Shown here piece by piece: positions 1-64,000 of a DNA stretch of 64,000 bases. The notes under the pieces are model-generated. The model did not search any database and was not told the DNA's origin. It saw only the letters and a list, made by a program, of their open reading frames with translations. The DNA comes from an uncultured Bacteroidota bacterium (GTDB lineage: Bacteria; Bacteroidota; Bacteroidia; Bacteroidales; P3): NCBI GenBank assembly GCA_902784465.1, contig CACZUZ010000008.1, forward strand, positions 2,963 through 66,962. Direction: 5' to 3'. Positions within the stretch are counted from its first letter, which is position 1; each line of letters opens with the position of its first letter. A program made the position numbers and the translations under genes.

Positions 1-498
1 TATTAATTTTGCGACAGGTTGTTGATATTTTTCAAGGCCTGATTGAATAATTGTCTGTACTTATTGTATTGCATTAAGAACCAACAATTATGGGTGCAAA
101 GGTACAAATAAAAAATTATTCCATAAATAATTACGGCTGATTATATTTCTGCATTGCCCATTTCCGCAAGTCAGGATTGGCTGACCAAAAATAATAACAC
201 ATTGTGTATCAACAACAATCTCACATCATTCAGTTACTCGGAAATAGTGGAGCTTTGATGTCGACATACCTCACTGGAGGGTATCGGATAGATGATGCGA
301 AGCGACTTTCCGCCCCTTTTCCCGAAAAAAAAGCGAGGATATAAGCTGTGCAGTCCCTGACACTGTGCTTTTTGATCTACATAAAGTAGTTTGCGGATAT
401 TAGGCAGATTAAAATATTTAGTTTTGCTGAAGAAAACAAGATGTTTGACTTCGTGGATAATTTAGGTTCATCATAAAGTTTCGTGTCATAGGGCGTTT

Positions 499-660
499 TT
501 ATTTGGAAATTATGTCCCCGCAAAAGTCCTTCCTCTTGCATTTTGCACAGTGTATACCCTGCCACACACTATCAAGATGGTCGGCAGCAGCATCCACCAA
601 CGACGGCTCATCCGTCAGTATTCCAGCCTCAAAGTTGCGGTTCCGTATGATTCGTTGGGT
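499..660 (-). pseudogene. 5'-truncated remnant of an HKD/phospholipase-D-family nuclease gene
   Basis: Track ORF 499..687(-) reads ..NRNFEAGILTDEPSLVDAAADHLDSVWQGIHCAKCKRKDFC. This is an N-x-E-x-G tail like the end of an HKD motif, followed by a Cys-rich C-terminus. It is only ~55 codons and its apparent start lies inside the tRNA terminator hairpin. The family call is from motif memory only. Confidence 0.3.
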
Positions 661-664
661 GACG

Positions 665-716
665 AGCAAAAAGGAAAAACGCTGCAAGTTATTGATATTT
701 CTTTTCTTGCAGCGTT
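665..716 (-). terminator. Rho-independent-type terminator downstream of tRNA-Ser
   Basis: An 11-bp perfect stem (aacgctgcaag 678..688 pairs with cttgcagcgtt 706..716) with a 17-nt loop. On the minus strand it is followed by a T-rich run (complement of aaaaaggaaaaa). Confidence 0.55.
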
Positions 717-720
717 CTCT

Positions 721-811
721 TGGCGGAAAGGAGGGGATTCGAACCCCTGAAGCGCTTTTAACGCTTACTCGCTTTCCAGGCGGGCCTCTTCAACCACTCG
801 AGCACCTTTCC
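721..811 (-). tRNA. tRNA-Ser (anticodon GGA)
   Basis: The reverse complement is GGAAAGGTGCTCGAGTGGTTGAAGAGGCCCGCCTGGAAAGCGAGTAAGCGTTAAAAGCGCTTCAGGGGTTCGAATCCCCTCCTTTCCGCCA. It has acceptor GGAAAGG/CCTTTCC, anticodon loop CT-GGA-AA, a long variable arm, T-arm AGGGG-TTCGAAT-CCCCT and an encoded CCA. There is one C.A mismatch in the anticodon stem. Confidence 0.88.
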
Positions 812-970
812 GTGTGTTGATTTTGCAGGAGAATGAATCTGTCTTTATCCACTGTTGACGATTAATCTTCAACCATTTGCAGATAATAAATGATTTAATT
901 CATCTCTCTTTTGCAGTTGCAAAGATACGAAGTTTTTTTATTCTGCAAGAAAAAAGAGGAAAAATTATTA

Positions 971-1027
971 GAGGGGGGAGTGAGGAGGGGAGTAAGGAGT
1001 GGGAGTGAAAGGGGGGGAGTGAAGGGG
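971..1027. repeat. C-free, G-rich degenerate GGAGTGA-type repeat block
   Basis: The sequence gaggggggagtgaggaggggagtaaggagtgggagtgaaagggggggagtgaagggg has no C on the plus strand and contains several G3-G7 runs. Confidence 0.7.
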
Positions 1028-1113
1028 TTCTGCGATTGCACCCTCTATGGGGCTGCTTCGGAAATGTGCGGATAATCATAATATTTTTTGACACTTGGCG
1101 TTATTCGAACATC

Positions 1114-1869
1114 ATGGATACACTATCAAATAATCGGTTGAAAACGTTGGCTGCCTACCGCCAGCAGAAGAACTGCGAGGCCGACGGCCTTTTTGTTGTC
1201 GAGGGCGTAAAGATGGCTGGAGAGGCCCTGCGTTCTGGCTGGACAATACGTACACTGTGCACAACATCTGAGGCTCTGACGTCTTTGCGCGATGTGGACA
1301 TTCGTGCAGGGGAACTCTATCAAGCTAGTCCCGAACAGATTGACAGGCTCAGCTCGCTACGAACGCCTCAGGGGATATGGATGCTCGTTGAAAGAGAGCG
1401 TCCCCTCGAAGCCTCGCAATCGCGAAGCGACGATTTCATCCTGATGCTGGATGGCATCCAAGACCCAGGCAACATGGGTACCATCCTCCGCACAGCCGAC
1501 TGGTTCGGGGTTCGCATGGTGATCTGTAGCCAGGGGACGGTGTCGTGCTACAACCCAAAGGTGGTCCAGGCTTCGATGGGTGCAATATTCCGCACTCGCG
1601 TCATTTACTGCGATTTGGCCGAGACAATCACCCAGTATGCCGCCGAGGGTTACACCGCCTATGGTGCCATGCTCGATGGCGACGATGCCTTCGCCTCGCC
1701 AAAAGTGAAACCCTCGCTACTTGTCATCGGCAACGAGGGTCATGGTATCTCGGAAGAGGTGTCGGCCGTGGTCGGCCACAGACTCACCATCCCCAACATC
1801 GGAGGGACGTGCGAGTCGCTCAATGCTGCAGTGGCTACAGCGATATTGATGAGCGAGTTTTACAGGTAG
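1114..1869 (+). CDS. TrmH/SpoU-family RNA 2'-O-methyltransferase
   Basis: Inner ATG of track ORF 1036..1869. SpoU motifs are present: GIQDPGNMGTILRTADWFGV, VIGNEGHGIS and LNAAVATAILMSEF. Confidence 0.85.
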   Translation: MDTLSNNRLKTLAAYRQQKNCEADGLFVVEGVKMAGEALRSGWTIRTLCTTSEALTSLRDVDIRAGELYQASPEQIDRLSSLRTPQGIWMLVERERPLEASQSRSDDFILMLDGIQDPGNMGTILRTADWFGVRMVICSQGTVSCYNPKVVQASMGAIFRTRVIYCDLAETITQYAAEGYTAYGAMLDGDDAFASPKVKPSLLVIGNEGHGISEEVSAVVGHRLTIPNIGGTCESLNAAVATAILMSEFYR

Positions 1870-2846
1870 ATGTCGTCGGTGGCCAGAAAGCCATTGACGT
1901 ATTTCTCCACGCCTTCGGGAACGGTAAGGAACGGCTTGTCGTAGCCGGCGGAGCGTAGCTTGGTGAGGTCGGCTTGGGTGAAGTACTGGTACTGGTTACG
2001 CACCGAGTCGGGCATGTCGACATACTCGATTCGGGGTTCAATCCCCATGCTGCGGGCGATGCTCTCGGCAACGACATTGTATGAAGTGGCGTTGCCGGTA
2101 CCCACGTTGAAGAGACCGCTGACCTGCGGATGTTCCAGCATCCAGAGCATGACCGAGACGCAGTCGCCCACCCATACGAAGTCGCGCCGCTGCTCGCCGT
2201 CGGCACAGTCGTCGCGGTACGACTTGAACAGGCGTACCTTGCCGGTGCTGCGGTACTGCTCGAAGAAGTGGCGCACCACGCTCATCTGCATGCCTTTGTG
2301 GTACTCGTTGGGACCGTAGACATTGAAGAACTTGAGCCCTACAACCTGTGGGACAATTCCCGTCGACGAGGAGATCTCCCTGGCGAGAAACTTGTCGACG
2401 GCATTCTTGCTCCATCCATAGGGGTTCAGTGGCTGCAACGACGAGAGAAAGTAGAGGTCGTCGCGGTCGACGAAGCCATGTTCACCGGCACCGTAGGTGG
2501 CTGCCGACGAGGCATAGATGAGAGGGATATTGTTGGAGGTGCAGAACTCGAAGAGCGACACCGTGAACTGGAAATTGTTGACGACGATTTTGTCGACGTC
2601 TGTCTCGGTGGTTGACGAGATGGCTCCGAGGTGGAGTATGGCCTTGACCTCGGCGGCGTGAGCCGACAGGAAGGAGTCGAGCTGGTCGGGCAGGACAAAA
2701 CGTAATGCCCCACGCTTGGCGATGTTACGCCACTTCTTTTCGCGGCCGAAATCATCCACTGCGACGATGTCGTCGTAGCCATTCTGCTGCATCGCATAGA
2801 GTAGGTTGGAGCCTATGAAGCCTGTGGCGCCGGTGACGATATACAT
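1860..2846 (-). CDS. hldD: ADP-L-glycero-D-manno-heptose 6-epimerase
   Basis: 328 aa. It aligns along its length with E. coli RfaD from memory: IVTGATGFIGSN, YASSAATYG, FNVYGPNE.HKG, RDFV.VGD, FNVGTG, FTQADLTKLRSAGYDKPF.TV.EGV..Y. Confidence 0.85.
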   Translation of the reverse strand: MYIVTGATGFIGSNLLYAMQQNGYDDIVAVDDFGREKKWRNIAKRGALRFVLPDQLDSFLSAHAAEVKAILHLGAISSTTETDVDKIVVNNFQFTVSLFEFCTSNNIPLIYASSAATYGAGEHGFVDRDDLYFLSSLQPLNPYGWSKNAVDKFLAREISSSTGIVPQVVGLKFFNVYGPNEYHKGMQMSVVRHFFEQYRSTGKVRLFKSYRDDCADGEQRRDFVWVGDCVSVMLWMLEHPQVSGLFNVGTGNATSYNVVAESIARSMGIEPRIEYVDMPDSVRNQYQYFTQADLTKLRSAGYDKPFLTVPEGVEKYVNGFLATDDIYL

Positions 2847-2867
2847 AGCAGACAGTTTATCGTTGTT

Positions 2868-3362
2868 TTATTGTTTAACTGCCACCATGTCGGCGATGCC
2901 AGTGATGGTGAAGCCCATTGCCGTGGCCACGAGGCTGGCCTGGCAGGTGGCAACACCGTCCGTGGGCTTGGCGATGACAGGTATGGTGACGGTGAATCTG
3001 ACATTGGTGTTCAGTATTGGATAGTCAACAGTGATGGGGTCGACATGCAGTCCGCTCTCGTTGACGTAGCCTTCCGTGGTCTTCTCGTCTACGGTAATCT
3101 TCACGTCGCCCTTGTTGCCTTTGAGGGCAACGTTGAGGTTCATCTCTTCGATGGGCTGCTCTAACTTGTCTGTGCCTGCCAGAGCCGCCAAAGCCTGCGG
3201 GATGTCGATGATCAGGGTGCCGGTGGCAACATAGTCTCCCTCGAAATCTTTGGCGGGATTTACCTGCTCTTGTTCAATTGGTTTTGCTTCTTCGTCGTCT
3301 TTTTTGCATGAGACAAATGTCAGTAACGACACGGCCAATAGGCATAATAATAAACGTTTCAT
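2868..3362 (-). CDS. lipoprotein of unknown function
   Basis: Inner ATG at 3362. It has a signal peptide plus lipobox, MKRLLLCLLAVSLLTFVSC. No recognisable catalytic motif. Confidence 0.6.
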   Translation of the reverse strand: MKRLLLCLLAVSLLTFVSCKKDDEEAKPIEQEQVNPAKDFEGDYVATGTLIIDIPQALAALAGTDKLEQPIEEMNLNVALKGNKGDVKITVDEKTTEGYVNESGLHVDPITVDYPILNTNVRFTVTIPVIAKPTDGVATCQASLVATAMGFTITGIADMVAVKQ

Positions 3363-3448
3363 GATAATTTTCAATTGGTTATTGTATTTATGAATTAGTG
3401 GTTGGTTTTGCAAATATACTAAAATTCAGCGATTGGTGATCGGCTCTA

Positions 3449-4048
3449 CTATTGTTTCCACTCCAGTGTTTCCAGCAGGTGGTCGATGTCGGCTTGCAGG
3501 TACTCCAGAACGGGGGCCAGCGAGTCGTTGTTGGGCACACAGTCGATGTAGAGCGAGCCACGCAGGAAGTGTCGCACGCTGTCGGTGGCCCAAAACTGGT
3601 AGGTGGAGGCGACATTCTGACCCTGGAGACGGAACGTGGAGGCGTATACGTGTCCGGCTTCGTTGACAAAGGTGCGCTCGTCGACACCCGACGAGAAGTC
3701 GAAGTGCTGCGACAGCAACCGGTAGGAGGTGTCGACCTCGCCAGCCAGGTCGCCGGGACGGCGTAGAGGGATGTAGCTCAAGAAGATGATGCCGTTGAGG
3801 TCGGCGTATCGCAAGTCCACCCACTTCATGCGACGGTCGTCGCGTTTCAGGTCGGCGGTGGCATCGGCGGCACGCTCGAAACGGAAGGGGAGGGCTGCAG
3901 TGTCGTATGCCACATACCTCTTGGCGGGCAAGTCGATGCGCATATATCCCTTGGGTTTGGGCGTGTGGCTATTCCCCGCCCCGCCACACGACGCGAGCAG
4001 CAGAATGATAAATATACTAATCGTCAGGGTTGCTGTATTGGGCTTCAT
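3449..4048 (-). CDS. gldD: gliding-motility/T9SS-associated lipoprotein GldD
   Basis: Inner ATG at 4048 and lipobox LLASC. GldD-like landmarks are PKPKGYMRIDLP..Y, FWATDSVRHFLRGSLY, PNNDSLAPV and ETLEWK. Confidence 0.7.
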   Translation of the reverse strand: MKPNTATLTISIFIILLLASCGGAGNSHTPKPKGYMRIDLPAKRYVAYDTAALPFRFERAADATADLKRDDRRMKWVDLRYADLNGIIFLSYIPLRRPGDLAGEVDTSYRLLSQHFDFSSGVDERTFVNEAGHVYASTFRLQGQNVASTYQFWATDSVRHFLRGSLYIDCVPNNDSLAPVLEYLQADIDHLLETLEWKQ

Positions 4049-4120
4049 TGCGTTTATCTGTTTTTCTGTATAACGTGTAATGTTTAATTTTATTATTTTT
4101 GCAAAATAAAAGCATGTATC

Positions 4121-4534
4121 TTGAACCGCCTGCAATATATCTTAAAAGCTAAGACACAGTATGATATCCAGTCGCCCTTCTTGTTCGAACTCTACAGCGA
4201 AGTGCTGAATGCAAGGCTGGCGAAGGAGCAGCGTGTGCCGCTTGGCGATGCCGTCCAAGGCCGCTATGCCGAAATACGTTACATGCTGGGCGACCATTAT
4301 GCTGCCCGACCTGTCGAGAGGGCGGGATGGGATGTCGACGACCTGCTCGACTCGCACGATGTGGGGCTGATAGGTCTGGTGAAGTCCCCTCATCGCGACA
4401 GCCGGAGCGAAAAGTGCTGGGAAAGAGTGTCGAAAAGGGATGAGGTGACGTTGTCGGTAGACCTGTTCGACATCGGCATCCTCTTCACCTGCAGCAAGCT
4501 GTCGAGGCAGCACATTCTCCTGCGTTGCCAATGA
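4121..4534 (+). CDS. hypothetical protein
   Basis: 137-aa ORF with a TTG start, in the gap between gldD and eno. No motif could be placed with confidence. Confidence 0.4.
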   Translation: MNRLQYILKAKTQYDIQSPFLFELYSEVLNARLAKEQRVPLGDAVQGRYAEIRYMLGDHYAARPVERAGWDVDDLLDSHDVGLIGLVKSPHRDSRSEKCWERVSKRDEVTLSVDLFDIGILFTCSKLSRQHILLRCQ

Positions 4535-5929
<1,395 letters not shown>

Positions 5930-5937
5930 ATGGAATC

Positions 5938-6029
5938 CAAACGTAAAACGTAAAACCAACCTCAAACGTCAAAACATAATAACCAAACGTCAAACGTCAA
6001 ACGTCAAACGTCAAACCTTCAAACCAGCA
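5938..6029. repeat. AAACGT(C/A)-type stutter spacer between eno and thiL
   Basis: Four perfect CAAACGT units at 5984..6011 are flanked by degenerate copies (aaacgtaaaacgtaaaacc.., caaaccttcaaacc). The block runs up to the thiL ATG. Confidence 0.85.
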
Positions 6030-7094
6030 ATGGACAATCTTGAATATCAAGAAGGAAGGACTGAACTCAATGCCCTTGGTCAGTACGCTCTCATCGAGCG
6101 GCTGACCGACGGCTTTGAAGTCCGCAACAAGTCGACCGTCAAGACCGCCGGCGACGACTGTGCTGTCATTGGAGCGGAAAGCGGAGAACAGAAAGCGGGT
6201 AGTTTTTTGCTGACTAACATACAGACATTGGCTGAAGGGGTGGACTTCGACATGATGTACACTCCGCTGAAGCATCTAGGCTACAAGGCTGTAGCCCTGG
6301 CTCTTAGCAATATAGCAGCCATGAATGGTAATCCCCGTCAGATCGAGGTGAGCCTGGCGGTGTCCAACCGCTATTCGCTCGAAGCCCTCGAAGAGCTCTA
6401 CTCCGGCATCAGGCTCTGCTGCGACCGCTACGATGTCGACCTCGTGGGCGGCAGCATAGGCAGCAGTCGGTCGGGCATGGTCATCACGGTGTCGGCTATA
6501 GGCGATGTCGATGAGTCGCGCATCACCTACCGCAGCGGCGCCAAACTCCACGACCTTATCTGTGTCAGCGGTGACCTTGGCAGTGCCTATTCCGGCTTGC
6601 TTGTCCTGGAACGCGAGAAAGTCACCTATCAGGCCAACCCCGACTTCCAGCCCGACCTCGACTCCTACGATTATGTCCTGGAACGTTACCTGAAACCGGA
6701 ACCTCGTCTCGACATCGTCCATACGCTGGCAGCAAAGGGGGTGGTACCCACCTCGATGATTGACGTGGGCGACGGCCTTGCCTCCGAGCTCCTGCAGATA
6801 TGCCACGCATCGCACTGTGGCTGTGAAGTCTATGAGGAGCGCATCCCCATCGACTACCAGACGAGTCGCGTGTGCAGCGAGATGAGCAAGAACATGCTGC
6901 CCATCTCCAACGCCCTCAACGGCGGCGGCGACTACGAGCTGCTCTTCACCATCGACCAGAAGGACTACGACAAGGTCAAGGACATGGATGGCGTCCATAT
7001 CATTGGCCACATCACCGAGGAGGGCATGCCCTCTGTCATGGTGACACCTCAAAACAGTACTATAACCCTTGTTGCACAGGGATTTAGACAATAA
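6030..7094 (+). CDS. thiL: thiamine-monophosphate kinase
   Basis: 354 aa with the AIR-synthase-related fold pattern: GDDCAVI, DFD.MY, AMNG.P, DLVGG, GGDYELLFT. Confidence 0.8.
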   Translation: MDNLEYQEGRTELNALGQYALIERLTDGFEVRNKSTVKTAGDDCAVIGAESGEQKAGSFLLTNIQTLAEGVDFDMMYTPLKHLGYKAVALALSNIAAMNGNPRQIEVSLAVSNRYSLEALEELYSGIRLCCDRYDVDLVGGSIGSSRSGMVITVSAIGDVDESRITYRSGAKLHDLICVSGDLGSAYSGLLVLEREKVTYQANPDFQPDLDSYDYVLERYLKPEPRLDIVHTLAAKGVVPTSMIDVGDGLASELLQICHASHCGCEVYEERIPIDYQTSRVCSEMSKNMLPISNALNGGGDYELLFTIDQKDYDKVKDMDGVHIIGHITEEGMPSVMVTPQNSTITLVAQGFRQ

Positions 7095-7125
7095 TTAATA
7101 TTCCTTACATTAAACATTACAGACA

Positions 7126-7782
7126 ATGAAAAAAATATTTGTTTTTGCTTTTGCAATGGTATTTTGTGGTTTTGCTGCCAACGCACAAAACAGTCTGCCA
7201 AAGAAAGTGATAAAGAAAAACGTGAAAGTCGAAAATGCCAACAACACTGTCGGGCAGCAGAACGCCAGTGAGGTTGCGCCTGTCATCATAACCAACAAAT
7301 CGGCAGGACCGCTCGTCATAGGCCAGAAGATGGTCGAGACAGCCCCGGAAGGAGCTTTCTTTGACATGGTGAAATATGTAAAGGGCGAATATGGCTCGTC
7401 TTACACTCTGTATAAGAACAACAAGAAAATAGGAAGAGTCAGTGTGAACAGCCGTGGCGAAATAGAGAACATAACTGTCGACGGCAAATGCAATGTGCAG
7501 ACAGAGAACGGCATTACGATTGGGATGCCTTATGGCGAAGCTATCGGCAAACCCGGTGTCAAGGCTTTGGCCGAACGCATGGACGGTGGCTTTATGCTGA
7601 CCATTGAATACAACGGCTTGGGGATATCCTGCAACTACGACTCGGATGATTGCTGGTCACAGCAGGGCAAGGCAAGACTGAAAAAAGCTCCCGAAAACCG
7701 TGACGGCTATCTGGAACTTAAATCCACCGATTTCAAGAAAGATGCTGTCGTGGATTCTTTCTTTGCCAATGGCATGGATTGA
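7126..7782 (+). CDS. secreted hypothetical protein
   Basis: 218 aa with N-terminal signal peptide MKKIFVFAFAMVFCGFAANAQ. No recognisable domain. Confidence 0.55.
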   Translation: MKKIFVFAFAMVFCGFAANAQNSLPKKVIKKNVKVENANNTVGQQNASEVAPVIITNKSAGPLVIGQKMVETAPEGAFFDMVKYVKGEYGSSYTLYKNNKKIGRVSVNSRGEIENITVDGKCNVQTENGITIGMPYGEAIGKPGVKALAERMDGGFMLTIEYNGLGISCNYDSDDCWSQQGKARLKKAPENRDGYLELKSTDFKKDAVVDSFFANGMD

Positions 7783-7810
7783 CAATGTGTTGAAAATAAA
7801 TATATAACAA

Positions 7811-8488
7811 GTGCAGGATACTTTCAAACATCAGGGATGGCGGATGCAGATGGTCAAGCAGCTGCGCGAGAAGGGCATCTTCAGCGATGCCGTGCTCGAC
7901 GCCATGTCGAAGGTGCCGCGTCATCTTTTCCTCGAGACGGCTCTCGACTATATGGCCTACGAGGACAAGGCTCTGCCCATCAGATGCGGACAGACTATCT
8001 CGCAACCCTCCACGGTGGCTTTCCAGACCGAGCTGCTCGACTGCAAAGCCGACATGAAAGTGCTTGAGGTGGGTACCGGCAGTGGCTATCAGACCGCTGT
8101 GCTTTGCGCCATGGGACTCCGCGTCTTCTCTGTCGAGAGGCAGATGGAGCTGTACGACATCACCAAACCTCTCCTCGCGAAGCTGAAATACCGTGCCAAA
8201 TGCTTCCTCGGCGACGGCTATGCCGGTCTGCCCGAGTATGCACCCTTCGACCGTATCATCATCACCTGCGGCGCCCCCGAGGTGCCGCAGGCTCTGCTCG
8301 ACCAGCTCAAGACCGGCGGCATTATGGTCATCCCCATAGGAGGCAAAAACCAGGAGATGACTCGAATAACCAAGAATGGCGACAAACCCGAAGATCTTCT
8401 TATACAGCACTATGGCGACTGCAGCTTCGTCCCGATGCTGAACAAAACGGTCCCCGTCGACCGAAAGACAAAACTTCTCAACGATTAA
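7811..8488 (+). CDS. pcm: protein-L-isoaspartate O-methyltransferase
   Basis: GTG start. Motifs present: VPRHLF, GQTISQPSTVA, VLEVGTGSGYQTAVL, FDRIIITCGAPEVP, GGIMVIPIG. Confidence 0.9.
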   Translation: MQDTFKHQGWRMQMVKQLREKGIFSDAVLDAMSKVPRHLFLETALDYMAYEDKALPIRCGQTISQPSTVAFQTELLDCKADMKVLEVGTGSGYQTAVLCAMGLRVFSVERQMELYDITKPLLAKLKYRAKCFLGDGYAGLPEYAPFDRIIITCGAPEVPQALLDQLKTGGIMVIPIGGKNQEMTRITKNGDKPEDLLIQHYGDCSFVPMLNKTVPVDRKTKLLND

Positions 8489-8512
8489 TCTTTTTAACCC
8501 TTTTTCATTCTC

Positions 8513-9583
8513 ATGCAATTCAAGGATATTGTTGGACAGACAGCTATCGCAAACAGGCTGACGGAAATTATCGACCAGGGAAGGGTCAGTCATGCGCAGA
8601 TGTTCCTCGGCGACACCGCCTCGGGGTCGTTGGCTCTTGCTATCGCCTACGCCCAGTATCTGAGTTGCACCAACCGCCAGCACTTCGACAACGGGGGACA
8701 GGCCACCGACAACGTCGCGCTCCGCGCCGACTCATGCGGACAGTGCCCCTCATGCAGAAAGTTCCAGCAACTCTCCCACCCCGACCTGCACCTCTACTTC
8801 CCCAATGCCGCCATCGAGAAGATGAAGAACGCCAGCAACGTCTCGTCGGCCGACTACCAGGGAGAGTTCCGCGAGTTTCTGCTGAAGCACAACCAGACGG
8901 GCTCCGTCGAGTTGTGGTACCAGCACCTCGACATCGAGAAGAAGCAGGCCATCATCCGCGACAGCGATGCCAACGACATGGTACGCGCGCTCTCGCTCAC
9001 CTCCTACGAGGGCAACTACAAGATGGTTGTCATCTGGATGGCCGAGAAGATGAACGGCACCATGGCGAACAAAATCCTCAAGACCCTCGAAGAGCCCAAC
9101 CCGCAGACCCTCATCCTGCTGGTTGTGGAGAACAGCGAGCGCATGCTCAGCACCATAATCTCGCGCACCCAGGTTGTAAGGGTTCCCGACCGGAAGGGCG
9201 CTGCGCGTTTTGTCGGCGAAGACTTCCCGCAGCTCTACGTCACCTGGATGCGACAGCTCTTCAAACTCAACATGTACACCCTCTCGCAGTGGGTCGACGC
9301 CATGCATGCACGTACCAGAGAGCAGCAGAAGCAATTCCTCTATTTCGCACAGGACGCTCTACGCCAATGTTTCCTGCGAAACAATGCCGGTCTGCCGCTC
9401 AATATGGATTTCGGGGATGAGAAATTCAACCTCTCGTTCCCGACGATGATTACCGCAAACAATATCGAGAAACTCAACGATGCCTTCGACCAGGCCATCT
9501 TTGCCGTCGAACGTAACGCATACGCCAAGATGCTTTTCATGGAACTGTCGTTCCGGATCAGCAAGGCATTGAAGAAACGATAA
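8513..9583 (+). CDS. holB: DNA polymerase III subunit delta' (clamp-loader ATPase-like)
   Basis: 356 aa. The N-terminus FKDIVGQ...GRVSHAQMFLG, the Cys cluster C..C.SC and the LKTLEEP box match, and it has the typical position upstream of a PSP1 gene. Confidence 0.8.
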   Translation: MQFKDIVGQTAIANRLTEIIDQGRVSHAQMFLGDTASGSLALAIAYAQYLSCTNRQHFDNGGQATDNVALRADSCGQCPSCRKFQQLSHPDLHLYFPNAAIEKMKNASNVSSADYQGEFREFLLKHNQTGSVELWYQHLDIEKKQAIIRDSDANDMVRALSLTSYEGNYKMVVIWMAEKMNGTMANKILKTLEEPNPQTLILLVVENSERMLSTIISRTQVVRVPDRKGAARFVGEDFPQLYVTWMRQLFKLNMYTLSQWVDAMHARTREQQKQFLYFAQDALRQCFLRNNAGLPLNMDFGDEKFNLSFPTMITANNIEKLNDAFDQAIFAVERNAYAKMLFMELSFRISKALKKR

Positions 9584-9624
9584 CGAAAAAAAAGAAACCG
9601 ATAACGAAAACCGACAACGAAAAC
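9578..9624. repeat. CGATAACGAAAA word repeat (holB/PSP1 spacer)
   Basis: cgataacgaaaa occurs at 9578..9589 and 9599..9610, and cgacaacgaaaa at 9612..9623. The same 12-mer recurs in mRNA sense at the pyrB/pyrI spacer. Confidence 0.85.
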
Positions 9625-11274
9625 GTGGATAACAATAAGAAAGACAATAGAAAACCCAAGACCAAGAACGAGAACCTTGACGAGAAGACGCTCCCGACGA
9701 CTCCTGCGGCACAGGTGGACGAGAATGTAGCCACCGCCGAGGAGATAGAGGAATTCATACGCAGCCGCAAGAAAGAGCGCGAGGAGGGCCGCAACCGCGA
9801 CTATCGCCACACCGACGAGGAGGTCCCCACCGACCTCGCCGCCAACGAGAGTGCCATGGACCCCTACCTCGAGCCAGACCCCACGCTGCCCAAAGTGGAA
9901 TACAAGGAGCCCATCTATCTCTCGCGAGGCTGCAACCACTGCCCCGAAGCATACGTGCCGGTGACTGAAACCGAGCTTCGCAGCTGCTGCAAGGTGGGCT
10001 CATGCAACTGGATGAAGGACATACGCCGTCCCATGGAGAAGCCCTTCAGCTGCGTGGAGGTACGCTTCAAGAACAACCGCAAGGAGTTTTTCCGCCTGCC
10101 CGACGGCATTGACGTCAGCGACGGCGACGTGGTGGCTGTCGAAGGCATCCCGGGCCACGACGTGGGCATCGTCAGCCTCACCGGCGAGGTGTGCCGCATA
10201 CAGATGCTCAAGAAGAAAGTCAACCCCGACTCCGAGAACATCAAGAAGCTGTTCCGCCGCGCCAAAGCCAGCGACATCGAACGCTGGACAGCGGCGATAA
10301 AGGATGAAGATGCCACCCTCAAGAAGACCCGCATAATAGCCGAGGAACAGGGCCTGTCGATGAAAGTCAACGACGTCGAGTTCCAGGGCGACCACTCGAA
10401 GGCCATATTCTACTACACTGCCGACGACCGCGTCGACTTCCGCAACCTTATCAAGGTTCTTGCCGACCAGTTCCATGTCCGCATCGAGATGAAGCAGATT
10501 GGCGTACGCCAGGAAGCCGGCAAGGTGGGCGGCCTGGGCACCTGCGGACGCGAGCTGTGTTGCAGCACCTGGCTCACCAACTTCAAGTCGGTGACCACCG
10601 GCGTGGCCAAAGCCCAGCAGATACTGCCCAACCCGCAGAAACTTGCCGGACAATGCGGCAAACTGAAATGCTGCCTCAACTTCGAATACCCCGTCTATGT
10701 CGATGCCCTGAAGGACTTCCCACCTGCTAACACGCCCATACGGTTCAAGAAAGGTCTGGCCCTCTACAAGAAGACCGACGTCTTCCGCGGCATCATGTGG
10801 TACGCCTACGAAGGCCAGAACGACCTCTACGCCCTCAAGGTAGACGACGTTAAGAAGATTATCGAGATGAACCGCAACCAGGAGTACCCCGAACAGCTCG
10901 AGGACTATGTTGTCGAACTGATGTCGACAGCAGCCCTCGCACAGGAGTCGAGCACCGCCGAGTTCGAGCGCGAAATCCAGCTGCTTGCCGACGAGGGTGG
11001 AACGCCAAAAGCGGAGAACGCCACCTCAAAGAATCCTAACAACGCGGAGAGAAACAACTACGGCGACCAGCGTAGGCAGGGCAACCCCAAGAATGGCCAA
11101 CGCCCGGCAAAGAGACAGCCGAGAGCAGAGGACGGCACACAGAGGAACGCCAATGCCCATCGCCCCAAGGGGCCAAGAGAGAACCGCGAAGGCCGTGAAG
11201 GCCGTGAAAACAAAGAGAATCGCGAGAACCGTCCGCGTGGACCCCGCGACAACAACCGCCAGCGGCAGAAATAG
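9625..11274 (+). CDS. PSP1 domain protein (RicT/YaaT-like) with basic low-complexity tails
   Basis: GTG start, 549 aa. The central part resembles a PSP1 C-terminal domain (GIPGHDVGIVSL.., FYYTADDRVDFR.L.K.LA..F..RIE..QIG.R). There is a Cys-rich block, and the tail is RENREGREGRENKENRENRPRGPRDNNRQRQK. Confidence 0.75.
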   Translation: MDNNKKDNRKPKTKNENLDEKTLPTTPAAQVDENVATAEEIEEFIRSRKKEREEGRNRDYRHTDEEVPTDLAANESAMDPYLEPDPTLPKVEYKEPIYLSRGCNHCPEAYVPVTETELRSCCKVGSCNWMKDIRRPMEKPFSCVEVRFKNNRKEFFRLPDGIDVSDGDVVAVEGIPGHDVGIVSLTGEVCRIQMLKKKVNPDSENIKKLFRRAKASDIERWTAAIKDEDATLKKTRIIAEEQGLSMKVNDVEFQGDHSKAIFYYTADDRVDFRNLIKVLADQFHVRIEMKQIGVRQEAGKVGGLGTCGRELCCSTWLTNFKSVTTGVAKAQQILPNPQKLAGQCGKLKCCLNFEYPVYVDALKDFPPANTPIRFKKGLALYKKTDVFRGIMWYAYEGQNDLYALKVDDVKKIIEMNRNQEYPEQLEDYVVELMSTAALAQESSTAEFEREIQLLADEGGTPKAENATSKNPNNAERNNYGDQRRQGNPKNGQRPAKRQPRAEDGTQRNANAHRPKGPRENREGREGRENKENRENRPRGPRDNNRQRQK

Positions 11275-11300
11275 TTAATCGTTGAAAACGCCAACCGAAA

Positions 11301-11777
11301 ATGAAAAAACATTTTATCATACGCTATGCTTCATGCCTCTTGCTCCTGTTCCTTGCTGCCGCATGCGACCGGAGCGTGGTCTACGATGAAGAGCGACGTG
11401 TTGACGATCAGGGTTGGAATGCCGCCGACAGCCTTGTGTTCAACTACGAGGCCGAAGACACCAGCAACACCTACCTGTGCTGCTTCGACATCCGCAACCG
11501 TGACGACTATCCCTATTCCAACATCTATTTCAATATCAAGACTATATACCCCGACGGAGCTGTGGCGGTGGACACAAACCTACAGTTCATTCTTGCCGAG
11601 AAAGACGGCCGTTGGCTGGGTCGCGAGAGCGGCCACTATATCGATGGCCGTTACCCGTTCTGCTACTTCAAGTTCCCACAGAAGGGTGCCTACCAGTTCG
11701 TCATCTCTCACGCCATGCGCGACACACTCCTCCCTGGTGTCAAGAATGTCTCCTTCGTGATATTGAACCAGAAGTGA
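11301..11777 (+). CDS. gldH: gliding-motility/T9SS-associated lipoprotein GldH
   Basis: 158 aa with lipobox LAAAC. GldH-like pattern: W...D.L.F, RNRDDYPYSNIYF, and an HAMRD..LPGV tail. The PSP1-gldH-PBP1A order resembles the Flavobacterium gldH locus as remembered. Confidence 0.7.
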   Translation: MKKHFIIRYASCLLLLFLAAACDRSVVYDEERRVDDQGWNAADSLVFNYEAEDTSNTYLCCFDIRNRDDYPYSNIYFNIKTIYPDGAVAVDTNLQFILAEKDGRWLGRESGHYIDGRYPFCYFKFPQKGAYQFVISHAMRDTLLPGVKNVSFVILNQK

Positions 11778-11829
11778 ACAGCATCCGCAACTAATTGTCA
11801 ATTAATAATTTTCAACTACATTTTTCATA

Positions 11830-14154
11830 GTGGCTCAGTATAAGAAAAAAAGCAAGAAAGGTTCCAAGAACGACGAGCGTAAAGGCATTCGCATTGTGTG
11901 GATGACCTTTGCGGGCTTCTGGGTACTGCTGACCGTTTTTTTCTTCATGCTCTCGATGGGTTGGCTAGGCTTCATGCCGTCGTTCGAGGAGCTGGAGAAC
12001 CCACGCTCTAACCTTGCCACCGAGGTATGGTCGGAGGATGGGCAGATTATTGGATATATAGGTGTCGAGAACCGCTCGAGCCTCACCTACAGCCAGATAA
12101 CCGACCATGGGCGTAACATGAACCTCATCAATGCCCTTGTCGCCACCGAGGATGTCCGCTTCTATCAGCATGCCGGTATCGATGCCCGAAGCCTTGTGCG
12201 TGTCTTCTTCAAGACCCTCGTGGGACGCCACAGCAGCAGCGGCGGCGGCAGCACCATCACCCAGCAGCTGGCCAAAAACCTCTTCCCGCGCGAGCGTAAG
12301 TCGAAACTGGGTGTCGTCTACTCCAAATTCAAGGAGTGGATTGTGGCCGTCAAGCTCGAGCACAACTACTCGAAAGAGGAGATTCTGGCGATGTATCTCA
12401 ACACCGTCGACTTCGGCAGCAATGCCTACGGCATAGAGACAGCGGCGCACACCTTCTTCGACAAGACACCCTCGAAGCTCACCGTCGACGAGGCCGCAGT
12501 GCTGGTGGGTCTGCTCAAAGCCCCCACGAGCTACAGTCCGGTGCTTCACCCCGACAACGCACTGCGTCGCCGCAATGTCGTCCTCAGCCAGATGAACAAC
12601 TACGAGAACCCTGCCACCGGCGAAAAATACCTCAGCGACGAGGAGTTCGAGAAGCTGAAAGAGAAGCCCATAGACATGGCCCATTACCGTCCCATCAGCC
12701 ACAACGACGGTCTTGCGCCATACCTGCGCGAGTATATCCGCAACTACATGAAAGACTGGTGTGGCAGCCACAAGAAGGTCGACGGCACCTACTACGACGT
12801 CCACAAAGATGGCCTGCGTATCTACACCACCATCGACTCCCGCATGCAGCTCCATGCCGAAAAGGCTGTCGAGAAGCACATGAAGGAGGTCATCCAGCCT
12901 GCTTTCTTCAAAGAACTGGCACGCCGTGACGGCAACCCCTTCAACAAGCTCACCCCCGAACAGGAGGAACGATTCCTGACCCAGGCCATGAAAGCCTCCG
13001 ACCGCTACTACCAGATGAAGCAGGACGGTGCCTCGGAGAGCGACATCAAGAAGTTCTTCAAGGAAAAGAAGGTCGACATGCGCGTCTTCTCATGGGACGG
13101 GCCCAAAGACACCGTCATGACCCCTTGGGACTCATTGCTTTATGTAAAGAAATTCCTCAATGCGGGACTCATGTCTATCGAGACTGGCACCGGACATGTC
13201 AAGGCCTACGTGGGCGGCATCAACTACCGCTACTTCAAGTACGACAACGTCATGCAGAGCCGCCGCCAGGTGGGTTCCACCTTCAAGCCTTTTGTCTATA
13301 CCATGGCCCTGCAGGACCTCGACATGAACCCCTACACGCTTGTGCCCAACACCGAGGTCTGCATAGGCGACTGGTGTCCGCGTAACTCGAGCCATCAGCG
13401 CGAGGGCGAGCTGGTCACCCTCAAGTGGGCTCTCGCCAACTCCATCAACTGGGTTTCGGCCTACCTGATGAAAGCCGGCGGTGCCAACGGCCCCAACATG
13501 GTCATCAACATAGCCCGCAAGATGGGTGTCACCAGCCCCATCGATGCCGTGCCGGCCATCAGCGTCGGCGCTGCCGAAATCACGGTGTTCGAGATGACGG
13601 GTGCCATGGCCACCTATGCCAACCAGGGCGAGTATGTACAGCCCATCTTCATCACCCGCATCGAGGACAACAAAGGGAAGGTGCTGGAGACATTCACTCC
13701 CGAACGCCGCGAAGCCATCAGTCCTCGCATAGCATGGATGATGATACAGATGATGAAAGGCGTTGTCGACAGCGGTACCGGCGCACGTCTTCGCGGCTCG
13801 CAGTTCCGACTGGCATATCCGATGGCGGGCAAGACAGGAACCACGCAGAACAACAGCGACTGTTGGTTTGTGGGCATCACGCCCAAGCTCACCACCGTTG
13901 TATGGACTGGCGGAGAGCTGCGTTCCATCCACTTCCGCAGCATGGAGTACGGACAGGGCGCACGACAGGCTTTGCCAATATTCGGACACTATATGAGGTC
14001 GATCTACGACGACCGTGTGCTGAAATTCTATAGGGGAGATTTCGCCAAACCCGACCTGCCCGAAGAGGACTTCATCTGGGACGAGAGCGTCTACCAGCAG
14101 GAACTTCTCGAAGAGGCCGAGGACGAAGGCTTCCAGACCACAACCAACTGGTAG
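11830..14154 (+). CDS. mrcA: penicillin-binding protein 1A (bifunctional transglycosylase/transpeptidase)
   Basis: 774 aa. GT51 motifs are ATEDVRFYQHAGID and GGSTITQQLAKN. Transpeptidase motifs are STFKP and KTGTT. Confidence 0.9.
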   Translation: MAQYKKKSKKGSKNDERKGIRIVWMTFAGFWVLLTVFFFMLSMGWLGFMPSFEELENPRSNLATEVWSEDGQIIGYIGVENRSSLTYSQITDHGRNMNLINALVATEDVRFYQHAGIDARSLVRVFFKTLVGRHSSSGGGSTITQQLAKNLFPRERKSKLGVVYSKFKEWIVAVKLEHNYSKEEILAMYLNTVDFGSNAYGIETAAHTFFDKTPSKLTVDEAAVLVGLLKAPTSYSPVLHPDNALRRRNVVLSQMNNYENPATGEKYLSDEEFEKLKEKPIDMAHYRPISHNDGLAPYLREYIRNYMKDWCGSHKKVDGTYYDVHKDGLRIYTTIDSRMQLHAEKAVEKHMKEVIQPAFFKELARRDGNPFNKLTPEQEERFLTQAMKASDRYYQMKQDGASESDIKKFFKEKKVDMRVFSWDGPKDTVMTPWDSLLYVKKFLNAGLMSIETGTGHVKAYVGGINYRYFKYDNVMQSRRQVGSTFKPFVYTMALQDLDMNPYTLVPNTEVCIGDWCPRNSSHQREGELVTLKWALANSINWVSAYLMKAGGANGPNMVINIARKMGVTSPIDAVPAISVGAAEITVFEMTGAMATYANQGEYVQPIFITRIEDNKGKVLETFTPERREAISPRIAWMMIQMMKGVVDSGTGARLRGSQFRLAYPMAGKTGTTQNNSDCWFVGITPKLTTVVWTGGELRSIHFRSMEYGQGARQALPIFGHYMRSIYDDRVLKFYRGDFAKPDLPEEDFIWDESVYQQELLEEAEDEGFQTTTNW

Positions 14155-14223
14155 CCGGCACTTATAGCCAGAGACTTATAGCCATATAATCCCAAACCAC
14201 ACAATACAGAACAACCGAAGACC

Positions 14224-15291
14224 TTGATACTTTTTGGCCAGACATTAGAACAGCTCCAGGCGCTATGCCTCGACGAGGGATTTCCGAAATTCACCGCCAA
14301 GCAGTTGTGCGACTGGATGTACAAGAAACGGGTCAACGACTTCGACTCGATGACCAACCTGTCGCTCAAAATCCGCGCGCGCCTCAACGAGATTGCTGTC
14401 GTGGGCCGCACCTCCCCCATCGACTGCCAGACCTCGGTCGACGGCACCAAAAAGTATCTTTTCTCGTGTGGCGACGATGGGTCTGACGATTGCCGATTGG
14501 CCGCCATGCCGTTGGCACAGTCGGCCGAAGCCGGTTCCCAGTTTGTCGAGTCGGTCTACATCCCCTCCTCCGACCGTGCCACCCTCTGCATCTCATGCCA
14601 GAAAGGGTGCAAGATGGGGTGCCGTTTCTGCGTCACCGGCAAGCAGGGATTCCACGGATCTCTGACGGCTGCCGACATCCTCAACCAGTTTTTCTCCATT
14701 CCCGAAAGCGAACAGCTCACCAACGTTGTCTATATGGGCATGGGCGAGCCGATGGACAACTATGAGGCTGTCAAGCAGAGCATAGAGGTGCTTACCTCCG
14801 ATTGGGGACTCGGATGGAGTCCTCAGCGTATCACGGTCAGCTCGGTGGGATTGATTCCTACCCTCAAACGCCTGCTGGATGAGATGCGTTGCCATGTCGC
14901 AGTAAGCCTTCACAACCCCTTCGCCGACGAGCGTGAAAAGATAATGCCTGTCGAGAAGGCATACCCCATCGCTGAAGTTGTCAAGCTCTTGCAACGTTAC
15001 GACTGGCATGGTCAGCGTCGCATCTCGTTCGAATACATCATGTTCCGCGGCCTTAACGACGACTTACGCCATGCCGCCGGACTCCGCAGCCTGCTGCGAG
15101 GACTCCCCTGTCGCGTCAACCTCATCCGTTTCCATGCGTCGCCCGACATGCCCTACCGCACAAGCTCCGACATCGCCATCGACAATTTCTGCAACTACCT
15201 CAACGACCATGGCATCACCTGCACCATCCGTGCCTCGCGAGGCGAGGACATCATGGCTGCCTGCGGCCTATTGGCTGGCAAGAAACACTAA
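14224..15291 (+). CDS. rlmN: 23S rRNA/tRNA (adenine-C2)-methyltransferase RlmN (radical SAM)
   Basis: TTG start in the track. Motifs present: FTAKQL..W.Y, CISCQKGCKMGCRFC, MGMGEP and ACGLL near the C-terminus. Confidence 0.9.
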   Translation: MILFGQTLEQLQALCLDEGFPKFTAKQLCDWMYKKRVNDFDSMTNLSLKIRARLNEIAVVGRTSPIDCQTSVDGTKKYLFSCGDDGSDDCRLAAMPLAQSAEAGSQFVESVYIPSSDRATLCISCQKGCKMGCRFCVTGKQGFHGSLTAADILNQFFSIPESEQLTNVVYMGMGEPMDNYEAVKQSIEVLTSDWGLGWSPQRITVSSVGLIPTLKRLLDEMRCHVAVSLHNPFADEREKIMPVEKAYPIAEVVKLLQRYDWHGQRRISFEYIMFRGLNDDLRHAAGLRSLLRGLPCRVNLIRFHASPDMPYRTSSDIAIDNFCNYLNDHGITCTIRASRGEDIMAACGLLAGKKH

Positions 15292-15311
15292 GGAGCGCAC
15301 ACTAGGGAGTA

Positions 15312-15704
15312 CTATTTGTCCTTCCCAGCCTGTCGTATGTAAAAGACGATTGAGGCTATCATATAGAAGGTGTAGACCACATAAAGAATAAGGAACGCCA
15401 CAGCGAACCGTTTGCCGCCGGCGGGGTTGGTGAGCATGCCGCCCACCAACACGACGATGTGTATGAACAGCACCGCCACCGTCGTGGCCAGAAACGACTG
15501 GACGAAAGCCTTGGGGCGCTTGTTCATGCCGTTAATGGTCAGCCAATACTGCACAGCGCTGACGGCGCCGAAATAGAGGACGGCAGCCGGCAGTATCCAC
15601 ACCGGCAGCGGAGCAAAGAACTCCATGCCGCCCCACTTGGTGGCGAAAGCCATCAGCACCATCACGATGGTGAGCATTATAAGCCCTATGAAGTAGCGTC
15701 TCAT
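15312..15704 (-). CDS. small integral membrane protein
   Basis: 130 aa with four hydrophobic segments, packed tightly between rlmN and pyrI. No family recognised. Confidence 0.5.
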   Translation of the reverse strand: MRRYFIGLIMLTIVMVLMAFATKWGGMEFFAPLPVWILPAAVLYFGAVSAVQYWLTINGMNKRPKAFVQSFLATTVAVLFIHIVVLVGGMLTNPAGGKRFAVAFLILYVVYTFYMIASIVFYIRQAGKDK

Positions 15705-15705
15705 G

Positions 15706-16167
15706 TCAGTCGAGGAATTTCATGGTCTCCTTGGTCATGAACTTCTCGCAGTAGTGGCAGCGTAGCTTGAGGTTCTCCTTGTCGACCACGTCGAACTGGG
15801 TCTCAATCTGTTCGAAATTGGTAATGCATTTGGGGTTCATGCACTTGATTATGTGGTTGATATGGTCGGGGATTTCTGCCTGTATTTTCTCCACCACCTC
15901 GTAGTTGCGGATGGTGATGATGCTTGCCATGGGTGCCACGAGGGCTATCTTGTTGATCTCGTTCTTGTCGAAGAACTTGTTCTTGATCTTGACGATGCCC
16001 TTGCGGCCGAACTTGCCGCTATGCAGGTAGTTGCCAATCAGCACCTCGTCGTTGTAGTGCTCAAGGCCGAGGATGCGGATTACCTGGTAGACGACATCGG
16101 TGGGTATATGGTCGATGACGGTGCCATTCTCGATGGCCGACACCACTAGTTCTTTCTTGTTTTCCAT
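15706..16167 (-). CDS. pyrI: aspartate carbamoyltransferase regulatory subunit
   Basis: 153 aa. It has I.NGTVIDHI and the C-terminal Zn domain C.NP.CI...E....C.YC. It lies downstream of pyrB. Confidence 0.92.
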   Translation of the reverse strand: MENKKELVVSAIENGTVIDHIPTDVVYQVIRILGLEHYNDEVLIGNYLHSGKFGRKGIVKIKNKFFDKNEINKIALVAPMASIITIRNYEVVEKIQAEIPDHINHIIKCMNPKCITNFEQIETQFDVVDKENLKLRCHYCEKFMTKETMKFLD

Positions 16168-16208
16168 TTTTTTTCTCGTTTTCGTTATCGTTTTCGTTTT
16201 CGTTATCG
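16168..16208. repeat. TTTTCGTTATCG word repeat (pyrB/pyrI spacer; reverse complement of the 9578 word)
   Basis: ttttcgttatcg occurs at 16179..16190 and 16197..16208. The genes here are on the minus strand, so the mRNA reads CGATAACGAAAA, as at 9578..9623. Confidence 0.85.
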
Positions 16209-17126
16209 TTATCTCACGCCGAGGATTGCGGCCATCAGGGCCTGGCGAACGTAGACACCGTTCTGGGCCTGCTGGAAATAGTAGGCGTAGGGGGTCTTGT
16301 CGACATCGACAGTGATTTCGTTGACGCGCGGCAGGGGGTGCAGCACCTTCATGTTGGGCTTGCAGCCTTCCAGCATCTTGGCGGTGAGTATGCAGCTGTC
16401 CTTCACCCGCTCGTATTCCAGCGGGTCAGGGAAACGCTCGCGCTGCACGCGGGTCATGTAGATGATGTCGGCGGTGGGCACTATGTCCTTGATGTCGGTA
16501 TACTGGTAGTATTTCAGGCCGGCGTTCTTGATGGAAGCCTTCACCGACGAGGGCAGCTTCAGCTCGGTGGGCGACACCAGGTGGAAGGTGGCGTTGAAGT
16601 TGCACATGGCCTGGACGAGCGAGTGGACGGTGCGGCCGTACTTCAGGTCGCCGACCATGGCGATGTTGAGGTTCTCCAGCGTGCCCTGGGTCTTGCGGAT
16701 GCTGTAGAGGTCGAGCATGCACTGGGTGGGGTGCTGGTTGGCACCGTCGCCGGCGTTGATGACTGGCACGGCACTCACCTCGCTGGCGTAGCGGCTGCTA
16801 CCCTCCTTGGGGTTACGCATGACGATGAGGTCGGCATAGCTTGCCACCATGACGATGGTGTCGTGCAGCGACTCGCCCTTCTGCACACTGGTTCCGCCAG
16901 GGTCGCTGAAGCCTATGATGCGAGCGCCCAGCTGGTTGGCAGCACTCTCGAAGCTCAGCCTCGTGCGTGTCGAAGGCTCGAAGAAGAGCGTCGCAACGAC
17001 CTTGTCGCTCAGTATAGGCTGTTTAGGATTTTTCTCGAATTCCTCGGCAATGTCAAGCACCTGGATGTACTCTTCCTTGCTGAAGTCGGTGATGGAGATA
17101 AGGTTCCTTCCTTTTAAATTTCCCAT
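16209..17126 (-). CDS. pyrB: aspartate carbamoyltransferase catalytic subunit
   Basis: 305 aa with the ATCase motifs STRTR, HPTQ and HPLPR. Confidence 0.95.
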   Translation of the reverse strand: MGNLKGRNLISITDFSKEEYIQVLDIAEEFEKNPKQPILSDKVVATLFFEPSTRTRLSFESAANQLGARIIGFSDPGGTSVQKGESLHDTIVMVASYADLIVMRNPKEGSSRYASEVSAVPVINAGDGANQHPTQCMLDLYSIRKTQGTLENLNIAMVGDLKYGRTVHSLVQAMCNFNATFHLVSPTELKLPSSVKASIKNAGLKYYQYTDIKDIVPTADIIYMTRVQRERFPDPLEYERVKDSCILTAKMLEGCKPNMKVLHPLPRVNEITVDVDKTPYAYYFQQAQNGVYVRQALMAAILGVR

Positions 17127-17151
17127 GATATTGTGTGTTTATTGTTTGCTA

Positions 17152-17220
17152 TTAGTGTACGATTCTGTTCGTGGATTTAAAAACAGCGGCTTTCAATAGC
17201 CGCCAATCGTAAAAAAACAT
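17152..17220 (-). promoter_or_regulatory. candidate pyrBI leader: 22-codon mini-ORF spanning a short hairpin plus T-run (attenuator-like)
   Basis: The minus strand reads ATG TTT TTT TAC GAT TGG CGG CTA TTG AAA GCC GCT GTT TTT AAA ... TAA. A GCGGCT/AGCCGC stem (203..198 / 191..186) is followed by TGTTTTTAAA. The element ends 25 nt upstream of the pyrB ATG. Confidence 0.3.
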
Positions 17221-17495
17221 AGTATTTCAGCATCTTTTTTCGATGCCGCTCTGCTGGTATTCAGTCTGTTGTCGCAAATCCTCGATTCTTTCATACGTTC
17301 ACAAAGATAAAATATATTTTGAAAATCTGCAAAATTTTTTTTCAACCAGCGAAGTGTTTTCCATCCACGTCGATCTATTTTCGCTCCTTTTCGAATTTCA
17401 AACTTCTCTCTCTCAATTTTTTAATGCGAAAATCATGCGAAACAACGAAAACTTTACGAAACGTCAACGGCAATTAACGTTTTTCCTGAGGTGAG

Positions 17496-18392
17496 CTAAT
17501 TTCGTACGAGGCTGATGGTTTTACGCCAAATCTGTTTTATGCCATCTGCGTTATAGGCCTCAATGACAACAACATATTTGCCACGAGGTGAGCGGCTACC
17601 GTTGTCGGAGGTGCCATCCCAGACGATGTCGCCGCTGCAACCTATCAAAGCACCGCGCAAGAGGTGACGCACAAGATGGCCAGCGGCATCAAATATCCGG
17701 ACATCGGCAGTCATGTCGCACCGTTCGAGGCTGTAGGTGATGTCCATAAGGTCGTTGTAGCCGTCGCCGTCAGGCGACAGGATGGGCACGGCGACAACGA
17801 AGTCGCCGTCGAGGAAGAGGAGTTCGTGGTTCTGCGAGTTGGCATAGGTCGGTGTGCCGTAGCCGGCGGTGCTGGCTGCCGAGTACCAGTTCGAGGCATC
17901 CTGGGTGGCAGCCTGAAAGGATCGCCGTTCGAGAGCGACTCCTTCGCGGTCGCGCAACAAAGAGCTGTGCATCTTCTCGTGGTAGTCGAAACGGTCGAGA
18001 ACCGTACTGTCGACCTTGCAAACAACGACGCACCCAGAGGCATCGTTATAGGAAGGCATGCTCTTGACCTCCAGCATTTTTGCCGGATGGCGTACAACAT
18101 AGTTGGCACCAACAAAAGCGGCATCGGTGGTGACAACCAAATAATCGTGAGGAAGGATCCATCCGCTGTCGGCAATCGGGAAGAGCTTTGCAATGCTGCC
18201 GTCGTCCATCTTTGCCAGTCGGAGGTTGCCGACGGCTACCGTGTCGCCCGAGGCATTGTAGAGCTCCACATAGTCGCTGCCACCAGGGATGGGATTGAAA
18301 AGTACCTCGCTGATAAGCACATCACCACGCGACTGCGAGAGGGCGTGGTGAAAAGGGATTGCCAGAAGCAGAAGGACGACAAGATTCCTCAT
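17496..18392 (-). CDS. lamin-tail-domain (LTD) secreted protein
   Basis: 298 aa with a signal peptide. It has an LTD-like motif VLISEVLFNP.PGGSDYVELYNASGDTV..GNL.L and a C-terminal beta-sandwich-like end GKYVVVIEAYNADG. Confidence 0.6.
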   Translation of the reverse strand: MRNLVVLLLLAIPFHHALSQSRGDVLISEVLFNPIPGGSDYVELYNASGDTVAVGNLRLAKMDDGSIAKLFPIADSGWILPHDYLVVTTDAAFVGANYVVRHPAKMLEVKSMPSYNDASGCVVVCKVDSTVLDRFDYHEKMHSSLLRDREGVALERRSFQAATQDASNWYSAASTAGYGTPTYANSQNHELLFLDGDFVVAVPILSPDGDGYNDLMDITYSLERCDMTADVRIFDAAGHLVRHLLRGALIGCSGDIVWDGTSDNGSRSPRGKYVVVIEAYNADGIKQIWRKTISLVRN

Positions 18393-18414
18393 TGCGGAGC
18401 AGGTTCAAAGCTCA

Positions 18415-18825
18415 TTACTTCCTTCTGCCGTGTCTCTTTTTCTCTATGCTCTGCTGGAAGAGCCGGAACTGTTCAGGGGTCAGTACCGCGTCGATGGCCA
18501 CCTTGGTACGATAGTACTCCTTGCTCAGTTCGGCACGGAGGCGGGCCTCGCGGTCGTAGAGCGGGAACACCTTGGCACTGTTGTCATCACGACTTTTCAT
18601 GTAGAGCCTGATGCTGTCGCGCACCGTCTTGAGCTGGCTGCGATACTTTTCGACATTCTTGGATGAACGCTGGGTGATGGCATCGATGCGCGACTTCTGC
18701 TGAGGGGTGAGGTCGGTGACGATATCCTCTATTTTCTCCTTTTTGGCGCCGCCCTTGTGGGGTACCTGGGCGGAGAGCGTGAATGCAAAAGCGAGGGCAA
18801 CTATAAGAAAAAGAACACGTTTCAT
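18415..18825 (-). CDS. Spy/CpxP-family periplasmic protein (LTxxQ motifs)
   Basis: 136 aa with a signal peptide and two LTxxQ motifs (LTPQQKSRID, LTPEQFRLFQ). Confidence 0.6.
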   Translation of the reverse strand: MKRVLFLIVALAFAFTLSAQVPHKGGAKKEKIEDIVTDLTPQQKSRIDAITQRSSKNVEKYRSQLKTVRDSIRLYMKSRDDNSAKVFPLYDREARLRAELSKEYYRTKVAIDAVLTPEQFRLFQQSIEKKRHGRRK

Positions 18826-18827
18826 GG

Positions 18828-19226
18828 CTATAAGAAATAGGTTACAGGGTTATCGTAATAGGCATCCTCTTCTTCGTAGTCCACATCGTCATAGTCATTG
18901 CAATACTCGTAGACATCGATGAGACGGGCCGTGAGGTCGCTTGAGGAGGAAACCGGCGAGACGGAGCGGTTGACAAAGAAGACTGACGAGGCGACGATTC
19001 CGGCGACACAAGCTGCCGCAGCCCAGAGCGCCACTCTCCTTCCAATGCCAACGACAGGCGTGGCCTTGGGGAGAGGCATGGTGGCAACACGCTGCATGAC
19101 GGCCTCGGTGACGTCGACCTTGTGGTCTGGCTTCAAGGCCCGTATGGCCTCCTTCTGGCTTTCCAGCCAAAGGTCGGGAGCCGGTTTGCGGACATTGTCC
19201 TTCTTATCGTAGTCGCTATGTTTCAT
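18828..19226 (-). CDS. putative anti-sigma factor (single-pass membrane protein)
   Basis: 132 aa with one TM segment (VALWAAAACVAGIVASSVFFV). Its ATG overlaps the sigma-factor stop (ATGA at 19223..19226). Confidence 0.55.
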   Translation of the reverse strand: MKHSDYDKKDNVRKPAPDLWLESQKEAIRALKPDHKVDVTEAVMQRVATMPLPKATPVVGIGRRVALWAAAACVAGIVASSVFFVNRSVSPVSSSSDLTARLIDVYEYCNDYDDVDYEEEDAYYDNPVTYFL

Positions 19227-27894: not shown

Positions 27895-30486
27895 ATGCGA
27901 CTTAGACCACTGATATTGTTTGCCGTGATGGCAATGATGGCAAACCTTGCAAACGCCCAGAAAGGCGAGATTTCGGGTAAAGTTATCGACAAACAGAGCA
28001 ACAAGGGTGTGGAGTATGCCTCTGTTGTGCTGCTCAACCCCAAAGACAGCAGCATGGTGCATGGCATCGGCGCCGTCACATCGGGCAACGGCACGTTCAG
28101 CATCTCGGCTCCCTACGGCAGCTATCTGGTGCGTGTATCGTTTATGGGCTACGCCACCTACATACACCCCACGAAAGTGTCCATCAGCCAGAAACAGCCC
28201 ATCGCACAGCTGGGCAAACTGGTCATCTCGCCCAGCTCCGCGGCTCTCGACGCGGTGGTGGTGACGGCTCAGCGTACCATGGTTGAATACCAACTCGACA
28301 AACGTGTGGTCAATGTCGACAAAAACATTGTCTCGGGCGGTGGCACCGCCACGGATGTGCTGGAGCAGGTGCCCAGCGTGGCCATCGACAACGACGGCAA
28401 CGTGACGCTCCGCGGCTCGTCGAACGTCAAAGTGCTGGTCAACGGCCGACCCAGCGAGCTGCTCGCCAGCGACCTCAGCACACTGCTGGAGCAAATCCCA
28501 GCCACCACTGTCGAAAGCGTGGAAGTCATCACCAACCCCTCGGCCAAGTACGACCCCGAAGGCATGAGCGGCATCATCAACATCAAACTCAAGGACAAGA
28601 CTGCCGGAGCCTTGGGCCTCAACGGAGTGGCCAACCTCAACATGGGTGCTCCCCTACCCTTCGCCATACCCGACCGATTGGCCGACATGAATACTGGCAG
28701 CCCCATCTCAAAGCTGATTCCCACCCTGATGGGCAACGTAAGCCTCAACTATTCGACCGAGAAATACAGCATTTTCTTCAATGCCGATGCTGGCCTTCAG
28801 CAACGTGGCAACCGCAGCAACTCGGACATCGAGTACCTTACCCCTGCCAAAAAGACCATCACTCACAACGACATAGACCAGTACAGCCTGAACCCTAACC
28901 GCATGGGCAGCATCAAAGTGGGTGGCGAGTACTACTTCAACGACAAGAACAGCCTGCTTCTGTCGTACCAGCTGCGGGGCGGCATACGCGAACGCAACAG
29001 CAACATCTTCGCCACCGACATACTCTATGACGACTCGCTCCACTATAACCAGACGGCAACAAGCGAGAACAGCAACACCAACCACTCTTTCAACCTGCTG
29101 TACACCAAGAAATTCGACCGCAAGGACGAGGAGCTGACCCTGGATGCCACCTTCAGCACACGCCAGATGGGCGGCGAGGGTGAACAGGAGCAACTATACA
29201 ATGACATGGCTGCCAACTACGAGAACTACTACATGCGCCGAAGCGTCACCGAGAACCATCATCAAGCCCTTAACATCAAGCTCAACTGGCTGCGCCCCAT
29301 CGACACCCTCTTCGGCAGGGCCGGTTGGCGACTCGAAAGCGGCTACGAGGGTCGCATGGACTGGCCCGACCAGCAAGCCGACTACTACCGCACCGTATAC
29401 AACACCGGCAACAGCCTGTACGACTACTACGACTCTCTGTCGTCGACCCATTTCGACTATCGCCAGCAGGTGCACGCCATCTATGCCACCCTCGGCGGCA
29501 ACCTCACCAATGCGCTGTCACTCCAGGCCGGTCTACGCGGCGAGTATGCAAGCATCTACGGCCACGACCTGTACCATCCTCAGACGGCAGCCATCGACAA
29601 GCCCTACTGGCAGCTCTACCCTACCCTGCACCTCTCCTACAAGATTAACGAGCAGCAGAGCGCCCAGCTGAGCTACAGCCGCCGCGTGCATCGTCCCCAC
29701 ATGTGGGACCTCAACCCCTACATGGACATCCGCGAGGACAACCAGATGAGTTTCGGCAACCCCAACCTCGACCCCGAATACACCAATGCCTACGAACTGA
29801 GCTACAACCTGGGCATCGACAAGGTGAACATCTTCACCTCGCTCTACTACCGCCAAACCAACAACATGATAACCCACTACGGTTTCACATGGTGTTACGA
29901 CAGCGTGGCACGCTACGCATGGTGGGAGCCATACAATGATCAATACGACGGCTACCGCGCATCGACACGCCTCAACCTCAGCACGGGCTACAACTACGGC
30001 ATGGAATTCATCTTCGACTGGCAGATGTTCAAGTGGTGGAAACTCAACGTCAGCGTCAACCTGTACCAGAGCTACATAGAGGGTACCGAGCTGCTCAACA
30101 ACCAGAGCAGTGCCTCGTTCCAGGCCAGCGGCAAGTTCACCTCGTTCATGACGCTGCCCAAGGATTGGACCATCCAGCTCAGCGGCCAGTATTGGGCTCC
30201 CTGGCTCGACCTGCAGACCAAGATGGATCCCAGCTACTGGCTTGACTTGGCCGTGAAAAAGGATGTGTTCCAGAAACGAGGCACCATCAACCTTCGCGTG
30301 AGCGATGTGCTATGCACGGGCGGATGGGGCCACACCACCTACAGCGACACCTTCAACCGCGTTGTCAAGGCCAAACGCCTGTCGCCGGTTGTGACCATAG
30401 GCTTCAGCTGGAAAATCAACAACGGTTTGAAACAAAAAATGCAGCAGGAGGGTGAAGAAGGTGGCGACGAAAGCACAATATACTGA
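27895..30486 (+). CDS. TonB-dependent-receptor-like outer-membrane beta-barrel protein (CarboxypepD_reg N-domain)
   Basis: Inner ATG at 27895 gives signal peptide MRLRPLILFAVMAMMANLANAQ. It has a GKVIDKQSNKGVEYASVVLLN carboxypeptidase-regulatory-like domain, a plug-like region, and a long Y/N/S-rich barrel ending ..GFSWKI. Confidence 0.8.
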   Translation: MRLRPLILFAVMAMMANLANAQKGEISGKVIDKQSNKGVEYASVVLLNPKDSSMVHGIGAVTSGNGTFSISAPYGSYLVRVSFMGYATYIHPTKVSISQKQPIAQLGKLVISPSSAALDAVVVTAQRTMVEYQLDKRVVNVDKNIVSGGGTATDVLEQVPSVAIDNDGNVTLRGSSNVKVLVNGRPSELLASDLSTLLEQIPATTVESVEVITNPSAKYDPEGMSGIINIKLKDKTAGALGLNGVANLNMGAPLPFAIPDRLADMNTGSPISKLIPTLMGNVSLNYSTEKYSIFFNADAGLQQRGNRSNSDIEYLTPAKKTITHNDIDQYSLNPNRMGSIKVGGEYYFNDKNSLLLSYQLRGGIRERNSNIFATDILYDDSLHYNQTATSENSNTNHSFNLLYTKKFDRKDEELTLDATFSTRQMGGEGEQEQLYNDMAANYENYYMRRSVTENHHQALNIKLNWLRPIDTLFGRAGWRLESGYEGRMDWPDQQADYYRTVYNTGNSLYDYYDSLSSTHFDYRQQVHAIYATLGGNLTNALSLQAGLRGEYASIYGHDLYHPQTAAIDKPYWQLYPTLHLSYKINEQQSAQLSYSRRVHRPHMWDLNPYMDIREDNQMSFGNPNLDPEYTNAYELSYNLGIDKVNIFTSLYYRQTNNMITHYGFTWCYDSVARYAWWEPYNDQYDGYRASTRLNLSTGYNYGMEFIFDWQMFKWWKLNVSVNLYQSYIEGTELLNNQSSASFQASGKFTSFMTLPKDWTIQLSGQYWAPWLDLQTKMDPSYWLDLAVKKDVFQKRGTINLRVSDVLCTGGWGHTTYSDTFNRVVKAKRLSPVVTIGFSWKINNGLKQKMQQEGEEGGDESTIY

Positions 30487-30901
30487 GCCACAGATACGCC
30501 AACTCCACGACGGACGGGCAGAGATACTCGACCCTGTACGCCGCCGCTGGGTTGCACTGACTCCCGAAGAGTGGGTACGCCAGCACGCCATAGCGTTTTT
30601 GCATGACCGGTGTGGCTACCCACTCGAACTGATGCAGGTGGAGGCGGCCATAACACTTAACGGACTGACACGCCGTTGCGACATCGTGGTATACGACAAA
30701 AGCTGCCATCCCTGGATGATAGTGGAATGCAAGAAAGAGGAGGTGCCGATAACGCAGAAAGTCGTAGACCAGGCATCGCGCTACAACCTCGTCCTGAGGG
30801 TCCCCTACCTTCTGCTCACCAACGGACGGCAGCAGCTATGCCTTCAGGTCGACACCAAAACTCAGTCTCTCTCTCAAGTCAATCTCCCTCAGCACGAATA
30901 G
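30452..30901 (+). CDS. type I restriction enzyme HsdR N-terminal-domain-like protein (stand-alone)
   Basis: 149 aa with a GTG start. Typical family pattern: LDPVRRRWVALTPEEWVRQH...L....GYP..L...E..I.....R.DIVVY......P.MIVECK. Confidence 0.7.
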   Translation: MKKVATKAQYTEPQIRQLHDGRAEILDPVRRRWVALTPEEWVRQHAIAFLHDRCGYPLELMQVEAAITLNGLTRRCDIVVYDKSCHPWMIVECKKEEVPITQKVVDQASRYNLVLRVPYLLLTNGRQQLCLQVDTKTQSLSQVNLPQHE

Positions 30902-30936
30902 TTATACAAACATTAAACCCATTAAACCTCATTATA

Positions 30937-32064
30937 ATGAAAAGAAACACCCTCATATTCGCAATCGCCTTTGTCGCCCTCACTTTTTCGGCACAGGCTC
31001 AGACGCTGGTGGGCTACCGCAGCCCTAACCCCGGCACTGGAAACATCGGCTACAAAATGGCCATCGAGCCGCAATTCGACTACATCGCCCTCGACTTCTC
31101 CGAAGGCATGGCATGCGTCCGCTTCAAAATGAACGAGTTCCACACCTACATCGACACCACGGGCAAACCAGTCTTCGACAAGAAATACGTCAACGTGGGT
31201 CCTTTCAGCAACGGCTACGCTGCCGTCGAGGTGGAACCGGGCAGTGCTAACTACTCTTTCATCGACCATAAAGGCAAACCCCTCACCGATCAGACTTACA
31301 GAATGCCCCACGACTTTAGCGAAGGGTACGCAGTTATTAAGGTCGACGTCTCCGGTGGCGGCCACTACAGATACAACTACATGGACTCCGAAGGAAAACT
31401 GGTGGGCGAACCCCGTTTCCTCGCTGCCAACAACTTCAGTGAAGGCCATGCCGCCGTACAAGGATCCAACAAAAACTGGATGGTGCTCAACAAACGCTTC
31501 GTGGCCAGCGCAAGCAACCTCCCATACGAGGAAATCAACGAGTTCCACGAAGGTCTGGCCCGCGTCAGAATCGGCGAACGCTACGGCTTCATCGACACCC
31601 TCGGCAACCTGAAAATCCCTATGACCGACGACTATTGCGACTACTCCTTCTCGGAGGGACTCTGCTTGATTAAACGCGCAGGACGCTTCGGATACATGGA
31701 CATGACTGGCAAAGTCGTCATCCCCTGCCGCTTCACCTATGCCGAAGCCTTCTCCTGCAGCCGCGCCGTGGTGAGTGAATCGGCTCCCGATGAGTCGGGC
31801 ATGATAACCGAACGCGGCGTGATTGACCATAACGGCAAATTCGTCATCGAAGAGAAAAAATTCGACTTCATCGAAACGTTCTCCGAGGACTATGCAATCG
31901 TATCCAAAGACGGGAAAAAAGGTTTCATCAATGTCAACGGCAAAGTGGTCATCCCGATGATCTACGAGAACGCTCGCCCCTTCCACGAGGGCTATGCCGC
32001 CGTCAGGGTAGACCGCAAATGGGGCTTCCTCAAACTCGACCGCACCGGCGAAAAACCATTCTAG
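30937..32064 (+). CDS. WG-repeat (KWG) secreted protein, paralogue 1
   Basis: Inner ATG at 30937 gives signal peptide MKRNTLIFAIAFVALTFSAQAQ. The F.EG.A.V....K.G.ID..GK..IP units are repeated. The paralogue at 45816..46946 is closely similar. Confidence 0.8.
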   Translation: MKRNTLIFAIAFVALTFSAQAQTLVGYRSPNPGTGNIGYKMAIEPQFDYIALDFSEGMACVRFKMNEFHTYIDTTGKPVFDKKYVNVGPFSNGYAAVEVEPGSANYSFIDHKGKPLTDQTYRMPHDFSEGYAVIKVDVSGGGHYRYNYMDSEGKLVGEPRFLAANNFSEGHAAVQGSNKNWMVLNKRFVASASNLPYEEINEFHEGLARVRIGERYGFIDTLGNLKIPMTDDYCDYSFSEGLCLIKRAGRFGYMDMTGKVVIPCRFTYAEAFSCSRAVVSESAPDESGMITERGVIDHNGKFVIEEKKFDFIETFSEDYAIVSKDGKKGFINVNGKVVIPMIYENARPFHEGYAAVRVDRKWGFLKLDRTGEKPF

Positions 32065-32087
32065 TCTAATTGAGAATTTAAAATTGT

Positions 32088-33293
32088 ATGAAAAAAATAT
32101 TCTTTCTTTTGATTGCCGCGCTGATGTGCAACGCCGCATCGGCAATAACCATGCCAAGGCACATCTATGTGGCTGGACAAAACGGCAAAGAGGTGGTGGT
32201 ACACAACTGCATCACCCGCGAAACTAAGACTGTCCACGGCTACCTCCGCAACATCGGGGTGGACAACAGCGGCAACGTATATATCTTGGTATGCAACACC
32301 GAAAACGGCTGGGGCAACTACTACGTCTACAAAAACTGCAACCCGCAGATCTACCTCTCGCTCGTCGAGGACCAAGGGGGCATTTACTCCAGTGCAGCGA
32401 TGCGCGTGAAGGGCAACGACGTGATTGTGGCAGGCGTGCAGTCAAAGGGCTTCAACAACAAGGGCTACCAGTCACGCATGATGGGCTACGTCAACGGACA
32501 AAGGCTGTTCATCACCGGCTACGACCGCAAGTCGCTGAAATATGACAACTTCGGTGGCTACCAGAAAGTGATTGGCAAGAGTCTTCAGGGCTACGGCCAG
32601 GAGAACAACTCCGGCAACCCGCAGGGCGACTACCTTTCCTGTGTCTATCATGTAGATGACGTCGACTATTCGGGCGGAGCCATCTACACTACCGGCTGGG
32701 GCGAACGCGAATACTCCGACAAGATTGGCACCACAAAGTATTATCTTGTACGCCGCTGCCCCCGCGTCTGGAAGAACGGTGCCGAAGTGGTAGCACAATA
32801 TGAGAACCGCACGGGTGCAGCTTGGAACATCTACGTCTTCAACCAAGGCGGCAAAGAGTACATCTACACCAGCGGCCACCAACGCAGCCAGGCCTGCGCC
32901 TGGGAACACAACGTTGACCAGTTCAGAAACAACTACTCTCCCTATCCCGGGGTACTTGGCGAAGCTACCTTCGCCGCAGGAATGTCTGACAATGTCCCAC
33001 GATTCGGCCGTGCCTTCCTCTGCAGCAGAAACGTCGGACTCTCCATGATAGAACTCATCTTTATGGAGAACAACAAACAAATCCATACCCAGAGCTGGGG
33101 GCAGAATGCCGACGTCTCCGACATCGTGGCAGGAAAAGACGGATTCTACATCGTCCAAACCGACCATACCAACACCAAAGAGGTGCATTGCTGGAAAAAA
33201 TGCAACGGAATCAGCTTCGCTGAAGAAGGATTCGTCTGCAGACTCCCCGGCGACGTGAAACTGACAAACCCCAAACTCGCAGTGTGCGAGTGA
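32088..33293 (+). CDS. secreted hypothetical protein (repeat-rich, beta-propeller-like)
   Basis: 401 aa with signal peptide MKKIFFLLIAALMCNAASA. Y/G/N-rich repeated blocks are present. No family recognised. Confidence 0.55.
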   Translation: MKKIFFLLIAALMCNAASAITMPRHIYVAGQNGKEVVVHNCITRETKTVHGYLRNIGVDNSGNVYILVCNTENGWGNYYVYKNCNPQIYLSLVEDQGGIYSSAAMRVKGNDVIVAGVQSKGFNNKGYQSRMMGYVNGQRLFITGYDRKSLKYDNFGGYQKVIGKSLQGYGQENNSGNPQGDYLSCVYHVDDVDYSGGAIYTTGWGEREYSDKIGTTKYYLVRRCPRVWKNGAEVVAQYENRTGAAWNIYVFNQGGKEYIYTSGHQRSQACAWEHNVDQFRNNYSPYPGVLGEATFAAGMSDNVPRFGRAFLCSRNVGLSMIELIFMENNKQIHTQSWGQNADVSDIVAGKDGFYIVQTDHTNTKEVHCWKKCNGISFAEEGFVCRLPGDVKLTNPKLAVCE

Positions 33294-33302
33294 GAAGGAT
33301 TT

Positions 33303-33401
33303 ATGCAAACCGAACGCATCTTACTGCGTCCGTGGCATGATGACGATGCTGCGGCGCTATACAAATATGCCTCCAACCCCGAAGTGATTGTCCCCCAGTA
33401 A
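33303..33401 (+). pseudogene. 3'-truncated GNAT (RimJ/RimL-type) N-acetyltransferase gene
   Basis: It encodes MQTERILLRPWHDDDAAALYKYASNPEV then IVPQ-stop. The first 28 aa parallel MQTERLTLRPWMDSDAESLFKYASDPEV inside the intact GNAT at 50105..51271. Only 32 codons remain. Confidence 0.65.
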
Positions 33402-33404
33402 TGA

Positions 33405-33526
33405 AAAACAGGGTGTCAAGCAAAACAGGACAGCTGTAAACAAAAACAGGTAAATGTGATGCTAAGTGTAAACCCAAACCGTGACGTTGTAAACCAGATT
33501 AGGAATATGATGCAAACAATGTAAAC
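33405..33526. repeat. array of AAAACAGG and TGTAAAC short direct repeats at the island left junction
   Basis: AAAACAGG occurs at 33405, 33422 and 33443. TGTAAAC occurs at 33435, 33467, 33488 and 33520, with spacings of 32/21/32 nt. TGCAAAC occurs at 33511. Confidence 0.75.
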
Positions 33527-33597
33527 CAATTTAGTTTTGCTGTGGCGTCGGCTCGGCCGACAACCATTCCAAATCTGTCAACCAATTTCAGGGAAAG

Positions 33598-34548
33598 TCA
33601 GTCGCTTACCAACAGGCGCATTTCGCGTTCTCGGTAGATTTCAAATTCTTTCTCTGCTTTTTCTATAGCCTCTTGATGTGATACAGTACCATTGCCTTCT
33701 AAGATATTTTTTCTCAATCGCAATATATGGTCATCTAAAGCAGCAATCCAATCCGCCATAGTCATCGGATTTTGCTCCAACGCCTGAAATTCAGCATAGT
33801 CGAGGAACTGAGAGGTAAGCAGATTCAGCCGTTGCAGTTCCAATTCCGAGAGGTAGTTTTTGGCTATCTTCACATCGTCACGCGTCACGTAGTTACCCTT
33901 GAAGTTGGTCATGCCAACAAAAGGTTTCTCATTATCCACACGATCATAAATCAGCTCTGCTGCCGTATGTTCATGCACGGCATAGTGCATCTTATTCTGA
34001 ACGGTAGCAAAGAACAGCTTCGTCATCTTGGCCCTTGGGTCATAGTCGGTCGATGTGGCATAGATATCCGTAACCTGCTGATAGAAGTTACGTTCGCTGC
34101 TGCGGATGTCGCGGATACGCTGCAAGAGTTCCTTGAAGTATCGGTTGCCACCTTGCTTTAGTCGCTCATCGTCCATCGTAAAGCCCTTTTGAATATACTC
34201 ATGCAACCGTTGAGTAGCCCAGCGACGGAAGCGTACGGCAATGGGCGACTGAACACGGTAACCAAGGGCAATAATCATGTCCAAATTGTAATAGGTTATA
34301 TCTCGTTGCACTTGACGTTTGCCCTCCTGTCGAACTGTCAAGAAATTCTTTACAGTTCGATTCTCCTCCAATTCACCATCGGCCAAAACATTGTCAATAT
34401 GCTGACTTACATTCTGTTTTGTAGTGCAATAGATTTCAGCCAGCTGCTGCTGCGTCAGCCACACATCCTCGTCAGCAAAGCGCACGTTCACATTCACCTT
34501 GCCTTCATCATCCTTATAGAGTATCAGTTTGTTCTCTTTCTCTGCCAT
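33598..34548 (-). CDS. RhuM-family virulence/defence-island protein
   Basis: 316 aa. The RhuM pattern holds throughout: ILYKDDEGKV.V.VRF.DE.VWLTQQQLAE.Y, Y.NLDMIIALGYRV.S..A..FR.WAT..L.EY..KGF, ERNFYQ and TDIYATS.DYD. Confidence 0.85.
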   Translation of the reverse strand: MAEKENKLILYKDDEGKVNVNVRFADEDVWLTQQQLAEIYCTTKQNVSQHIDNVLADGELEENRTVKNFLTVRQEGKRQVQRDITYYNLDMIIALGYRVQSPIAVRFRRWATQRLHEYIQKGFTMDDERLKQGGNRYFKELLQRIRDIRSSERNFYQQVTDIYATSTDYDPRAKMTKLFFATVQNKMHYAVHEHTAAELIYDRVDNEKPFVGMTNFKGNYVTRDDVKIAKNYLSELELQRLNLLTSQFLDYAEFQALEQNPMTMADWIAALDDHILRLRKNILEGNGTVSHQEAIEKAEKEFEIYREREMRLLVSD

Positions 34549-34571
34549 ATTATATAAAGAATTTTATTTCG

Positions 34572-34724
34572 TTAAAAATGTTTGCTAATATCCGGTATCC
34601 CGACATCGAACAGTTGAGCCATTGCCTTTTGTGTAGCCCATATCGTCTCATCCTTGATGACAACCTGCACCTTACCCTCATCATCGGGCAGTTGGTACAG
34701 TATAAACTGTATTTATTGGTTCAT
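34572..34724 (-). pseudogene. remnant of a second RhuM-like gene (N-terminal ~45 codons, in-frame stop at codon 4)
   Basis: The minus strand reads MNQ-stop-IQFILYQLPDDEGKVQVVIKDETIWATQKAMAQLFDVGIPDISKHF-stop. This parallels the N-terminus of the intact RhuM gene next door. Confidence 0.5.
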
Positions 34725-34863
34725 ATTCTTATTATGTCCTTATTTCATCCGATATTACATCTTACTTCATCCATCTCAGTTCACCTCAAATATCATTAAT
34801 TCTCTCTACCTATCTGCTATGGCCCGCGAGCTTGATGAGCGAACGGGCTCTAAATCCTAAACT

Positions 34864-37644
34864 CTACACTTTCAAATCTTTTTCCATCTCCATAACTCGT
34901 GGATCATATCCACTCAATCCTTCTGGTTCTTTATTTATCTTTGCCTGAGCTAATTGAATACTGTCGTCAGCAAGTTTCAAATTGAATGAGAGATGGAAAT
35001 CCGGTTTGACCTTGTTCCTGATATCTTTATCAGGATAGAACTCCTTTAACGGCTCAGCATAGCGTCTTTGCAGATAGCCATCGGGGGTATCTATACTAAT
35101 ATTGGCTGTACCCTGAACCATGTATACCTTATGGCTTTTCTTGTTAGAGTATACAAGATAGCCTACGCTGGTGAAGTCTTTGATAACCTGTGGTGTCTTG
35201 GGAGCCACAAACATGGAGGCGCTATAGCCCTTGTCGAGTTTAGATAAGTCGGTGTCATTTATATTGACAACCACAAGCGCTTTGTTGGAATCCCTGTGCG
35301 ATGCAAGAGCATAGTCACTAATCTGTTGTCCTGTCAAGAACACAGGCGACCCATGCCACTCTTCTCGAAGCCATCTCTCAGAAACATCTTCGCCTATGGA
35401 TTTCCTGAATGCTATCTCGTTATAGAGACCTATGTTCAGCATTGCATTTATATTAGCTTGCTCAAAATAAGCCTCTTCCGAGAACGAATACACAATGTAT
35501 GGCCCATCTGGTCTTTCATAGCCATTGCTATCCATCCACTCTGTAGAACGGGTTTTCCAACTCTCAATCCTATAGATATGGTAGTCAAGCTTCTCCCTGT
35601 CATTTATTTCATACAAAACCAAATATCTTGCAGAAACAACATTCTCATCAATAATTCCATTTCTGTAACCATGTCGATTTATTTTTGCTCGAATGTTGTA
35701 CATCATGTGTTCCAGAATCCAATCCAACTGGTTCTTGTCGCCACTGCGGTAGCCTCCCACTAGGAATATTTCGTCCCTGAAGTCTTCGAACTTGAATACC
35801 TTTGACTGGGTTGTCCCCACCCCTTGTCCTTTAGCAGGTCTATATGTCAAATCCGCAAACTTATTGATAACATCGCGTGGATCGGTTCCCAATGCATAAT
35901 AGCGGATGTTGAAATCCATGCTTAATGTTGACAACAATTTCATATTGTCGTCATAGTATTCAGATCCTGTCTCTAAAGAAAGGTATAGGAACTCCTCTTC
36001 CCTGTAAGGTCTGAAGGCTTTGCCTAGCAGTTTGCGGAAGTACTTCTGTTCGACAAGACGATTCATCTTGTCCTTATTAGAAGAATCTTCATCTTCTTCA
36101 GGTGCTTCAACTTCAACAGGTTTCAACTGGAGCGAGAAAAATTGGTATTTCTCTTGAATATCCTTCATAATCTGCTCTCTGAACAGCTTCCTAGCTTTCT
36201 GTTTGAAAGTCTCTTGTGCCAGCACATCCTCGCTGCCATAGACAGACAAAACATACAGGAAATTGATGTCATAGTGCTGGAGCAACAAAGTGTCACGGTC
36301 GAAAAGTCGGTTCTCGAAGTGCACCTTTCGCTCCATTTCACCTTTTATCTCCAGGTCATCGTCTTCATACCCTCTGTCTTCAGGCACATGTGCTCGGATG
36401 AAGAAATTGGGAGTGATATTGTATCCTTCTGTATCTTCATCGCGATAGATCAGGAAGTCATCTCCTGGCGTATATTTTTTGTTGCCGCTGCTGTCCTTTT
36501 GGTTGAACAGGTCAAGATTCGCCTGAATCACATTGCGGGCATATGTATACTGCTTATAGACGGAATACTCCTTAGGGTCATTCTTCTGCTTGTAGTATTT
36601 CGAGTCGCCTATATAGAAGATATCGCCTTGGTTGTGCATAAGTCCGTTGTAGGCATAGATATGGTCAACTCGCTTGCCATCAGTCTGTTCCTTCAGATTC
36701 ATTTTCTCCACACGCTTGTCTTTCTCACATAGCAGATGATCTATCATCTCTTCAAAGACTATGTTGAAATCCTTTGCCAGTAGATGGTCGGAATAGTGGC
36801 TGTTGTTACGTATCTGACTTTGCTTGCTGAAAAAGTCATAGCACAATTGCCACATCTGCACTTGTTTGTCTGCAAAGTAGCGGTGGCGAATCTGTATCAG
36901 CCGTATTTCCCCATAACCATCCAAGTAGTTATCAAAAGCCTCGTCGGTGATGAGTGGGAAATTGTAGTTGATTTTCACGGGAAAGCCATACCTTACCTGC
37001 ATATGTTGAAGAATGGAAAAGAAGATAATGAACAGTTCTTCTTCAAAATTGGCCTGCCGTTTGCGGTTCACCACATCTATATAAACAGGAGAACCATCCT
37101 GTATGACTGCTCGGCCTTGGTTTATGGTCTTTGTCCAGTTAATCTTGTTGTAGCCAGAGTGGATGTTTTTCAGGACAAACGTAAAATAGTTCTGGTTCTC
37201 ATCGTTGAAGCGATGAAGGGAAATCAGAATATCCAGAAATGTGTTATAGACCGATTGACCAGAAAGGCTGTCGGATGGGATATCACGATACAATAATATC
37301 TTTTTATGTTGGTCATCCGCAGAAAAGCGAAACACATTGATGGCACGATAGATCCATACCGACAATCCGTAGATGAATCGGTATTCTTCCTCATTGATGG
37401 TCTTGTTTTCAAGTGATTTCTGAAGGTCAATGATTTTTTCGGGATCATACTGGTGAAACACTTTGTCATCCCTGTCCATCACAACCTTAGGAAGAAAGAA
37501 CACCGTGTCTTTGACATCGTTGGAGTAATAGTATTCCACCATGTCGGTACTATACACTCCGCCCTGCTCAAAGTTAAGAATTTTCTCGAGCAAGGCCTTC
37601 GAAGCCTCTTCTTTGTATTGGTATCCTTCTATAAAAAGCTTCAT
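34864..37644 (-). CDS. LlaJI.R2/McrC-like PD-(D/E)xK nuclease fused to a ~450-aa uncharacterised C-terminal region
   Basis: 926 aa. The N-terminal half has the LlaJI-like start (..VFFLPKV..) and the nuclease core RVD327HIY...IGD347SK349YY. From about aa 470 onward no motif is recognised. Confidence 0.7.
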   Translation of the reverse strand: MKLFIEGYQYKEEASKALLEKILNFEQGGVYSTDMVEYYYSNDVKDTVFFLPKVVMDRDDKVFHQYDPEKIIDLQKSLENKTINEEEYRFIYGLSVWIYRAINVFRFSADDQHKKILLYRDIPSDSLSGQSVYNTFLDILISLHRFNDENQNYFTFVLKNIHSGYNKINWTKTINQGRAVIQDGSPVYIDVVNRKRQANFEEELFIIFFSILQHMQVRYGFPVKINYNFPLITDEAFDNYLDGYGEIRLIQIRHRYFADKQVQMWQLCYDFFSKQSQIRNNSHYSDHLLAKDFNIVFEEMIDHLLCEKDKRVEKMNLKEQTDGKRVDHIYAYNGLMHNQGDIFYIGDSKYYKQKNDPKEYSVYKQYTYARNVIQANLDLFNQKDSSGNKKYTPGDDFLIYRDEDTEGYNITPNFFIRAHVPEDRGYEDDDLEIKGEMERKVHFENRLFDRDTLLLQHYDINFLYVLSVYGSEDVLAQETFKQKARKLFREQIMKDIQEKYQFFSLQLKPVEVEAPEEDEDSSNKDKMNRLVEQKYFRKLLGKAFRPYREEEFLYLSLETGSEYYDDNMKLLSTLSMDFNIRYYALGTDPRDVINKFADLTYRPAKGQGVGTTQSKVFKFEDFRDEIFLVGGYRSGDKNQLDWILEHMMYNIRAKINRHGYRNGIIDENVVSARYLVLYEINDREKLDYHIYRIESWKTRSTEWMDSNGYERPDGPYIVYSFSEEAYFEQANINAMLNIGLYNEIAFRKSIGEDVSERWLREEWHGSPVFLTGQQISDYALASHRDSNKALVVVNINDTDLSKLDKGYSASMFVAPKTPQVIKDFTSVGYLVYSNKKSHKVYMVQGTANISIDTPDGYLQRRYAEPLKEFYPDKDIRNKVKPDFHLSFNLKLADDSIQLAQAKINKEPEGLSGYDPRVMEMEKDLKV

Positions 37645-37651
37645 GCTTCTT

Positions 37652-37834
37652 GTCTTAAACTTACATTTTTTGTATAAATCTATTAATTAGATAACACGTT
37701 ATTTTACAGTATTTTTTACCCTAAATTCGTCTTAAATTTACATTTTTCGTTTAAATCTTACCATCTAACAAAATACTGTATTTGTGAGCTTTATACAAAG
37801 AATTCGTTTAGATTTTACATTTTTCGTTTAAATC
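37652..37834. repeat. ~76-bp tandem repeat (2.4 units) filling the spacer between the AlbA_2 gene and the nuclease gene
   Basis: Three 30-nt cores are present: gtcttaaacttacattttttgtataaatct (37652..37681), gtcttaaatttacatttttcgtttaaatct (37729..37758) and gtttagattttacatttttcgtttaaatct (37805..37834). The periods are 77 and 76 nt. Copies 2 and 3 share 22 identical nt and the preceding aattcgt. Confidence 0.85.
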
Positions 37835-39526
37835 TCACTTGATCAGAACCCACTGTTTTTTCTCGTTCACCTTTATTATTTTGTGTATTCTCAGATAAGA
37901 CAGAAGATTAGTTATCTTATTCTTCTTCTGCTGTTCTGACAATACATCCGACAACTTGTTCATCAGCAGTTCGTCTATCTCCGACCTACTGGCCGTTCCA
38001 AACTTCTCAAGATAATTCACAATCATTCTACGGAAGTACTCGTCGTCAAAGCTCTTGTTCTTCACATACGTCGATTTCAAGCCCACGTTGCCAGTGTTCT
38101 TGGTGATGGCTTTCGAAAGAAACAATCCATTCTTGCGACCCTCAACGTATTTCTTCTTTCTCAAATACTTAATCTCTTCGTCTTCCAATTTCTTTTGCTT
38201 CTGCACCTTGTCAAGCAGAATTAAGTCCAACATAGATAGATTGGGCACGCTGACCAATATCCTGGCAAACTGCTCATTGATGACCTTGCCCTCGATATCC
38301 ACCGTCACCATTCCGCCTGAGGTGTCGTATTCAGGCATAGGAAAGAAACGTTTCTTCTGCTGCTCAAACAGCTTCTTGATGCCACCACCTTCAGTATCCA
38401 CCATGTGCACATTCCTCATGGCTTCAACCAAGAACGGATTACGATAGATGGATTCAGGACTATTGTCCAACACCACTTTTTCCACCGATTCGGGAAGAAA
38501 CACTCCGTGGTTACGGAACACCAAATGGTCGTTCTCATATTCAATCACCTCAATTCTAGCACCTTTCTCGTAGTCTTGATGAGCAATTGCGTTATTCAGT
38601 GGCTCACGCAAAGTGAACTCGTCATATCGGAAGAGCTTTTCTGGGAAAATGTTGCCGCTGATGGTAAACTCATACGATGTGTTGCGAATCTGATCTCCTA
38701 TGTCCTCAATGGCCATAATCATAGGAATGGAGAACACCTTGAAGTCAAGATTCTCCGCCCGCTCGTTCCTCAGCGTCCACCGGACTTTGCAAACTCTCGG
38801 CAGCAGATAGTGTTCTGACTCCTCACGACCCACAAGGATGATAGCCGCTATGGTTATCTTTCCCTTGATGGTGATATGAGCCTTGTTCAGGAATGTCTTG
38901 TCGTCCCATCCGTCCACCTCCTTGTCTTTGCCTGGATGCACTTCTTTATATTTCTCTCGGGCTTTCAAGATGGCAACAGGATCAAGGTCCTCGATGGTGG
39001 CGTCCGGCAGTATCTGAGCCGTCCAGTCTTGTTGCAACATTCCCTCGCTCAAGATGACCTCCTCTCGCTCGTATGTCAAAGGAACGAGGTTGTCCTTGAT
39101 TCTCTGCCAGGCTTTCTTGTGCGCATACACAGGCCTACGGGGCAGATGCTTGGGAATATGAATGACCCATACCACCTTGTGAGTGTCGCTGGTGATGTAT
39201 TCGTCGATATAAAGACCTTCCGAGGAAACGTTAGTGCAATTCTCCTTAATCTTATAGATGGCTGAATTAGTGTCGAGATTGAACTGTGAGAGGTCTGTTC
39301 CAACAATCTCCAACGTCTTATCCTTGACGCCGATTACCAGCACGCCACCCTCCATATTCGCAATGCCCGACACATACGACATCACGTCCTCCCCCTCATG
39401 CCCATTGAAGGAGTTCTTCAGATTCTTCATCTCTTTCCAATCACACTTCTCATCCTCCACTGGATAGTGAGAAACCAGATAATCCCGTAATTCTTTCTCA
39501 GTCATACTTTTCTTGTGATCGCTCAT
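37835..39526 (-). CDS. AlbA_2 (Schlafen-type) / HATPase_c_4 / wHTH protein (COG2865-like putative regulator)
   Basis: The first ATG (39526) lies 1 nt after the McrB-like stop. The track start is TTG at 39550 and would overlap by 23 nt. The AlbA_2 motif is IANMEGGVLVIGVKDKTLEIVG and the HATPase_c_4 motif is LREPLNNAIAHQDYEKGARIEVIEYENDHLVFRNHG. A C-terminal wHTH-like tail is present. Confidence 0.8.
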   Translation of the reverse strand: MSDHKKSMTEKELRDYLVSHYPVEDEKCDWKEMKNLKNSFNGHEGEDVMSYVSGIANMEGGVLVIGVKDKTLEIVGTDLSQFNLDTNSAIYKIKENCTNVSSEGLYIDEYITSDTHKVVWVIHIPKHLPRRPVYAHKKAWQRIKDNLVPLTYEREEVILSEGMLQQDWTAQILPDATIEDLDPVAILKAREKYKEVHPGKDKEVDGWDDKTFLNKAHITIKGKITIAAIILVGREESEHYLLPRVCKVRWTLRNERAENLDFKVFSIPMIMAIEDIGDQIRNTSYEFTISGNIFPEKLFRYDEFTLREPLNNAIAHQDYEKGARIEVIEYENDHLVFRNHGVFLPESVEKVVLDNSPESIYRNPFLVEAMRNVHMVDTEGGGIKKLFEQQKKRFFPMPEYDTSGGMVTVDIEGKVINEQFARILVSVPNLSMLDLILLDKVQKQKKLEDEEIKYLRKKKYVEGRKNGLFLSKAITKNTGNVGLKSTYVKNKSFDDEYFRRMIVNYLEKFGTASRSEIDELLMNKLSDVLSEQQKKNKITNLLSYLRIHKIIKVNEKKQWVLIK

Positions 39527-39527
39527 G

Positions 39528-41009
39528 TCACTGTTCTTCGTTTTTGGCAATTACTTTGTCGATAAACTCCTTTACCAAAGAAAGGTCGATAGCTTCGGGG
39601 TTCGTAGCCTCGTCAGGAGTGATATTGTCTGGATAAAAGTCGTGGAAAGAAATCTTATTGCTATTCGCCCTTTTGAAGATGTCGCTCTTGAAGCCATAGT
39701 CTTTGAACACATCCTGCCACAGGTAGAACACCACCTTGCCCACAAAGGTCTCGGCAGAAATGATGGTGTTGTATTCGTCAGCCTCATCGGCTTTCTTGTC
39801 CGGCTTGCAGAAGAAGTAGCCCAATTTCTTGTCCTCGCTCTTGGTGGCATCTTCTATCTGTTTATTGATAGCTTTGACGAAATTCCACCATGGTACATCA
39901 ACAAGTTCAGCGGGCTCCTCGTCCTTGGCTGGAATGGTGAATTTGATTCTATAATTCAAGGGCTCTCCATCCTTCTTTTTGCCCTCAGCGATACGAACAT
40001 ATTTCCATTCCCATCTACGTTTGAAAGCGCTGTCGATGGGGAACAAACTTTGGTCGCTAGTGTTCATCGTCGCCCAAATGTAGAGGTTCTTGGGCAGACG
40101 CAACTTTCCATCTTTTATGCCATCCTTATTGGTCAAAATATCCTTACCGTTCTCATCTTTCCCGTTAAGGTATTTGGCCAAGTCCTTATCTGCCATTATG
40201 GGATATTCCGAGCAACCGTCGCGATCTCTGTCAAGCAGTTGGAACAGGTCTCCGAAAATCTGTGCGCAGTTGCCGCGATTGATTTCCTCGATGACAAGGA
40301 ACACTTTATCGTCCGGGTTGTTCCATGCCGCCACGTAGGCCTGGAGAAAAGCCTGTGGTACAAAAGAGTAGGTGATGCACTTTTCGTACACCTCTTCCTT
40401 GTCAGTGTTTTTCACTATGTCACCAGCCACATTGCGAACAGCTCTTTTATCCATGGTAGGCTTGTATGCACCCACAAATGTCGAATAGTCACTATCAGGA
40501 TGGAATGTGGTGCGGAACACCAAGTTCTTTTCATCGGCAGCCTTCACGCCTGCGTCATCCTTTATTCTGTGGCTTTTGCCTGTGCCTGGGGCTCCGTAGA
40601 ATATTTGTTGGAGAGCAAGGTCGTTCACTTCATTCTTTTCTTTCTCCGTAGGAACATTTAAGAACATTTTTTTTGCATACAAAAACCTCAAATAGTGTTT
40701 TAATGTGTTAGAATACTGGTTTCCACCCTTTTCATCATAATCAACAAACTTTTTTTGATTGGTCAGTTTGTTAATTACATCTTCAAACTCAACAGGATTG
40801 TCAAAATCCAGAATGGAAATTCCCTGTTTTTTGGGGAACAATAATTCAAGACACTCATTTATTCGTTTGAAATCAGAGTAATTTTTCACACTCTTTGCAT
40901 TGGTTGTGCACTTGATTATGAAATCCTGATATAAATGAAGTTGCTTTTCTATGTTCATTTTTCTTGTTTTTGAAGTTCCTTGCTCATTGTTCGCTTCCAC
41001 TATATCCAT
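39528..41009 (-). CDS. McrB-type AAA+ GTPase (LlaJI.R1-like) with unassigned N-terminal domain
   Basis: 493 aa, or 476 aa from the ATG at 40958. It has Walker A FYGAPGTGKSH, Walker B VFLVIEEINRGN, McrB signatures IFGDLFQLLDRD and IWATMNTSDQS, and FKRRWEW. Confidence 0.85.
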   Translation of the reverse strand: MDIVEANNEQGTSKTRKMNIEKQLHLYQDFIIKCTTNAKSVKNYSDFKRINECLELLFPKKQGISILDFDNPVEFEDVINKLTNQKKFVDYDEKGGNQYSNTLKHYLRFLYAKKMFLNVPTEKEKNEVNDLALQQIFYGAPGTGKSHRIKDDAGVKAADEKNLVFRTTFHPDSDYSTFVGAYKPTMDKRAVRNVAGDIVKNTDKEEVYEKCITYSFVPQAFLQAYVAAWNNPDDKVFLVIEEINRGNCAQIFGDLFQLLDRDRDGCSEYPIMADKDLAKYLNGKDENGKDILTNKDGIKDGKLRLPKNLYIWATMNTSDQSLFPIDSAFKRRWEWKYVRIAEGKKKDGEPLNYRIKFTIPAKDEEPAELVDVPWWNFVKAINKQIEDATKSEDKKLGYFFCKPDKKADEADEYNTIISAETFVGKVVFYLWQDVFKDYGFKSDIFKRANSNKISFHDFYPDNITPDEATNPEAIDLSLVKEFIDKVIAKNEEQ

Positions 41010-41207
41010 TGCCGCTAGAGAACAAGTCTATAAATGTATATTTTCTTCTTCGACATTTCCTTATTCTTCAAATCCTAATTCTTTGGCCAACTCTACATTT
41101 TTCAATGCGGAGAGGAGCTGTTCCATTATTGTCGTTCCAGACGAAGTAGCGTCTAATACTGGTTGTATAGTTCGTATCGTATTTCATCTGTCAAATATTA
41201 AGGTTAG

Positions 41208-41293
41208 TCACATATCAGTCACATAAAACAAACTCTGTTTTTCAGTAGTTTACATTTTACTACCACTTGAGTCATCACATATCAGTCACATAA
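41208..41293. repeat. perfect 19-bp direct repeat pair
   Basis: tcacatatcagtcacataa occurs at 41208..41226 and 41275..41293, 48 nt apart, immediately 3' of the DUF1016 stop codon (41298..41300). Confidence 0.9.
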
Positions 41294-41297
41294 GATT

Positions 41298-42344
41298 TCA
41301 TTCATTCTTGGATTCCTCTTCTTCCACAATCTTTCCCACAATCTGCCGCAACCGCTCTGTGTCGGGCAGATAAAGCTCGTATTTCGACACGAATAGGTTG
41401 GTGTTTATACCATAGGTGGCATATTCCACCATCAGGTCGTCCTTGTAGTGCGAGAGGATGATGCCGATGGGAGGATTGTCATCGGGTTGATTCTCTTCCT
41501 TTGCAAAATAACCGAGATACATATTCATTTGACCTATGTCCTCGTGCTGTACCCCGTCACGTTTTAGATCAATAAGGACAAAACAACGCAATATGCGGTG
41601 ATAAAACACCAAGTCGCAATGGTAGTGGCGATTGTTGACGGAGATGGAATATTGCCGTTTGACGAACGTGAAACCCTTTCCCATCTCGAGCAGGAACATC
41701 TGCAGGTTGTCTATGATGCGCTGTTCCAACAGCGTCTCTGAATAACGGTAGTCTTCCTGAATTCCAAGGAACTCCAATGTGTAACTGTCGCGAACCACAT
41801 CTTCCGGCTTTTGGATGGTGATGCCCTCTTTGGCCAATGCAAGCACGCCCTCTTTGTCTTTGCTGGCCGCCAAACGGAGATACAAGGCCGAACTCATCTG
41901 TCGTTTCAAAGTGCGCACATCCCACTTCTGAGCGATGCACTCTTTCTCGTAAAAACTACGTTCAAGGTCGTCTTCTGCCTGCATCAATACGCAAATATGC
42001 GTCCAGCTCAAATTGTCAGTCACTGACTGACAATTGGGGTATAACAGATAGAACTTTCTCATATTCACAAGGTTGGGGCGACTGAACCCACGTCCAAAGC
42101 GCACCGTGAGTTGATGTGAAAGTTCGGTCAATGTGGAAGTGCCGTAAGCCACCTTCGCTTGCCCACCCTGCTCGTATTCCACAATGTATTTCCCAATCTG
42201 CCAATAGGCTTTGGTCATCGTGGCGTTGATATGAGAGGCAACCTTTCTGCGCGCATCGTTGATGGCCATCGATATGTTGTCAATCAACGGTTGCAGCGTA
42301 GTGATACTATCTGTGGTGGTAATGACTTTTGACATAGTCGTCAT
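41298..42344 (-). CDS. DUF1016/YhcG-family PDDEXK nuclease
   Basis: 348 aa. The YhcG pattern is AYWQIGK.IVE.EQ...KA.YG, LS.L..FGRGFS..NL..MR.FY and FY....I...W.VR.L.RQ. The nuclease core is HCDLVFYH..L.C.VLIDLK. Confidence 0.85.
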   Translation of the reverse strand: MTTMSKVITTTDSITTLQPLIDNISMAINDARRKVASHINATMTKAYWQIGKYIVEYEQGGQAKVAYGTSTLTELSHQLTVRFGRGFSRPNLVNMRKFYLLYPNCQSVTDNLSWTHICVLMQAEDDLERSFYEKECIAQKWDVRTLKRQMSSALYLRLAASKDKEGVLALAKEGITIQKPEDVVRDSYTLEFLGIQEDYRYSETLLEQRIIDNLQMFLLEMGKGFTFVKRQYSISVNNRHYHCDLVFYHRILRCFVLIDLKRDGVQHEDIGQMNMYLGYFAKEENQPDDNPPIGIILSHYKDDLMVEYATYGINTNLFVSKYELYLPDTERLRQIVGKIVEEEESKNE

Positions 42345-42661
42345 CCTTCAAATCCTGATTCTTTGGCTTTATGTATTTCTTATTATAGCAACACTTTGTA
42401 GCGTCCAAAGGAAGACCAATTCCCATCGCTGTATTGCTCCCTATAGTTTCTGTTGTTCCTCATAACTATTTCTGGTCTTTTATGGATTTATGAAAATGGT
42501 GCAAAGCACCGAGTATTAATTATTTTCTTTATTTCTTTCCCTGTTTTTTATTTAGAATTCAACAATATTATAAAACTGCAAAAATACGTTTTTTTTCTGA
42601 ATCAGCAATAATAAAAAAAAGAAACCTGCTTTAAAGATCCGCTCAAATCTTGTTTTTTCCC

Positions 42662-42766
42662 CATTACACCATTACAGAATTACAGTTCAAAAAGGGTTAT
42701 TCAGCAAGAGTATTTTTTCTGTTTTAACCTTTAGGGAATCGACAAACCGACTGTAATGGTGTAATG
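42662..42766. repeat. 16-bp perfect inverted repeat built of ATTACA words (long hairpin)
   Basis: cattacaccattacag (42662..42677) is the exact reverse complement of ctgtaatggtgtaatg (42751..42766). The loop is 73 nt, and extra attaca-type words flank both arms. Confidence 0.85.
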
Positions 42767-42975
42767 TTGTAATGCTTTGTTTAGCCCTATTCGCTCGCTC
42801 GACCTATAGGTGATAAAGCTACTTATCCTCAGTATTACTTACACCATTAGCTATCTAGTAAGAACTTGACCTTGCTTTGTGTTTGCGTAATCATTCTTTT
42901 TATCACAAATAAAAACTTGCTTTTATTACAAATAAAAACCTTGTATTTGCATCACTAAGTCAAACAAGAAACTTT

Positions 42976-43583
42976 ATGAAACTAACAGAGTTAAAGGATG
43001 TTATTGAAATGCAAATGGATGCTTTGTCATCTAATTTGGGTATGCCGCGAACTTTGACACCAACTATTGAACACCAAATTGAAGGTTTTGCCACCGTTAT
43101 TTCAGGCATCCGTCGATGCGGAAAAAGCACCATTATGGCCCAGGTCATAAACAAAACTCCCGAACCAAACATCTACCTGAATTTTGACACACCTAGGTTG
43201 AGCAACTTCACCCTGAATGACTTTGAACTGGTCGATGCATTAGCTAAAAAACTCAATGCAAAACATTTGTTTTTCGACGAAATTCAACTTGTTCATGGTT
43301 GGGAAAACTACGTCCGAAGCACACTCGACAATGCATCGTATGCACAAAAAACACACCTACTCTCGCCTGCCAAGTATGCTATGAACTAGACCGCGACAAC
43401 GAGGCTCGCGAGATTGACGGACTGCTCAACGCTATGGAAAACCTTAATATCGCCACGGGACTTATCCTTACATTCAATCAGACCGACACTATAACAAAAA
43501 ACAATCATAAAATTGAGGTCTTGCCAGCATGGAAATACTTTAGCATAAATCACCCCTGTACCAATCGTACACCATTGTGCTAA
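42976..43583 (+). pseudogene. decayed AAA ATPase (AAA_14 + DUF4143 family) with an internal deletion/frameshift
   Basis: The N-terminal frame (42976..43389) has Walker A GIRRCGKST and LFFDEIQLVHGWE. The C-terminal frame (43299..43583) has QVCYELDRDNEAREIDGLL.A. The central part expected for this family is missing. Confidence 0.6.
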
Positions 43584-43966
43584 TCGTTTTGTATCAATTC
43601 TATGATGCTTCTATCCGCCGGCAACCAATTGACGCTTGCAAGCTCGTCTTTCCTGAGCCACCGTGCCGCCTTGTGTTCGTTCAAGCGGAGGGTGTCCGAC
43701 CGCAGCGTGCAGAGGTAGCAATGCATTGTCAGATGGAACTTCGGGTAGTCGTACTCCACCGTGCAGAGCAACGCCTCTACTCCGATTTCGGCAGAAAGCT
43801 CCTCGCGAATCTCTCGTTTCAGAGCCTCCTCTGATGTCTCGCCTGGCTCAATCTTCCCTCCGGGGAATTCCCACCAATCCTTCCACTCGCCATAACCGCG
43901 CTGCGTGGCGAAGACGCGACCCTCGGCATCGCGTATGATTGCAGCCACAACTTCGACTTGTTTCAT
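43580..43966 (-). CDS. mutT: NUDIX hydrolase (MutT-type 8-oxo-dGTP / CTP pyrophosphohydrolase)
   Basis: 128 aa with Nudix box GGKIEPGETSEEALKREIREEL and a WEFPGG context. Confidence 0.75.
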   Translation of the reverse strand: MKQVEVVAAIIRDAEGRVFATQRGYGEWKDWWEFPGGKIEPGETSEEALKREIREELSAEIGVEALLCTVEYDYPKFHLTMHCYLCTLRSDTLRLNEHKAARWLRKDELASVNWLPADRSIIELIQND

Positions 43967-44139
43967 GATAAACCCTTGTTTTTCAAATCATTTATGATAA
44001 CGACAAATACAGGTGAGAAGCCTTGCGTTGCAAGAACATATTGCTCAGCAGTTTCGATCCCTGCCGAAGTGCCCGTATCAGCTCCTTTATCGACCTAAAA
44101 GCTGCCATTTTACCGTTCTTCCAATCCTTTGTCGAATTG

Positions 44140-44733
44140 CTATCTAATATCCAGAATTTTATGAATCTGGAGCGAGAGTCGCCACTGCGGGTTTTGCTTG
44201 ACGTAATCTATTGCGGCCTGCACAATAGCGGTGTTGCGGGTTGGGTCGCCGGTATCGCATGGCTGAAGGAATAGGCGTTCCACTGTAGTGGCAGCGAGGC
44301 TACGACACTGCGAGGAAGGGTCGTGGATGCCATCGAAAACGACCTTGATCTCGTCGGCACGGGTGATGACGGGCAAGGCCCGAGCGCCGACGAAAGCATC
44401 CTTTGGCGAGAGGGTAATCCAGTCGACATTGTCGGGCAAGGCATGGGTGCCATTGGTCTCGACAGCCACATATTTCCCTTCGAAATGGAGCTTGTCGACC
44501 AGCGAGGCAGTGAGCTGCAAGGCTGGCTCACCTCCTGTGACAACCACATGACGCGCAGGGTATTGGCAGACCTCGGAGACAATGGCTTCCTCGGTCATCT
44601 CGGTACCCGACTCATGCTGCGTGTCGCAGAAAGGGCAACGGAGGTTGCAGCCACTCAGCCGCACGAAGATGGAAGGGGCTCCGCTGTAGAACCCTTCACC
44701 CTGCAGGGAATAGAATATCTCGTTTACTTTCAT
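44140..44733 (-). CDS. queE: 7-carboxy-7-deazaguanine synthase (radical SAM)
   Basis: 197 aa. It has FYSLQGEG...G.PSIFVRLSGCNLRCPFCDT and lies in a queC-queD-queE order. Confidence 0.85.
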   Translation of the reverse strand: MKVNEIFYSLQGEGFYSGAPSIFVRLSGCNLRCPFCDTQHESGTEMTEEAIVSEVCQYPARHVVVTGGEPALQLTASLVDKLHFEGKYVAVETNGTHALPDNVDWITLSPKDAFVGARALPVITRADEIKVVFDGIHDPSSQCRSLAATTVERLFLQPCDTGDPTRNTAIVQAAIDYVKQNPQWRLSLQIHKILDIR

Positions 44734-44743
44734 CGGACGATTG

Positions 44744-45079
44744 TCAACTGTCTACTTCGTATGTCGCCGTATTGCCGCTGGTTTCCTGCACGTCGACGCG
44801 GTAGCAGTTAGGCACCTGTTGCTGGCACCAGCGCGCAATGTTCTCGGCAGTAGGGTTGCAGCCGATGATGTCGTTTATCACTTTATGGTCGAGCTGGTCG
44901 ACGATGCTTTTTTTGATGTGAGAGAAGTCTACAACCATGCCGTTGTTATCGAGCTCGCGGCTCTTGCAGTAGATGGTAATCTGCCAGTTGTGGCCATGCA
45001 GCTCGGTACACTTGCTCGGGTAGTCGAGTTCGAGACGGTGTGCACCGGAGACTTCTATATGTTTGGTTACGTAATACAT
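44744..45079 (-). CDS. queD: 6-carboxy-5,6,7,8-tetrahydropterin synthase
   Basis: 111 aa with the PTPS pattern ..SGAHRL......C..LHGHNW and DH..IND. Confidence 0.85.
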   Translation of the reverse strand: MYYVTKHIEVSGAHRLELDYPSKCTELHGHNWQITIYCKSRELDNNGMVVDFSHIKKSIVDQLDHKVINDIIGCNPTAENIARWCQQQVPNCYRVDVQETSGNTATYEVDS

Positions 45080-45156
45080 TGGTGAATTGTGGGTTGTGAA
45101 TTGTGAATTGACGAACGACCTGAAACTTGCAGTTTGAAACCTGAAACAAACATCTT

Positions 45157-45816
45157 TCAGCTCTCATATTGTGTCGGGTCGGGGATACCGGCTAGGCGGA
45201 AGGCGTCGCGCCGCTCGGTACAGGTGCCGCAGGTGCCGCAATGCCGTTCGCCGCCACGGTAGCAGGAATAGGTTTTACCATAGTCGATGCCGAGGACGGC
45301 ACCACGACGGACAATGTCGGCCTTGCTGATGTCGGTATAGGGGGCCACAAGCCGCACCCCGTCGTAGGTGCCTGCCTGCATAGCACCATCCATGGCAGCC
45401 ACGAAGCCGGGACGGCAGTCGGGATAGATGGCGTGGTCGCCGCCATGGTTGGCGATGAGTACCCGTTTCAGCCCGCGACTCTCGGCGAGACCGCAGGCCA
45501 CGGAGAGCATGATGCCGTTGCGGAAAGGCACCACAGTGCTTTTCATGTTGGCCTCGTCGTAGTTGCCGCTGGGGATGGCGTCGGCCCCGCTGAGCAGCGA
45601 CGAGTTGAAGTATCGGCCCATGAAGGCCAGCTCTATCACCAGATGCTCGATGGCGAGGGCCTCGCAATGGTGACGGGCACATGCTATCTCGCGACGAGCA
45701 TGGTTGCTGCCATAGTCGAAGGTGACGGCCAACGCAATACGTGCCTGCTCCTCGTAGAGCAGCGTGGTAGAATCCAACCCACCGGAGTAGATAATTACAG
45801 AATCTTTTTCAGGCAT
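45157..45816 (-). CDS. queC: 7-cyano-7-deazaguanine synthase
   Basis: 219 aa with a PP-loop (IIYSGGLDSTT) and a C-terminal Zn cluster C.....HCGTCGTCTER. Confidence 0.9.
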   Translation of the reverse strand: MPEKDSVIIYSGGLDSTTLLYEEQARIALAVTFDYGSNHARREIACARHHCEALAIEHLVIELAFMGRYFNSSLLSGADAIPSGNYDEANMKSTVVPFRNGIMLSVACGLAESRGLKRVLIANHGGDHAIYPDCRPGFVAAMDGAMQAGTYDGVRLVAPYTDISKADIVRRGAVLGIDYGKTYSCYRGGERHCGTCGTCTERRDAFRLAGIPDPTQYES

Positions 45817-46946
45817 TATTTCATTTTATTGTAGTTGTCCAGGTCGGCGAGCTTCAGGAAACCCCATTTGCCGTTCTGTCTCACGGCAGCATAACCCTCG
45901 TGGAACGACCTTACTTTTTCGTATTTCATCGGGATGACAACCTTGCCGTTGACATTGATGAAACCATATTTGCCATCCCGGGCAACGACAGCATAGCATT
46001 CGGAGAAAGACTCGATACCGTCGAACAGTTCCTCTTCGACCACCCAGTTGCCGTCGTGGTCGATGATACCGCGGTTTGCAATCATGCCCGACTCGCCGGG
46101 AGACGACTGGCTGACGACGGCACGGCTACAGGAAAACGGCTGGGCAAGAGTGTAGCGGCATGGTATCACGATGCGGCCACTCATGTCCATGTAGCCGTAG
46201 CGGTCGCCCTGTTTGACGACACAGAGTCCCTCGGAAAACTGGGGTCCGAACCACATGTCGCTCATCGGTATCTTCAGGTTGCCAAGGGTGTCGATGAAGC
46301 CATAGCGGTCGCCTATCTTGACTCGCGCAAGACCTTCGTGGAACTCCTCTATCTCGTCGTAAGGGAGGTTGCCCGAAGTGGCCTTGAACATCCTGTTCAG
46401 CACCTGCCAATTGCCGGGCCTCACCATTACGGCCGCATGACCTTCGCTGAAACTCCGGGCACCGTAGAAGCGTGGCTCGCCGACAGACTGCCCTTTGGTG
46501 TCGATATAGGTATACCTGTAATGGCCTCCGCCTGTCACATCGACGCCCACCACAGCATAGCCTTCGCTGAATTGTTTGGGGAAATGGTAATACTGCCGGG
46601 TGAGATTGTCGCCTTTCTTGTCGATGAATACATAGTCGCCATCAGTGGGATTGACCTGCACAGCGGCGAAACCATTACTGTATGGCTGCATGTTGGGGAA
46701 CTGCTTGTTGAAAGCGGGCTTGCCATTGGTGTCGATGAAGGTATGGAACTGGCCTCTCTGAATCGTGACACAGGCCATCCCCTCGGAGAAATCGAGGGCC
46801 ACTTCGTCGAACTGAGGTTCGATGGCCATCGTGTAGCTGGCATTGCGGTTGCCAGGATTGGGGGCACGGTAGCCCACCAACTGTGCCTGTGCAATGGATG
46901 CTAATGAAAAAAAGGCGGTAGCGATAATCAAAAATAGTTTTTTCAT
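45816..46946 (-). CDS. WG-repeat (KWG) secreted protein, paralogue 2
   Basis: 376 aa with signal peptide MKKLFLIIATAFFSLASIAQAQ. It shares long identical runs with 30937..32064. Its stop TAA shares one base with the queC ATG (TAATG at 45814..45818). Confidence 0.8.
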   Translation of the reverse strand: MKKLFLIIATAFFSLASIAQAQLVGYRAPNPGNRNASYTMAIEPQFDEVALDFSEGMACVTIQRGQFHTFIDTNGKPAFNKQFPNMQPYSNGFAAVQVNPTDGDYVFIDKKGDNLTRQYYHFPKQFSEGYAVVGVDVTGGGHYRYTYIDTKGQSVGEPRFYGARSFSEGHAAVMVRPGNWQVLNRMFKATSGNLPYDEIEEFHEGLARVKIGDRYGFIDTLGNLKIPMSDMWFGPQFSEGLCVVKQGDRYGYMDMSGRIVIPCRYTLAQPFSCSRAVVSQSSPGESGMIANRGIIDHDGNWVVEEELFDGIESFSECYAVVARDGKYGFINVNGKVVIPMKYEKVRSFHEGYAAVRQNGKWGFLKLADLDNYNKMK

Positions 46947-47196
46947 GACGTTGAAAATGTGTTAAAAAAGAATGAGTCTATGCTGTAGTTTGGTTTGCCG
47001 GCTATAAGCTTGGAATAGCCAACTTAAGTTTAGCAGGTGTTTTTTTTATAAAAAAGTGGCAGAAAAAAAATTGCACATATTACTGAATTTTAGTAATTTC
47101 ACAAAACATTTCACAACAATTGCCCTACCATGCCACTCCGCAAAATTACAAAAAAGATTTCTGAAATCGGAAAGTATTTCGCTTCGAGGTGGGATG

Positions 47197-47703
47197 TCAC
47201 CCCTCGTGCACCCATTCCCCTAAGGCACGAAGGTAGTCGTGGTATTCGCGCTCAATTGAACTGCCGTTGTATACAGGCCAGAGATTGGGGTCTCGTTTAC
47301 AAAAGTCGATACAGCGGAGGTTATAGCGTAGAAACTCTTGCACGTTGCGGTGCCAGAATAACGTCTCATGTGGATTGAGCCACTGTGCATCCTCGAACTC
47401 GAAACCGGCATCCTCATCGGGCAATACATAGAGGGCTGCCCTCATCATCTCTTTCAAGGCCTCAAGATGGTGTCCCTGCTGCCAAGCACGGTCGGCCTCA
47501 TACTCGTAGCATCGACATGTATCGCGGATTATGGCACAGCTGCCATACCAATTTTCATCGCCCTCACGCAAATCGTTGTGGTAGTTCCACATTGCTCGTC
47601 CGTAGTCGTCGACCTGACGGAACACTGACGGAATGATATTTGTTCGCTCTCCATCACTCCAAGCCATCATTTTTCGGTTAATTTTGATTCTTTTTCTTTT
47701 CAT
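47197..47703 (-). CDS. hypothetical cytoplasmic protein
   Basis: Track ORF 47197..47760. The likely start is ATG 47703 (MKRKRIKINRK..) or the MMAWS ATG at 47670. It is rich in W/Y/E/D/C and no family was recognised. Confidence 0.45.
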   Translation of the reverse strand: MKRKRIKINRKMMAWSDGERTNIIPSVFRQVDDYGRAMWNYHNDLREGDENWYGSCAIIRDTCRCYEYEADRAWQQGHHLEALKEMMRAALYVLPDEDAGFEFEDAQWLNPHETLFWHRNVQEFLRYNLRCIDFCKRDPNLWPVYNGSSIEREYHDYLRALGEWVHEG

Positions 47704-48066
47704 GATATTAGTTTTCTTAAAAGGTTTATAACAATTGTTTTTATGCATCACTATGCACACAGAAGGAAATCTGTCAAATTACCCGATATGTCAAAGAACT
47801 CACCTTGCAGAAAGGGACACAGCACCCCCTGCAAAAGGTTGTTTTGGGCAACCTAAACAGTAGTCATTCCTTAAACAAATGATTGATTATTAGAAAACTA
47901 ACATATATTCATTTCTCTTTGACAACGATACAAAGGTAGAACTTTTTTAATAATCTCCAAAATTTCTGTATTTTTGCACCACAGAACAACTTAGTAAGAT
48001 GTAAAAAATAACATGAGGAATCTGTAGTTCAATGGACTTGGATCGGATTCCGATTTGATTGTCGCC

Positions 48067-49089
48067 ATGAAGTCAAAACACCGTGTTGTAATTGTTGGAG
48101 CAGGCCCTGCGGGGAGCGTATGCGGCTACCTGCTGAAGAAAGCCGGCATAGAATGCGTCATCGTGGATTTCGCAACCTTCCCGCGCGACAAAATCTGTGG
48201 CGGAGGACTTACACCCAAGGCCTATGCCTTGCTTCAGGAGCTGGAGCCCAGACTTCGCTACAAGTACCAAGGTGTAAACCGTTTCCGACTGATGATGGAC
48301 GGCAAGACGCTTTGCGTGGTCAACCTGGACAAGGAACTGAGAATGGTGCAACGCAAAGACTTTGACTACAAACTGCTTAAACAGTACTTGGAGGCCGGGG
48401 GTGAGACAATCAAGGACTCGTTCTCTTCGTTCGAGGAGTTGGACAATGGGGGCATCGACGTGACTCTCGCTTCGGGAAGGCATCTGCTTTGCGACTACCT
48501 GGTTGCCGCCGACGGCTCCAACAGCCGTGTACGCAGGCAATTGCCGGGAAAGAATAGCGGCAACACACTCTGGATGGAGCAATATGTAGCCAAGAGCACT
48601 AACGAGTTTGTTTTCGAGTTTTCAAACAGTTACAAGAAGGGATACTTCTTCAGCTTCCCCGGAATGGAACACGACGCCATAGGCATGGGCGGATTTTATT
48701 CATCGCCAAAAGAGATACGCAACCAACTGGATAGCAATACCATAAGAACGAGTGACCGCAACCAAGGGGGAAGGCTGGTGGGAGCCAACATCTCGATCGA
48801 CACCGTCGATTCGGGCAAGGACAACGTCCTACTTATCGGCGATGCCGGTGGCTTTGCCAACAAGCTGACTTACGAGGGGTTGTATTACGCCATAGCAACG
48901 GCAAGGAATGCCTGCAACGCCATCGTGGAAGGGAAAATCTTCGCTGTCGCAAACCGCCACATGTTCCGGCGCAAAAGGAAAGAAATCTTTATTGCCAACC
49001 TGTGCTACAGCCGATTGGGGCTATGGCTCTGCAAACTGGCCGCCCACAGCCCTTACATCATCAAGAAAGCATTCGAGAAATACTATTGA
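48067..49089 (+). CDS. FAD-dependent oxidoreductase (geranylgeranyl-reductase family)
   Basis: Inner ATG at 48067. It has a dinucleotide-binding motif VVIVGAGPAGSVCGYLLKKAG, then FPRDKICGGGL and GDAGGF. Confidence 0.75.
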   Translation: MKSKHRVVIVGAGPAGSVCGYLLKKAGIECVIVDFATFPRDKICGGGLTPKAYALLQELEPRLRYKYQGVNRFRLMMDGKTLCVVNLDKELRMVQRKDFDYKLLKQYLEAGGETIKDSFSSFEELDNGGIDVTLASGRHLLCDYLVAADGSNSRVRRQLPGKNSGNTLWMEQYVAKSTNEFVFEFSNSYKKGYFFSFPGMEHDAIGMGGFYSSPKEIRNQLDSNTIRTSDRNQGGRLVGANISIDTVDSGKDNVLLIGDAGGFANKLTYEGLYYAIATARNACNAIVEGKIFAVANRHMFRRKRKEIFIANLCYSRLGLWLCKLAAHSPYIIKKAFEKYY

Positions 49090-49112
49090 CAACCAACAGC
49101 ATATATACAAAC

Positions 49113-49997
49113 ATGAAACAGTATACAATAAAAGAAGGATACATGCCCTATCTGGGCTATCAGACATATTACCGCATCGTCGGTGAACCGTCAAGCAAAC
49201 CCGCATTGCTGCTGCTCCACGGCGGCCCCGGAAGCACACACAACTACTTCGAGGTTCTTGACCGTATAGCCGACACTGGCCGCCAGGTGATTTCATACGA
49301 CCAGTTAGGGTGCGGCAACTCCTATCTCGATGGACACCCAGAGCTTTGGACACAAGAGACATGGATTAACGAGCTTATCGCTCTTCGCCAGCATCTGCAC
49401 CTCGACCAGATACATCTCCTCGGCCAGTCGTGGGGTGCCATGCAGGCAATAGCATATATCATCGACCAGCGGCCACAGGGCATCAAGTCGGTGATTCTCT
49501 CGTCGGGTCACGCTTCCAGCTCGCTGTGGGCAAGCGAGCAGCACCGCCTCATCAAATATATGTCGGCAGAAGACCAGGAAGCCATCAGTCGCGCTGAGGC
49601 CACCGGCAAGTGGGACGACCCCGACTATCTGCGCGCCAACGAACACTATTATGAACGCTATGTGATAAGCGTCGATGACAACTCGCCCGAATGCCTCCGC
49701 CGTCCCAAACGTGCAGGCAACGAGGCCTACCTCTACGGCTGGGGTCCCAACGAGTATCAGCCCTTAGGCGATTTGAAGGATTTCGAATACACCGACCGTC
49801 TCCACGAAATCGAGCAGCCCTGCCTGATTTGCAGCGGCACTCGCGACATCTGCACTCCTGTGGTGGCAGCATCGCTCTATGAGAATATCCCCAACAGCCG
49901 CTGGGAGGTCTTCAAAAGGGCTCGCCACACCTGCTTCGTCGAACAGACCGACAGATACTGCGAAATCCTTGAGAAATGGCTGAAAGAAAACGACTAA
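49113..49997 (+). CDS. pip: proline iminopeptidase (alpha/beta hydrolase)
   Basis: Inner ATG at 49113. It has LLLLHGGPGSTH, a nucleophile elbow LLGQSWGA and a late H in RARHTCFVE. Confidence 0.8.
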   Translation: MKQYTIKEGYMPYLGYQTYYRIVGEPSSKPALLLLHGGPGSTHNYFEVLDRIADTGRQVISYDQLGCGNSYLDGHPELWTQETWINELIALRQHLHLDQIHLLGQSWGAMQAIAYIIDQRPQGIKSVILSSGHASSSLWASEQHRLIKYMSAEDQEAISRAEATGKWDDPDYLRANEHYYERYVISVDDNSPECLRRPKRAGNEAYLYGWGPNEYQPLGDLKDFEYTDRLHEIEQPCLICSGTRDICTPVVAASLYENIPNSRWEVFKRARHTCFVEQTDRYCEILEKWLKEND

Positions 49998-50104
49998 AGG
50001 AAACCACTACCGTTTCGACAATACTGCCATGAACATCATCAACATAACCCCAGACCAAACCTGGCACCCCACCTACTGAGACCCATAATCGAAACTATGA
50101 AGCA

Positions 50105-51271
50105 ATGATTATCAGATTAGAACAACCACAAGACTACCGCGAGGTGGAGAACCTTACTCGCGAAGCGTTCTGGAACGTCTATCGTCCTGGATGCACCGAA
50201 CATTACGTGCTCAACCAATATCGAAACAACACCGCTTTTATCCCCGAGCTGGATCTGGTGATGGAGGAAGATGGCCGCATAATTGGTCACATTATGTTTT
50301 CGAAAGCCGAAATCACGCTGACCGACGGCTCAACATTCCCCTCTTGGACTTTCGGCCCCATCAGCATCCACCCCGACTACAAGCGTAAGGGTTACGGACT
50401 GAAGCTGCTGCAGTATGCGTTGGCTAAAGCCAAAGCGATGGGCATTGGTCTGCTCTGCATGGAAGGAAATATCAACTTCTACAAGCATGCCGGTTTCGAC
50501 CTCGCCAGCAAGCTGAACATCCACTACCACGACATGCCGGCAGACGACGATGTACCCTTCTTCCTTGCACAGGAGCTTATCCCCGGCTACTGGAGCGGCC
50601 GCGAGGGCACCTACTGTCCACCCAAAGGCTATTTCATGGCAGATGAAAACCCTGTGGCTTTCGAGGCCTACGACAAAACCTTCCCCAAGAAGGCGAGAGT
50701 CTTCAACAAAGGACAGTTACCGCCTTTTGCCGATAAAGCAAAACTGGTGATGCAGACCGAGCGGTTGACACTTCGCCCCTGGATGGATAGCGATGCCGAA
50801 TCTCTCTTCAAGTATGCCTCCGACCCCGAAGTGGGGCCACGAGCTGGCTGGCCTCCGCACAAGAGCGTGGAGGAGAGCCTCGAGATTATCCGCACGCTCT
50901 TCCATAGCGACCATATATGGGCCATCGAACTGAAAGAGACCGGCGAGCCTATCGGCTGCATCGGCTACTACACCCATGGCGAGAGCAATATCGACATCGG
51001 CGAAAAAGATGTTGAGGTAGGCTATTGGGTGGCGCGACCCTACTGGAACCGCGGCATCTGCACGGAGGCCCTACGGCTGCTCGTTGACTACTGCTTCAAC
51101 GAGAAAGAATTCAACACCCTATGGGCAGACTATTTTCCCGACAATCCCGCATCTGGCAAGGTGCTGGAAAAACTTGGTTTTCGCGACACCGGTGACATCA
51201 ATTATTGCAGCCGCCTGCAGATAGGCAACGACAAACCCGTCCGCATCATGAAACTAGAAAAAAAAGACTAA
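50105..51271 (+). CDS. fused double GNAT N-acetyltransferase
   Basis: 388 aa. The N-half is YhbS-like GNAT (..GHIMFS...RKGYGLKLL..A). The C-half is RimJ/RimL-like (MQTERLTLRPW...YW.ARPYWNRGI.TEA). Confidence 0.75.
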   Translation: MIIRLEQPQDYREVENLTREAFWNVYRPGCTEHYVLNQYRNNTAFIPELDLVMEEDGRIIGHIMFSKAEITLTDGSTFPSWTFGPISIHPDYKRKGYGLKLLQYALAKAKAMGIGLLCMEGNINFYKHAGFDLASKLNIHYHDMPADDDVPFFLAQELIPGYWSGREGTYCPPKGYFMADENPVAFEAYDKTFPKKARVFNKGQLPPFADKAKLVMQTERLTLRPWMDSDAESLFKYASDPEVGPRAGWPPHKSVEESLEIIRTLFHSDHIWAIELKETGEPIGCIGYYTHGESNIDIGEKDVEVGYWVARPYWNRGICTEALRLLVDYCFNEKEFNTLWADYFPDNPASGKVLEKLGFRDTGDINYCSRLQIGNDKPVRIMKLEKKD

Positions 51272-51355
51272 TAAAACTTCAGAAGTAATTATAATTTGTC
51301 CTATTTAACTTCATCTTTTACTTCCAATTTAACTCCATAAACTTGAAACTACAAA

Positions 51356-52459
51356 ATGAACAGGAAACATTGGATTGATAATCTGCGTTGGGTGACAGTG
51401 CTGCTGGTGCTGCTCTACCACGTCATCTATTTCTACAACAACAAGGGCGTCTTCGGCGGCGTGGGCGGTTTCGGCGACGGGCCGCAGTATCAGGACGTGC
51501 TGATGTACGTGCTCTATCCCTGGTTTATGCCGCTGCTGTTCCTGCTGGCTGGCATTGGTTCGCGCTATGCTCTTGAGCGGAAGACGGCTAAAGAGTGGCT
51601 TGGGGCCAGAACCCGCAAACTCCTCGTGCCCGCCACCATCGGTCTTTTCGTCTTCCAGTGGATTACGGGCTATTTCAATACCCATGTGGCCGGCACCGAC
51701 GTGATGGCTGCTGTGCCGCAGCCGGAGAAGTACTTCATGTGGTGCGTCAGCGGTATCGGGCCGCTGTGGTTCATACAGGATCTGTGGTTTTTCTCGCTGA
51801 TACTGCTTCTGATACGGAAAATCCCATGCTCCGCAAGATCTTGTAAATTATTCGCTTCGCGGGAATGGCTGCTTGTTGTCGCGCTTGCGCTGCTCGGTGT
51901 GCTGTTCTGGCTCGGTCAGCAGACGCTCATCTTCAATCCGCGTCCCGAGAGTCTCGACGGCCTCTGGAACCTCTATAAGCCTGTCTTCTACTTCATCATC
52001 TTTTTGCTGGGCTACTATGTCTTCAGCCGAGACGAGGTGCAGGAGACGCTGGGCAAAGCCTGGATTCCCCTTATGGCTGCCGCCGTCATCTCCGGCACTG
52101 TCCTCACCGTCACCACCTTCGGGCAGAACAACACCATCCCGCAGTATATGAGCACCCCGCTCAACTGCCTCTACGGCTGGCTGATGTGTCTCGCCATGAT
52201 GGGCTGGTTCAAAGCTAAGTTCGACAAGACCAACGCCTTTGCCGGATACATGACGCGCTCCAGCTTCGGCCTCTATATCGTCCACTACCTCGTCGTCGCC
52301 AGCCTCGGCTACAAGATGAAGTTCTACACCCAGCTGCCGCCCGCGGCCATGTACGCCATACTGACAGTGGCTGTCTTTACCCTATCGCCGTTACTATATG
52401 AGGCTCTCCACCGCATCCCCTTCGTCCGCTGGTGCGTGCTGGGAATAAGAAAAAAGTGA
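51356..52459 (+). CDS. acyltransferase-3 family membrane protein
   Basis: 367 aa with about 10 TM segments and an N-terminal WIDNLRWVTVLLVLLYHV motif. Confidence 0.75.
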   Translation: MNRKHWIDNLRWVTVLLVLLYHVIYFYNNKGVFGGVGGFGDGPQYQDVLMYVLYPWFMPLLFLLAGIGSRYALERKTAKEWLGARTRKLLVPATIGLFVFQWITGYFNTHVAGTDVMAAVPQPEKYFMWCVSGIGPLWFIQDLWFFSLILLLIRKIPCSARSCKLFASREWLLVVALALLGVLFWLGQQTLIFNPRPESLDGLWNLYKPVFYFIIFLLGYYVFSRDEVQETLGKAWIPLMAAAVISGTVLTVTTFGQNNTIPQYMSTPLNCLYGWLMCLAMMGWFKAKFDKTNAFAGYMTRSSFGLYIVHYLVVASLGYKMKFYTQLPPAAMYAILTVAVFTLSPLLYEALHRIPFVRWCVLGIRKK

Positions 52460-52506
52460 ATAGTGACTGAGGATCTGGCAGTTTGTAATTATAAACATAA
52501 TATAGG

Positions 52507-53046
52507 ATGAAGTATCAAAAAGTATTACTATTATTTTTGGGTGTTGTGGCTCTGGTAGCTTGTGGCCCCACACAGAAGGCGCCGCAAGTAGAAGGGAACT
52601 ACACCTATGAGCACGCCTTTAACTATGATATGGAGGGCAATCATTTCGACGTGAGTGAGACCGGCACGATGGATTTCTATGCCGATGGTACGGCGCTCGA
52701 CTCGGCACGGCAGGTGTATACTGTCACGCTTGCTGACGGCGATACGGTGACGTGGGTGTACAACTACATTAGTCCCAGCCGCTGGCGTGTCGACGGCGAC
52801 ACCCTCTTCTTCGCTGGCGTTAAAGAGGGCTTCCGCATGGAAGTGATCGAGAACGAAAACCAAAACCAAAACGAAAACATAGAATTGGCGCAGAAGATTA
52901 TCGGCATGTATAGCGGCAGCATCGACTACGAGTACAAGTTCCTTATTGACACTCTGACCGCTGAGAAACTGCAGTGGAGTTTCACCTATCGCGACGGCCA
53001 CAGCGACACATGGACATTCTATCGTGAATTGAAAATTGAAAAATGA
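52507..53046 (+). CDS. lipoprotein of unknown function
   Basis: 179 aa with lipobox LVAC. The last codons (..ELKIEK) are encoded by the gaaaattgaaaa word repeat. Confidence 0.55.
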   Translation: MKYQKVLLLFLGVVALVACGPTQKAPQVEGNYTYEHAFNYDMEGNHFDVSETGTMDFYADGTALDSARQVYTVTLADGDTVTWVYNYISPSRWRVDGDTLFFAGVKEGFRMEVIENENQNQNENIELAQKIIGMYSGSIDYEYKFLIDTLTAEKLQWSFTYRDGHSDTWTFYRELKIEK

Positions 53047-53098
53047 GAATTGAAAATTATGAGAAGTGTGTGCTGGGAATAAAAAACAAACGAGAACA

Positions 53099-53578
53099 AT
53101 GAAACTGCTGAAAGAAATACTGGGCTACCTCCTCGGCGGGGTGCTCTTCGTGGGACTGATGCCGACGGTGATGTGGGTGGCGTCGGAGATGCCAGCGATT
53201 GTGCATATCGGAGCCTTGAGGGCCTCCATCACAGGGGTTCTGATGATGGGTGGTCTGGCGCTAAGTGTCTGGACCATCTTCTATATGAAGCGCCGCGGCA
53301 AGGGCAACCCGATGGACGCCTTCGGCCACGAGGTGGCACCGCGCACGCAGCACCTGATGACCGACGGCCCCTATCGCCTGAACCGCAACCCGATGCTCAC
53401 CGGCACGCTGCTCTACCTGGCCGGCGTGGTAGTGTGGCTGTGGACCTGGCAGGCTGCAGCGGTATGGGTGGCCTTCCTGGCGGTGATGCTGGTGCAGGTC
53501 GTCAGCGAGGAGCGCCGCCTGAGCCGCGACTTCGGCGAGGAATACGACGCCTACCGCCGCCGCACCCGCAGGTTTTGA
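53099..53578 (+). CDS. isoprenylcysteine carboxyl methyltransferase (ICMT/PEMT)-family membrane methyltransferase
   Basis: Inner ATG at 53099. It has TM segments plus LMTDGPYRLNRNPMLTG and EE..L...FGEEY..Y..R. Confidence 0.7.
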   Translation: MKLLKEILGYLLGGVLFVGLMPTVMWVASEMPAIVHIGALRASITGVLMMGGLALSVWTIFYMKRRGKGNPMDAFGHEVAPRTQHLMTDGPYRLNRNPMLTGTLLYLAGVVVWLWTWQAAAVWVAFLAVMLVQVVSEERRLSRDFGEEYDAYRRRTRRF

Positions 53579-53617
53579 AACACAAAAACCGAGGGCGCCG
53601 GGACAACTGCCGTGATG

Positions 53618-53648
53618 GCATTTGTCAACTTCCGAAGTTGACAAATGC
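53618..53648. other. 31-nt perfect palindrome (hairpin or operator)
   Basis: In gcatttgtcaacttCcgaagttgacaaatgc, positions i and 32-i are complementary for all 15 pairs. It lies between the ICMT-family gene and the isochorismatase-family gene. Confidence 0.85.
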
Positions 53649-53708
53649 AACTTCGCGGGGATGACAAAACCAACATTGAGGAACTTTGAAAACATTACAG
53701 AGAAAGCA

Positions 53709-54197
53709 ATGAAAAACAAAGCACTAGTCGTTATCGACATACAGAACGACATCACCAAGCACTACCGCGACATCGTCGGCAACATCAACGCCGCCATCGA
53801 ATGGGCTGTGGCCGAGGGGATACATATCGTCTATATCAAGCATAACAACGTCACCGCTGCTACGCGGACATTCAAACCAGGCACTAAAGGCGAGGAGTTG
53901 GCACCTGAGATGAAGGTCGTGTCGGACAATATTTTCGTGAAGACGAAAAGCAATGCCCTTACCAGCGAGGCTTTTTCTGCTTTCATCGCGGCAAACGGCA
54001 TCAATGAGTTCTACGTGGCTGGTGCTGACGCTACGGCCTGCGTGAAATCGACCTGTTTCAACATGGCCAAGGCCGGCTTCACGGTGCATGTCCTCTCCGA
54101 CTGCGTCACCAGCTACGACCTGAAGAAGCTGCCGGAGATGCTTGCCTACTATGAAAGCAAAGGCGGTGAGGTGAAGAAACTTTTAGAATACAAATGA
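53709..54197 (+). CDS. isochorismatase-family cysteine hydrolase
   Basis: Inner ATG at 53709. It has ALVVIDIQND and a GADATACV catalytic Cys context. Confidence 0.8.
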   Translation: MKNKALVVIDIQNDITKHYRDIVGNINAAIEWAVAEGIHIVYIKHNNVTAATRTFKPGTKGEELAPEMKVVSDNIFVKTKSNALTSEAFSAFIAANGINEFYVAGADATACVKSTCFNMAKAGFTVHVLSDCVTSYDLKKLPEMLAYYESKGGEVKKLLEYK

Positions 54198-54409
54198 ATA
54201 TGTGCTATAGAGAAGAGGCCATCGAATGTGTAAAAGATCATGTTCTCCAAATACATAAGCAAATATATGCCAAGTATGAAGGGGATTTTGACAGGATATA
54301 TACGGAAGGGTACAACAGCAAGTCCTATACGGGTAGGGTGATTGAGCCTGGAAAGATTTATGAACTGAGTTATCTCCGAAAAGAGCGAAAAGAGCGAAAA
54401 GGTGTTAAG

Positions 54410-54830
54410 ATGAAACATTTCTTATTGCTACTGTTTCTGATTATCCCAACCCTGCTTTTTGCACAGCAAAAAGAGAAATATGGTGCATGCATGATACGTA
54501 ATGACTCCGTTAGTGGCATTAACGAAAAGGAGCGTTTTGCCATGCACAGCGTGATGAAGTTCCCGCAAGCTTTATACGTCGCCGATTACCTGAGTCGGAA
54601 AGGACTGGCTCTTGATGACACGATCGTTGTCGATAAGACTGATTTGATGCAAGACACATGGTCGCCAATGCTGAAACAGTTTGAAGGCAAAATGGCCTTT
54701 TCGTATGCGGAACTGCTGGAGTTGTCTCTCGGACAGAGCGACAACAATGCCTGCGAACTCCTTTTCAAGTATTGCGGCAAGCCAAAAGCGGTTGAGAAGT
54801 ACATGAGAAAACTGGCATCGTCTTCAGTTC
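54410..54830 (+). pseudogene. truncated class A (CfxA-like) beta-lactamase
   Basis: It has signal peptide MKHFLLLLFLIIPTLLFAQ, an S-x-x-K motif in FAMHSVMKF, TWSPMLK and an SDN motif in GQSDNNACELLF. Homology stops around aa 140 and no KTG box follows. Confidence 0.65.
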
Positions 54831-54839
54831 AGTCAGGCT

Positions 54840-55076
54840 ATGGATGTGGCTCCAACTACAGAAATCAGGAAGAATCCCAAAAGACAGCTTCGCGAAGCCA
54901 AGAAACAGATGCAGTTACGGGGCATTGGAACTAAGTCGCAACAAGCCCTGAAACTGCAACAGGAACAGAACAAGATGGAGCGAAAACAGCAATCAAAAGC
55001 AGAACGCGAAGCCGAAAAGCAACGCCAGTTTGACCTGCGCCAAGCCAAAAAGAAAGAGAAACATAAAGGACATTGA
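54840..55076 (+). pseudogene. possible C-terminal fragment of a DUF2992/YjdF-like gene
   Basis: The 78-aa ORF ends with a highly basic KQ/KE-rich tail ..RQAKKKEKHKGH, reminiscent of DUF2992 C-termini. The N-terminal part is absent. The call is from memory only. Confidence 0.3.
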
Positions 55077-55078
55077 AT

Positions 55079-55567
55079 ATGACAATTGTATTAAACACTT
55101 TAGAAAACTTTGATGCCTCTGAACATATCAGCACCCTGATTAATGATGCTGATATGGAGGTTGTCAATACCTCTGGCATGAAGATATCGCATTGCATGGG
55201 CTGCAACCTGTGCTGGCTGAAAACGCCGGGAATCTGCGCCATCAAGGATGACTATGAGAACATAATCAAGAAACTGGTGGGCGCGGAGAATCTGTGGCTG
55301 GTTTCGGATACACGCTTTGGATTCGTGGACTGGCGCGGCAAGCGGGTGATGGACCGCATTGTGCCGATGCTGAATATGTATGTGGAGTTCCGTGACGGCT
55401 TGGAGCGTCACGAGCTGCGTTACCATCCGCTGAACTTCGGCCTTCTGTACAAAGGCAAGGCCGACCAGGATTTTCTCGAAGAATGGAGCCGTCGCGTGGC
55501 TTCAAACCTCGCCGGGCAGTCGCTGGGTGTCTATAATATTGGAAAGGAGAATAAGCCATGCATGTAG
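55079..55567 (+). CDS. flavodoxin-fold / NAD(P)H-dependent oxidoreductase-like protein
   Basis: The first ATG is at 55079; the track start at 55073 is TTG. It has the Cys motif CMGCNLCWLKTPGIC. It overlaps the next gene by 10 nt. Confidence 0.55.
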   Translation: MTIVLNTLENFDASEHISTLINDADMEVVNTSGMKISHCMGCNLCWLKTPGICAIKDDYENIIKKLVGAENLWLVSDTRFGFVDWRGKRVMDRIVPMLNMYVEFRDGLERHELRYHPLNFGLLYKGKADQDFLEEWSRRVASNLAGQSLGVYNIGKENKPCM

Positions 55568-56238
55568 TCATTATCAACGGAAGTCCGCGTGTGCAAAAGT
55601 TCAGCAATACGGACAAGATTATCCAGTCGTTTGTCAAAGGGCTCCAAGTATCTGGTTCCACGTATGAACTCTATTCCCTGTCGAACCGCAAGGAATGGGA
55701 TGCTGCAAGTGAGGCATTCAGCAGTCACGATCAGATTATCTTTGCTTTGCCACTTTTTGTGGAGTGCGTGCCCAGTATCATGTTAGAGTTCTTAGAGACA
55801 TTGCCAACAGAGCGTCAGCAGCCAGCGCAGATGTCGTTCATCCTGCATGGAGGCTTCGACGAAGGGCATCAACTGCGTCTTTGCGAGCGGTTCTTGCAGT
55901 CGCTCCCGGCCCAGTTAGGCTGTACCTATGGCGGTTGTCTGGTTCAAGGTGGTAGTTTCCTGATTCGTATGCGTGACGATGAGAGGATGAAGAAGGCGAT
56001 GACCAAGAAATTGGATGCTTTCTCCAAGATGGGCGAGTCCTTTGCCGCTCATGGCAACTTCCTAACTCCCGAAGCCCGCAAATTCACCGGCCCCGAGAAG
56101 AACCCCAAGATTGTCCATCTGCTGTTCCGCCTCTTCATCAAGCGCCTTGTCCGCAAGAACTTCGAACATTTCGCCCAGCAATGGGGCTGCACCCGTCCGC
56201 TGGATGATAAACCGAATTCAATTGAAGAAAAACGTTAA
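55558..56238 (+). CDS. flavodoxin-fold NAD(P)H-dependent oxidoreductase-like protein
   Basis: 226 aa. The N-terminus MHVVIINGSPR is typical of FMN-reductase/flavodoxin-like folds. Confidence 0.6.
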   Translation: MHVVIINGSPRVQKFSNTDKIIQSFVKGLQVSGSTYELYSLSNRKEWDAASEAFSSHDQIIFALPLFVECVPSIMLEFLETLPTERQQPAQMSFILHGGFDEGHQLRLCERFLQSLPAQLGCTYGGCLVQGGSFLIRMRDDERMKKAMTKKLDAFSKMGESFAAHGNFLTPEARKFTGPEKNPKIVHLLFRLFIKRLVRKNFEHFAQQWGCTRPLDDKPNSIEEKR

Positions 56239-56278
56239 AGTTTGTTAAAGTCCTTGACTCGTCCCTTGGGTCATGCAT

Positions 56279-56286
56279 TAACTTTG
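56279..56286 (+). promoter_or_regulatory. candidate -7 promoter box (TAnnTTTG) for the MerR-family gene
   Basis: TAACTTTG lies 34 nt upstream of ATG 56320. A TTGACT hexamer sits at 56254..56259. Confidence 0.3.
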
Positions 56287-56319
56287 CAGCCGATATCAAA
56301 CAAGCATTATTATCGTACG

Positions 56320-57147
56320 ATGATGATTTACAAGCAAAAATTAACAATCGGAGAGTTCTCAAAGTTGATGCAGACGACAGTAAAGACCTTACGCCACTAT
56401 GAACAAAAGGGGCTGTTGCTGCCCAACGAGGTGGACGAGTGGACGGGCTACCGCTACTACAGCATCGACCAGATGCAACGGCTGCAAAGCATCCGTGACC
56501 TGCAGCGTCTCGGCTTCTCGCTGGAAGAAATCAAGGACTTGCTGGACGATGACTCGTCCACACCCAGCATCCGGCAGATGGACGAGAAAATCAGCGAGAC
56601 GGAACGACAGTTACGGCAGCTGGTTGCCCGCCGCGAAAAGCTGCTCAGCTGGAGGGACTCCCGCAAACAAATCACAACAATGGAAAAGTTTAGCATTCAA
56701 AGCCTCCCGTCAATCATCGTTGCCTCGCACCGCGAGGTCATCCCCAACTACGCCGCCATCGGCCCGATGTGTGTCGAGAAAATCGGCCCCGAGATGCAGC
56801 GTCTCGGCTGCAAGTGTCCGCCACCGGGCTACTGTTTTACCGTCGAGCACAACAAAGAGTACACGCCGACGGACATCGACATCGAGTATTGCGAACAGGT
56901 GGAGGAGATGGGCGAGGATAGCGCCATTATCCAGTTCAAGCGGTTGCCCGAGGTGTCCAAGGCGCTCTGCGTGAAGCATGTCGGTCCCTACGAGCGATTT
57001 TACGAGTCGTACACCGAGGCCTTCCGCTATATCGAGGAACACGGCTACCGTGTCGTCGGCCAGCACCGCACAAGCTATATCGACGGCATCTGGAACCAGA
57101 AAGACCCGGAAAAATGGTTATCTATTATTCAGATACCTATAGCGTAA
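56320..57147 (+). CDS. MerR-family transcriptional regulator with GyrI-like effector-binding domain (BmrR-type)
   Basis: Inner ATG at 56320. The MerR HTH is LTIGEFSKLMQTTVKTLRHYEQKGLL.P......GYRYYS..Q...L..I..L...GFSLEEIK. A coiled coil follows, then a C-terminal GyrI-like half. Confidence 0.85.
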   Translation: MMIYKQKLTIGEFSKLMQTTVKTLRHYEQKGLLLPNEVDEWTGYRYYSIDQMQRLQSIRDLQRLGFSLEEIKDLLDDDSSTPSIRQMDEKISETERQLRQLVARREKLLSWRDSRKQITTMEKFSIQSLPSIIVASHREVIPNYAAIGPMCVEKIGPEMQRLGCKCPPPGYCFTVEHNKEYTPTDIDIEYCEQVEEMGEDSAIIQFKRLPEVSKALCVKHVGPYERFYESYTEAFRYIEEHGYRVVGQHRTSYIDGIWNQKDPEKWLSIIQIPIA

Positions 57148-57154
57148 GTGACAC

Positions 57155-57196
57155 AAAAAGAACGCAGTCCCATAAATGAGACTGCGTTCTTTTTTT
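57155..57196. terminator. bidirectional terminator between the MerR-family gene and rplQ
   Basis: aaaaagaacgcagtc (57155..57169) pairs with gactgcgttcttttt (57180..57194). It is flanked by an A-run and a T-run. Confidence 0.7.
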
Positions 57197-57241
57197 AAGT
57201 AAAGTTTATGTGTAAGCAACTTGCTTGAATGCGTGAGTAAC

Positions 57242-57742
57242 TTACTCGGCCTTGGGTTCCTCAGCAGCAGGAGCCTCTGCAACGAGAGCCTCAGCAGCAG
57301 GAGCGGCCTCTTCAGCCTTCTTGCCACCACGGCTACGGCGGGTGGTCTTGGCCTTCTTGGTCTTGGCCTCTTTCAGCATGTTCTCGTTGTAGTCGACCAG
57401 CTCGATGATAGCCATCTCAGAGTTGTCACCCTTGCGGATGCCAGTCTTGAGGATGCGGGTGTAGCCACCAGGGCGGTTGACGATTTTCTGCGAAATCTCG
57501 CGGAAAAGTTCGTTGACGGCGTCTTTGCTATGGAGATAGCTGAAGACGATACGGCGGTTGTGGGTCGAATCCTCTTTCGAGCGATTGATCAGCGGTTCGA
57601 CATATACTCTTAAAGCCTTGGCCTTTGCCAGGGTGGTCTCCACTCTCTTATGCATTATCAAAGACGTGGCCATATTGGACATCATCGCAACGCGGTGCGA
57701 ATGAGTTCTTGACAGATGATTTACTTTGCAACCGTGTCTCAT
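57242..57742 (-). CDS. rplQ: 50S ribosomal protein L17 (with Ala/Glu/Lys-rich C-terminal extension)
   Basis: It has MRHG.K.NHLSRT.SHR.AM.SNM and AKALR.YVEPLI..SKED. It is the last gene of the alpha operon. Confidence 0.93.
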
Positions 57743-57748
57743 AGTTGA

Positions 57749-58741
57749 TTATTCTTTATCTAATTTATACTTTGAAATGTTCATGCCGAAATCCAGGTTC
57801 TTGGAAGCCACGAGGTTTTCGAGCTCGATAAGGGACTTCTTGCCAAAATTTCTGAATTTCAACAAATCAGCTTTATTATAAGAAACCAGATCACCCAGAG
57901 TCTCGACCTCAGCGGCCTTGAGGCAGTTGAGGGCGCGAACCGAAAGGTCAAGGTCAATAAGCTTAGTCTTGAGGAGCTGGCGAGTATGGAGAGTATTCTC
58001 GTCGAATTCCTCAACAACCTGCTTGGGCTCGAGTTCGAGGGAGATGCGCTCATCGCTGAACAGCATAAAATGCTGGATGAGGATGGTGGCAGCCTCTTTG
58101 AGAGCCTCTTTAGGATGAATCGAGCCATCGGTCTGGATGTCGAAGGTGAGTTTCTCATAGTCAGTCTTCTGCTCGACACGGTAGTCGTCGACAGCATACT
58201 GGACGTTCTTTATCGGGGTGTGGATAGAGTCGATAGCGATAACTCCTATGGGGTCGCCAGGTTTCTTGTTCTCGTCAGAGGGGACATAACCACGGCCTTT
58301 TTCGATGGTGAGCTCGATGTTGAGCTTGGTGGTAGGCTCCATGTGGCAAATCTCGACATCAGGATTGAGGACTTGGAAACCCTGGAGGTTTTCGTTAAGG
58401 TCGCCGGCCTTGAGGACGTTTTTGTCTTTGACCTCGAAGCTAATCTTCTCGGAGTCGACATCCTCGACTTGACGGCGGAAACGGATTTGTTTGAGGTTGA
58501 GGATGATGTCGGTCATATCCTCGACCACACCGGGCAAAGAGGAGAACTCATGGTCGACACCGTCGATACGCACAGAGGTGATGGCGAAGCCCTCGAGAGA
58601 GGAGAGCAGTACGCGACGGAGTGCGTTACCGATAGTGATACCATATCCAGGCTCGAGGGGGCGGAATTCGAAGGTCCCTCTGAAGTCGTCAGCCTCAAGC
58701 ATAACGACCTTGTCTGGCTGTTGAAAAGCTAAAATTGACAT
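57749..58741 (-). CDS. rpoA: DNA-directed RNA polymerase subunit alpha
   Basis: 330 aa. It has [11 protein letters not shown] and a C-terminal domain [12 protein letters not shown]...T.GDL. Confidence 0.97.
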
Positions 58742-58795
58742 TTACTGATTCCTTTCTTGTTTGAAAAATTATTTTGAGTCACTCCCTTTCAACTA

Positions 58796-59401
58796 CTACT
58801 TGGAGTAGAGTTCGACGATCAACTGCTCGTTGATGGTTTCGGGGATGTCGGCACGCTGCGGGTAGTTCATGAACTTGCCCGACATGAGGTTGCCGTCCCA
58901 CTCGAGCCAAGGATAGTTGTTGGCGCGAGAAGCGAGCGAGTCGGTGATAATCTCCAGCGATTTGGAACGTTCGCGGACGGAGACGATATCACCCTCTTTC
59001 AAAGAATAGGAAGGAACATTAACGACATTGCCGTTGACGGTGATGTGACGGTGAGACACGAGCTGGCGGGCCTGTGCGCGGGTGCGGGCGATGCCAAGAC
59101 GATAGACAACGTTGTCGAGGCGGGACTCGATGAGCTGGAGGAGAACCTCACCAGTGATGCCGCCGCGGCGGGATGCTTCCTGATAGATTTTCACGAACTG
59201 GCGTTCAAGAATGCCATAGGTGTATTTCGCTTTCTGTTTTTCCTGCAACTGGATGCCGTACTCGGAGGTTTTACCACGGCGCTTGTTCTGACCGTGCATA
59301 CCAGGTGCGTAAGGTTTTCTTTCGTAGTTCTTGTCAGGACCGTAGATAGGCTCGTGGAACTTTCTTGCGATTTTGGTTTTAGGACCTGTATATCTTGCCA
59401 T
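58796..59401 (-). CDS. rpsD: 30S ribosomal protein S4
   Basis: 201 aa with [10 protein letters not shown] and an S4 RNA-binding domain. Confidence 0.96.
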
Positions 59402-59496
59402 TTTTTACTGATTTTAAATGTTAACTGTGATTTGTGACCAGCTACCGGTGAGTCGAGATGTGTCGCTTCACTATCCGCTGTTCACTGTACACTTAA

Positions 59497-59886
59497 TTAC
59501 ACACGGCGACGTTTTGGGGGGCGGCAACCATTGTGCGGGAGCGGAGTGATGTCGACGATCTCGGTAACCTCGATACCGCAGCCGTTGATTGCACGTATTG
59601 CAGATTCACGTCCTGAACCAGGTCCTTTGACGAAGACCTTGACTTTTCTTAGGCCCAAATCATAAGCAACTTTACCGCAATCTTCCGCAGCCATCTGTGC
59701 AGCATACGGAGTGTTTTTCTTCGATCCGCGGAAGCCCATTTTTCCAGCAGACGACCAAGAAATCACTTGACCGGCATTATTTGTCAACGAAATAATAACG
59801 TTGTTGAAGGATGCGAAAACGCATGCTCTTCCTTGAGGTTCAACTTTTACGACTCTTTTCTTAGTCGGTTTAGAAGTTTTTGCCAT
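59497..59886 (-). CDS. rpsK: 30S ribosomal protein S11
   Basis: 129 aa with F.GS.K.TP.AAQ.AA and GPG.GRE.A.R. Confidence 0.96.
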
Positions 59887-59947
59887 AATTTTTTTTACTT
59901 GCTTGATTTTACATTCTTAGGCAGCTATTAGGACTGCCAGAGCTACA

Positions 59948-60325
59948 TTACTTGGTAGCTTTCTTCTTGTTAGCGATAGTTTTCTTCTTACCTTTACGTG
60001 TACGGGCGTTGTTCTTGGTGCTCTGACCGCGGAGGGGCAGACCAAGACGATGGCGAATACCACGATAGCAACCGATATCCATGAGTCGCTTGATGTTCAT
60101 CTGAACCTCGGAGCGAAGAGCACCTTCTACCTTGTACTCATCGTTGATGATGGTACGGAGCTTGTTCTGCTCATCGTCGGTCCAGTCCTGGACCTTCTTG
60201 TTCTCGTCGATACCAGCTTTGGCCAAAATTTCCGAAGAAAGGCTTCTTCCGATTCCGTAGATATAGGTCAGACCTATAACGCCTCTTTTGTTTTTAGGTA
60301 AGTCAATACCTGCAATTCTTGCCAT
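59948..60325 (-). CDS. rpsM: 30S ribosomal protein S13
   Basis: 125 aa. It begins [10 protein letters not shown] and has GLPLRGQ.TK.NART.KG. Confidence 0.96.
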
Positions 60326-60349
60326 AAATTGATAGTTCTTTTTTGTTAA

Positions 60350-60466
60350 TTAGCCCTGTCTTTGTTTGAATTTAGGGTTTTTCTTGTTGATTACATAAAC
60401 GACCCCCTTGCGACGAACGACTTTGCATTCGGGAGATCTTTTCTTAACTGAAACTCTTACTTTCAT
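60350..60466 (-). CDS. rpmJ: 50S ribosomal protein L36
   Basis: The inner ATG gives a 38-aa product, [38 protein letters not shown]. Confidence 0.93.
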
Positions 60467-60620
60467 TGTATAAGGTTGTTTAAAAGGATTAAAAGGATTA
60501 GAAGGTTTTGAAAGGGAAGCAGGCTTTCTAGCCTTCAACACCTTTAAGTCTTTCGAGTGGTTTGTTTATTTGTTGTTTCGCTTTTTCGATGATGGATTGG
60601 TTACAACCAGACAAATAAAC

Positions 60621-60839
60621 TTATTTGTGGCGGTAGGTGATACGTCCTTTGGTGAGGTCGTAGGGAGACATTTCTATCTGGACCTTGTCGCCAGGGAGAA
60701 TCTTGATGTAATGCATCCTCATCTTGCCGGAGATGTGAGCAATGATGACATGGCCATTCTCGAGCTCGACACGGAACATTGCATTCCCCAGCGATTCGAC
60801 AACTGTGCCGTCCAATTGTATAGAAGCTTGTTTTGCCAT
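60621..60839 (-). CDS. infA: translation initiation factor IF-1
   Basis: 72 aa. It has [25 protein letters not shown]...I.I.PGD.V..E.SPYDL.KGRI.YR. Confidence 0.96.
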
Positions 60840-60840
60840 A

Positions 60841-61617
60841 CTACCTTTTTAAGATGTTATCAATAAAATCAAAAGTTGTTAAAATCTCAGGACCTTTTGC
60901 ACCCACAGCGACTGTGTGTTCGAAATGGGCGGCAGGTTTCCCGTCCTTGGTGCGGCAAGTCCATCCGTCGGTCTGTGAGAACTTGACATTCTTGGAGCCC
61001 ATGGTAATCATGGGTTCGACGGCGATGACCATGCCTTCCTTGAGGAGGGCGCCGGTGCCAGGCACACCATAGTTGGGGACGTTGGGCGACTCGTGCATCT
61101 TGAAGCCGACGCCATGACCGCACAACTCGCGAACGACACCATAGCCATTCTTCTCGGCATGCGACTGGACGGCGTGTCCGATGTCGCCAATGCGGTTGCC
61201 TGCCTTGCATTTCTCAAGACCCAGATAGAGGCACTCCTTAGTGACCCTCAGCAGTCGCTCCATCTCGGGAGTGACCTGACCCACGGCGAAAGTATAGGCC
61301 GAGTCGGCGACATATCCATCGAGCTCGATGACACAGTCGAGAGAGACATTGTCACCTTCCTTGATGAACAGCTGGCCGGGGATGCCATGAACGACAACAT
61401 CGTTGACCGAAATGCAGAAAGCCGAAGGGAAACCCTCGAAGCCTTTGCAGAGTGGCTTGGCACCGTGGTCGCGGATAAACTGATCGCCGATTTGGTCAAG
61501 AAACTGAGTAGTTACACCAGGACGAATATGGCTACCCACCTCTGCCAAAGTCTGACCGAGGAGGGTAGCTGCTTTACGTATGAGCTCTATTTCTTCTTTA
61601 GTCTTGAGAACGATCAT
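60841..61617 (-). CDS. map: type I methionine aminopeptidase
   Basis: 258 aa with metal ligands in the D...D, HG.GH and E..E contexts (GHGVG, VIAVEPM, FEHTV). Confidence 0.95.
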
Positions 61618-61645
61618 TTACTTAACACAATTCACGATTCACGTA

Positions 61646-63001
61646 CTAAGCTTGGATAGCCATAGAGGTGCGGCCTTTGATGCGGCCGGTCTTGGTAAGA
61701 CCGTCGTAGTGGCGCATGAGGAGATGGCTCTCAATCTGCTGCAAGGTGTCGAGGATGACGCCAACCATAATGAGGAGGGAGGTGCCACCGTAGAACTGAG
61801 CGAACTGGGTGTTGACACCGAACAGGCGGATGATAGCTGGGAGGATAGCGACAATGGCGAGGAAGAAAGAGCCGGGAAGAGTGACCTTGGAGAGGATGTC
61901 CTCGAGGTACTCGGCGGTTTTCTTGCCAGGCTTGACGCCAGGGATGAAACCACCGTTCTTCTTCATGTCTTCAGCCATCTGGTTGGGGTTGATGGCGATG
62001 GCAGTGTAGAAATAGGTGAAGAGGATAACAAGTATAGCGAACACGAGGTTGTACCAGAAACCGTTGTAGTCGGCGAAGGCCAAGGCGAACTTGGAGGGGG
62101 TGTTGTTGTTGAAGCCCATGAAAGTGATGGGGATGAACATGATAGCCTGAGCAAAGATGATAGGCATAACACCGGCAGCATTGACCTTGATGGGGATATA
62201 CTGACGGACACCGCCGTACTGCTTGTTGCCGACGACACGCTTGGCATACTGCACAGGAATACGACGAGTACCCTGGACAAGGAGGATGACCAAGAGGATG
62301 ACAGCGAGGAGAACAACGATTTCGAAGAGGAACATCACGAGTCCACCGCTCTCGGTGAGGCGAGCCATAAACTCGGCTGCGAGAGCGAAGGGAAGACGGG
62401 CGATGATACCAACCATGATGAGGAGAGAGATACCGTTGCCGACACCCTTATCGGTGATACGCTCACCCATCCACATGACGAAGAGGGTGCCGCAGATAAG
62501 GATGATGATACTTGAAATCCAGAAGAAGGTAGAAGGGCCAGTGCCATCGAAGGGGTGAAGAGCCGTGGCGGAACCCTGGAGCTGGTACATCATGTTGGTG
62601 ATGTAAGCAGGGGCCTGGAAACCGGTGATTGCCACAGTAAGGATACGTGTAATCTGGTTCATTTTGCGACGACCACTTTCACCGTCACGCTGCAGTTTCT
62701 GGAAATAGGGTACAACCATGACAAACAACTGTATCACGATGGATGCGGTGATGTAAGGCATGATACCCAAGGCGAAAATGGAAGCGTTGGAGAAAGCACC
62801 ACCCGAAAACATGTTCAACAAACCCAACAGACCCTCAGAGCCCTGTTTCTGGAGGGCACCAAGCTGAGAGGGGTCGACACCAGGAAGGACGACATAGGAG
62901 CCAATGCGGTATACCAGCACCAAACCGAGGGTGTAGAGAATACGTTTGCGGAGGTCCTCAATCGACCAAATATTCTTGAGTGTCTGGATAAATCTCTTCA
63001 T
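61646..63001 (-). CDS. secY: preprotein translocase subunit SecY
   Basis: 451 aa with 10 TM segments and the conserved FALGIMPYITASI and GGTSLLI motifs. Confidence 0.96.
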   Translation of the reverse strand: MKRFIQTLKNIWSIEDLRKRILYTLGLVLVYRIGSYVVLPGVDPSQLGALQKQGSEGLLGLLNMFSGGAFSNASIFALGIMPYITASIVIQLFVMVVPYFQKLQRDGESGRRKMNQITRILTVAITGFQAPAYITNMMYQLQGSATALHPFDGTGPSTFFWISSIIILICGTLFVMWMGERITDKGVGNGISLLIMVGIIARLPFALAAEFMARLTESGGLVMFLFEIVVLLAVILLVILLVQGTRRIPVQYAKRVVGNKQYGGVRQYIPIKVNAAGVMPIIFAQAIMFIPITFMGFNNNTPSKFALAFADYNGFWYNLVFAILVILFTYFYTAIAINPNQMAEDMKKNGGFIPGVKPGKKTAEYLEDILSKVTLPGSFFLAIVAILPAIIRLFGVNTQFAQFYGGTSLLIMVGVILDTLQQIESHLLMRHYDGLTKTGRIKGRTSMAIQA

Positions 63002-63085
63002 AGATAAGTTAAAAATTAACTGATTATCAGATTGACAGATAATCGGAGTGCCCTAAATGGCACCCGATTATCTGACAGTCAATTA

Positions 63086-63535
63086 TTATTCGATTACGGT
63101 AGCGGAACCACCTTTGTCCTCGATAGCCTTCTTGGCGGTAGCCGAGAAAGCGTGGGCAGTGACGTTGATAGTCTTGTTGAGCTCTCCACGACCCAGGATC
63201 TTGATTTTGTCATGGGAAGAGATAAGACCGTTCTGTTTGAAAACATCGAGGTTGAAGTCGGTGATGTTCTTGGCCTCAGCAAGGCTGTTGAGAAGGTCAA
63301 TGTTGATGCCGACGTATTCAACGCGGTTGAAATTCTTGAAGCCGAACTTCGGGACACGGCGATACAGAGGCATCTGACCGCCCTCGTAACCCACCTTGGC
63401 ATGGTAGCCGGAGCGAGCCTTTGCACCCTTGTTACCACGAGTGGAGGTACCGCCCTTGCCAGAACCGGCACCGCGGCCGATGCGTTTTGAGTGCTTGATG
63501 GAACCCTCAGCGGGTTTAAGATTGCTTAAGTTCAT
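63086..63535 (-). CDS. rplO: 50S ribosomal protein L15
   Basis: 149 aa. It begins MNLSNLKPA.GS and has R.GRG.GSG.G.T..RG.KG. Confidence 0.95.
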   Translation of the reverse strand: MNLSNLKPAEGSIKHSKRIGRGAGSGKGGTSTRGNKGAKARSGYHAKVGYEGGQMPLYRRVPKFGFKNFNRVEYVGINIDLLNSLAEAKNITDFNLDVFKQNGLISSHDKIKILGRGELNKTINVTAHAFSATAKKAIEDKGGSATVIE

Positions 63536-63570
63536 TATTATTTCCTTTCTAAGTTACAGTGTTACACGGA

Positions 63571-63756
63571 TTAGATTTCTTCAACGGTTACGAGGTGTTT
63601 GACCTTGTTGATCATACCGAGCACCTGGGGGGTGGCGACCACCTCGCGGGTGTGGTTGATTCTGCGAAGACCGAGAGCCTCGAGAGTGCGTTTCTGGTCG
63701 ATAGGATGACCTATTTTGCTTCTTACCTGTTTAATTCTGAGTTTTTTTTCTGCCAT
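63571..63756 (-). CDS. rpmD: 50S ribosomal protein L30
   Basis: 61 aa. It has I.Q..S.IG....Q..TL.ALGL. Confidence 0.93.
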   Translation of the reverse strand: MAEKKLRIKQVRSKIGHPIDQKRTLEALGLRRINHTREVVATPQVLGMINKVKHLVTVEEI

Positions 63757-63775
63757 GATAAAAGTCTCCTATAAA

Positions 63776-64000
63776 TTAGCCGTTAAACACTTTGTCGAGA
63801 GAAATACCTCTGAGCTGAGCCACCATATAAGGATCCTTCATCTGGAGCAGTGCGTTGATGGTAGCCTTGACGACACTGTGGGGATTGGAGGAGCCCTTGC
63901 ACTTGGCGAGCACGTCCTTCACGCCAACGCTCTCGAGGACGGCACGCATAGCACCACCGGCGATGACACCGGTACCGGGAGCAGCGGGTTTCAGGAAGAC
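63776..64000 (-). CDS. rpsE: 30S ribosomal protein S5 (C-terminal part; gene continues beyond the window)
   Basis: The minus strand ends ..[11 protein letters not shown]-stop at 63776. The upstream part reads [33 protein letters not shown], typical of S5. Confidence 0.85.

Follow-up and report, generated by a model that had tools for sequence, protein, structure and literature searches.

Restriction systems of the LlaJI family have a canonical gene order, in which one or two methyltransferase (MTase) genes are followed by R1 and then by R2, and the R1 and R2 genes abut. LlaJI and BsuMI restrict unmethylated DNA (PMC1459862, PMC10034627). The Schlafen-HisKinase-HTH proteins are a published single-gene anti-phage family, which accounts for 19.2% of 5,930 prokaryotic Schlafens; 69.6% have defence genes at a distance of no more than 10 kb (PMC13056530). 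BREX loci from at least 1017 taxa have been catalogued in which this architecture is a backup effector (PMC12839542).

The locus described here occupies positions 34864-41009 of the 64-kb stretch of DNA that was analysed (the window), and has the gene string A-B-spacer-C. All features given with coordinates below are on the minus strand. The three ORFs, A (39528..41009), B (37835..39526/39550) and C (34864..37644), were all found and are intact. The GC content is approximately 0.42 in the island and 0.54 in the flanks, and the low-GC island around A-B-C was probably acquired horizontally. Its upstream neighbour encodes a YhcG/DUF1016 PD-(D/E)xK protein (41298..42344; PADLOC candidate PDC-S02), its downstream neighbour a RhuM-family protein (33598..34548; PADLOC candidate PDC-S05). 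A truncated AAA_14 gene fragment lies near the locus. The window locus was found again in other metagenome samples. In our reading it probably comprises two separate defence units of known type: an MTase-less LlaJI/McrBC-type pair formed by A and C, and an embedded Schlafen effector, B.

Gene A encodes an AAA+ GTPase of the McrB/LlaJI.R1/YdiS type. An earlier note on this DNA had called it an McrB-type GTPase by its motifs GAPGTGKS (Walker A), FLVIEEINRG (Walker B), ATMNTSDQS (NxxD) and FKRRWEW (RR). All of these motifs are invariant across homologues, and Pfam (AAA_5), NCBIfam (McrB), the PDB sequence search (T. gammatolerans McrB, 1e-12) and Foldseek (B. subtilis YdiS, 3e-19, 34% identity; McrB structures, 1e-8) agree with the assignment. 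The 493-aa ORF reaches 41009 as noted earlier, but the start had to be corrected: homologues and gene callers place it at M18 (40958), which gives a protein of 476 aa (39528..40958). The AAA+ core is preceded by an N-terminal domain of five helices (residues 18-117 in the numbering of the 493-aa ORF). A beta-rich DNA-reader domain is absent from A (no DUF3578, EVE, YTH or SRA reader), and so is the C-terminal extension of its longer relatives. In loci L115 and L131 the helical N-domain is also carried by McrB homologues whose partner is a canonical McrC (DUF2357 + PDDEXK_7), and its nearest relatives with known context (L112 and L113, 82% N-domain identity) are both in MTase-containing operons. 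The YhcG-A intergenic region contains two exact copies of the 19-nt repeat TTATGTGACTGATATGTGA, 67 bp apart (41208..41293), which form a possible operator/promoter element for A.

Gene C encodes a 926-aa protein, assigned by transitive homology as a divergent, long-form PD-(D/E)xK nuclease of the LlaJI.R2/BsuMI-YdjA type. C itself had no match in Pfam, PADLOC, NCBIfam or PDB sequence searches. PF09563 (RE_LlaJI) was matched by 5 of 22 aligned members of the C family, over residues ~130-380, and D327 and D347-S-K349 are invariant in the family alignment. Residues 1-493 are 33% identical to R2 of an LlaJI-type M1-M2-AAA ATPase-R2 system on a Pedobacter plasmid, and the entire 554-aa R2 of that system corresponds to residues 1-500 of C (36145..37644), the nuclease core. 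The best Foldseek match was B. subtilis YdjA, a BsuMI subunit (E 1e-3), with the nuclease core modelled at low confidence (pLDDT <50 for residues 104-460). The earlier assignment of the N-terminal part of C to LlaJI.R2-type nucleases was upheld, and with it the kinship of the locus to McrBC and LlaJI. Residues ~617-736 (35437..35796) form an unannotated mobile domain of ~125 aa with weak fold matches to YTH/EVE domains; m5C and D12 DNA MTases also carry it N-terminally, and it occurs as stand-alone small proteins. The extra beta-rich domain at residues 786-926 (34867..35289) is confined to the long-form clade. These C-terminal domains may help to choose targets. The nearest long-form relatives (81-90% identity) lie in MTase-R1-R2 operons. 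C is under purifying selection (dN/dS = 0.18 between the window and L084, a locus with the same B-spacer-C layout).

Judged by their homology to McrBC and LlaJI, A and C would constitute a GTP-driven restriction nuclease of the McrBC family, LlaJI/BsuMI branch. A would assemble into a GTP-bound AAA+ hexamer, and C would insert its N-terminal part into this ring, stimulating the hydrolysis of GTP. The complex would translocate on DNA and cut it with the PD-(D/E)xK residues D327, D347 and K349 of C.

As the earlier note had stated, the island contains no MTase. In the 64-kb window there was no m5C-MTase HMM match and no phmmer match to D12, N6 or PglX MTase queries, and the (D/N/S)PP(Y/F/W/H) motif occurred in no ORF of at least 180 aa. 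The count in related loci was restricted to the 47 whose upstream flank spans 4 kb or more. Of these, 37 (79%) had co-directional MTases upstream, with two or more m5C MTases in 23, and 10 (~21%) had none within 10 kb; Vsr was present in 15 related loci. We prefer, at roughly an even chance, the reading that A + C needs no dedicated self-methylation, being Type IV-like or otherwise non-self-targeting; the preference is weak because the nearest relatives of the A N-domain (L112, L113) sit in MTase operons. The frequency of cis MTases in the family also speaks for a somewhat less probable alternative, which concerns the target class only: A + C might be a conventional LlaJI-type enzyme cutting unmodified sites, the host being protected by one or more MTases encoded elsewhere in the genome. 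Unmethylated DNA is the target of both LlaJI and BsuMI (PMC1459862, PMC10034627), and over its first 780 residues C is ~90% identical to an R2 with three D12 MTases as neighbours. However, the whole window lacks an MTase, the ~21% of related loci show that it is not alone in this, and the composition of the island is foreign; a transferred cassette of R genes only, attacking DNA without modification, would have difficulty becoming established.

Gene B (37835..39526) encodes a prokaryotic Schlafen protein. The earlier note had described an AlbA_2 domain, an HATPase_c_4 domain and a wHTH tail. Pfam supported the first two (SLFN_AlbA_2, nuclease-type, residues 24-149; HATPase_c_4, 'minimal histidine kinase', 322-409), whereas the tail, undetected in B itself, was detected in B-like relatives and is presumed for B. 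The tail is under purifying selection (dN/dS = 0.05, window vs L084). Among the prokaryotic Schlafens, B belongs to the Schlafen-HisKinase-HTH class and is probably autonomous. Its 90%-identity cluster has 195 members, whereas those of A and C have 4 and 5. A homologue with 88% identity stands alone among housekeeping genes in at least five contigs, and one with 73% identity is located between pglX and pglZ of BREX (445 index blocks). By analogy with characterised bacterial Schlafens, B would cleave tRNA when triggered by phage, and thereby arrest growth.

The A-B junction reads cag-TGA-c-ATG, as described earlier, the ATG of B lying 1 nt past the stop of A. The 190-bp B-C spacer (37645..37834), which had been noted as repeat-filled, carries three copies of a 30-nt motif (37652-37681, 37729-37758, 37806-37835) with a period of 77 bp; none would be expected by chance. 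The final copy stops ~7 nt ahead of the ATG of C. Only one lineage (the window, L092 and L084) has the repeat-bearing spacer. We infer that the repeats are a putative repeated promoter/operator region for C. B would have inserted into the R1-R2 junction, after which C would have gained, or retained, a repeat-bearing promoter region of its own.

The position of B between GTPase and nuclease, which the earlier note had found unusual, is indeed so: in 51 of 66 related genome loci A and C abut or overlap (gap no larger than 20 nt). The gap exceeds 400 nt in nine, seven of which have a Pfam-matching gene inside. Genes found between A and C elsewhere encode DUF6169, Bro-N, RhuM (L020), YhcG (twice), DUF2971 and AlbA_2-HATPase_c_4 (L034, L079) proteins; the RhuM and YhcG families are those of the two island neighbours. 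Fic and a short AlbA_2 protein occur between GTPase and nuclease in loci with canonical McrC. The A-C junction is a slot that repeatedly takes accessory effector genes. B-like genes lie upstream of, between or downstream of A and C, depending on the locus, and those in the slot fall into at least three unrelated subfamilies with a mutual identity of 20-30%. The A-B-C order is not conserved, B of the window type being found between A and C only in the window lineage. To this extent B is a lineage-only insertion, but analogous insertions of other Schlafen-type genes occupy the slot in L034, L079 and L131, and probably in L070, where the contig stops before any A.

The prevailing A-C adjacency, the varied slot genes and the promiscuous contexts of B argue for two units, not one three-gene module. 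The proposal that B is an integral part of a distinct, undescribed three-gene system was not sustained by these data, nor by the published architecture of B. We read the locus as a Schlafen effector embedded in an MTase-less LlaJI/McrBC-type pair; the component families were already known.

Because other Schlafen-type insertions recur in the slot, some functional coupling of B with A-C is possible. The 1-nt A-B gap and the enrichment of passengers in the clade of A proteins with helical N-domain (7/16 lineages vs 7/63, Fisher p = 0.006) are more in line with such coupling than with insertion by accident alone. In a scheme modelled on PrrC/EcoprrI, B would be a backup abortive-infection tRNase, kept inactive or triggered by the A-C complex and firing when a phage disables or evades the complex, and the R1-R2 slot would have been selected as the place where such effectors dock. 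The short gaps between A and the B-like gene in L034 and L079 (10-22 nt), the recurrence of toxin-like genes in the slot (Schlafen, Fic, YhcG, RhuM) and the published cases of effectors lodged within R-M or BREX operons (PMC3710099, PMC12839542) are consistent with this guard-type coupling. We nevertheless consider it unlikely, since near-identical B homologues live as standalone genes or in BREX, without A or C, so that any dependence on A-C is not intrinsic to the B protein, and since B-like genes are placed differently around A-C from locus to locus.

Much more doubtful is an obligate three-component enzyme, loosely like BsuMI, in which the AlbA_2 and wHTH DNA-binding parts of B would provide target recognition or regulation for a reader-less R1. 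A does lack the beta-rich N-terminal readers of McrB and LlaJI.R1 as well as the C-terminal extension, BsuMI needs three restriction genes, ydiR-ydiS-ydjA (PMC10034627), and L079 repeats the arrangement A(helical N)-B-like-C without MTase. Yet equally short A proteins with helical N-domain abut C in L120, L123 and L097, and the A of L113 overlaps C. Moreover, the middle gene can be swapped for genes of unrelated folds, and the low mutual identity of the slot B-like proteins stands against the 88% identity of the window B to a standalone gene. Least credible, by a little, is a decaying R-M remnant that lost its MTases, had R1/R2 disrupted by insertion and no longer functions, since against the missing MTases, the broken R1-R2 overlap and the truncated AAA_14 fragment nearby stand three intact ORFs with retained catalytic motifs, dN/dS values of 0.18 (C) and 0.05 (B tail) within the lineage, and the upstream repeat-bearing, promoter-like region that C has of its own.

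The two-unit reading can be set against the systems described. With LlaJI (Lactococcus lactis pNP40; M1, M2, R1, R2; PMC1459862) the locus shares a co-directional McrB-type GTPase and RE_LlaJI-family nuclease, and the complete order M-M-R1-R2 is seen in most relatives of A-C. It differs from LlaJI in having no MTases, in the helical N-domain of R1, where LlaJI R1 has a B3-like site-reading domain, in an R2 longer by ~400 aa with extra C-terminal domains, and in the separation of R1 and R2 by a 1.7-kb gene and the 190-bp spacer. The best structural matches are to BsuMI of B. subtilis (MTases ydiO-ydiP; restriction genes ydiR-ydiS-ydjA; PDB 9a5m model), A corresponding to YdiS and C to YdjA. YdiS, like A, is short and McrB-like with no large reader domain, and the BsuMI restriction operon also has three genes. 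BsuMI, however, has two adjacent m5C MTases, and its operon is written ydiR-ydiS-ydjA, whereas the third gene of the window lies between the R1 and R2 homologues. The Type IV McrBC systems of E. coli and T. gammatolerans resemble the locus in combining an NxxD AAA+ GTPase with a separate PD-(D/E)xK nuclease in the absence of a cognate MTase; C matches none of the Pfam families DUF2357, PDDEXK_7 and McrBC, and A has none of the DUF3578, EVE, YTH and SRA readers. B has the same domain order and defence-island setting as the pSlfn Schlafen-HisKinase-HTH proteins (PMC13056530) and the BREX-embedded effectors (PMC12839542), but its host operon is an McrBC/LlaJI-type pair instead of BREX. An effector gene wedged in a restriction operon is also seen in PrrC-EcoprrI (PMC3710099), and RhuM-like and Fic/Doc-like genes occupy equivalent positions; PrrC, in contrast to B, is an ABC-ATPase-HEPN anticodon nuclease, and its host is a Type I system.

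The earlier note had proposed a distinct, undescribed three-gene defence system on the minus strand of the window. This reading has partial support: the methyltransferase (MTase)-less pair with an embedded gene is real, but its units are known ones, homologues of the embedded gene occur elsewhere, and in relatives the two outer genes usually adjoin each other. The locus is an MTase-less LlaJI/McrBC-type pair, gene A (GTPase, R1) and gene C (nuclease, R2), which carries an embedded Schlafen effector, gene B; the components are of known kinds.

The identity of gene A as an McrB-type GTPase was confirmed, and every motif quoted for it (Walker A and B, NxxD, the arginine pair) was found in the sequence. 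The reading frame is present as claimed, except that homologues and gene callers place the start at M18 (40958), which gives a 476-aa protein encoded at 39528..40958 (minus strand). Pfam assigned the protein to AAA_5 and NCBIfam to its McrB model; among PDB sequences it matched T. gammatolerans McrB (1e-12) and E. coli McrB (5e-9). A fold search with the AF2 model returned B. subtilis YdiS (3e-19) and McrB structures (about 1e-8).

In the AF2 model the N-domain of A (residues 20-117, pLDDT 80-89) is a five-helix bundle. It had no Pfam match and no PDB profile relative; the profile search of the PDB hit designed TIM barrels only, which were discarded. A beta-rich reader domain of the McrB or LlaJI.R1 type is absent from A, and the C-terminal extension of longer relatives is missing. 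GTPases with the helical N-domain were found in three settings: in operons with the order m5C MTase, GHKL protein, response regulator, A, C; immediately adjacent to LlaJI.R2-type nucleases; and paired with canonical McrC (DUF2357 and PDDEXK_7), where a Fic gene or one for a short Schlafen protein lies between the two. Among the related loci fetched for comparison (L-numbers), L115:1830-6787 has a Fic gene between an McrB-like GTPase of this kind and a canonical McrC (DUF2357 and PDDEXK_7), and L131:403-4518 has a 206-aa Schlafen/AlbA_2 gene at the same place between the same two types of gene. L113:1146-7680 (also L112, L125, L014 and L031) is a six-gene operon. Its m5C MTase gene is followed by genes for a 714-aa double-GHKL protein (HATPase_c_3 and HATPase_c), a response-regulator receiver protein of 201 aa and an unknown protein of 214 aa; the last two genes encode an McrB-like GTPase with the helical N-domain and a nuclease that resembles LlaJI.R2. 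The operon looks like a restriction system under two-component-style regulation. In the window, the intergenic region between the YhcG gene (41298..42344) and A carries the 19-nt sequence TTATGTGACTGATATGTGA at two places without any mismatch (41208-41226 and 41275-41293, minus strand, 67 bp apart), with about 0.01 matches expected by chance. The two copies could serve as an operator or promoter.

The open reading frame of gene C is present at 34864..37644 (minus strand). Searches of Pfam, PADLOC, NCBIfam and the PDB (phmmer and PDB profile search) with its product gave no direct match, and the sub-domains of the protein did not match Pfam, including RE_LlaJI (PF09563), even at E ≤10. The gathering score of RE_LlaJI was passed by five of 22 aligned C homologues, over residues of about 130-380; the long forms among them are 50-56% identical. 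D327 and D347-S-K349 are invariant in the aligned family. In the fold search the AF2 model came closest to B. subtilis YdjA, which is the nuclease-type subunit in BsuMI, although the nuclease core was poorly modelled from the 22-sequence alignment. As direct searches failed, the family assignment of C comes entirely from homologues and the fold search. Of the earlier description of C as an LlaJI.R2/McrC-like PD-(D/E)xK nuclease, the LlaJI.R2 side is favoured by the homologues and the invariant residues. The McrC features, a DUF2357 N-domain and a PDDEXK_7/McrBC nuclease, gave no Pfam or PDB profile match in C, in a region whose model is of low confidence. The family is large, with at least 7,999 matches (7,999 of 8,000 candidates scored). 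Almost all of these proteins are unnamed or 'hypothetical' in the source records and most have no Pfam match. If the reading of the locus as an LlaJI/McrBC-type pair holds, this family of Bacteroidales proteins would consist of LlaJI.R2/YdjA-type nucleases.

C extends about 400 residues past the nuclease core, and this stretch was modelled at high confidence. It includes an unannotated domain of about 125 aa (residues about 617-736, window 35437-35796, minus strand), which has homologues in other proteins and is characterized by the motif fLxGxYR..K.QL.WI...YNVR...R.G...LY...M..l.YP.P.G.Y.VY. The domain also occurs N-terminally on m5C (PF00145) and D12 DNA MTases, and as stand-alone proteins of 150-225 aa. 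It had no Pfam or PDB sequence match. A profile of residues 615-785 matched only DHFR among PDB sequences, which was judged spurious, and the weak YTH/EVE-like fold matches (E 0.07 to 2) belong to the whole-protein model and are not assignable to this domain. The idea that the mobile domain of C is common to the MTases of the same operons was tested and did not hold. At L111 a stand-alone copy of the domain adjoins NOV_C and Schlafen genes. L085:1-13406 is a plasmid-like contig with Rep3 and relaxase. Its long-form C homologue (80% identical overall) has a single ORF ahead of it, of 149 aa, which overlaps the start of the homologue and has no Pfam match on record; a CoiA-like protein and a gene of the Schlafen-HATPase_c_4 type come after the homologue.

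The gene order of the family was surveyed in 80 genome loci encoding C relatives and in further metagenome loci. Upstream flank of 4 kb or more was available for 47 loci. Of these, 37 have co-directional DNA MTases upstream, and 23 of the 37 have at least two m5C MTases; Vsr occurs in 15 loci. When the neighbours were clustered and then searched with Pfam, m5C MTases proved to be the prevailing kind, whereas a Dam-like/N6 seed search caught MTases in three loci only. The genes of the closest long-form C relatives (81-90% identical) are preceded by MTases of the D12 or N6 type and by an R1 of 600-676 aa. The published LlaJI layout is M1-M2-R1-R2 (PMC1459862), and an annotated Pedobacter plasmid record has the same layout. 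On the basis of the gene order, the upstream MTases and these named example operons, A+C belongs to the LlaJI/BsuMI branch of the McrBC family. This branch was covered by a published McrBC census, with RE_LlaJI as an McrC alias and MTase-associated clades noted (PMC11090510). A different string was seen at L093:3932-13578 (also L094-L096 and L134): AAA_15/21 ATPase, DUF3226, a 734-aa unknown protein, an A-like GTPase (456 aa), YhcG, a LlaJI.R2-like nuclease (740 aa) and Vsr, the latter without any m5C MTase seen in the locus.

A, B and C lie with the YhcG gene and a RhuM gene (33598..34548) in an island from about 33.5 to 43.5 kb. Its GC content is about 0.42, whereas the surrounding sequence has about 0.54. 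Between the window and the related locus L084, dN/dS was 0.18 for C and 0.05 for the tail of B, which indicates that the genes are maintained; a decaying remnant was rejected on these values. No integrase or flanking tRNA was found for the island, the only tRNA of the window being tRNA-Ser at 721-811. A 137-aa AAA_14 fragment at the island edge (42976-43389, plus strand) is probably a truncated ATPase gene. WG_beta_rep repeat proteins flank the island at 30676-32064 (plus strand) and 45816-46946 (minus strand). A cluster of QueC, PTPS (QueD-type), radical-SAM (likely QueE) and NUDIX genes (43580-45816) lies just outside, with GC mostly at flank level. A link of QueC/QueD/QueE to 7-deazaguanine DNA modification was set aside because these genes are in GC-normal sequence outside the island.

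The absence of an MTase from the island, already noted from the sequence, was confirmed with Pfam on the neighbouring genes, and an m5C HMM, D12/N6/PglX queries and a catalytic-motif scan found none in the whole 64-kb window. MTases are also missing from 10 of the 47 related loci, about a fifth of the R1-R2 pairs, and several of these MTase-less pairs adjoin housekeeping genes or other defence genes. By homology, A would assemble as a GTP-bound hexamer, which C would engage, stimulating GTP hydrolysis, and C would cut DNA via D327/D347/K349. A foreign MTase-less cassette under purifying selection ill fits an enzyme that cuts unmodified host DNA, and we lean for this reason to A+C being independent of a dedicated MTase, Type IV-like or otherwise non-self-targeting, a proposition on which we are evenly balanced. 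Protection of the host by an unlinked MTase is a tentative alternative, though one to be taken seriously.

The reading frame of gene B was confirmed at 37835..39526 (minus strand), as was its junction with A, TGA-c-ATG. Pfam searches verified both domains, SLFN_AlbA_2 (PF04326, E 3.8e-11) and HATPase_c_4 (PF13749, E 4.6e-11). Against the PDB, B gave weak matches to SLFN14 and SLFN11 in the N-terminal domain, and HATPase_c_4 matched 3lmm. An HTH had no Pfam match in B itself; HTH_24, MarR and DeoR matches were found in B-like proteins of L034, L079 and L002. Of 5,930 prokaryotic Schlafens, 19.2% have the Schlafen-HisKinase-HTH architecture; these are described as anti-phage tRNase effectors mostly in defence islands (PMC13056530). 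The same fusion has been catalogued, in 1017 or more taxa, as a backup effector within BREX loci (PMC12839542). One B homologue (88% identical) stands alone among housekeeping genes, another (73%) between pglX and pglZ of type 1 BREX. At 90% identity the cluster of B has 195 members, those of A and C 4 and 5.

A-B-C did not prove to be a general arrangement. A and C are adjacent, with a gap of at most 20 nt or an overlap (-4 or -1), in 51 of the 66 loci with both genes resolved, and many unrelated genes fill the R1-R2 junction (the slot). Only contigs of this lineage yielded the A-B-spacer-C-RhuM string in exactly this form. The gap exceeds 400 nt in nine loci, eight of which hold a co-directional ORF, seven with a Pfam match; in the ninth (L012, 584-nt gap) the scan covered an opposite-strand ORF, which has no Pfam match. 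The slot genes are DUF6169, Bro-N, RhuM, YhcG (twice), DUF2971 and AlbA_2-HATPase_c_4-HTH (L034, L079). At L070 a gene of the last type lies just upstream of C, and the contig ends before any A. B-like genes are near A-C in 10 of the 80 loci, upstream, between or downstream, and those in the slot form subfamilies 20-30% identical to one another. The R1-R2 junction appears as a recurrent landing site for accessory effectors, and toxin-like genes (PrrC, RhuM, Fic/Doc) embedded in R-M operons are an established theme (PMC3710099).

Given the promiscuous slot, the variable position of B-like genes, the stand-alone and BREX homologues, the cluster size and the published architecture, the preferred reading is that B is an autonomous defence gene of the Schlafen type, which was inserted between R1 and R2. 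By analogy with bacterial Schlafens that have been characterised, it would act as a phage-triggered tRNase. The 190-bp B-C spacer is indeed repeat-filled: repeat and pattern searches found three copies of a 30-nt motif, 77 bp apart, which Tandem Repeats Finder missed. As the simplest reading, we infer that the repeats would give C its own promoter/operator, the insertion having disrupted the translational coupling that R1 and R2 usually have. Comparison of the three available spacer copies was uninformative because they are 99% identical.

Guard-type functional coupling of B to A-C would match the embedded-toxin theme, but close B relatives occur in other genomic contexts, without A-C, and we regard it as unlikely. 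Passengers in the slot are more frequent in the clade of A with the helical N-domain (7/16 lineages vs 7/63 others, Fisher p = 0.006), which is a rough test only, as the lineages are not fully independent. Just as doubtful is the broader proposal that helical-N McrB-like GTPases are a modular class of three-gene systems, with a slot selected for exchangeable effectors (Schlafen-HisKinase-HTH, short Schlafen, Fic, YhcG, DUF6169), an LlaJI.R2-type or canonical McrC nuclease, and an often MTase-less GTPase-nuclease complex that would serve both as first-line restriction enzyme and as sensor or guard licensing the effector. If true, the principle known from PrrC would also apply in the McrBC family. 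That B is an obligate subunit with A-C is very improbable in view of the same other contexts of its close relatives. If the reading as an MTase-less restriction pair with a separate Schlafen gene is correct, the locus would be a layered defence island of an ordinary kind, whose value is mostly in annotation.

Compared with known systems, A shares with LlaJI.R1 the McrB-type AAA+ GTPase, and the upstream-MTase layout of the A-C relatives resembles that of BsuMI (PMC10034627). In contrast to LlaJI-type R-M, a Type II/IV hybrid, the window lacks the one or two operon MTases, and the R1/R2 adjacency is broken by B and 190 bp. The H. pylori LlaJI.R1 is described as having a B3-like N-terminal sequence-specific DNA-binding domain (PMC12707154), which the helical N-domain of A does not match. 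Type IV McrBC cleaves modified DNA only and needs no cognate MTase; none was found for the window pair within the 64 kb. A modified-base reader of the McrB kind (DUF3578, EVE, YTH or SRA) is absent from A, which has the helical domain only. B shares the AlbA_2 N-domain and the central minimal histidine-kinase-like ATPase with the prokaryotic Schlafen HisKinase-HTH class and, like the PrrC-like guard effectors, sits inside a restriction operon.

What the first reader, a model, noticed from the sequence alone, without database searches (positions are those of the whole stretch)
37652..37834. ~76-bp tandem repeats (2.4 units) occupy the whole spacer between the AlbA_2-wHTH gene and the nuclease gene
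Three 30-nt cores (37652..37681, 37729..37758, 37805..37834) recur with periods of 77 and 76 nt. Copies 2 and 3 share 22 identical bases plus the preceding AATTCGT. Copy 3 ends at the stop codon of gene B, and copy 1 ends 7 nt upstream of the nuclease ATG in mRNA sense. This is too ordered for a plain AT-rich spacer. It could be an operator array for the adjacent wHTH protein, giving delayed or controlled nuclease expression in the manner of C-protein control in R-M systems. It could also be reiterated promoters, or a small structured RNA.
Basis: seen in the sequence. Interest (0 to 1): 0.6.

Follow-up and report, generated by a model that had tools for sequence, protein, structure and literature searches.

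The report
Binding-site array trailing a Schlafen gene
The three 77-bp-spaced repeats are real and belong to the upstream Schlafen-ATPase-winged-helix defence gene, whose relatives across phyla almost always carry their own lineage-specific direct-repeat array right after the stop codon, most likely the DNA sites that the protein's own winged helix binds.

Summary
Observation confirmed. Three 31-nt cores lie on the minus strand at 37834-37804, 37757-37727 and 37680-37650, exactly 77 nt apart. They fill the spacer between the AlbA_2/Schlafen-GHKL-wHTH gene and the LlaJI/McrC-like nuclease gene. Each core is two ~10-nt half-sites (ATTTAAACGA-like) 19-20 nt apart. It is the only such cluster in the 2.53-Mb genome.

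The array belongs to the Schlafen gene, not to the nuclease. None of 31 related McrB+nuclease loci has the gene or the repeats, and in the closest ones the two genes abut. So gene plus repeats is a ~1.9-kb insertion. Close homologues of the Schlafen gene in unrelated contexts carry the same cores immediately after their stop codon, and 16 of 18 keep the 77-nt spacing.

Distant homologues carry different short direct-repeat arrays at the same place: 22/27 Bacteroidales loci, 12/23 loci of a phylum-wide sample, 3/3 alphaproteobacterial plasmids. A control family scored 1/29. Repeat sequence follows the C-terminal winged helix rather than the protein body.

Best reading: a cognate wHTH binding-site array, here placed to gate the nuclease. 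This is inferred, not shown. Conserved RNA structure, canonical promoters, CRISPR and phage copies were not supported. No paper found describes the array.

The parts
37804..37834 (-). It starts on the base after the TGA stop. Half-sites are ATTTAAACGA (37833-37824) and ATCTAAACGA (37813-37804), 20 nt apart.
   Evidence: the same core follows the stop codon of close homologues in unrelated loci
37758..37803 (-). Inter-core spacer 1 (46 nt). Its length is conserved among relatives but its sequence is variable. It contains a TTTGT...ACAAA hairpin and TACAGTA.
   Evidence: hairpin not supported as a conserved structure
37727..37757 (-). Core B (copy 2): GATTTAAACGAAAAATGTAAATTTAAGACGA. Half-sites start at 37756 and 37737. 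It lies 77 nt from core A.
   Evidence: core B sits 77 nt after core A in 16 of 18 related loci
37681..37726 (-). Inter-core spacer 2 (46 nt). It contains AAAATACTGTA, the inverted complement of the spacer-1 motif.
37650..37680 (-). Core B' (copy 1): GATTTATACAAAAAATGTAAGTTTAAGACAA. It is an extra duplicated unit specific to this insertion lineage. It ends 5 nt before the nuclease ATG.
   Evidence: shared with L280 and with the G123 remnant L053
37835..39505 (-). Schlafen (AlbA_2) + GHKL ATPase (HATPase_c_4) + wHTH gene, 556 aa from the ATG at 39505. The longest ORF starts at a TTG at 39550; homologues are 555-556 aa.
   Evidence: Pfam PF04326 3.9e-11 and PF13749 4.7e-11; homologue lengths; a profile built from homologues hits the nuclease domains of SLFN11/14/5/8 in PDB
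37838..38050 (-). Coding region of the C-terminal winged helix-turn-helix (residues ~501-571).
   Evidence: AlphaFold2 pLDDT 80-95 with H-b-H-H-b-b topology; Foldseek top hits are all winged-helix domains, including DtxR/IdeR and IclR
37645..39527 (-). Inserted cassette (Schlafen gene plus array) between the McrB-like stop and the nuclease start.
   Evidence: In L032 and L033 (nuclease 87% and 83% identical) the McrB-like stop and the nuclease ATG abut or overlap; 0 of 31 related loci have a Schlafen gene there
39528..41009 (-). McrB-like AAA_5 GTPase gene, with an intact C-terminus.
34864..37644 (-). LlaJI.R2/McrC-like nuclease gene (926 aa).
   Evidence: no Pfam hit itself, but homologues at 45-56% identity carry PF09563 or are named LlaJI restriction endonuclease

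Best explanation
The three cores are an array of six direct half-sites (consensus about ATTTAAACGA). They are paired 19-20 bp apart, and the pairs recur every 77 bp. The array is the cis-linked partner of the upstream gene. That gene encodes a prokaryotic Schlafen RNase domain, a GHKL ATPase and a C-terminal winged helix (a 'Schlatpase-HTH' or pSlfn-HisKinase-HTH protein).

The most likely mechanism is as follows. The winged helix of this ATP-dependent oligomer binds the half-sites cooperatively, and the two or three cores are bridged by one tetramer or higher oligomer.

Gene and array move together as one cassette. Here the cassette was inserted exactly between the stop of an McrB-like GTPase gene and the start of its LlaJI/McrC-like nuclease partner. 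As a result the nucleoprotein complex covers the whole 190-bp leader of the nuclease gene, and the last core ends 5 nt before its ATG. It probably throttles read-through or initiation of nuclease expression. It may also hold the Schlafen protein at its own locus.

Shown: the repeat anatomy, the insertion, co-mobility, the family-wide presence of arrays, and the tracking of repeat sequence with the wHTH. Inferred: binding by the wHTH, oligomer bridging, and any effect on the nuclease.
For: 1. Anatomy. Six half-sites are offset by 20, 57, 19, 58 and 19 nt, and this is the only such cluster in the genome.

2. The array belongs to the Schlafen gene.
- The identical core A starts at the stop codon of 73-95% identical homologues that lie beside Crp-like, AbiH, DUF2357-nuclease and housekeeping neighbours.
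- No sequence is conserved upstream of their ATG.
- 0 of 31 McrB/LlaJI-like loci without the Schlafen gene have it, and in the closest two the genes abut.

3. The A-to-B distance is 77 nt in 16 of 18 loci although the spacer sequence varies. This points to a spatial constraint, not a sequence constraint.

4. Family-wide feature (exact 8-mer repeat score in the 150 nt after the stop).
- Score of at least 3 in 22/27 Bacteroidales homologues of 30-53% identity, against 2/26 upstream. The downstream window is the top window of the whole locus in 16/27.
- 12/23 in a phylum-wide sample, against 1/21 upstream.
- Three direct TA(C/A)GAAAG repeats fill the 61-nt spacer in 3/3 alphaproteobacterial plasmids.
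- Control: YhcG/DUF1016 passenger genes of the same order score 1/29.

5. Repeat sequences are lineage-specific (GAGTTTACGA, ACTTATACGA, GAGAACTTAAGA, TTAGTCGCG, TTTAGACGA and others). Periods are mostly 10-12 bp. The paralogue in the same genome uses TTACGYGAG.

6. Repeats follow the wHTH.
- L086 shares 75-78% of its body but only 36-40% of its last 75 aa with L083-85/89, and shares no repeat 7-mers with them.
- L086 shares 63-67% of the wHTH with L074/L254 (body 43-45%), and shares their TTTAGAC(ATT) repeats.
- Only 1 of 19 pairs with the same body and a different wHTH shares repeats.
- Standardised logistic coefficients are 0.68 for the wHTH and 0.31 for the body.

7. The C-terminus is a confident winged helix resembling the DNA-binding domains of DtxR/IdeR/IclR.

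8. Orphan arrays sit in genomes with no Schlafen homologue, and their core B is partly decayed.

9. In both McrBC-like insertions (the window and L041-44) the last core abuts the nuclease start codon.

10. Published work treats the C-terminal domains of these proteins as sensor or regulatory modules. It shows ATP-driven tetramers and inactive filaments for a relative (bioRxiv 10.64898/2026.05.29.728809; PMC13056530; PMC12839542).
Against: - No binding experiment, transcript map or protein-DNA model exists, and RNA-seq could not be consulted.
- The wHTH-repeat association is confounded by physical linkage. The 3' end of the gene and the array are adjacent, so any recombination that swaps one swaps the other.
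- The putative recognition helix (QKKNKxxNLL) is rather conserved between lineages with different repeats.
- A site array downstream of its own gene cannot autoregulate in the classical way.
- Arrays also occur where nothing obviously regulated follows (L034, L040).
- 77 bp is 7.3 helical turns, so the cores are not on the same face.
- About a third of the homologues sampled show no exact-8-mer array.
- This single spacer folds as RNA better than shuffles (z = -3.15).
Confidence: 0.55

Rival explanations
1. Cassette-end or recombination site. The array is the cis site by which the promoterless Schlafen gene cassette is excised or integrated, like an integron attC or transposon-end binding sites, by a recombinase encoded elsewhere.
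For: - Gene plus array moves as a unit into precise intergenic positions. This happened twice between the two genes of McrBC-like pairs.
- Homology starts at the ATG and ends after core B.
- Several loci keep only a 2-57-codon 3' remnant of the gene plus the array.
- Transposon ends such as Tn7 and Mu carry multiple direct subterminal binding sites (own knowledge).
Against: - Repeats are on one side only.
- No target duplication or inverted terminal repeat was seen at the junctions.
- No integrase or transposase is linked in the loci examined.
- The repeats diverge with the wHTH of the cargo protein itself. A trans-acting recombinase site would not be expected to do that.
- The remnants look like deletions with point decay, not precise excisions.
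Confidence: 0.12
2. 3'-UTR RNA element. The repeats act as RNA on the Schlafen mRNA. Examples would be an antitoxin-like decoy for the Schlafen RNase (by analogy with the repeat antitoxins of type III toxin-antitoxin systems), a stabiliser, or a 3'-derived small RNA.
For: - The array always starts at the stop codon and keeps one orientation relative to the gene.
- In L045-L049 a GC hairpin plus a T-run follows core B, so the cores would be transcribed.
- The protein's N-domain is a Schlafen-type RNase (PMC13056530).
- This spacer folds at -33.5 kcal/mol against -23.7 for shuffles, z = -3.15.
Against: - RNAalifold finds no consensus structure on 14 related sequences (-0.36 kcal/mol).
- The one recurring hairpin is 68% paired against 63% in shuffles and ~60% when slid by 2.
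- Units in distant relatives are only 8-12 nt, far shorter than the 34-40-nt pseudoknot units of ToxI-type antitoxins (own knowledge).
- No Rfam family matches.
- The stable fold here comes from palindromic motifs (TTTAAA, TACNGTA) present in direct copies.
Confidence: 0.12
3. Sites for another factor, or a plain expression adaptor. The A-rich repeats would provide promoters or translation-initiation context for whatever gene lies downstream of the inserted cassette, or would bind a host nucleoid or regulatory protein rather than the Schlafen wHTH.
For: - The insertion broke the tight coupling of the McrB-like and nuclease genes, so some element must restore nuclease expression.
- Arrays often run up to the downstream start codon.
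- Orphan arrays persist without the protein.
Against: - No match to the Bacteroidota TTTG / TAnnTTTG promoter consensus at the right spacing. This was inspected by eye on the sequence and was not scanned by script.
- The sigma-70-type scan is at background (3 found against 1.9 expected).
- The repeat sequence differs in every lineage and even between two paralogues in one genome. That argues against a common host factor or shared promoter motif.
- Control passenger genes lack arrays.
Confidence: 0.13
4. Functionless relic. The repeats would be slippage or duplication products in AT-rich island DNA that hitch-hike with the gene.
For: - The third unit (B') is clearly a local duplication, 72% identical over 71 nt.
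- The island is AT-rich and decaying (first-reader notes).
Against: - Position, orientation and 77-nt spacing are conserved across 73-95% identical homologues.
- Analogous arrays recur at 30-50% protein identity and in another phylum.
- The spacer is at least as conserved as the flanking coding DNA between the window and L280.
- The control family is at 1/29.
Confidence: 0.05

Closest known systems
Prokaryotic Schlafen-GHKL(HisKinase-like)-wHTH proteins ('Schlatpase'-HTH; pSlfn-HisKinase-HTH; COG2865)
   Same: The upstream gene is a member. It has an AlbA_2/Schlafen domain, an HATPase_c_4 domain and a C-terminal winged helix. It is embedded in a restriction-type operon in a defence island, as described for RM and BREX loci (PMC13056530; PMC12839542; bioRxiv 10.64898/2026.05.29.728809).
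   Different: Those papers describe the proteins only. None of the passages I searched mentions a repeat array 3' of the genes or any DNA ligand of the wHTH.
Iteron or centromere-type arrays next to the gene of their binding protein (parC/ParR of plasmid R1; RepA iterons and incA of P1)
   Same: Short direct repeats occur in clusters, with roughly helical spacing within a cluster. The clusters are separated by a fixed distance, lie adjacent to the gene of the protein that binds them, and show lineage-specific site-protein pairs (own knowledge of these systems).
   Different: There is no replication or partition context. The protein is an RNase-ATPase-wHTH, not an RHH or Rep protein. The array is chromosomal, inside restriction operons.
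C-protein (controller) operators of type II restriction-modification systems
   Same: An HTH protein is encoded inside a restriction operon, and repeated sites lie in front of the nuclease gene. Timing or limiting of nuclease expression is conceivable.
   Different: C-boxes are inverted repeats upstream of the C gene, and C proteins are ~80-100-aa XRE-type dimers. Here there are direct repeats downstream of a 556-aa protein, no methyltransferase, and arrays that also occur without a following nuclease.
Type III toxin-antitoxin systems (ToxIN, CptIN, TenpIN)
   Same: Tandem direct repeats are adjacent to, and co-oriented with, an RNase gene in a phage-defence context.
   Different: The antitoxin repeats precede the toxin, are 34-40 nt, and fold into conserved pseudoknots cut by the toxin (own knowledge). 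Here the repeats follow the gene, units can be 8-12 nt, and no conserved structure is found.
PrrC anticodon nuclease inside the EcoprrI type I R-M locus
   Same: A latent tRNA-targeting nuclease with an NTPase domain is inserted between the genes of a restriction system, as a presumed second line of defence (own knowledge).
   Different: PrrC has no DNA-binding domain and no associated repeat array. It is silenced by protein-protein contact with the restriction enzyme.

Membership tests
Schlafen-GHKL-wHTH (Schlatpase-HTH / pSlfn-HisKinase-HTH) protein | N-terminal Schlafen/AlbA_2 domain | tested here: met
   PF04326, E 3.9e-11. A profile of homologues hits the nuclease domains of SLFN11/14/5/8.
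Schlafen-GHKL-wHTH (Schlatpase-HTH / pSlfn-HisKinase-HTH) protein | Central GHKL-type ATPase (HATPase_c_4, PF13749) | tested here: met
   PF13749, E 4.7e-11; PDB 3LMM match over the same region.
Schlafen-GHKL-wHTH (Schlatpase-HTH / pSlfn-HisKinase-HTH) protein | C-terminal (winged) helix-turn-helix | tested here: met
   AF2 pLDDT 80-95, H-b-H-H-b-b. Foldseek top hits are all winged helices. No Pfam HTH model reaches it.
Schlafen-GHKL-wHTH (Schlatpase-HTH / pSlfn-HisKinase-HTH) protein | tRNA cleavage and phage defence | not testable with these tools
   By eye only: the E-x4-E-[FW]-K motif reads E-x4-D-W-K in this protein and its close kin. Activity is unknown.
Cognate operator/iteron array of the adjacent DNA-binding protein | Repeated sites with regular spacing, unique to the locus | tested here: met
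   Six half-sites at 19-20-nt and 77-nt spacings; the only such cluster in the genome.
Cognate operator/iteron array of the adjacent DNA-binding protein | Site sequence co-varies with the DNA-binding domain across lineages | tested here: met
   Domain-swap cases and a pairwise analysis. Caveat: physical linkage of the 3' gene end and the array.
Cognate operator/iteron array of the adjacent DNA-binding protein | Direct binding of the protein to the sites | not testable with these tools
   Needs EMSA, footprinting or ChIP. No protein-DNA modelling tool was available.
C-protein-controlled restriction-modification system | Small XRE-type C protein with palindromic C-boxes upstream of its own gene, and a cognate methyltransferase | tested here: not met
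   The protein is 556 aa with Schlafen and GHKL domains. The repeats are direct and downstream. No methyltransferase is in the operon.
Type III toxin-antitoxin | Repeat RNA with conserved fold, upstream of a ToxN/AbiQ-type toxin | tested here: not met
   No consensus structure. The repeats are downstream. The protein is not ToxN-like. No Rfam hit.
CRISPR array | Identical repeats separated by unique spacers, usually with cas genes or a known repeat family | tested here: not met
   Copies are 77-90% identical. The 'spacers' share motifs and are homologous between loci. No Rfam CRISPR family lies on the repeats, and no cas genes are nearby.
McrBC / LlaJI-type restriction system (host operon) | AAA_5 GTPase gene directly followed by its PD-(D/E)xK partner gene | tested here: inconclusive
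   AAA_5 and a weak McrB model hit. The nuclease itself has no Pfam hit, but its homologues carry PF09563. Adjacency holds in relatives but is interrupted here by the 1.9-kb cassette.

The most novel reading that the evidence does not exclude
The array is a cis-encoded 'DNA antidote or anchor'. The wHTH tethers the Schlafen tRNase as an inactive oligomer or filament on a handful of sites beside its own gene. This would parallel the way guide-RNA filaments keep Schlafen-Argonaute silent. Loss of that tether would release active tetramers that cleave tRNA and abort infection. The tether could be lost through phage degradation of host DNA, competition by phage DNA or proteins, or a collapse of the host restriction operon. 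The exchangeable wHTH-plus-array module would then be a private lock-and-key that prevents cross-talk between paralogues.
Probability: 0.15. Interest if true: 0.85.

Novelty: new variant of a known kind. Interest (0 to 1): 0.62.

Why it matters
Schlafen-GHKL-HTH proteins are the commonest class of bacterial Schlafens. Two 2026 studies put them at tens of thousands of genes. They sit inside R-M, BREX and McrBC operons, yet nobody knows what their HTH 'sensor' binds or how the tRNase is kept off.

A conserved, lineage-specific direct-repeat array immediately 3' of these genes supplies a concrete candidate ligand. It turns the question into simple experiments: EMSA, array deletion, and wHTH/array swaps. 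It also gives annotators a cis signature for the cassette and its remnants.

For this locus it explains the odd 190-bp ordered spacer. It also shows that the 'three-gene module' is an McrBC-like pair split by a mobile Schlafen cassette.

Tried and rejected
- Tandem Repeats Finder found nothing at the site. The repeat is real but too few and too divergent for it.
- Rfam with permissive thresholds gave only sub-threshold noise.
- RNAalifold on 14 related arrays gave no consensus structure.
- A spacer hairpin that looked compensatory by eye did not beat shuffles or slid controls, and its register differs between loci.
- Promoters: the sigma-70-type scan was at background and found no terminator. 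By eye I saw no Bacteroidota -33/-7 consensus at the correct spacing.
- CRISPR mini-array (the 77-nt period matches some Bacteroidota arrays): rejected. The 'spacers' are homologous between loci and share motifs.
- The idea that such arrays follow any passenger gene of restriction operons (prompted by the 19-nt repeat after the YhcG gene in this window): rejected. Only 1/29 YhcG homologues have one.
- Phage-borne copies of the core: a viral-contig scan gave 98 loose matches (80 loci listed). Among the loci listed, none resembled the full core beyond one 6-mismatch hit.
- The metagenome pattern scan mostly returned unrelated elements: an insect-gut repeat family and a CRISPR array. About ten loci were relevant.
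- Similarity of copy 1 to the 3' end of the McrB-like gene of L032: judged low-complexity coincidence.
- Full-length AlphaFold model: poor overall (pLDDT 43, shallow alignment) and used only for the confident C-terminus.
- The genome-contig scan with the nuclease found only one locus.
Full report
**Observation**

All the genes concerned lie on the minus strand:
- a YhcG/DUF1016 nuclease, 41298-42344
- an McrB-like AAA_5 GTPase, 39528-41009
- an AlbA_2 (Schlafen) + HATPase_c_4 protein, 37835-39505/39550
- a 926-aa protein, 34864-37644
- RhuM, 33598-34548

These genes sit in a low-GC island: about 40-46% GC at 34-44 kb, against about 54% elsewhere.

Read in mRNA sense, the 190 nt between the Schlafen stop (TGA, 37837-37835) and the ATG of the 926-aa gene (37644-37642) contain three cores:
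- Core A, 37834-37804: GATTTAAACGAAAAATGTAAAATCTAAACGA
- Core B, 37757-37727: GATTTAAACGAAAAATGTAAATTTAAGACGA
- Core B', 37680-37650: GATTTATACAAAAAATGTAAGTTTAAGACAA

The cores start exactly 77 nt apart. Each core is itself two direct half-sites (ATTTAAACGA-like) 19-20 nt apart.

The pattern is not chance:
- The core had no match in 100 shuffles.
- The spacer is unique in the 2.53-Mb assembly.
- A degenerate half-site pattern forms only one cluster of at least 3 hits per 200 nt in the whole genome. That cluster is this locus, with six hits.

Tandem Repeats Finder misses the repeat. A second sample (L280, nuclease 96% identical) has the same three cores with 5 changes in 190 nt. That is no more than in the flanking coding sequence.

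**What the neighbours are**

The 926-aa protein has no Pfam, PADLOC, NCBIfam or PDB sequence hit itself. It has thousands of homologues, however. Those at 45-56% identity carry PF09563 (RE_LlaJI) or are named LlaJI restriction endonuclease. It is therefore the McrC-like partner of the McrB-like GTPase.

The gene in between encodes a Schlafen-type domain and a GHKL ATPase. A profile of homologues hits the nuclease domains of SLFN11/14/5/8.

Its last ~70 residues are predicted with pLDDT 80-95 as helix-strand-helix-helix-hairpin. The best Foldseek matches are all winged-helix domains: cullin WHB, Rpa2-WH, DtxR/IdeR, IclR and ORC2 (probability 0.94-1.0, E 0.02-0.1).

This is the architecture recently called Schlatpase-HTH or pSlfn-HisKinase-HTH:
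- It is described as the most common class of prokaryotic Schlafens and as a 'backup' RNase embedded in R-M and BREX loci (PMC13056530; PMC12839542; bioRxiv 10.64898/2026.05.29.728809).

**The repeats belong to the Schlafen gene, not to the nuclease**

In the two closest nuclease loci with context (L032 at 87%, L033 at 83%), the McrB-like stop and the nuclease ATG abut or overlap. None of 31 related McrB/LlaJI-like loci from the same family of genomes holds a Schlafen gene between the two. The McrB-like protein of the window is intact to its last residue.

So the Schlafen gene plus the spacer (about 37645-39527) is a ~1.9-kb insertion placed exactly between the two genes.

Conversely, close homologues of the Schlafen protein (73-95% identity) occur in quite different settings:
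- next to a Crp-like regulator and housekeeping genes (L034-39)
- after AbiH (L040)
- between a weak AAA_5 NTPase and a DUF2357-PDDEXK_7 nuclease (L041-44)

In all of them core A follows the stop codon directly, and a second core follows 76-77 nt later. Upstream of the ATG nothing is conserved.

In 16 of 18 such loci the A-to-B distance is 77 nt, although the 46-nt spacer between them varies freely. Two cores are the rule. The third core (B') is a local duplication (71 nt, 72% identical). It is shared only with L280 and with a decayed locus in a sister species (L053). There, cores B and B' plus the first 13 codons of the nuclease are fused to a RhuM N-terminus.

**A family-wide feature**

I then asked whether distant homologues have anything similar.

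*Bacteroidales sample.* In 27 loci from about 25 genera (30-53% identity), the 150 nt after the stop contain arrays of short direct repeats. They often form two clusters 60-100 nt apart. The sequences differ by lineage:
- GAGTTTACGA x7
- ACTTATACGA x4
- GAGAACTTAAGA x8
- TTAGTCAAT x3
- TTTAGACGA x3
- ACATCTTTTAG x5
- TTAGTCGCG x3
- TTAGATAAAC x3
- AAGATAAAGA

An exact-8-mer repeat score of at least 3 was reached downstream in 22/27 loci, against 2/26 upstream. In 16/27 the downstream window was the most repetitive of the whole 4.5-kb locus.

*Other samples.*
- A phylum-wide sample gave 12/23 downstream against 1/21 upstream.
- Three alphaproteobacterial plasmids carry the arrangement methyltransferase, Schlafen protein, DEAD helicase (32-34% identity). 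Their 61-nt spacer holds three direct TA(C/A)GAAAG repeats.
- As a control, homologues of the YhcG/DUF1016 passenger gene from the same order scored 1/29.
- The window's own genome has a second, 37%-identical paralogue followed by TTACGYGAG repeats. Two different protein/array pairs therefore coexist in one cell.

**Which part of the protein do the repeats follow?**

The C-terminal 75 residues are exchanged between lineages independently of the body.
- L086 shares 75-78% of its body with L083/84/85/89 but only 36-40% of the winged helix. It has none of their repeat 7-mers.
- L086 shares 63-67% of the winged helix with L074/L254 (body 43-45%), and it has their TTTAGAC(ATT) repeats.
- Of 19 pairs with the same body and a different winged helix, one shares repeats.
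- In a logistic fit over 990 pairs, the standardised coefficient is 0.68 for the winged helix and 0.31 for the body.

This is what a cognate protein/site pair predicts. Physical linkage of the 3' gene end and the array would give the same pattern, however, so it is supportive rather than decisive.

Several loci keep only a 2-57-codon remnant of the gene plus the array. Four such genomes have no Schlafen homologue anywhere, two of them 96-98% complete. In two of them (L050, L051) core B has lost its second half-site.

**Alternatives tested**

*RNA.*
- The spacer of the window folds better than shuffles (z = -3.15). This comes from direct copies of palindromic motifs.
- RNAalifold finds no consensus structure on 14 related sequences (-0.36 kcal/mol).
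- The one recurring hairpin does not beat controls.
- Rfam is silent.
- Units of 8-12 nt in relatives are unlike type III antitoxin RNAs.

*Promoters.*
- By eye I saw no Bacteroidota -33/-7 consensus at the right spacing. I did not scan for it by script.
- The sigma-70 scan is at background and finds no terminator.

*CRISPR.* The 'spacers' are homologous between loci.

*Mobile-element end.*
- For: the cassette is clearly mobile, and it has twice landed between the two genes of an McrBC-like pair.
- Against: the repeats lie on one side only, I found no target duplication or linked recombinase, and the sites diverge with the cargo protein's own winged helix.

*Phage copies of the core.* None found.

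**Mechanism proposed**

Shown:
- a six-half-site direct-repeat array with fixed geometry
- co-mobility with a Schlafen-GHKL-wHTH gene
- family-wide, lineage-specific arrays at the same position
- a winged helix at the C-terminus
- insertion into an McrBC-like operon, with the last core 5 nt from the nuclease ATG

Inferred:
- The winged helices of the ATP-dependent oligomer bind the half-sites.
- One tetramer or a short filament bridges cores 77 bp apart.
- In this locus the complex covers the entire leader of the nuclease gene and limits its expression. The alternative or additional effect is to park the tRNase at its own locus.

I put 0.55 on 'cognate wHTH binding array'. The downstream consequence remains open.

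The more radical version is that DNA tethering is what keeps the tRNase silent until infection. It is compatible with the filament-based silencing reported for Schlafen-Argonaute, but nothing here supports it directly (0.15).

**Comparison with the known, and novelty**

The protein is an ordinary member of a family described in 2026. The host operon is an ordinary LlaJI/McrBC-type pair.

The array works most like iteron or centromere arrays (parC/ParR, Rep iterons). It resembles C-protein operators only loosely, and it fails the defining features of those, of type III toxin-antitoxin systems and of CRISPR.

In five full-text searches and three papers on bacterial Schlafens I found no mention of repeats 3' of these genes. 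I therefore rate it a new variant of a known kind: an undescribed cis element attached to a very large defence-protein family. Its value is chiefly that it offers a testable ligand for the unexplained HTH.

Noticed in passing
window 41208-41293 (- strand, just after the YhcG/DUF1016 stop at 41298): A perfect 19-nt direct repeat, TTATGTGACTGATATGTGA, occurs twice 67 nt apart. Each copy is two ATGTGAC half-sites 11 nt apart. The architecture matches the Schlafen array but follows a different gene. YhcG homologues elsewhere lack such arrays (1/29), so it may be the orphan array of a lost neighbour.
   Followed up: partly
window 33405-33530 (- strand, downstream of the RhuM stop at 33598): GGTTTACA occurs three times plus variants at 21-32-nt spacing, and CCTGTTTT three times. 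This is another iteron-like array at the island edge. Its origin is unknown.
   Followed up: no
L041-L044 (ENA/NCBI metagenome scaffolds), genes at L041 3281-4948, 5001-6668, 6779-9097: An 86%-identical Schlafen-GHKL-wHTH gene with its array sits between a weak AAA_5 NTPase and a DUF2357-PDDEXK_7 nuclease. This is a second, unrelated McrBC-like pair split at the same junction. Either the cassette targets the GTPase/nuclease boundary or it works with such pairs.
   Followed up: partly
G000 contig C27 about 26420-28231 (locus L093/L250): The same genome has a second Schlafen-GHKL-wHTH paralogue (37% identity). It is followed by TTACGYGAG repeats in two clusters and then a helicase gene. One search flagged an internal TAA, another flagged none.
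   Followed up: partly
L053 (G123:C58) 1480-1772: A sister species keeps cores B and B' and the first 13 codons of the nuclease, fused in frame to a RhuM-like N-terminus and preceded by an HNH gene. It is a deletion derivative of the same island, and no Schlafen homologue exists anywhere in that assembly.
   Followed up: partly
loci L067-L095, L251-L275 (C-terminal 75 aa of Schlafen-GHKL-wHTH proteins): The winged-helix tail is swapped between lineages independently of the Schlafen-ATPase body. Nineteen pairs have body identity more than 30 points above tail identity. This is the behaviour of a specificity module.
   Followed up: yes
window 39440-39460 region, residues 32-39 of the Schlafen protein: The usual E-x4-E-[FW]-K carboxylate motif of the Schlafen/AlbA_2 domain reads E-x4-D-W-K in this protein and all its close relatives. 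Whether the RNase is active is open.
   Followed up: no
L096, L098, L102 and about 30 other metagenome loci; L108, L113, L135, L157: The pattern scan pulled out an unrelated abundant ~170-nt repeat family (GATTTAAACAAAAAATGCAGTGAATATACC...) from one set of metagenomes. It also pulled out a CRISPR-like array whose repeat ends in ACTACATAGTACGATTTAAAC.
   Followed up: no
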